A stretch of DNA of 62,723 nucleotides, filler included, from Pirum gemmata (taxonomy: Eukaryota), in assembly GCA_002812295.1 (NCBI GenBank). It is 13 parts of 13 records of this genome, joined end to end, with 100 filler letters (N's around TTAATTAATTAA, not from the genome) between each part and the next. Parts side by side here need not be neighbours in the genome. Positions count along the whole stretch, not along the records: positions 19,282 to 23,837 come from PDIN01001052.1; 12 more parts are not named here. The stretch is one strand, 5' to 3'. The position numbers and the translations under genes are program-made. This document shows positions 1 to 62,723 of this stretch, one piece after another. How positions within the stretch are numbered: position 1 is the first letter of the stretch; each line of letters opens with the position of its first letter. The notes under the pieces were generated by a model that worked only from the letters and a program-made list of their open reading frames with translations, had not been told where the DNA came from and searched no databases.

Positions 1-13165: not shown

Positions 13166-14649
13166 TAACACAGTCTAGATTATATAATTTTTATACTATG
13201 ATAAGTAGTAGTAGAGTAGACTAACCTATCGTCTATTTCATTACAGTTGTGAGTTGCACTCTCAATTTTTAATTTGGTACTTTTTAAGTGTATAACTGAA
13301 TTTGTTTATAAATACAAGAATTCCAAATTAATTATTAAAAACGTCTGATAGCTTTTAACCATAATAATAATTTAACCATTTATAATAATAATTTGCAATT
13401 GGTATTAATAAACAAACATAATTGTTTAAATTTTGTCATCATAAAGTATACAATAAAGACTACCAAATTAATCCAATATAAATCCATTTCATTTAATTTG
13501 GTATATTTTATTATATATATATTTATTTAAAAGTTTCATTTTAAATATTATAAACAACCAAATAAATATTTGGAGTGTCCCTATTATGTATAAATAAATT
13601 ATTTTATTAAATTTTATTAATATTGAATTTTATTCTAAATTGTTTCAACTTTCAAGGAATTCAAGTCCTGACTGAGCCTAACCCTAACCCTAATCCCAAC
13701 CCTAACCCTAACCCTAACCCTAACCCTAACCCTAATTTATAACCCTAACCCTAACCCTAACCCTAACCCTAACCCTGAGGCTGACGACTCCTTGGTTGTT
13801 TCAAGTTGTTTGTCAGTTATTATTATACACTGTTTAAAAAAATATTTCAAAGTTCAAAGTTCAAACTTTGTAAACAAGCTCTGTTGGTGCGAATAGCTGC
13901 AGGGAACCAATTTAATAAAATAATATTTTAAAAAATTATTATTAAATTTTTCTTATCAAAAAAACTTACAAAAAACTTTGTTATTAAAATATTTTTAACA
14001 CCCATGCCGAATTTTTTTTTTTTAGCATGCCGAATAAAATTGCAAAATCTGCCATATGAGCTCAAAATTGGAAAAAATACTCCAATTTTTGAATGAAATT
14101 ACTATCAAATTGTTAGTAATGGTCTAACTAATAAAACTCTATTATAAACAAATGGCCAGTTTTTAATAATAATTTGGCAAGTTTTTTTAACGTTTTTAGA
14201 AACGAAATCTAAAAAAAAAAGATTTCTATATTTATAAATCGATAAATCCGGTAGTGGTGTTAAAATATATTGCAATTTCACAAAAATAAAAATAGCCATT
14301 TTGGTAGAGTCCAATAAAATCTAAAATAGTAACTGTTCTAATTATTATGATAATATTATTATTATTATTATTAGACTATTTATTTTTAGAAAAAAAAATA
14401 TCATACATGTATAATAATATATATGATCATAAGTTCATAACTACAATATTTTTAATTATTATAATAATAATTATAANNNNNNNNNNNNNNNNNNNNNNNN
14501 NNNNNNNNNNNNNNNNNNNNTTAATTAATTAANNNNNNNNNNNNNNNNNNNNNNNNNNNNNNNNNNNNNNNNNNNNAAGTTTCCGTAGATATAATTTTTT
14601 AGACTGTGTTTTGAAAATCCAAACACCACGAATTGTATCGTGCTTTAAT

Positions 14650-14716
<67 letters not shown>

Positions 14717-14828
14717 ATTCTATCATATTATCATACCGGGTACATATTATCGAGTACTTAGTACTACGTTACGTAATATTGTCAAATTATGGTAATATCA
14801 CAACAAAAATGAAAAAAAAAAAACAGCC

Positions 14829-15470
14829 TAAAACTTAACGAAATCAACTCACCAACCTTCATCAATTAGTAAGCAATATTAAATTATCCTTTTTAATTAC
14901 ACTCAAACTAGTACTACGTACCTTTTAAATGCATATATTTAATATAAAGTGAAAGTTTGAAGGTAAAATATTAAGTATTTATATTAAAAAGAAGTTTAAT
15001 TATACCCTTATTTACAGTACTAGTATTGTCTACCAAAACTTAACGAAATCAATTCACCAACTTTCATCGATTCGTAAGCTATATTAAATAATCCTTTAAC
15101 TCAAGGTACGCACCCTTTTAAACATATGTTAATTAAGTATTATTCAAAGGTACGCACCCTTATACATATATTAATAAGTATTATTCAAAAGTTAGATGTC
15201 ATAACATTTAAAATATTTTTTTAAGTATTTCCAGTACTAGTCTATAACTAGAATATAGTCTACCAAAACTTACCGAAATCAATTCACCAACCTTCATCAA
15301 TTAATACGTTATATTGAATAATTTTTTAATTAAGCTCAAACGCAAGTTAGGCACCCCAATTCTTACGTTAAATATTATGTAAAAGTTTGAAGTCACAATA
15401 TTAAATACTAAAGAAGAGTTAAAGAAGTTTTATTTTAATTAAACTCTTATTTCCAGTACTAGTCTATAAT
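14829..15470. repeat. Three-copy imperfect tandem repeat (~200-230 bp)
   Basis: AAAACTTA(A/C)CGAAATCAA(T/C)TCACCAAC(C/T)TTCATC recurs at ~14830, 15035 and 15265. Confidence 0.8.
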
Positions 15471-15488
15471 ATTGTCTTACATATTATA

Positions 15489-15672
15489 TCGTGCTTTTCA
15501 GTTGTTTTGTCATCATAAAATATACAATAAATAATACCAAATTAATATAATATAAATCCATTTCATTTAATTTGGTATATTTTACTATATATATGTTTAT
15601 TTAAAAGTATCAATTTAAATATTATAAACAACCAAATAAAATTCGTAGTGACAAAATAAATGAAAAGCACTA
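15489..15672 (-). mobile_element. MITE family A, full length
   Basis: TA|TCGTGCTTTTCAG...GAAAAGCACTA|TA. Confidence 0.85.
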
Positions 15673-15955
15673 TATAAAGTTTATATAATATTCATCCATG
15701 TCCATATTTTCCCATTCGTTTTGCCAATCATTTTCCTGTTCCCAATCATCAAAATCCTCAAAAGAAATCATCAGGATTAATTAATGTTTCAATAAACGCA
15801 AATTTGAAAGGTTTGGTAGTTTAATAACTGGTGAAACTGTGAACAGTCATACCAGAAATCAAACGGATAGTGAAATTTCGTCATTTTGAGATCTGGAATA
15901 TTCAATGTAGAGTCATTGTAATTTTATAGTATTCCAGTTCCTTTACGACGTTTTA

Positions 15956-16140
15956 TAGTGCTTTTCATTTATTTTGTCACTCTGAATATTTATTTGGTTG
16001 GTTATAATATTTAAGTTGACATTTTTAAATGAATAAATATACAATATAATGTACCAAATTAAATGAAATGGATTTATATGGTATTAATTTGGTACTCTTT
16101 ATTGTATATTTTATGATGACAAAACAACTGAAAAGCACGA
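15956..16140 (+). mobile_element. MITE family A, full length
   Basis: TA|TAGTGCTTTTCA...GAAAAGCACGA|TA. Confidence 0.85.
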
Positions 16141-16593
16141 TAATTAAAGAATTGCAATACGTACATTAATAAGTTAATTTTAAAAGTTAATTAATGTATT
16201 AATACATGACTAATGATATCTACTGATCCAGAATATTATATATAAGGGCCAAGAATTCAAAAAAAGTATCTGATCAAACCAATCGATTGTCTACTAGTAT
16301 TTTTAGCTAGTAATTATGATATTTTTAGAAAGAAAAATTATGTTACCAGTAGTTAGACACTTTTTTGCCTTTTTTGCCTTTTTTGCCTCATTATGTTTAT
16401 GTAACCAAAATTATATCCATATTTTAAATTTGACTTGCACTTTTAAAAGCTACTACTAATGTCTGCCTATCATAGCTCTAGTATTTGTTTAGTAGGCCAC
16501 AAAAAATACACAATTCATCATATTTTAAAATTAAAACGAACCATTTTAGACCAATCATAATGTAGTGTAAAGTACTAATGTCTGTCTATCATA

Positions 16594-16870
16594 GGCCTCT
16601 CCGAATTCTGCCCCTAACTTTCTGCTTCTGCCTTCTGCCCCGAAAAGCCCGATTTCAGCCGAGCAGAATTTCTGGTCTGTTTGGTCTATTCGAAATGAAT
16701 TTTTCGAGTTTATTAATAAATATATAGATTTGAAAATTTCGAGCTTATATTTTTATAGTGGTAGAATCAATTCAAAAAATTAATTTTTGATCGAGTTAGA
16801 GAGGAAAAACACCATTCTTGCCATTTCTCGAAAAAGGCCAAATTCTGCCCGGGCAGAATTCGGAGAAGTC
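16594..16870. mobile_element. MITE family F (TIR GACTTCTCCGAATTCTGCCC, TA flanks)
   Basis: TA|GGCCTCTCCGAATTCTGCCC...GGGCAGAATTCGGAGAAGTC|TA. Confidence 0.75.
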
Positions 16871-16895
16871 TAGTGACTCTAGTCTATCATAGCTA

Positions 16896-17115
16896 GACTT
16901 CTCCCAATTCTGCTCTTTTTTAAAAATCGAGTTTTCAAGCCTATTTATTAATTAAATAAGTTCGAAATTTTGAGCTTACAATTAAGTATTCAAATATATT
17001 TATTTATTAAAAAACCCGAAAAATACGGGAAAAAAATATTATTCGAACGGAGCTGAATTTTGGCTTTTTTGACAGCAGAAATTTGAGTTTTCGAGCTTGG
17101 GCAGAATTGGGAGAC
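16896..17115. mobile_element. MITE family F, second subfamily
   Basis: TA|GACTTCTCCCAATTCTGC...GCAGAATTGGGAGAC|TA; a fragment also lies at ~47198. Confidence 0.7.
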
Positions 17116-17128
17116 TAGTACCCCGGTA

Positions 17129-17570
17129 GTAGGGGTGAGATGACGTCATTATATTATTACCGAGCAGCTGCCGGAACTTTTCCGATTTTATGGTTTTATT
17201 ACTATTAATGTTAATATTATTACTTTAATTGGTATCTTCTATAATTAGATTTTCTATTTTAAGCTATTTAACTGTTATTATTAGTAAGGAACACAGAACT
17301 AAGGCTGGCTCGATAATCATCTGTTCGAAAAAAGTTCCAGTNAGGGGTGAGATGACGTCATTATATTATTACCGAGCAGCTGCCGGAACTTTTCCGATTT
17401 TATGGTTTTATTACTATTAATGTTAATATTATTACTTTAATTGGTATCTTCTATAATTAGATTTTCTATTTTAAGCTATTTAACTGTTATTATTAGTAAG
17501 GAACACAGAACTAAGGCTGGCTCGATAATCATCTGTTCGAAAAAAGTTCCAGTAGATATCTCACCCCTAC
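17129..17570. mobile_element. Mariner-like MITE family D (~230 bp), duplicated across a single N (likely assembly overlap)
   Basis: TA|GTAGGGGTGAGAT...ATCTCACCCCTAC|TA; 17131-17341 is repeated exactly from 17343. Confidence 0.8.
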
Positions 17571-18552
17571 TAACCCAGTAGTCATCGGGGTGGCGCTGCA
17601 ATACTGCTGCGGTGAATCTTTTTTTTTTTTTTTTTTTCTTACGATTTTCGTATCAGGTCTCCGTACAGGGTCTCCGTATTGTCACTTACAACTTACCCAA
17701 TTGACATATGCTACCTATTTGTTATTCGGAACCAAAATTATATCCATAATTTGACTAAATACGGCGATAGATAGAGCAGCGATAGACCTAGTTTTTTTTT
17801 TTTTTTTTTTTTTTTTTTCTAAAAAGAGAAATTGTATCCAGATAGAAAACCCTACAGGTCCGGGCCCCCGGGGTCCCCAAGACCCTTAGTTATCATAGTA
17901 CTCTTAGCCTTTAAATAGTACTATTGACATCAGATATGATAACTTTTACAAACCTTCACACCCAGCTGCTGCCACCAAGCCGCAAGCCACCAAGAAAAAA
18001 ATTCAGACCAGGTATTATTACTGTATGAACTTTAATAATATATCATAACGGTATCCGAGATAGGTTTAGAAGTAGTTTAGAACTGGTTCAGACGGGGGAG
18101 TTATATATCCAGCTGTATATATCATAGTTGTATGATAGTTTGTTGATTTCATAACGATAATTCTTTGGTATACTGTTTGGTATAATTTGATTGTCGTTCG
18201 GTTTTAACTTGTTGTACTTTTCATAATAATACCATAATTATAATTATAATCGAGTTATTTTGTTGTAAATATTTACATATTATGGTATTAGACGGTGTTA
18301 GACCCCCCCAGGGTCTATTATGAAAAGTATAACAAGTTAAAAAACCGAGCGACAATCAAATCATTACCTCTTTAACTTATATAAATACCAAAGTGTTATG
18401 ATATGATTGATATCTCGTATACTATAAAAGACTTATGATATAATGATTGATATCTCGTATACTATAAAAGACTTATGATATAATATAAAAGAGTCGTATC
18501 AATCAAATCAACAAAACTAGATCAACAAAACTACATCTATAATTTTTTTAAC

Positions 18553-18790
18553 TATCAACCCGGATAAAAATGGCGAATCCCCAGAATCCCCATATGAGCT
18601 CAAAATCCAAAAAATATCAAATTGATCCAATTTAATAAAAATACTACCAATGTTTTAGAAATTTTTTAACTAAAAACTCTATTATGAACCAATGGCCAAT
18701 TTTTAAAAATAATTTGGCTAGTTAATATTTAAGATTTTTTAGAAAAGAAGTCTAAAAAAGATCTCCACAGTTTTATCCGGCTTGGCTGTT
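18553..18790. mobile_element. MITE/repeat family H (other copies ~14040-14260, 20455-20646, 45598-45830, 54175-54350)
   Basis: IR CCGGATAAAA...TTTTATCCGG; shared core AAAACTCTATTATGAACCAATGGCCA...AAAATAATTTGGCTAGTT. Confidence 0.75.
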
Positions 18791-18888
18791 AAAAAAAAAT
18801 AACCTATTGTACACCTGATAAAGTTGGCTAATAAAAAAATAAGAAAAAAAAAAAGTTTCAAAAAAAAAGTTGTCAAAAAAAGTCTAGC

Positions 18889-19011
18889 CATTGAAGGACT
18901 TCAAAAAAAGAATAATAATTTTGAAGTCCTTGGTCTAGCTAGATGGGGGGGGGGTCTAGTACTAAGCTCAAGGAGTTCAAGAAAAGAAGTTTTTTTTTTT
19001 TGAACTCCTTG
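18889..19011. mobile_element. Two adjacent CAAGG micro-MITEs (18889-18932, 18969-19011)
   Basis: The first is flanked by GTCTAGC on both sides; the second, CAAGGAGTTCAA...TTGAACTCCTTG, carries a compensatory TIR change. Confidence 0.65.
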
Positions 19012-19398
19012 ACTAGCTAGCTAGTGGGGATTTGCAGGAGGGATGAGATGACGTCATCTTACTAATTGGACGCTCGGACCGGCGAACTTCCAGAAATTTG
19101 CCTAAAGTTACTATAAATAGTATAATAAACTCTTTTTAAAGTAACTTCTTAAATAAATAGCTACTAAATAAATAATTACAANNNNNNNNNNNNNNNNNNN
19201 NNNNNNNNNNNNNNNNNNNNNNNNNTTAATTAATTAANNNNNNNNNNNNNNNNNNNNNNNNNNNNNNNNNNNNNNNNNNNNATAATAATAATAATAATAA
19301 TAATAATGAAAATAATGAAAATAATGAAAATAATGAAAATATGACAATAATAATAGATAAATAAAATCAAAAATGAAATTGCCAGAAAAAATCCTAGA

Positions 19399-19872
19399 TC
19401 AATGATAACAACGGAAAACAACAAAATTGATGATAAGGAAATGTTCAATAAAAATAAATAACCTTGCTAAAACATTAACACATTCTTTCAAAGAAAAAAA
19501 CCAGCACTTTTCACTCTTAAAACTTTTTTGTTGTCGTTGGAAATTTGAAATAAAAAAGAATTCATCAACCATTCTAAATAAATCGTTTGCGTCGGGGATG
19601 CTGTTATCATCTTCGATATTTTTTTCTTCATTTTTATCAAAGAGCAGTAAGCAAGTTTCAATTTTGCTATAAATTTCCAGATAAAACAATTCCTTTGCTT
19701 GAAATCTTTCATAAACTTTTGCTAACTTTAAGGCCGCATTGATTTTTTTCTCTTTCGCTTCAGCTTGCGCTTCTGCGAGAATTTTTTCTTCCTCTCTTTT
19801 TTGTCGAGCTTCCCTTTGCTCCTGGGCAAAACTTTTGCCAGATGATTTCTTAGCTTGATTATTCCAAGACAT
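19399..19872 (-). CDS. Hypothetical protein with charged helical N-terminus (probably the first exon)
   Basis: 157-aa ORF after AAACAA-ATG with non-repetitive composition; no family recognised. Confidence 0.5.
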   Translation of the reverse strand: MSWNNQAKKSSGKSFAQEQREARQKREEEKILAEAQAEAKEKKINAALKLAKVYERFQAKELFYLEIYSKIETCLLLFDKNEEKNIEDDNSIPDANDLFRMVDEFFFISNFQRQQKSFKSEKCWFFSLKECVNVLARLFIFIEHFLIINFVVFRCYH

Positions 19873-20382
19873 TTGTTTTTGAGAAGTTTGAATTGTTGTG
19901 AATATTATTATTACTGTTGTTCTTGTTCTTGCTATTGTTGCTAGTTGTTACTATTGATGTAGCTGTTTCTGCTGTTGTTCTTGTTCTTGTTCTTGTTCTT
20001 GTTCTTGTTCTTGTTCTTGTTCTTGTTCTTGTTCTTTTTTTTGTTTTTCTTATTTTTGGTTTAATATATAAATAAACAAAATTATTATATAGATGTAGTT
20101 AATTGACGGATGTACTGTTTCTTATAATATGATATTATTATATAAACAATAAATGAAAATAGGCGTAGCACGGTAGCAGCTCTAGCTAGACTTATCTAGC
20201 TAGCTAGTAGCTAAGTTCTAGCTATCATAGTAACTAGCTAGCTAGTGGCTTGATACAAAATTTAATAATGACACTATAATGACGCAAATAATGATAATTA
20301 AAATAGTCTATATGTATAATAATACTTTTGTGTAGACTAGACTATTTATTCTATCATATTATTTAGACCCTCTATCATATTG

Positions 20383-20444
<62 letters not shown>

Positions 20445-20702
20445 AGAAAGAAAAACTGCAGAGAAAAATGCACCAATTTAAATAAAAGTACTACCAAAGT
20501 TTGAGAAATTGACTAACTAAGAAAACTCTATTATGAACCAATAGCCGATTTCTAAAAATAATTTGGCTAGTTAGCATAAAAGGTATTTCTAAAAAAAAAA
20601 AAATCTAAGTATTTCTAGTAGTAATTTTCTACAGTTTTATCCAGCTTTGTTTTTATGAATAATTATTAAAACAAAATCATAATCCTCTTATTCTATTATT
20701 GA

Positions 20703-20903
20703 ATGAAAAGCTTGAAATCGTTAATTAAAGAAAAAGAAAAAGCTTGTGATGAATCAACCCAAGCATTGAATGAACGAACTGAACGTTTTGAACGTTTTGT
20801 GCATGAATCCACTCAAAGTAGACAAGCAATGGTTAATCATTTAAGTGATTTGAAAAACCGATTAGATGAACAAAATGATGTGTTTTTGGACCTAAACCAT
20901 GAA
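20703..20903 (+). CDS. Coiled-coil exon, possibly the spliced N-terminal extension of the downstream Fanzor gene
   Basis: ATG...LDLNHE followed by the canonical donor GTAAGA at 20904 and AT-rich intron-like sequence. Confidence 0.4.
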
Positions 20904-20977
20904 GTAAGACTTGTTATAAACATATATGAAAAAGATAAAGATTTAATTTTGTATATAAAATATTTACAATTAAATGA

Positions 20978-22837
20978 TTTCTTATTATTTTTAATGTTGG
21001 TGTTGGTGATGGTGTTGGTTGTGGACAACAACAACAACGACAACAACCACGTAAGCGTAAGGGTGTACAAGCCGCGTCTCTTGAATCAACTTCAAGAGAC
21101 GCGGCTTGTACACCCTTTTTCAATAACTTAACAAAGGCGTGGTCTCAAAAATTATTATCATGTACGAAGAGAGACTTGCGAGTTTTGGATTCCAATTGTT
21201 GGAATTCTCGTTTCCAAAAATTCACAAGCACAAAAATAATAATTATCTGTCATCAATATTAATATCTTTGTCTAGAGCAATAAAAGCCAACGTACAGGGC
21301 AAAATCATACAAGAAGAGAAGAAGAACAAACGCCGTAAGAAAGATGAAGAAGAAACAAATTTTTTTGAAAATAACAATGATAAAAATTCCAGTTTTAATA
21401 AAAAAAGTGGCCGTGTTAATAAAAAGGATTATTTACATCCAATTCGGTCAAACAAAATTAAAATTGGATTTCAAACTCATTATACTCAACAAGAAAAAGT
21501 AGAACTTTGGTTTGGAATTTGTCGTTTTGTCTATAACAAATGTGTTAGTTGGTGTCAAGAAGCTGGGGTACAATTCAGTAAAAAGGAATTGCGTCAAAAG
21601 TTCTATGATCACGATTTATCCCTGGTTTTACTCGATCGAATTTTGGTCGAAATGATATGAAGATGGGGAAGAATCGGCAGTGAATCGGCTTTCAATATGA
21701 AAGGAAAATATTCAGACCCTTTTGATGTTTGGGATTCTGCGATATGTGATTTTGATAAAGCGTATCGTGCCCATTTAGCTAAAGTGGCAAAAAATGTTGA
21801 GGAAGGTAAACATGATGATCCTAGTAATAAATGCAAGTTTAAATTTCGAAGTAAAAAAGACTTAAAACGATCATTTGAAATTCGTCATCGAGATTTCAAT
21901 GCTAATAATAGTCAATATAGCTTTTTATTTAAAGAAGGAAAATTTGAATATGATAGTAAACATAAATTATTTAATGATGACGGTATTGAAGAAAAAATAC
22001 GTCGAGGTGTATTTCCACTTAGTTATAATGAAGCTAAGAATCGTTTTACTCCAATTGGATCAATTCGCGTAATTAAAAAAAGGCGAAATAACAATTTTTT
22101 TTTTAGTGTTCCAGGTTTTATTCCAGTTAATCACGATGTTCGACCTGAAGACGTGGTTGCAATGGATCTTGGAGTTAGTAGTTTTATGACAACTTATGAT
22201 ACTAAAGGACTTTGTTCAGAGTGGGGTGTCGATGATATGAAACGTGTTTTTTCTTTGTGTTTACATTTAGATAGATTGATTAGTCGTGTCAATGGAAAAG
22301 AAATGAAAAACTTGCATGGTAAAAAGGGACGTAAAAAGCGAAGAAATTTGAGGAAAGCCATTGAAAGATTACGAAATAAAATCAAAAACAAATTTAATGA
22401 AATACACAAGAAAATGAGTACTTGGTTATGTAAAACTTACAAGGCTATTTTAATACCCAAATTTCATGCTAAAGAAATGACTAATAAGAAAGGAAGAAAA
22501 ATTGTCACCAAAACTGTACGTGGAATTTTAGACAACGCTTGATAGCCAAAAGCGAATTGTTTAGTGATTGTAAAGTGATTGAATGTGACGAAGCTTTAAA
22601 TATACTGCAAAAACTTGTGGATATTGTGGTTTCATTAATTATAAACTTGGTAGTAGTAAAATATTTAAATGTAACCAAAAACGTTGTCCACAAAAGCTTT
22701 GTGACAGTGATCGTGATATTCACGCTGCTTGAAATATTTTATTACATTATTTAACACGTAATAAAATAGAATTTCAAAATTCGAGTTTTTTTTACATAAA
22801 AAAAATAATTCGAAATTCGGATCGGATCATCTTCTAG
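20978..22837 (+). pseudogene. tnpB: Fanzor2 (IS607 TnpB-derived) RNA-guided endonuclease, disrupted
   Basis: HTH-like WFGICRFVYN; RuvC-I VVAMDLG (D at 22165); ILIPKF with Pro at the canonical RuvC-II position; relocated Glu in CDEA-YTAKTCGYCG; second Cys pair CNQKRC; RuvC-III DRDIHAA*NI. Stops at 21658 and 22730, frameshifts near 21230, 22525 and 22596. Confidence 0.9.
21061..21216 (+). pseudogene. tnpA: Fossil IS607-family serine recombinase (TnpA) catalytic-domain fragment
   Basis: Frame 1 reads S*INFKRRGLYTLFQ*LNKGVVSKIIIMYEERLASFGFQLLEF, matching the IS607 TnpA consensus SGINFKRKGL...VVAYKDRLxRFGFELLE. Confidence 0.75.
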
Positions 22838-22981
22838 GAGGTGGTTCGAGTTTGCCACTTGGAGCCTACAGAGTGACGAAATAACGCCCTCTGTTGCAAT
22901 TAACAAGTTAAATTAATACCATTTCTTATGAAAACTTGTTGAAAATACAAGTTCTGATGAGAAATGCAAGTTTTAATCAAG
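22780..22981 (+). ncRNA. Putative Fanzor omegaRNA scaffold / element right end
   Basis: Consecutive hairpins right after RuvC-III: 22822-22849 (12 bp, 4 G-U pairs), 22868-22894 (ACAGAG/CTCTGT), 22920-22966 (10+7 bp). Confidence 0.55.
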
Positions 22982-23293
22982 CGAAACCAAAACCAAAAAA
23001 CAATTTGTCAATTGGGTACGTTTTAGTATGTTTGTTTTGTATTCAAAGACTATATTCCAATATAAATAGACTGTTAGGAGCAAGTGAAAAAATATCTTAT
23101 TATTCCAGTGAAAATTTTTCTCCTTGGAAAATGTTTATATTTATGATTTTTTAGTTTACTTTATCATTTTTAATAAACCCCTTAAATTTTAAATATATAA
23201 TACTAAGTTAACATCAAGTGGTAATATTTTATTTTTTTGAAGTAATTTGGAAAGGTTGCCTTCATTTTCACTTTTATACCAAGTAAATCTGTG

Positions 23294-23332
<39 letters not shown>

Positions 23333-24061
23333 ATACTACAAAATAGGAAAAATTCTGAAAAAATTCTTGAGAAGTTGACAAGGATATATTACGCCATTAC
23401 TAAACTCTGGTTGGGAGTGAGGGATGGGGAGGTGGATGAATTGAGGGGAGTGTTGGTAGACCGAGAGGTCGAGATGGGGTGGGGTGGGGGTTGGAGGCAG
23501 GCTGCTAGCTAGAAAGGCTATTATTAAAGTAACATTGACCCTCCTAATTTTTCATATTTTTTTATTATCACTTTATTATCCATTGAAAAAAAATGTGGCA
23601 AATTCTGATTGGTATAATTAAATATTTTGAGAAATTATTTTTAGAAGTTACAGCAGAACTTGCAAAAAAATACGCCCCAAATTTACACTTTATTTTTGAA
23701 GTAAATCGCAAATTACAGCTGATCTTTTTATATTACTAGGATCTTCATAAGAAAAAATGAAATTATAAAAAAAATTTTATTTTATTTTAAATTTTAAAAG
23801 CAAATCTGAATGAAGAGTTTTACAAATTACAGCCAATNNNNNNNNNNNNNNNNNNNNNNNNNNNNNNNNNNNNNNNNNNNNTTAATTAATTAANNNNNNN
23901 NNNNNNNNNNNNNNNNNNNNNNNNNNNNNNNNNNNNNTCCAGTAGATATCTCACCCCTACTGTATGATATTAATACTATCAGATATCGTGTTTTTCAATA
24001 GTGTCCAGTAGTCTATACACCTAATGTTGTATCGCTAGTAGTGTTGTATCTGAGTGTTGTA

Positions 24062-24248
24062 TCGTGCTTTTCATTTATTTTCTCACTCTGAATATTTATT
24101 TGGAGGGTTATAATCTTTAAATTGACATTTTTAAATCAATAAATAGATAATAAAATATACCAAATTAAATTAAATGGATTTATGTTGTATTAATTTGGTA
24201 TTTGGTACTATTTATTGTTTATTTTTTGATGACAAAACAATTGAAAAG
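24062..24248 (+). mobile_element. MITE family A
   Basis: TA|TCGTGCTTTTCA... with a slightly truncated right end. Confidence 0.8.
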
Positions 24249-24278
24249 ATTTTATAAACAAATTCAATTATACACTTA

Positions 24279-24423
24279 GGGAGCGTTCAAATAATACGTT
24301 ACGTCAAGGGATAGGTAGGTAGGTGGTATTTAACCGGAAAATAACGTAGAGGGGAAGGTAGGTAGGGATATTTGAAGCTGTATTTGACCAGAAATTGGCG
24401 TTACGTAGTATTTGAACGCTTCC
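24279..24423 (+). mobile_element. Tourist/PIF-Harbinger-like MITE family B
   Basis: TIR GGGAGCGTTCAAATA...TATTTGAACGCTTCC with TWA flanks. Confidence 0.8.
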
Positions 24424-25078
24424 TAATGTTGTATTTTATAAACAAGTTCAATTATCTATCGTCTATTTCATTACAGTAACTGTTGTCCTCTCAATCTTTA
24501 ATTTGGCACTTTTTAAGTGTATAATCGAACTGTTTTATAAAATTAAATATTAAGTATAAAATACCAAATTAATCAAAACATGTCTGATAGTTTAACCATA
24601 ATAATAATTTGGTAAGTTTATTTCAGTTTTTGAACTGGATAATAGACCATATCAGATATCTTGATAGGTCTAGATAGACTACTATCCCAGTTTAAAATAC
24701 TGTGCTTTTNCAATAAAATATACAATAAAGAGTACCAAATTAATACAACATAAATCCATTTCATTTAATTTGGTATATTTTATTATCTATTTATTCAATT
24801 AAAAAAGTCACTTTAAATATCATAACCAACCAAATAAAGGGCAATAGTTCCCAGTTTAAAATGTCGATACAAGGTATGATAGGCTTAGCCTAATAAGAAC
24901 TGGTTTAGGTAGGTAGCTCATGTAGTTTCTTTTATTATGATATTATTATTCAGCTCAAGCCTCAAACTTAGCTCTGAGTCTAGACTATGTCATATTTTCA
25001 TAGAATAACAAGGAATAACAAGTTTCCTTTTTCCAATCCTAACCCCTAACCCTAACTTTATTATATATGACAAAAATA

Positions 25079-25269
25079 TCGTGCTTTTCATTTATTTCGT
25101 CACTTGGAATATTTATTTGGAGGGTTATAATCTTTAAATTGATATTTTTAAATCAATAAATAGATAATAAAATATACCTAATTAAACTAAATGGATTTAT
25201 ATTGTATTAATTGGGTGCTATTTATTGTATATTAAATTTTTATGACGACAAAATAACTGAAAAGCACTG
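25079..25269 (+). mobile_element. MITE family A
   Basis: Full-length copy with both TIRs. Confidence 0.8.
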
Positions 25270-25614
25270 TAATATAATATTATATAGACTAATATAGTTA
25301 ATAATAAATAAAAAAATAAATAAATTTTTTTTAAAAAATGAAATTAACTATGGATTAGCTCCAGCTAGTCTAGGTAGACTACTAAGTGAGTCTAAGTCTA
25401 GCTAGCTATGATAGCTACACTCTAGGGGTTTTATTCCTTGTTTTATGATAGTGTTATTTTTATTTTATTCCTAGCTTTATTAGTAATCCAAATCTTAGTC
25501 TACAATAGTTCTACAGTGAATCTACACACTTTTATTCATAATAAATTTTCAGAATCATAACCAAACAACTAGAAGTTATCATAGAACAACCTGGCTGGGT
25601 CTTAGGCAAACTTA

Positions 25615-25747
25615 GGGAGCGTTCGAATACGTAACGCCAATTTCCGGTCAAATACAGCTTCAAATACCCCTACCTACCTACCCCCCTTCCGGTCAAATAC
25701 CGCCTACCTACCTACCCCTTGACGTGACATATTATTTGTACGTTCCC
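25615..25747 (-). mobile_element. Tourist-like MITE family B
   Basis: TTA|GGGAGCGTTC...CGTTCCC|TTA, 3-bp TSD. Confidence 0.85.
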
Positions 25748-25784
25748 TTAAACCCATGATGAGAGTAGGTCTAGCTAGTCTACT

Positions 25785-26000
25785 ATTGTTTATTTCATAG
25801 TATTTCGTTACAGTTGTCTTCTTAATCTTTAATTTGGTACTGTTTAAGTGTATAATTGAACTTGTTTATAAAATACAATACTAATTATAAAATACCAAAT
25901 TTTAATTAAAAAATGTTTGATAGTTTTACCATAATTATAATTAAATTTTGGTATGTTTATTTCAGTTTTTGAACTGGGCAACACTATTGAAAAACACAAT
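25785..26000 (-). mobile_element. MITE family C (related to A; copies also at ~3259, 13228, 24460, 27951, 47775)
   Basis: Family ends TCGTGTTTTTCAATA / TGAAATAGACGA with a shared core TTTTATAAACAAGTTCAATTATACACTTAA. Confidence 0.7.
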
Positions 26001-26104
26001 ATAGAGAGGTCTATGTAATATTATTCATTATAATTAATCATTATTATTATTATTATTATTTATATCATTTATTTGTTTATTTATTCTATTGATTATTATT
26101 AATA

Positions 26105-26144
<40 letters not shown>

Positions 26145-26312
26145 GTTATTATTATTATTGTTGTTATTATTAATTAGTATTATATATTATTATTAATTAT
26201 GATTATTAAGAAATTAGTTTTATCATGAGCCCTACAGATGAGTCCTACCAATTTAATATTAGGGAATACAGCATTTGTATACAATTGTTCTCTCAAGCTA
26301 TAGCTACTACTA

Positions 26313-26445
26313 GGGAGCATTCAAATAATACGTCACGTCAAGGGGTAGGTAGGTAAGTGGTATTTGACCGGAAATTAATGTCGAGGGGTAGGTAGGTAGG
26401 GGTATTTGAAGCTGTTGGCGTTACGTAGTGTATTTGAACGCTCCC
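26313..26445 (+). mobile_element. Tourist-like MITE family B
   Basis: GGGAGCATTCAAATA...TATTTGAACGCTCCC. Confidence 0.8.
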
Positions 26446-26492
26446 CTCTAGCTAGCTAGAGTGGTACACATTAATAAAAATTAATAAACTAA

Positions 26493-26670
26493 TTTCATTT
26501 ATTTTGTCACTCTGAATATTTATTTGGAGGGTTATAATATTTAAATTGACATTTTTAAATCAATATGTAGATAATAAAATATACCAAATTAAATTAAATA
26601 GATTTATATTGTATTAATTTGGTACTATTTATTGTTTATTTTATGATGACAAAACAACTGAAAAGCACTA
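26493..26670 (+). mobile_element. MITE family A (left end slightly truncated)
   Basis: Family core plus right TIR. Confidence 0.75.
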
Positions 26671-26745
26671 GACCTATAACATAGATAGGGGCTGTGATAG
26701 AGCCCATGAAAACTGACTCATGGGTATCAAATATTATGCACTTAA

Positions 26746-26855
26746 GAAAACGTTCAAATACTACCCCTACCTACCTACCCATCGACGTTAAAATTTCCGG
26801 TCAAATACCACCTACCTACCTACTACTTGACGTGACGTATTATTTGAACGCACCC
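26746..26855 (-). mobile_element. Tourist-like MITE family B, internally deleted
   Basis: Degenerate TIRs and CCTACCTACC core. Confidence 0.7.
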
Positions 26856-27950
26856 TATCATAAAGTAGGCTAAGATGAGACCTTATTATGGTAGAACATT
26901 CATTAATGACGTCATCATAACATAAATACCAACAAATGACGTCATTAATGAATGGACCCTTTAATATATAGTGCTGAATATTTATTTGGTTGTTTATAAT
27001 TTTTCAATTGGCATTTTTAAATGAATAATTGGATAATAAAATATACCAAATTAAATGAAATGGATTATATTATATTAATTTGGTACTTTTTATTGTAAGA
27101 ACTTCACCAAACAGACTATCAGTCGACTTGTTTTCACTGATACAATGAAATTTTAATATATTTGAGCTAATATTTGAAGGATTTAGGGTGGATTTAGCTA
27201 ATTTAGCTGCTACCACCAAATATCCGTATTTTTCCATTTTACATAAAGAAATAAGGCATTAGTTAGTTCTCCAGTAGTTCTTCTCCCCAGTTTCTTGCCT
27301 TCCAGAAGTTCAAATTAGGGTTGTTAGAGATGTAGACCCTACCTAGTCTTAGTAATATTACTTGCAAAACAAAATATCATTGATATTACTTGCAAAACAA
27401 AATCATACCAAACAGACCTAGCTAGTATCACGAATCACGATATCATTGAATTATGATATTTAATAATATGATAATAATAATTTTTTAATTAAAAATAAGA
27501 TTTATTTAATCAGAATATTTGCTATAATAAGTTAACAACTATGTATGTATACGTACAACTATGTTAATATTTAGTATTTACGAACTTATTTACGGCTAAA
27601 TATTAGATCAGAATGGTTTTATTTTTTATATATAGAACTAAAATTGCCTATATATACCGGTATAGCAAAAAAGTGGTTTTTGCTATATATATATATTATG
27701 ATAATATATTATATATTATATTTGGAACCAGATGTGGGTCTTTCGGTCTTTTGTCTATATAATAATATAAATAAGAATGCCAGATTGCATATATATTAAA
27801 AACTATATATAAATAATACATATATAAATAATATATTATATATGTAGTATCATATAATATTATATCTATGTGAGCCTCTATATTCACTCTATGTAGTCTA
27901 TGATATTATCATATGCACAGTCTCAGTGCACAGTCTATCAAATATGTGTA

Positions 27951-28166
27951 TCGTGTTTTTCAATAGTGTTGTACTATGATAATATTGTCCAGCTCAAAAA
28001 CTGAAATAAACGTACCAAATTATTATTATGGTTAAACTATAGGGCATGTTTTAAATAATTTGGTATTTTATACTTAATTTTGTACTTTATAAAACAGTTC
28101 TATTATATTCTTAAAAAGTACCAGATTAATTAAAGACTGAGAGGACAACTGTAATGAAATAGACGA
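27951..28166 (+). mobile_element. MITE family C, full length
   Basis: TA|TCGTGTTTTTCAATAG...TGAAATAGACGA|TA. Confidence 0.75.
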
Positions 28167-28398
28167 TATCATAATTATATACGGTTGGAACCCGGGACCC
28201 AAATCCTATATAACTCCCAACTCACTCTCTACCTAGCTAGCCTGGGGTCTAGCTAGCCTGGGGTCTAGCTAGCTAGTTAGTTAGTATCATATAGTATGAT
28301 ATCGATATCATAGTAGTAGTATCATAGTAGTAGTAGTAGTAGTAGTAGTAGTAGAAGCTATAGTAATAGTACTAGTAGTAATAGTAGTAGTAGTAGTA

Positions 28399-28439
<41 letters not shown>

Positions 28440-28749
28440 NNNNNNNNNNNNNNNNNNNNNNNNNNNNNNNNNNNNNNNNNNNNTTAATTAATTAANNNNN
28501 NNNNNNNNNNNNNNNNNNNNNNNNNNNNNNNNNNNNNNNATAATAATAATATTTTATATGATTTTGACAATGTTTTTAATTTCCCCTACAATTCTAGATC
28601 TAGTTGTAGCTTAGATGGTTTTGAGCTTCAATTTAATAATAATAATAATAATAATAATAATAGTAATAATAATAACGATTCCACAAGCTTAAGCTTGCCA
28701 AGATCGTTTAGTTTAGACGACCTTGCCTGTTCTTATGGTGATAATATTA

Positions 28750-29397
28750 TGAACAATACATCGTTAACTAATGTTAATACTTTAGATTATATTATGCATT
28801 GTGATAATAGTAATAGTAATAGTGATAGCAATAATAATCGTATTAACAACGTTAACGATTATAATATTGTTAATACTAATAATAATACCAATTGTAATGA
28901 TATTAACTCATTTTTGCTAAGACCTATTTGATTTTTGGAATTTTAATTAACTGGAAGATGAATACATCGTTAACATTAGTAATAGCATAAAAATTTCATG
29001 TTAATTTATTCTATTCATTGTGATAATGGTAATTAATAATAGTGATAGTGATAGCAATAATAATCGTATTAGCAACAATAACGATTAAAATATTGTTGGT
29101 GCTAATAATAATTAACTCATTTTTGCTAAGACCTATTTGATTTTATGGAATTAATTAACTGGAAAATGAACAATACATCACTAATACATCATTAACAAAT
29201 AGCATATTAATAAAATTTTAATGTTTTAATTTATTTTATTCATTGTGATAATGGTAATTAATAATAGTGATAGTGATAGCAATAATAATCGTATTAATAA
29301 CAACGTTGACGATTATAATATTGCTAGTACTAATAATAATACCAATTGTAATGATTTTAGCTCATTTTTGCTAAGACCTATTTGATTTCATGGAATT
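28750..29397. repeat. Imperfect triplication (~190-230 bp) of the 3' end of an Asn-rich ORF
   Basis: CTCATTTTTGCTAAGACCTATTTGATTT recurs at ~28907, 29117 and 29362. Confidence 0.85.
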
Positions 29398-29727
29398 TTT
29401 TAATATACACTCTCAAATATATCGATGCATATTTTAATATTTTTACGCCACTTGAGATTTTGTGCTAATTTTTAAAACAATTACTTTTCCTAATCTAACC
29501 TTACTAACTAGTAGAACAGTTACTAACACTCCCTAACAACCTAACCCTAATTATGTAAAATCCTCTCTCTATATATATCATATAACAATCCCTAACTAAT
29601 TATTATAACCCTATAGCTGAACAGAATATCATACAACTCTTTTTCCTGAAGGAAGTCCTTATATCATAATATATCATGTATCAGATAGTGTATCATATAA
29701 ATCGATAGAGCATGCTGCATATATATA

Positions 29728-29932
29728 ATAGGGGTGAGATATCTACTGGAACTTTTTTCGAACATGCTTATCGAGCCAACCTTAGTTCCGTGTCCCTTCC
29801 TAATAATAGTAGTCAAATAGCTTAAAATAGTAAATCTAATTATTGTAGATACCAATTAAAGTAATATTATTAACATTAATAGTAATAAAAACCATAAAAA
29901 TCGGAAAAGTTCCGACGTCATCTCACCCCTAC
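29728..29932. mobile_element. Mariner-like MITE family D
   Basis: TA|ATAGGGGTGAGAT...ATCTCACCCCTAC|TA, in opposite orientation to the 17129 copy. Confidence 0.8.
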
Positions 29933-29965
29933 TATATACGTACACGCTGTGTTTCAAGAACTGTA

Positions 29966-30150
29966 TCGTACTTTTCAGTTATTTTGTCGTCATAAAATAT
30001 ACAATAAATAGTACCAAATTAATAAAATATAAATCCATTTCATTTAATTTGGTATATTTTATTATATATTTATTTATTTAAAAGTATCAATTTAATTATT
30101 ATAAACAACCAAATAAATATTCGGAGTGACAAAATAAATGAAAAGCACGA
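29966..30150 (-). mobile_element. MITE family A
   Basis: Both TIRs and TA flanks. Confidence 0.85.
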
Positions 30151-30177
30151 TATCATATCAATAATAATGTATAATAA

Positions 30178-30319
30178 GGAAGCGTGCAAATTACGTAACG
30201 CCAATTCCAGGTCAAATACAGCTTCAAATACCCCTATCTACCTACCCCTCGACGTTAATTTCCGGTCAAATACCACGTATCTACCTACCCTTGACGTGAC
30301 GTATTATTTGAACGCTCCC
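30178..30319 (-). mobile_element. Tourist-like MITE family B
   Basis: TAA|GGAAGCGTGC...CGCTCCC|TAA. Confidence 0.85.
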
Positions 30320-30495
30320 TAATCTAATAATCTACACATTTTTTGGTTTTCTTATTAGAATTTAGAACTACTAGCTATAATAATTATAATCTATCATAAC
30401 TCGTAATTATGATATTATACTTATCATAATTATCCAAAGACTCCAAGTCCATCTTTTTTTATTATACCTGTCTCAAGTTCTCAACTTTTCCCTAA

Positions 30496-30639
30496 GGGAG
30501 TGTTCAAATACTAGGTAACACCAATTTCCAGTCAAGTACAGCCTCCAATACCCCTACCTACCTACCCCTTGATGTTGATTTCCGGTCAAATACCGCCTAC
30601 CTACCTTCCCTTGACGTGACGTATTATTTGAACGCTCCC
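30496..30639 (-). mobile_element. Tourist-like MITE family B
   Basis: TAA|GGGAGTGTTC...CGCTCCC|TAA. Confidence 0.85.
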
Positions 30640-30827
30640 TAAAGTAAAGCTCTTTATTTATGATATTTTTTAAAAAATTAAAAAGCTAGAGAGCTCACTG
30701 TGATACTACTAGCTAGCTACCTATGAGTGTCTACTATCTAGATCTACTAGCTATTGATAGCTGGTAGGAATTTCGAATGGCAAAATAGGCTGAAAAAGTT
30801 TTATAACATTATGATATCATAATAATA

Positions 30828-31014
30828 TTGTGCTTTTCATTTATTTTGTCACTCTGAATATTTATTTGGTTGGTTATAGTATTTAAATTGACATTTTTAA
30901 ATGAATAAATAGATAATAAAATATACCAAATAAAATGAAATGGATTTTTGTTGTATTAATTTGGTATTCTTTATTTTATATTTTATATAATGACAAAACA
31001 ACTAAAAAGCACGA
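30828..31014 (+). mobile_element. MITE family A
   Basis: Both TIRs and TA flanks. Confidence 0.85.
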
Positions 31015-31244
31015 TAATATTTTAAAAAAATAATCGTAGTAATAATTTTATGATAATATTATATTAGTTAATTTAGAACCCTGTATTATAGTAGACTCTA
31101 ACAAGTATGATATGACATAAAAAAATACAATATTAAAAATTTTATTATTTAAAAATAAATATTATTATACTATCATAGATTATATAATATTATGTAGACC
31201 TTATTATATCGATATATAGAATAATAATATAGACCCCCCTCTAG

Positions 31245-31434
31245 TAGTGCTTTTCATTTATTTTGTCACTCCGAATATTTATTTGGCTGGTTATAATTTT
31301 TTAATTGAAATTGTTAAATGAGTAAATGAATAATAAAATATAACCAAATTAAATGAAATGGATCTATATTGTATTAATTAACTTGGTGCTCTTTATTGTA
31401 TATGTTATGATGACAAAACCACTGAAAAACACGA
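31245..31434 (+). mobile_element. MITE family A
   Basis: Both TIRs. Confidence 0.8.
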
Positions 31435-32516
31435 TAGTATATTATATATGATTTTAATACAAAGCTTGAATATAATATATATCACGATAGTTTGATATAA
31501 TATGTGTGGATACATATACATATTATAATACCAGTTGTCTTTTAATTAAAAACTAAAGTCTAACTTTAACTTGGCAGATACAGTTAGATGTAGACGTATA
31601 TTTTAATACATCGAGTATCATATACCAGGCGGTAGAGGGTTATATTAAAGGTAGAGAGAGGGTCGGGATTACTAAGAGTTAGGGCTAGGGTCTACTACCT
31701 AGCTAGCTGTAGGGGTTAGGGTTAGGCTTTGGAGTTCTAATCAAAGTTCATTTTTCATAGAATCATAGGCGCCAAGCAACTTTAAAATTAGAGGTGAGTT
31801 TATATATCCTTTTTCGAGATTCCATTTAAGTGGCTTACATCGCAATCTGAAAGCTTACAATTCTCATATTATAGGTCAGAAGGTGGTGAGAGGGGTTTGT
31901 GGTGTTTACGATATCGATATCGATATCGATATCGATAGTTTATAAATGATAGTCTACAGTAGTGATGAACATCTAACTAATTTCAGGTTTGACATGAGAT
32001 TCTGTTCCCCTGGAACTGATTTCAAATAAGGATCGGGTTAGGGTTAGGGTTAGGGTTAGGGTAATAACCCTAACCATAACCATAATATTTTAAACCCTAA
32101 CCAGTCTTCATATAGTAACCTATTCATATGCCTGAGGCTAGAAATTACCGGTATAGTCCGGTATATATATATATTATTGTGACGTCATCCGTGCTACATG
32201 CTTTAATGCCTATGGATTAGATAGAGAAATATTCAATCTTAAAATTTTAAGCTTTAATTAAATTTGCATAAGTATCAAATCATTTTACTGTATCAATTGC
32301 AAGTGATGGATTTTAAATTGAGTACTATTAATACCTATTAATAATTAACCCCTAACTAGACCCTAACCCTAACCACTCCTAACCCCAAGTACTCCCAACT
32401 TGTCCCAAGTCTATTTTGCCACTAGTAGCTAGAGTCAATAAGCTTTTTAATTTTAAATTTGCATAAGTATTAATATCAAATCATTTTACTGTATTAATTG
32501 CAAGTGATGGATTTTA

Positions 32517-32701
32517 TCGTGCTTTTCAGTTGTTTTGTCATCATAAAATATACAATAAAGAGTACCAAATTAATAACATATAAATCCATTTCATTTAATT
32601 TGGTATATTATATTATCTATTTATTCATTTAAAAATGACAACTTAAATATTATAACCAACCAAATAAATATTCAGAGTGACAAAATAAATGAAAAGCACT
32701 A
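32517..32701 (-). mobile_element. MITE family A
   Basis: Both TIRs. Confidence 0.85.
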
Positions 32702-33874
32702 TGATATATAAATAGATTATGGTGTGAGGGTGGGAAATTTGTCATTTTTTTATACTATCATATTATCATATAGATTAGTTCCGAAATAAAAGTGTGCTGA
32801 AAGTGTGCTGTGCTGAGCTGTGCCCCTATCAACTTTTAGCAACTTTTTGATGACTCCGGCTCTCCGACTAAATATAGGGCTAGAAAGAAAATATAGGGCT
32901 CTCCGACTGGCTCTCCGGCTAGCTAGCACTAGTAGGGCTCTCTCCGACTAGGGCTCCGAGCGTTATAGCTGTTCTGATAATACAATGCACAAAATCGCTT
33001 AATTAGGACAAAGACCGTTTCAGAGTTGCTTTCATTCGCAGTTTTTTTTTAGAATTTTGTTCAGAATTTTGTTCAGAATTTTGGTTTCTAACTTTTTTTT
33101 TTTTTTNNNNNNNNNNNNNNNNNNNNNNNNNNNNNNNNNNNNNNNNNNNNTTAATTAATTAANNNNNNNNNNNNNNNNNNNNNNNNNNNNNNNNNNNNNN
33201 NNNNNNTAATAATAATAAATAATAAATATAATAATAATAATAATAAATAATAATAATAAATTATAAATTGTAATGATAATAAAACACTAATACTGCTAAT
33301 GTTCAAAAATAAATAAAGTAACAGTGTACTATAAATTATCAATACTAATACCAATAACAGTAATAGTTATTGATAGCAAAAGGTATGATGGTGGTAACAG
33401 TGATAATAACATACATAAAAATGGCAATGATGATGATGATGGTAATATTAATATTAACAATCATAATCATAATCATAATCATAATCATAATCATAATCAT
33501 AATCATAATCATAATCATAATCATAATAATTTAAACTATTTTTTCCTGTTGTTATTATTACATTATCCCCTTTGTTATTGCTTTTATCATAATTGTTATT
33601 GCTACTATTATCATCATTTTAGTATTGATAGTGGTAGTGATAGTGTGAGTGGTAATATTGTGGGTTAGGGTAAGGGTGGAAATTGATATTGGTATTAGTG
33701 CTCATAACATGAATAGTACTATCCTCATTGTCATTATCATAGTTATTGTTAATACTATTATTAGCATACATTATTATTATTATTATTATTATCCTTATTA
33801 TTATATTGTTGCTAAATAAATAAATAGATAAGATAGATAAAATAAATAAACACTATAAAGAAACTCATATTAAC

Positions 33875-34678
33875 CTTGAAAACCCAATGTTCTCGAAATC
33901 AAATATATCAGTCAATAACCAAAATTCTTTGTAGCAATCACCATCTCCATCCAGTTCGGCTTGAGAAATAACTTTTTTTGAGGTTTTACTTGGTAAAAAT
34001 TTCTAATACACACAAAAACAATAAAACGGGGAGGGTGATGATGATGAGAGTGACGATGATGAGGATCATGAAGGTCATGATGATGAGAGTGAACTTGGTA
34101 ATGATTAGGACGGTGATGGTGAAGAGGAGGAAGAGGATGCTGAAGATCATGCTGACAATAATGATCATGATCACAAAGTGAAGCGGGAGAAAAGGGAGAA
34201 AAGGGAGTGGGGGNNNNNNNNNNNNNNNNNNNNNNNNNNNNNNNNNNNAATAAGTCATTATAAATTGTCTTTGTTTCTATTTCTGTGATATGAACAACTA
34301 TAATAAAGACGTTGTCAAAAATGATACAAGACAATATATAATAATTGACATTGTTGCTGTTCTATTACTGGAATAACAAAACTAACGAAATTAACTGAAT
34401 ATTGGCGTTGCATTATAAAATTAGTAAGCAACAGCATAAGTAACAATAGATAAATCAATAAATATAAATAAATAAATAAACAAATAAACGAATAAATATA
34501 AATAATATAAACATAAATAAATAAATAAATAAATAAAATTAACCTCTATTTCTACTTTACTTCCAACGCCTGCTTTAAGCATAAGACTGTTACAATGAAT
34601 GCATTTTATATTTTTGGGATTTTTATTACCAGGCATAGAGGTAGAAATTACCTTAGTGTGTGTTTTGTCGTCACTCAT
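33875..34678 (-). CDS. RABIF: MSS4/RABIF Rab-interacting factor, exons 34678-34544 and 34002-33875; partial
   Basis: KNPKNIKCIHCNSLMLKAG (first CxxC) splices in phase to KFLPSK...FWLLTDIFDFENIGFSR (Mss4 W..D...FENxGF motif), with GT-AG borders. Confidence 0.85.
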
Positions 34679-35699
34679 TGCTTTTATGTTATTATTATTT
34701 AGTGTTAGGTTGGGTGCTGGGGTTGACGTTGGGTTGGTGATAATGGTAGTGATAAGAGGGGTATCAATATCACTTTTGTGCTGCTATTGTATTTGTTTTT
34801 ATTATTATTATTATTCGTTTTTTACAATAATAATAATAAATAAATGATAAAAAAATAAATAAATAAATAAATAAATAAATAAAATAAAATAATTGAATGA
34901 ATGAATGAATGAATGAACGAATATACTATATAAATAAATAAATAAATTACCCTATAGAAAAATATTTATAATAACAATAAATAAATGATAAATAAATAAA
35001 TAAATTAATAAATTAAATAAATAAATTATTATAAATAAGCAACTGAGAATATTAAAAAGCAAGGAAGTCGTTGAAATTTATTAATAGTCTCGATATCCTT
35101 TATCATTTATTTATTAGTCTGTAGATTCTATCATACAAAAAAAAATCTCTCTCTGAAAAAATCCAGCTGAAAAAATCTGAGTGATAAAATGTGATATTTA
35201 GAATTTTTTTGCCTATATATAGAAACTCTAGCTAGTAGCTAGCTAGCTAGAGCTCTAGCTAGACTCTCTAGCTAGTAGCTAGCTAGCTAGAGGTTTACAT
35301 GTTTTTAAATTTAAAATTTAATAAAAAAAAATAGTCTACATGTTGTCCAGTTCAAGAGAGGACCTCTAGTAGGTGGAAAACCGTCACTATCGAGTTGCTA
35401 TCAATAGTTAGTAGACCCCCACCCCCCCCTCCCCCCAGTAGTAGACTCTATCATAGCTCTAGCTAGTAGTAGACCCCCCAGACTCCCAGAGCCCCCAGTC
35501 TATCTACGTGTCATGTGCTGTACATCAAGTCAAAACCAACTGATAATCAAATCATTAACTTATACCAAATTTGAAAGTATTATGAAACAAATCAACAACT
35601 ATATAACTGTAACACTGTAACCTACTGCTCCTCCTTTTTTTATACGCTATAATAGAAAACAGGAACTTTTTTTTGCCAAAACTTTGAAAAAAAGATAAA

Positions 35700-35990
35700 A
35701 CCATTAGACAGTGAAAAATTTAGTTTTTGAATAATAGTTCTACTAGTAAGCGTTGATAATTGTATTCAAACAGCATTGACATTACGATGATATTTATAAA
35801 TTAGAATGTACAAATAACATAATATGTATAGGTAGTTTTCTATTTTTTGCTTTCTCAATTCAATACTTAATATAATAAGTTAATAATTAGTGAAATTATG
35901 TCCGAATAGACTGCTTAAGGTAGGCGCTACTAGTTGGTTAGACTGAGCTGGACCAGTCCAACTTGAAAAATCGAGGTAAAAAAACGTTTT
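35700..35990. repeat. Dispersed repeat family K (second copy ~42860-43070)
   Basis: Shared TAGTTTTCTATTTTTTGCTTTCTCAATTCAATACTTAATA and GTCCAACTTGAAAAATCGA. Confidence 0.75.
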
Positions 35991-37730
35991 ATTATAATTA
36001 TATATTATATATTACAGTAGAGTAATTACAACTAGCTAGCTAGCTATCATTATCATTTTAGTCTATAGTTAAAAAAGTAATAATTATTATTTAGACTGTC
36101 TATATATAGATGCTTATTGATGTATTATTATTATTATTATTATCTATCATCGTCGTCACATTAGGGTTATCCATATTATTATCCCTATTATTATCATTTT
36201 TATATTTGTAAAAAATAGGGAGGCTAAGGGATGAGTAAGGGATGTCACTTGTGTGTATGAAATTCACGAACGTAGGGGTTTACTCGCATATCGTGTAGGG
36301 GTTATAATATTCTTGCCGGGAGCTATTTTCCATGTACAAAAAAGACGAAACCACTGCGGATAAAAGCCTCGAGTTTCCTGCTTTTAATCTAATCACCCAA
36401 CTTTATCTGCTGCTCATCCTACTTTCTACTGATAAGAGTAAAATAAAAGCTGGGCTGTCCTATTACTTTACGGAATATTCTCATACTTGTGACCAAATGC
36501 GAGGTATTTTTTGTCTTATTTATGTTTATTCATTTATTTTGTTATCATTATTTTACACCCATTGTGATGTTATGCTATTATCATTATATTTTTCTTTATT
36601 ATTAATTATTATGATAATAATAGTAATTAAAACACATAAATTCAATAAATTCCTATGAATGCTTAGAAATGATGTCCGTTTTAGAAATCTATTTTTTTAA
36701 AGAATCGATATCACATTTGATAAAATTTACAAAGCAAGAAGCAAGAAGAGCTTGAAGAAACCAAAGCTTGGATGAATATATAGGCTCGAAGTAATAATGA
36801 TGATTGACATAAAAAACCCTAACCCTAGCCCTAACACTAACTTATTGACATTAAAAAAAATTAAACATTTTTTGAAACAATTTCGGAAATTGTTAATAAT
36901 CGTTCCCGTATTGGAAAGATTTTTTTTGAACGTTCTTTTTACTAACCCAGTCTAACCCTAATATAACTAATAATACTAATACTAATACTAATACTAATAC
37001 TAATTACTAATACTAAGAATACTAAAAATTGTGGACCTTAGTAACCTTTCGTGTGAATACAATTTAATTATTTTGTGATTATTGAACTTATTTATTTCTG
37101 ATATTTTTAAAATAAGGAAACAGAAGGATTTATCAAATATATATACGGATCACACGTTCAGGACGAAGCGGGTTGTATATATCACCCACTGTAAAAGACC
37201 TGAGCTTTTTGGATACTGTGATAATGTGCACGATAAACGTTGTGGAGAAAGTGATTAACATTTTCTGTACCCTGTGCTCTTCAAAACTACCTGTCTCGTG
37301 TACCAAGTATTGTTATTTGTTATTTACTATTTTTTGTTATTTTAATTAACATTTTCTGTGCTCTTCGAAAACTACCTGTCTCTTGTGTCACGTATTATTA
37401 TTTGTTATTTACTATTTTTTGTTATTTGCTATTTGTTATTTGGCATTAAATTTTGGCATTTGCTAGTTGTTAGTTGTTATTTGCTATTAAATTTTGTTAT
37501 TTGTTATTTAAATTTGTTATTAATTATTTGTTATTAGTTATTAATTATTAATTAGTTGTTATTAGTTATTAGTGCTTTAGTTATTAGTTAATTAAAATTA
37601 TTTGTTGCTTGTTTATGTGCTGATTGAAGCAATGGAAAGCATTATGGCGAACTTCCGGCGCTATGCAGCGCATAATGTGCGAGACGTTAATCAGAGAGAT
37701 ATATTCAGACATTTCGCAAAACATATTTGG

Positions 37731-37761
<31 letters not shown>

Positions 37762-37939
37762 NNNNNNNNNNNNNNNNNNNNNNNNNNNNNNNNNNNNNNN
37801 NNNNNTTAATTAATTAANNNNNNNNNNNNNNNNNNNNNNNNNNNNNNNNNNNNNNNNNNNNATTATTATTATTATTATTATTATATTATTATTATTATTA
37901 TTATGGTTGTAGTGGTGTTTGTAAAAGAATTGACGTTGC

Positions 37940-40330
37940 TGTGTTAGAGTTTCTTAGTAGTCCAAGTGGCGTTATTAAATACGTTCGTTTCTTCTTTGTT
38001 TGCTGTTTATTGGAGAATATTTTGCCATCCTATGTGCCCGGTGTTTTGATGTAGTGGGTTGTGGTTTCTCTTATTTCTGGATTCTTGATAATAGCTTTGA
38101 GTGAGCATCGGTCTAGTAGATTTAGAGCTCTGTCGGTTATGGGTTGTAGGTTTGCTTTGGATAGTAGTGTCCTTGAAGCGCTTCTTGGTAGGTTAAATGC
38201 TATTCGGGCTGCTTGGTTTTGTATTCTGTCTAGTTTCTCTTGTGACGTTTTTGCCATTACTGGGATAGCTATGTAACCGTAGTCGAATTAAGGACTTGTA
38301 GGTGTTCAAAACAGTTCTTGAGTTGGAGCCCCAATGTTTGCCTTTGAGCTTGTACAGTAGGTTCATGCGTCGTTTACTTTTGTTAATTAACTAGTGTTAC
38401 TGTATAGGTATTAAAGGTTAAGCTTGCATCCAGGATGTAACCAAGTAATGGTGGTTGTCTTTTACTTGGTATACCATTGTATGTTAGTTCTATTTTTTTC
38501 TTTTTTTTTTGCGGTTATGGAAGCTGTTGCTATCTTTGCGTTGAAAGGATAGGTAATGAGTTTTGTCTTGATCTATGGCTACTCTAGCTAGTTCTCCATC
38601 GTTTCATCCTTAAATTTTCGATTTGGTTGTTGTTTGCGGCTACTGTAAAAACTGTGATATCATCTGCAAAGAGTGCTATGTCAGGTTTTTTTGTGTTAGC
38701 TGGGAGTTTTTGGTCAATAATGGTGGAAACTAGATCGTTTATGAATTATATTGAATAAATTTGGTCCTAGTATGGATCCTTGTGGGACTCCTGTTGTTAT
38801 TTCTGTTATGTACGATTCAAAATCCCTTGAATGACCTTGTATATTTGACCTGATATTAATATGTAGCTGCGTAACCATTTTCTGAGTCAGTTGGGGATGT
38901 TTAGCTTATCCAGTTTGAATAGGACGCCTTCATGCCTAATTTTGTCAAAAGCTTTGGTTAGATCAATTAGTAATATGGCTCTGCATTTGCTTGTGTTTAA
39001 GGCTTCCCGTCCTCGTTAAATGACTCTGAATAGGGCATCCCTTGTCTGTCTATCTTTAACAAAGGCGGATTGGTATATGGTTATTAGTGGCTGTACGTGT
39101 TTCAGTAGTCTTGGGTTTATTATCTTTTTGAGGAGTTTCGATAAGGAGTTGAGAAGACTGATAGGCCAATAATTTATTTCGTTTAGCATGGTCTTATCGG
39201 GTTTTGGGAACATTTTGATTATCGCGTGCTTCCATTGATGTGGGATATGACTGAGATGCATTGGCTTGTTGAATATAACCACTAAGTGCTCTATTATGCT
39301 ATCTGGAAGATGTGACAGGACTTCATAGGTTATTTTGTCTTCTCCTGGGGCGCTGTTTTTCTTTTTGTTGAGTTCCTTTATCATAGTTTTTATTTCGAGG
39401 GCAGTAGCTATTTTGAAATGCAGTTCGTTTTCAGGTTTGGTAAAAAGTTGTTGTTGTGCTCCATTTATTTTTTGTTGATGGTTATTACTGTCGTAGTTGG
39501 CATTATCCTCTGGGGTGTTGTTGAACGAGCTTTTGAAATGTTTGGCAAATTTAAAGATGTTGGTTATTTTTTGTTCGTCGTTGGTTGTATTGTTGGTGTT
39601 GGTTTTTAGTATTAATGAGGCGTTGGTTTTATCATCATTATTAATATTAATATTGTTGTTGATTTTTTTTAATTGGCGCCAGAATGCGTTGAGTTCTTTG
39701 CATTTGCCATCCCATTGTTTTTGCCAAAATTGCTTTATTGCTGTGCGTACTTGGTGGTGGAGTGAATTGTATTTTATTTTGTCTTCAACTGTTTTTGTTT
39801 TCATTCTTTGTTTATTTTGTTTATTTTTTTTGTTAAATTAATCTCCTTATGTGTAATGGCAGGTCGAGTCGATTTGGGGTGCTGGGTATTTTTGTTGTTG
39901 TTGTTGTGTTTGATTGAATTGTATGTTGGATTGTGCTTGTTATGTTGTAGATGGATTTCTCAAGTTGTTGTGTGGTGCTAATGTAGCGAGGGTCACCAGC
40001 TTGGTATTTTTGAAGGTCGTCATGGTATTGTGCCCAGTTGATTCGGGTTATACGGTGTTTGTATTGCTGCAGTGGGAGTTTGAGGGTGGTTTGTAAGGTG
40101 AACTTGAAAGGTATATGATCACTTGTGATGAGCTGGTTGGTGCTGAAGTTGTTGATTTTGGGGAGAAGTGTATGCATATGATTGCAGATCGCTAGGTCTA
40201 GTACTGTTGGCTTTCTATTAATATGGGATGAGTTGTACGTTGGTTGGGTGTAATTTATTACTGCTCTATTTTCTTTTTCTATCCAGTTTTCAAGGTTTGC
40301 GCCGTCGTCGAAAAAGATTTTGAACTCTAT
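37940..40330 (-). mobile_element. Degenerate LINE (APE endonuclease C-terminus plus RT)
   Basis: PTVLDLAI...SDH (endonuclease); SAPGEDKI, QWKHAIIKMFPKPDK, NYWPISLL, GVPQGSILGP, LFADDI, LDRIQNQAAR; many stops and frameshifts. Confidence 0.92.
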
Positions 40331-40800
40331 CATTTTATTTAGTAATAAACACGGCCACATGGTACTTAGCCACCTGGTCGTGTAATAAATCATACATTTA
40401 AAATATCATATGAATACAAATTTAATAATATACACTATTCCGGTAACTGCTATCATGATAGATAGGTTTTAAATTTTATAGATTGATACTTAAAATGTAT
40501 TATAATTATGAAGAGCAATGGGTTACACCCCAGGGAGTAAAATGAAACAACTACCACTACCACTTCCACTATCACTACTTCCACTACGGCTACCACTACT
40601 ACTACTACCACTACCACCACTACCACTACCACTACTACTACAACTACAATTACAACAACTACCACCACCACTACTACTACAACTACCACTACTATTACTA
40701 TCACTATTAATACTACAACTACTACCACTGCGACTAATGTTACTACAATTATTACAACAACAACAACAACTACTACTACTAGTACTACTACTACTACTAG

Positions 40801-40850
<50 letters not shown>

Positions 40851-40901
40851 TTACTACTACTATTACTATTACTACTACTATTACTACTACTACTACTACT
40901 A

Positions 40902-41086
40902 TCGTGCTTTTCAGTTGTTTTGTCATCACAAAATATACAATAAAGAGTACCAAATTAATACTATATAAATACATTTCTTTTAATTTGGTATATTTTATTA
41001 TCTATTTATTAATTCAAAAACCTCAAATTAAATATTATAACCAACCAAATAAATATTCAGAGTGACAAAATAAATGAAAAGCATAA
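40902..41086 (-). mobile_element. MITE family A inserted into an (ACT)n microsatellite
   Basis: ...AC-TA|TCGTGC...GCATAA|TA-CT...; removing the element and one TA restores the (ACT)n register. Confidence 0.85.
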
Positions 41087-41102
41087 TACTACTACTGCAA
41101 TT

Positions 41103-41167
<65 letters not shown>

Positions 41168-41177
41168 AACAACAACA

Positions 41178-41210
<33 letters not shown>

Positions 41211-41327
41211 NNNNNNNNNNNNNNNNNNNNNNNNNNNNNNNNNNNNNNNNNNNNNNNNNNNNNNNNNNNNNNNNNNNNNNNNNNNNNNNNNNNNNNNNNN
41301 NNNNNNCTACTACTACTACTACTACTG

Positions 41328-41364
<37 letters not shown>

Positions 41365-41465
41365 CTACTACTACTACTACTACTACCTACTACTACTACT
41401 ACTACTACTACTATATACATAATACATATTATATTTCTTTTTTTAATCAATTTATTATCCTATTA

Positions 41466-42355
41466 TTAAGTAAGCAGGTTTTTGTAATTAAAAACTTCTG
41501 TATATTTCTGTATAATAACATTCAAAGACAATTTTTTTTTCACATCCTCCATTATTTGCAAACCCTTATTCCACTCCACTTTCCCATTATTAAAATCAAA
41601 TTCCACAAAATCAAACATTTTTTTCAAAGAATCAAGACTAGTGTTATAAACGATAAAAGGGTAAGTGGGAGGTAAAACATCTTTTATCGATTCATCGTAA
41701 GTAGTAATTATATTATGTCCTAAACAAGCTGCAGTTGCTAACTTAGCACTGGTTTTAAACCTAGAAACCGAAGAAAACGGTTTTCGAATATTAATATCAC
41801 AATTATGAAAAGATTCATTAAACACTTTACTTACTACATGTCCTTCAAAAATATCAGTACCATTACTATAAACACGATCACTAACATCCTCATTAAGCTC
41901 TGTATCATAAAAACTAATATTTTTATAAAGCATTATTTGTTGATAATGTAAAAAATTAGACGTATGTACTAATGATTTTATCGATCCCATATACCCAAAT
42001 ACTAAACTATCTGGGGTGTGTAAAACGGTTTTTACATGGTTAAAGCCTTCATCCCAATGGTGAGGTATGGCGATTAGTTTTCCTTTAAACCCATTTTTGC
42101 GAAAGTAATTTTTCATGTAATTATTATTTACAATTAAACCATCATAAAAATGATGACTAACTTGAAAATCTATTAATTTTTTGGAATATAAATATTTATC
42201 AACAATATCTAGATAATGAATGTTGTTAGGTTTAAATTTTTTCATCATTTTTAGTTTATTCTGATATAATAGCATATTTTCAGGACCAATCCAAATAAAC
42301 ATGCAATGTTCCATTTTTGAAAGTAATAAAATATTTTTAATAGATAGCACTCGCC
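41466..42355 (-). CDS. Glycosyltransferase-like (GT-B/GT4-like) protein, large terminal exon
   Basis: Open 295-codon frame with IPHHWD, FGYMGS, FKTSAKLATAACLG and TYPF; preceded by a TACAG acceptor (AG at 42357-42356). Confidence 0.55.
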
Positions 42356-43319
42356 CTGTATTATTTTATTTATGGGGGGGATAAATAATAAAAATAATAT
42401 TAATATTATTAATAATAATAATAATAATNNNNNNNNNNNNNNNNNNNNNNNNNNNNNNNNNNNNNNNNNNNNTTAATTAATTAANNNNNNNNNNNNNNNN
42501 NNNNNNNNNNNNNNNNNNNNNNNNNNNNAATAATAATAATAAATACATTCCAAAACAAAAAATCAAAAACTATAAAAAACAAGTGGTCATAATAATGCAA
42601 AAATAAAAAAACAATAATAAAATATTACAACGTATTGGCTCGTTTTCGCGCCATTTTCTTTTTGGAACTCTTTTCTTTTTCTTGTTGTTCTCTTTCTTCT
42701 GTTTCTTCTTCGTTAAGTCTTTCTTGCGCTTTCTCGTTCATAGTAGCAATCAACGACTCGTATAATTTATCTACACCATTATTTATTATGAAGGTTAATT
42801 TTGTAGTCTTTTTAATTTGTGCAATTTTTATTAACACCCAAAATATTGAAAAACAGATATAACCATTATATAGTGAAAATTTAGTTTTTGAAGAATATTG
42901 CGCGTGAATAATTGTATTCAAACAGTAACGACATATGATGATATTTAGCATGTGCAAATAACATATGTATAGTTAGTTTTCTATTTTTTGCTTTCTCAAT
43001 TCAATACTTAATAGAATAAGTTAATTAGTGAATTTTTAGCTGGACGAGTCCAACTTGAAAAATCGAAAGGTGAGGACCGGTCCGAGAAAAAAAAATACCC
43101 ATTAACCAATCAAGTGCTCCTATTGTTAGTTGGACTGGGCTTGGAAGGATTGGAAGGCTTGGAAGTCCAAAAAAAAAAAAGAAAAAAAAAAACTAAAACT
43201 AAAACCCAGTCCAGCCCAATCCTGTTCCAAATTTGGGACTTTATGCTTCTAAATAAATATTTCAAATTCAAAAGCCAAACACCAAAAAAACAAAAAAGCC
43301 GAAAACCAATAACTAACAA

Positions 43320-43755
43320 CCAAAAACCAAAAACCAAAAACCAAAAACCAAAAACCAAAAATCAAAAATCAAAACCAAAAACCAAAAACCAAAAACCAAA
43401 AACCAAAAACCAAAAACCCAAAACCCAAAACCCAAAACCCAAAACCCAAAACCCAAAACCCAAAACCCAAAACCCAAAACCCAAAACCAAAAACAAAANN
43501 NNNNNNNNNNNNNNNNNNNNNNNNNNNNNNNNNNNNNNNNNNNNNNNNNNNNNNNNNNNNNNCCCAAAACCCAAAACCCAAAACCCAAAACCCAAAACCC
43601 AAAACCCAAAACCCAAAACCCAAAACCCAAAACACAAAACCCAAAACACAAAACACAAAACACAAAACACAAAACACAAAACACAAAACACAAAACCAAA
43701 AACATAAAACCCAAAACACAAAACACAAAACACAAAACACAAAACACAAAACCCC
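43320..43755. repeat. Graded microsatellite (AAAAACC)n > (AAAACCC)n > (AAAACAC)n
   Basis: 7-bp units changing stepwise along the tract. Confidence 0.9.
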
Positions 43756-44032
43756 AACCTACCCTAGAAAAGAAAGAAAAGGAATAAAGAAAAAGAGAAT
43801 AGTGAGAAAAGGAGACCAAACCTTTTTCGGATTTCTCTCGATTGACTTTCTTCTTTTTAATAGATATTTCTTCATCGCAATTTCCTTCTTCCTTTCCTTC
43901 TATTTCCATCTATATACAGAATACACATGTTTTTCGTTAGTACTAAATATTTAATTACTACTGTGTTGCTATTACTACTACTACTACTACTACTACTAGT
44001 ACTACTAGTACTACTGCTACTAGTACTACTAG

Positions 44033-44063
<31 letters not shown>

Positions 44064-44064
44064 A

Positions 44065-44168
<104 letters not shown>

Positions 44169-44179
44169 NAATAATAAAC

Positions 44180-45000
44180 GGTATAACAGATCTAGACGTG
44201 AGTGCGATTATACTACACAAGGTCTCCTTGCCACAATACCTGTTGTTTTAGAAAGTGTGCCTCACTCAAAGTACAGTTGCAAAGTTCTTTATTATAGAAG
44301 ATGCAGAATCCTAGTTTATCTTTATGACAAAAAGTTAAATAGATTTATAATTAAATATATATTTAAGGTTTTTTACGGTTATATATATTATAATACATCA
44401 TTATAATTAATTGCTCATAAATAGATTTAAATATATTATATAGAGTAATTATACATAGTTCGAGATGGCAAGGATTAATCCTATAGCTATGGGATATAAT
44501 ACATTTAGTCACACTTACTTACTTTTTTGCCGTGGTGATAAAAGTCCGTTCAGAACGCGTATGGAATTTAGGGATTATTATTCACTGTCCCTGGTCGACG
44601 TTTATCTTCTATTACTAGTGGTAGTTCACCATTAGGAATTTGCCCAAAGAAGCTTTTAATTAAGGTTATAATTAGGTTGGTTTTACAGCCCTCTTATAGT
44701 GGATTACTTGGTAAGTAGTGTGCTGCTCTTACTATTGCAGCGTGCATTGTGCTCCATTTTAACTATTTATTCTCTGGTTATTAACGGTTTGGATTCAAGC
44801 AATAGCTGATGCTGATACCCCAAAAGATTTTGATACTCAGTGTACTGATTTTAAGCCATTTTATTCTCGTTACCTTAATGGAGCTTGGTAACCTCTTCCT
44901 TCGTTTAGGAGGGATTGTGCTCCACTCAAACTATAATATATGCGTTCTCCAGGTTGTTAAAGGTGCTTGTTAACTTGGTTAGGCATACTGAAGTTGTGAT
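44180..45000 (-). pseudogene. Highly decayed non-LTR reverse transcriptase fragment
   Basis: Broken motifs on the minus strand resembling ISTLS..KIF, SERTF, IP.GLIL and LFNFFV. Confidence 0.45.
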
Positions 45001-45921
45001 AATTGTGATTAGATTCTTATTCTTTTTGTATATAATATTATTAATTACTATTATAATAGTAATATATTAATTAATAGTAATTATAACTATACTATTATAT
45101 TATACTATATAAACGAATTGCTACGTTTCAACTTACTAGACGACGAGTCAATTAACTGACTAGGCGACGAGTTACTACGTTTTAACTTACTCTGACGAGG
45201 AACGTCCCGGATTTTTCCGAAAGTCATGATAGCCGGAACGTTTGACATGTCGGCAAATTAAATTTTCTATTGTAATATATGTATTTCTATATAATATTAT
45301 TATTATGAGTGAACCAAAAATCATCTCCTGAAATTTTGCTACATTGGACTGTTTGACTTTCGGCTAGAATCAGAACACCTGAACACTGAACAAAAAAAAA
45401 AAAGTTTTTTTTAAAAAAAAAAAGAAAAAGAGGAATAAAAATGGACCACTATACAAAGTTTCTGATAAAAAAATTGGGTAAAAAGGGTAAAAAGATAAAA
45501 AAAATTATCCAAACATGGTGTGATTTCTGTGTGATTTTTAATTTTTTTTTTTATTATTATTAGACTATTTTATTTTTCTTTATTTTTTGTATGACATATC
45601 CAGATAAAAATTGCGACATATGATATGAGCTATATGAGCTCAAAATCCTAATCTGAAAAATCTCAAAATGCTCCAATTTTTTAATGAAAGTACTACCAAA
45701 TTTTGAGAAATAATCCAGCTAAGAAAACTCTATTATTGACCAATGGCCAGGTTTTAAAAATAATTTAGCTAGTTATAGTTTTTTTTTTTTTATGATAATT
45801 AAAAAACGTTTCTAGAAAAGAAGTCCAAAAAACCCTAACCCTGATATGATATGATACTATATGATATGACAAAAAAAAAAATAATAAATAAATATCATAA
45901 TATATATACATCATAATTATA

Positions 45922-46139
45922 GGAGGGGTGAGAACTCTTATGGCGAACTTTTTTGACCGAGGCACAAAGTAAATGTTGTTCGCCTGTTTCCCCTTACCAT
46001 TTTTAGTATTTGTAATTATTTATTTAGTAGCTACTTATTTAAGTAGTTACTTTANCTATTTATAGTAACTTTAGGCAAATTTCTGGAAGTTCGCCGGTCC
46101 GAGCATCCAATTAGTAAGATGACGTCATCTCATCCCTCC
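45922..46139. mobile_element. Mariner-like MITE family E (partial copy 19037-19181)
   Basis: TA|GGAGGGGTGAGA...TCTCATCCCTCC|TA; shares TGAGATGACGTCAT with family D. Confidence 0.8.
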
Positions 46140-46174
46140 TATAATTATCATATAAATTTTATTATTATTATCGT

Positions 46175-46353
46175 GCGTGCTTTTCAGTTATTTTGTCGTC
46201 ATAAAATATGTAAATAAATAGTACCAAATTAATACAATATAAATCCATTTCATTTAATTTAGTATATTTTATTTATTTTTAAAAGTATTAACTTTTAAAT
46301 ATTATAAACAACCAAATAAATATTCGGAGTGAGAAAATAAATGAAAAGCACAA
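46175..46353 (-). mobile_element. MITE family A (deleted derivative at 46518-46602, truncated copy at 47245-47413)
   Basis: Both TIRs. Confidence 0.8.
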
Positions 46354-48221
46354 TATTTATTACCATACATAAAAATATTATGTTTACGAAAAAAAACTGT
46401 ATCATAAGAAAAAAAAAATCTTTTTTAAATATTCTTGAAGGGTTGTTGAAGGGAGTTGAAGGGCCAGTGAAGCCAGTGAAGGCCGAATCTGTCACTATAC
46501 TGCTTATCAAATTATTATAGTGCTTTTCAGTTATTTTGTCATCATAAATATATATATATATAATTTAAAGATTATAACCCTCCAAATAAATGAAAGGCAC
46601 GATAGTCTAACCCTATTAAACCCTAACCCTAACCCTATCATATTTATATATCATAGATAAAAATCATGTAGAATTGACACTATTCTGAATTTCTGAGTGA
46701 ATTTCTGACAGCTGATCAGTAGGGTGTTTTATTCATGTAATTTCGTTATAGATTTCGTTATTCATAAATAAATAAATAAGGAAGTGTTTTTTTTTTTTTC
46801 TTATATATCATATTATGATAAAAAAAAAATAGCTGCCAGTGCCTAGCCAGTGCCCTAGTAGTAGGGCCAGTGCCTATCTGGGCCGCCCTATCATTAGCTT
46901 ATAAAAGTATGTGAGATGTGACTGGTTGATTTATAAAGACTAGGGTATGATAAGATTTTACAATAACACTTCGATCTGAACATCTCAAACTCGATTTATT
47001 ACCTTTAAAAAGAGAAACTAGATCTTTCAGAAAACCATTTATAATATGGTAGAAAAAAAAAAAAAAAAAAAAAAAAAAGCTTCCATTTTAGTATTTTTTC
47101 AACTAGGATTTTTCAACACATGTTTGAGAAAGCCAATCATATATTCATTTTTTGTAATGACTAGGCTCTCAAAGTGGCAAACTAAAGGCCTCGAACTAAG
47201 CCTCTCCCAATTCTGCTCGAGCCAGAGGCCCAGAACTAGTAGTGTCGTGCTTTTCATTTACTTTGTCACTCTGAATATTTATTTGGAGGGTTATAATGTT
47301 TAAATTGATATTTTTATATCAATACATAGATAGCAAAATATACCAAATTAAATTAAATGGACTTATATTGTATTACTTTGGTACAATTTATTGTATATTT
47401 TATGAGCTGAAAGTACTATAGTACTATAACCAACACTCAACAAGTTGACGTGCAACACTAAAGCAATTAACTAGTATTATAATAATGTCATAATTATAAC
47501 CTCTTTTTTAACCAAAGAAAAACAAAACACATTATATAATAAACCAATAATCGAATTATTATTAAACTCTTATTACCATACAAGTTGAACCATAAAAGAC
47601 GATGGTGTTTATCGTCTAACTCATGAAGCGTCTATGACAGAAACCAAAACAAACCACTAACAAAGGAATCCTAATATCAGATAAATGAAAACGATATTTC
47701 CACAAATAAATTACCGTATTTTATATAATTTATATTATTACACCCGGCCGCCCTTTCCTAAAATTTAAGAACTATTGTTTTCCAGTTCAAATTATTATTA
47801 TGGTTAAACTATCAGACATTTAATGTTGTATTTTATAAACAAGTTCAAGTATACACTTAAACAGTACGAAATTAAAGATTGAGAGAACAACTGGAATGAA
47901 ATAGACGATAAACAATCTAGTCATCTAGTACAAAAATTCGATTCACTAAAAATTCACTCTATGATAGTGGCAGAGGACAAGTAGGGGACACCCTATTAGT
48001 CTAGCTTACGTAAGCCAGGATTCCAAAAACAGGATTCAGTGGAATCCTGGATATAAATCTAGCCCGATTATTTTTTAATGCATACATTTTTACTTTTTTG
48101 GTATGTTTTTCTATTTATTTTTATATTTAAAAAGGACAATAAATATTACTAAAATGATAAAAACAATAAATACATTTTTATTTGCAACTTTTTGAAATAA
48201 TTCTATCATTTTGAGATTTAT

Positions 48222-48257
48222 CAAGGACTTCAAAAAAAAAAAACTTTGAAGTCCTTG
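48222..48257. mobile_element. 36-bp CAAGG micro-MITE with a 7-bp TSD
   Basis: GATTTAT|CAAGGACTTCAAA...TTTGAAGTCCTTG|GATTTAT. Confidence 0.75.
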
Positions 48258-48416
48258 GATTTATTATATAAAGTATGATATTATGATATATACAGTTATA
48301 TATATATACCTGGTAGTCTATATCGATATTTGTTTACTTCTCAATCTGACACAAAAACAAAAACTAAAAAAAAACAACAACAAACAAACAAACTGAAAAC
48401 AAATAAAATAAAAAAA

Positions 48417-48579
48417 ATGAAATTAATTTCGACTTCCTTTGTGTTGGTTACGTTATCAGGTGCCATTCAAGTTTCAGGCTTTCGTTTGTTTAGTCAGTGG
48501 TGGGGTGAAAAGGCTAAAGATAATGTTACTTTAGCTCCTAGAACAACTAATTTGGATAGAATTAGAGTTTCAGAAGATG
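48417..48579 (+). CDS. First exon of a secreted protein
   Basis: Signal peptide MKLISTSFVLVTLSGAIQVSG; GTAATT donor at 48580. Confidence 0.55.
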
Positions 48580-48704
48580 GTAATTTTCTATTGTAATTAT
48601 TTCAAGATTGTCTTTATTGTTTAATAGTTATTTTTTATAATACTTGATTGTGATCATCCTTATCCTTATCCTTATCGTTGTTGTCGTAGCAATAGTGATA
48701 GTAG

Positions 48705-48742
<38 letters not shown>

Positions 48743-49267
48743 NNNNNNNNNNNNNNNNNNNNNNNNNNNNNNNNNNNNNNNNNNNNTTAATTAATTAANN
48801 NNNNNNNNNNNNNNNNNNNNNNNNNNNNNNNNNNNNNNNNNNTAATAATAGAAGTAGTACTAGTTAGAAGATGATATTAATATAATATTATATTATTGAT
48901 GTGGTGAAAAAATAACTATTATATTAGTGATGTGGTGATATAATAAATATTATATTAGTGATGTGGTGATATAATAAATATTATTTTAATGATGTGGTAA
49001 AGGATTACATATAACGCTATTAAGGTCAATGCGTAGAAAAACGCAGAACCATTTACACGCACGGTCATTTCAGTGTCACTTCTCAATTTTTTAATAGGTA
49101 TGCCATACTTATGTCATAGTTGGGGTTGGGGTTGGGGTTGGGTTGGGTAGGAAAAATAATAAAAAAAAAAAGATTAGTCTATAAAAAAAAANNNNNNNNN
49201 NNNNNNNNNNNNNNNNNNNNNNNNNNNNNNNNNNNNNNNNNNNNNNNNNNNNAAAAAAAAAAAAAAA

Positions 49268-49302
<35 letters not shown>

Positions 49303-50327
49303 AGTTTTCCGACTGTTTTCGCACATCATTCTCACTTTTAAGTACCACAGAGGCTCCGACTGGATCTAGATTCTAGCTAGCACCCTTTCTTTTTGTTTCG
49401 ACATTTTAAATATTGACAGTGCTGGCAGAATATAAATTACACATCAAAAAAGAGATTTATATATATTTAAATAATCCACACCGTTTATTAATAAAAATTG
49501 TTCTGTAGTGTAATATAATATATAATTATGCAGATGAATTATGATATAATAATATAAAAAGGAAGGCAGTAAGTTTCAGTTTATTAAAGTTGTAATTTGT
49601 TGATTTGTTTCATAATACTTTGGTATAAAATAATAATTTAATAACGTTGTACTTTCATAATAATACCATAATTATAATATATTATATAGTTTATGATTAG
49701 CAATTAATTGTATTGTTCTTTTGTTGTAGGCTTTTCTATGCACTCTGTAGTGAGTCTGTACTGTACTGAGAGTCTGAGATGGGGTGGGGTCTACTCTTTT
49801 ATCTGTAGGAGGATATCCATAAAAAAAAAATAAAAAAAAAAATGATAATAATCGGATATTATTTTTTAAATTATATTTTAATTTTTTTTTTAATTACCTC
49901 CAAATGTGGGCCAGGTATTGTAGTATATTGTATCGAAATATAAATTTTAAATTTTATACATAATATACTACTACAACTCTACTACTATTTATATAATATT
50001 ATATACACTCAAAGTCACTCAACCTATATACGTAATATATCATATATCATAACATTATATAGATAGACTACAAGGACTTCAAGAAAAAGTTTTATATACA
50101 CTCAAACTATATACGTAATATATCATATATCATAACATTATATAGATACAAGGACTTCAAGAAAAAGATTTTTTAAAATAATAATAATAATATTAAAATA
50201 ATAATAATTAATAATAATAATAGTAATAATAATAATATATAATCATAGTAAAAATATAATCGCGATCATAATTTTTATGATAATAATAATAATAATAATA
50301 ATAATAATTGATAAAATAATGTTAATG

Positions 50328-50360
<33 letters not shown>

Positions 50361-51389
50361 TATTTATAATTTTCTTATTTATTGTATAATCATAACCCAC
50401 ATTATATTCCTGATAATATGACTCAATATGACTAAGATATGATAGCTAATAAAAGTAGTACTATAATAATCATTAGTATTCAAATCCCCTATCAACCTAT
50501 TTACCAAAAATTTACTGGTAAACTCATTTAATTTATTCTGTAGAGTTAGACTACTTTCATTAATAAAATCTACATCTAGTATTTCGTTCGTATTAGAATT
50601 ACTAACATCAATCTCTCCAGTTCTATAATTGAAATAACAACCACATAGAGTCCAGCGCATATCATTGCACGTATTTTCCACCTTATTTATCCAAATATGA
50701 CAACCAGGGTGTAGTTGACTGGAAATATTTCATTACCTTTTTGTTTGATAATTGTCGTAGTATGGATGATTTTATCTCAGGTGATTTTATTATTGTCTCG
50801 TATGTTTACGCAAATCAAATCAACTGTATTTTTTAATGATGCATATTCTGCTGTATTACCTAATGAATTTTTGAATAAATTAATATCAAAATGAATAAAG
50901 TTAGAAATATTATTACACTAAACATTTATTTATTTATTGAATTTAATTATTAAAAATAATTTTTTCCCTAAACGTAAGTTATTTTTTTTTAATTATAATT
51001 AAAATTAAAAAATGTGTGAAAATTATATTAATATTACTATCTGGTCAATGATCAACGATATATATATTATAATGATATTATTCAGCTTATTATTCCTAGG
51101 ATATTATTTCAGGGCTGTGTGTCACAGTGTGTGTAACTTGGTAAAAAAGTGTAAAAAACTAGCCTATCATAACTCTATCATAATAATTATGACATTGAAG
51201 AATAAAATCTAAAAGGGTTAGGGACTTAGGGTAACATAGGGTTAGGGTAGTGTTAGGGTTAGGAACTTAGGGTTAGGGTTATTAGAACTGTAATAGGTAA
51301 TATAATAGGGTTAGGAAAAAATTCATCTTTTTTTTTGTTCTTTTGTTACTAGGCATATATAGCATATATACATATTTAGAAATAGTTTG

Positions 51390-51432
<43 letters not shown>

Positions 51433-62723: not shown

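What the first reader, a model, noticed from the sequence alone, without database searches (positions are those of the whole stretch)
20703..22990. Eukaryotic Fanzor2 (OMEGA RNA-guided nuclease) locus, partly hidden by frameshifts
Seen: stitching frames gives HTH (WFGICRFVYN), RuvC-I (VAMDLG), ILIPKF, FRQRL, CDEA-YTAKTCGYCG...CNQKRC and DRDIHAA*NI. The C-terminal zinc finger and RuvC-III (22601-22837, frame 2) are absent from the ORF track. Known: Pro at the canonical RuvC-II site with the Glu moved just before the zinc finger is the Fanzor/IS607-TnpB signature. Inference: a decayed copy of a Fanzor2 family in this protist; intact siblings may exist and could be a new RNA-guided nuclease.
Basis: partly seen in the sequence, partly recalled or inferred. 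Interest (0 to 1): 0.9.

Follow-up and report, generated by a model that had tools for sequence, protein, structure and literature searches.

The report
Dead Fanzor2 transposon with double-coded DNA
This is a broken copy of a bacterial-type jumping gene, likely in a single-celled relative of animals: its ruined RNA-guided DNA cutter (Fanzor2) has its front part written in a second reading frame inside the transposase gene, which likely explains where that front domain came from, and although this copy cannot make a whole enzyme, unbroken relatives exist in public sequence collections.

Summary
All eight motifs are real. The locus is a decayed, 5'-truncated eukaryotic IS607 element. Its Fanzor2 gene (21050-22786) is 58% identical over 569 residues to an intact 606-aa metagenomic protein (P0175) but has five frameshifts, two stops, an 8-codon loss in RuvC, and DLG instead of the family's DPG. 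The 20703 ORF is unrelated. In 72 dereplicated relatives the +1 frame of TnpA's second half holds 3 stops against 177 expected. The domain outlives TnpA, and a model of a relative superposes on mimivirus Fanzor2 from residue 53, where its 'unique' N-terminal domain starts. This scan noted that overlap before on other DNA (8 notes); my paper searches did not find it in print. The host is likely the ichthyosporean Pirum gemmata (label of an identical gene model). Many divergent sibling copies exist, some with DPG, but no intact one was shown. A structured 3' RNA (z -4) is likely the omega-RNA. Test intact relatives rather than a reconstruction.

The parts
21050..22786 (+). Fanzor2 pseudogene over its full alignable length; frameshifts near 21230-21261, 21616, 21699, 22526 (with 8 codons lost) and 22597; in-frame stops at 21653 and 22730
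   Evidence: Frameshift-aware alignment to P0175 (332 of 569 identical) and P0176; consistent
21079..21219 (+). IS607 TnpA (serine recombinase) remnant in frame 1, profile positions 106-152 of 208, two stops; the HTH and catalytic first half are absent
   Evidence: Own TnpA profile iE 1.6e-10; 37 bits vs best 6.1 in 300 shuffles; NF033518 E 5e-4, far below its cut-off of 110 bits
21077..21226 (+). Fanzor2 N-terminal domain in frame 2, i.e. the +1 frame of the TnpA remnant (same bases read twice)
   Evidence: Profile iE 4.7e-18; 62 bits vs best 6.0 in shuffles; tblastn hits from relatives
21228..21320 (+). Probable remnant of the TnpA C-terminal helix, frame 3 (weak)
   Evidence: 5.2 bits, conditional E 6e-4 in a targeted search
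21059..21117 (.). Perfect 27-bp inverted repeat (arms 21059-21085 and 21091-21117, 5-nt loop) at the point where TnpA homology stops; likely a fold-back scar of the 5' truncation
   Evidence: present without differences in a contig of run X1 (record 4)
21484..21564 (+). HTH_OrfB_IS605 region (WED/REC start)
   Evidence: Pfam PF12323 E 2.1e-6
22165..22173 (+). RuvC-I Asp in DLG (family form DPG)
   Evidence: sibling contigs read C at 22169, giving Pro
22456..22458 (+). Pro at the canonical RuvC-II position (IPKF)
22590..22592 (+). Alternative RuvC-II Glu (CDEA), six residues before the zinc finger once the 5-nt insertion at about 22596 is allowed for
22616..22687 (+). C4 zinc finger (CGYC...CNQKRC), frame 2
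   Evidence: Pfam PF07282 E 0.009 on the 43-aa piece
22709..22732 (+). RuvC-III DRD motif (Asp 22715-17) followed by a TGA where relatives have Arg
22765..22978 (+). Structured 3' region, candidate omega-RNA scaffold and right end; sibling contigs stop matching at 22978
   Evidence: Fold z -4.07, 0 of 200 shuffles as stable; lowest z of 28 windows; X2 record 16 and X3 record 22 both end at 22978

Best explanation
This is a dead, 5'-truncated copy of a eukaryotic IS607 transposon whose Fanzor2 gene is broken in at least seven places and whose bases 21077-21226 code in two frames, as TnpA and as the Fanzor2 N-terminal domain, and it likely sits in the nuclear genome of an ichthyosporean. Shown: the anatomy, the lesions, the double coding, divergent sibling copies, intact relatives elsewhere. 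Inferred from described relatives: an intact ancestor would have moved by serine-recombinase excision and insertion at GG, and its Fanzor2, loaded with an omega-RNA transcribed across the right end, would have cut the empty donor site next to a short G-rich TAM so that repair restores the element. The N-terminal domain likely arose by overprinting: the TnpB frame was extended upstream through the +1 frame of tnpA in a bacterial ancestor, and the extension became the RuvC-reinforcing part seen in mimivirus Fanzor2. This copy likely lost its left part by a fold-back event and then decayed; it cannot encode a full nuclease or a transposase.
For: Homology and lesions. Best solved relative is mimivirus Fanzor2, 9B0L (E 2e-4, family profile E 1e-53). 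Tree: inside the DPG/alternative-Glu clade, SH-aLRT 100 against canonical TnpBs (quick tree). Double coding in the window. In relatives: 61 of 75 domain hits lie in the +1 frame of a same-strand TnpA; 44 of 44 TnpA candidates scanned have NF033518 as best hit; 3 stops vs 177 expected; the domain persists where the TnpA frame has 12-15 stops (L009, L052, L083, L140); a model of P0010 aligns to 9B0L from model residue 93 and chain residue 53 (Z 25.6, rmsd 3.2, 411 aligned), while the other 49 listed entries start at about residue 194-200. Siblings. Host: P0001 is identical to the window frame apart from a predicted intron and is labelled Pirum gemmata; a host repeat with four more copies in the window lies on the same contig.
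Against: This copy fails two fingerprint letters (DLG for DPG; TAKTC for TSKTC). No GG end or left end was found, and the pseudoknot test was inconclusive (6 of 20 vs control mean 2.65, maximum 8). The N-terminal profile alone did not find 9B0L by sequence, and the structural match gives only first and last aligned residues. Loci were ranked by similarity to a protein that includes the domain, which favours open +1 frames. Run X1 may be the window's own source, so it is not independent. The tree backbone inside the clade is poorly resolved and the careful search did not finish. No activity, RNA or translation start was tested.
Confidence: 0.88

Rival explanations
1. The N-terminal 'domain' is only a shadow: TnpA conservation makes its +1 frame look conserved and gene callers extend the ORF through it, but it is not translated.
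For: The motif maps codon by codon onto TnpA's conserved stretch; the profile of this part alone finds no solved structure; locus ranking favours open frames; no translation data.
Against: Stops are missing specifically in the +1 frame (3 vs 177 expected; +2 frame 464 vs 541), and not in 6 opposite-strand TnpAs (130 vs 125); the motif survives TnpA decay; P0175 carries it right after its start; the model superposes on the ordered N-terminal domain of 9B0L.
Confidence: 0.1
2. The copy is intact in the organism and the breaks are sequencing or assembly errors.
For: The assembly is fragmented and rich in homopolymers; the listed exact contigs do not cover the breaks at 21616, 21699, 22526, 22597 or 22730.
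Against: The breaks are an 8-codon loss, a 5-nt insertion, an apparent 11-nt duplication (8-nt repeat at 21671 and 21682) and point stops, not homopolymer slips; an exact contig of X1 covers 21054-21566 with the hairpin and the first shift.
Confidence: 0.04
3. The element came in as part of an endogenous giant virus, or the contig is a bacterial or viral contaminant.
For: Relatives are common in giant-virus and bacterial contigs; the element's CpG ratio (1.25) differs from the window's (0.76).
Against: No close relative in viral contigs; flanks hold a host repeat, microsatellites and poly-A, with no viral gene family seen; GC 31.6% vs 28.9%; sibling copies in three runs of the same organism label; the window carries VWA-thrombospondin, LRR and glutaredoxin genes.
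Confidence: 0.07
4. The locus is a domesticated, nuclease-dead gene that makes the spliced 161-aa product P0001.
For: A gene model exists; the 293-codon frame 21661-22539 is open.
Against: The predicted intron removes 24 residues that align without a gap to P0175; lesions flank the open frame on both sides; no RNA holder was listed.
Confidence: 0.04

Closest known systems
Acanthamoeba polyphaga mimivirus Fanzor2 (ApmFz2, L79; PDB 9B0L; PMC11832414, PMC10530073)
   Same: Best solved relative by sequence and by fold of an intact relative; rearranged RuvC with the Glu before a C4 zinc finger; N-terminal domain; IS607 TnpA partner.
   Different: Only about 22% identical to the modelled relative; this copy is a nuclear pseudogene; the subfamily has insertions in REC/WED; here the N-terminal domain still overlaps tnpA; TAM unknown.
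Eukaryotic IS607 elements with Fanzor2 (IS607EU; PMC3627910, PMC3673617, PMC13565253)
   Same: Serine-recombinase TnpA plus Fanzor2 in one element; mostly fragmentary copies, as reported for other eukaryotes.
   Different: Host likely in Ichthyosporea, for which my searches found no Fanzor report; the long out-of-frame overlap is not described in the passages read (PMC3673617 says only that prokaryotic IS607 has two overlapping ORFs and that one amoebal copy has a 100-aa N-terminal insertion in ORFB).
Pro-Fanzors / TnpB2 of cyanobacterial IS607 (PMC10711439)
   Same: DPG and alternative-Glu clade; cyanobacterial loci show the same +1 overlap (L161, L163, L164, L170 and others).
   Different: The window's protein does not group with the cyanobacterial branch but with unlabelled metagenomic proteins; eukaryotic host.

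Membership tests
Fanzor2 | DPG motif in RuvC-I (PMC10711439) | tested here: not met
   This copy reads DLG. Sibling contigs read Pro (505 of 939 depth in X1, 58 of 58 in X2), as do P0175 and 98 of 109 long relatives. So the copy is filed as a decayed derivative, not as a working member.
Fanzor2 | Catalytic Glu six residues before the zinc finger | tested here: met
   Glu at 22590-92, aligned to the same Glu of P0175 across a 5-nt insertion
Fanzor2 | Pro or Gly at the canonical RuvC-II position (PMC10530073) | tested here: met
   IPKF at 22453-64
Fanzor2 | D-X(125,275)-[TS]-[TS]-X-X-C4 finger-X(5,50)-RD (PMC3627910) | tested here: not met
   All elements are present in order but split over three frames, and the second T/S is Ala in this copy; met in P0175
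Fanzor2 | Groups with the pro-Fanzor/Fanzor2 clade rather than canonical TnpB | tested here: met
   62-row clade, SH-aLRT 100, quick tree of 71 rows using the 293-aa frame; no Fanzor1 rows were included
Fanzor2 | N-terminal domain as in ApmFz2 residues 53-130 | tested here: met
   Frame-2 segment matches the family domain; a relative's model aligns to 9B0L from residue 53; sequence-only test of the domain was negative
Fanzor2 | Encoded in a eukaryotic (or eukaryotic-virus) genome | tested here: met
   Identical gene model labelled Pirum gemmata; host repeat on the same contig; no long-read proof
Fanzor2 | Omega-RNA with a pseudoknot at the right end | tested here: inconclusive
   Structured and conserved 3' region; no Rfam family; pseudoknot partner not found
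Fanzor2 | RNA-guided, TAM-dependent DNA cleavage | not testable with these tools
   Needs a bench test; this copy cannot encode the full protein
IS607 family | Serine-recombinase TnpA upstream of TnpB | tested here: met
   Remnant only, first 105 profile positions missing, two stops
IS607 family | Ends in GG, no terminal inverted repeats, no target duplication (PMC13565253) | tested here: inconclusive
   Left end missing; no GG at the 22978 boundary; no repeat pair framing the element among those shown

The most novel reading that the evidence does not exclude
The N-terminal domain that grips the guide-RNA pseudoknot in Fanzor2 was born de novo by overprinting the IS607 transposase gene (my odds about 0.8), and this double-coded cassette is still alive in the nuclear genome of an ichthyosporean, with at least one intact copy that makes both transposase and RNA-guided nuclease from the same DNA (about 0.25). 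That would be an active bacterial-type IS607/Fanzor2 system in a close relative of animals.
Probability: 0.2. Interest if true: 0.75.

Novelty: new member of a known kind. Interest (0 to 1): 0.5.

Why it matters
The copy itself is a fossil. Two things matter. First, it shows in a cellular eukaryote that the Fanzor2 N-terminal domain, described from the mimivirus structure as unique and of unstated origin, is the second reading frame of the transposase gene: a clear case of a functional domain arising by overprinting in a genome-editing enzyme family, with a practical consequence, since constructs that start at the annotated HTH may lack it. Second, it points to a Fanzor2 subfamily with intact natural members (P0175, P0184, P0187) that can be screened directly, and likely extends Fanzor2 to Ichthyosporea.

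Tried and rejected
Whole-genome search: no genome is held, so copy number and intact siblings could not be counted. Alternative genetic code: the two in-frame TGAs align to Trp/Tyr and to Arg and frameshifts remain, so rejected. Methylation-driven decay: the element is not CpG-depleted (observed/expected 1.25-1.29), so rejected. Left end at the repeat 20465-20600: it has four more copies in the window with no Fanzor nearby, and the joint 20577-22943 rests on one contig with a 22-letter side, so rejected. ORF 20703-21131 as N-terminus: no profile match and covered by a single exact low-depth contig. Expression: no RNA holder listed; run X2 is only guessed to be RNA and its sibling contigs could be DNA carry-over, so no claim. 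Second copy in the window: none. Viral contigs: no close relative. Rfam: only a chance microRNA-like match on the hairpin. Pseudoknot covariation: inconclusive. N-terminal profile against solved structures by sequence: no real hit. Earlier notes by sequence and by genome: none. The careful tree did not finish.

Full report
Observation. Pfam and NCBIfam name the frames as TnpB-like: HTH_OrfB_IS605 E 2e-6, OrfB_IS605 E 7e-10, guided_TnpB E 8e-12, below that model's cut-off. The only solved structure matched by the 293-aa frame is mimivirus Fanzor2, 9B0L. The ORF at 20703, where the finding starts, matches no profile of the element.

State of the gene. A search of longer proteins found full-length relatives (3 hits among 730 candidates). 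P0175 (606 aa) has DPG, IPKF, CDEAYTSKTC and DRD and all three Pfam domains; its cluster also holds P0184 and P0183, and P0187 (681 aa) is a second complete type. Frameshift-aware alignment of P0175 covers 21050-22786 with 332 of 569 residues identical and places five frameshifts (about 21230-21261, 21616, 21699, 22526, 22597), two in-frame stops (21653, 22730) and the loss of 8 codons of RuvC at 22526 (one search agrees with other relatives). The three catalytic residues survive (22165, 22590, 22715) but in three different frames. RuvC-I reads DLG. The Results of PMC10711439 (section 22, part 1 of 3, read) define DPG plus a Glu six residues before the zinc finger as the Fanzor fingerprint; passages of PMC10530073 give Pro or Gly at the canonical site. 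Among 109 relatives of 400 aa or more, 98 showed DPG and 105 the shifted Glu by pattern. A quick tree of 71 rows puts the window's frame in the DPG clade (SH-aLRT 100), sister to three metagenomic fragments at up to 66% identity and apart from the cyanobacterial branch; the careful search did not finish and no Fanzor1 was included.

What was missed: one stretch, two proteins. Frame 1 at 21079-21219 matches an IS607 TnpA profile (iE 1.6e-10) and frame 2 at 21077-21226 the N-terminal domain of the relatives (iE 4.7e-18); 300 shuffles reach at most 6 bits against 37 and 62. The first 105 of 208 TnpA positions are absent from all six frames of the contig, and a perfect 27-bp inverted repeat sits at the break. 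I tested whether the overlap is general. In 158 metagenomic and viral loci, 61 of 75 domain hits lie in the +1 frame of a same-strand TnpA, 10 have no TnpA hit and 4 do not overlap (one locus counts twice and three are identical). I scanned 44 of 59 motif-picked TnpA candidates: all 44 have NF033518 as best hit, 40 above its cut-off. With 79 prokaryotic loci added, cyanobacteria show the same layout. Of 83 loci with a long TnpA, 78 remained after dereplication at 80% (median identity 39%). In the 72 same-strand ones the +1 frame of TnpA's second half holds 3 stops in 6829 codons, against 177 expected from codon shuffles (minimum 152 in 100); the +2 frame holds 464 against 541; the 6 opposite-strand TnpAs show no depletion (130 vs 125). 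The domain persists where the TnpA frame has decayed to 12-15 stops (L009, L052, L083, L140). Caveat: loci were ranked by similarity to a protein that includes the domain. An AlphaFold2 model of the relative P0010 (mean pLDDT 80.8, no templates) matches 9B0L best and aligns from model residue 93 to chain residue 53 (Z 25.6, rmsd 3.2, 411 residues), whereas the other 49 listed entries start near residue 197. PMC11832414 (parts 1-2 of 5 read) calls residues 53-130 an N-terminal domain not seen in other TnpB structures and names Asn82 and Ser83 as pseudoknot contacts; the family profile's alignment to 9B0L begins at exactly N82-S83-W84. Against: a profile of the domain alone (81 rows) does not find 9B0L by sequence.

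Host and family. P0001 is letter for letter the window's frame with a 24-residue gap called as an intron and a different last residue or two; it and P0007 are labelled Pirum gemmata, class Ichthyosporea. The host is therefore likely this species. The contig carries a repeat with four more copies in the window; element GC is 31.6% against 28.9%. Other window genes are of eukaryotic type. Laying four runs at 80% likeness, the summed contig depth in X1 is 1,726-86,993 over 21505-22974 against 92-334 for exact flank contigs. This is not a copy number, but it shows many divergent siblings, also seen in X2 (another study, same organism label) and X3. Some read Pro at RuvC-I and one lacks the 5-nt insertion. 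P0007 is itself rearranged. Intact siblings are thus possible but not shown.

Right end. Two sibling contigs from different runs stop matching at 22978. The region 22765-22985 folds with z -4.07 (0 of 200 shuffles), and 22810-22969 has the lowest z of 28 windows. It is likely the omega-RNA scaffold. No Rfam family matches, no GG is present at the boundary, and the pseudoknot test was inconclusive.

Mechanism. Shown: anatomy, lesions, double coding. From described relatives (passages of PMC13565253 and bioRxiv 10.1101/2023.11.20.567912; figure legends in PMC10711439 section 28): IS607 elements excise as double-stranded circles by a serine recombinase, recombine at GG, and use TnpB with a right-end RNA to cut the empty donor site and be copied back. 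I infer the same for the ancestor of this copy. This copy can do neither.

Novelty. Fanzor2 in IS607 elements is described (PMC3627910 and PMC3673617, passages) and tested (PMC10530073, PMC10432273, passages). A search for Fanzor with Ichthyosporea gave 0 papers, and supplement searches for ichthyosporean names were empty in three papers (one scanned file not searched, and tables that list accessions without names would be missed). The long overlap was not found in print: 'overlap' does not occur in the main text of PMC10711439 or PMC13565253, the shown passages elsewhere concern other overlaps, and listings of searches showed no such paper; subscription papers are not covered. Eight earlier notes of this scan report the same overprint on bacterial, phage and giant-virus DNA; I saw them after my own tests and they are not independent support. 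Verdict: new member of a known kind, dead in this copy, carrying a family-wide feature that a specialist would find notable. Interest 0.5, not 0.9.

Noticed in passing
window 20465-20600; also 14073-14183, 18619-18749, 45665-45775, 54223-54361: A dispersed repeat of about 110-140 bp, 79-88% alike, five copies in the window, same orientation; very high summed depth in run X1 (about 1e6). Probably a high-copy host element.
   Followed up: partly
window 19399-19947 (-): 182-codon frame with a coiled-coil stretch and no clear family; covered by an exact contig in X2 (depth 32) where neighbouring unique DNA has almost none, so possibly an expressed host gene.
   Followed up: no
window 54623-55741 (+): DUF4395 fused to glutaredoxin in one intronless-looking frame, a pairing that looks prokaryotic (my impression, not tested); possible horizontal acquisition.
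   Followed up: no
window 56662-58020 (-): Protein with a von Willebrand A domain, thrombospondin repeats and a probable C-terminal membrane helix, resembling adhesion proteins.
   Followed up: no
window 41466-42365 (-): 299-codon frame with no Pfam match; reads like a glycosyltransferase-type fold by eye only.
   Followed up: no
window 8191-8754 (+) and 39016-40405 (-): Fragments of non-LTR retrotransposons (weak RVT_1 match on 39019-39837).
   Followed up: partly
P0176 and P0187: Close relatives whose long N-terminus differs from the family's +1-frame type before the PYW motif, suggesting a separate remodelling of the front end.
   Followed up: no
L002, L003, L081 downstream of the zinc finger; window 22860-22869: A TGGGAC(C/T)T motif about 50 nt after RuvC-III pairs with a 5-mer at a GG about 60-110 nt further on in three close loci, a pseudoknot candidate; the window has the motif but no partner.
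   Followed up: partly
L052, L069, L074, L091, L092, L112: AT-rich loci where TnpA lies on the opposite strand and no longer overlaps the Fanzor2 gene; L052 keeps the N-terminal domain.
   Followed up: partly
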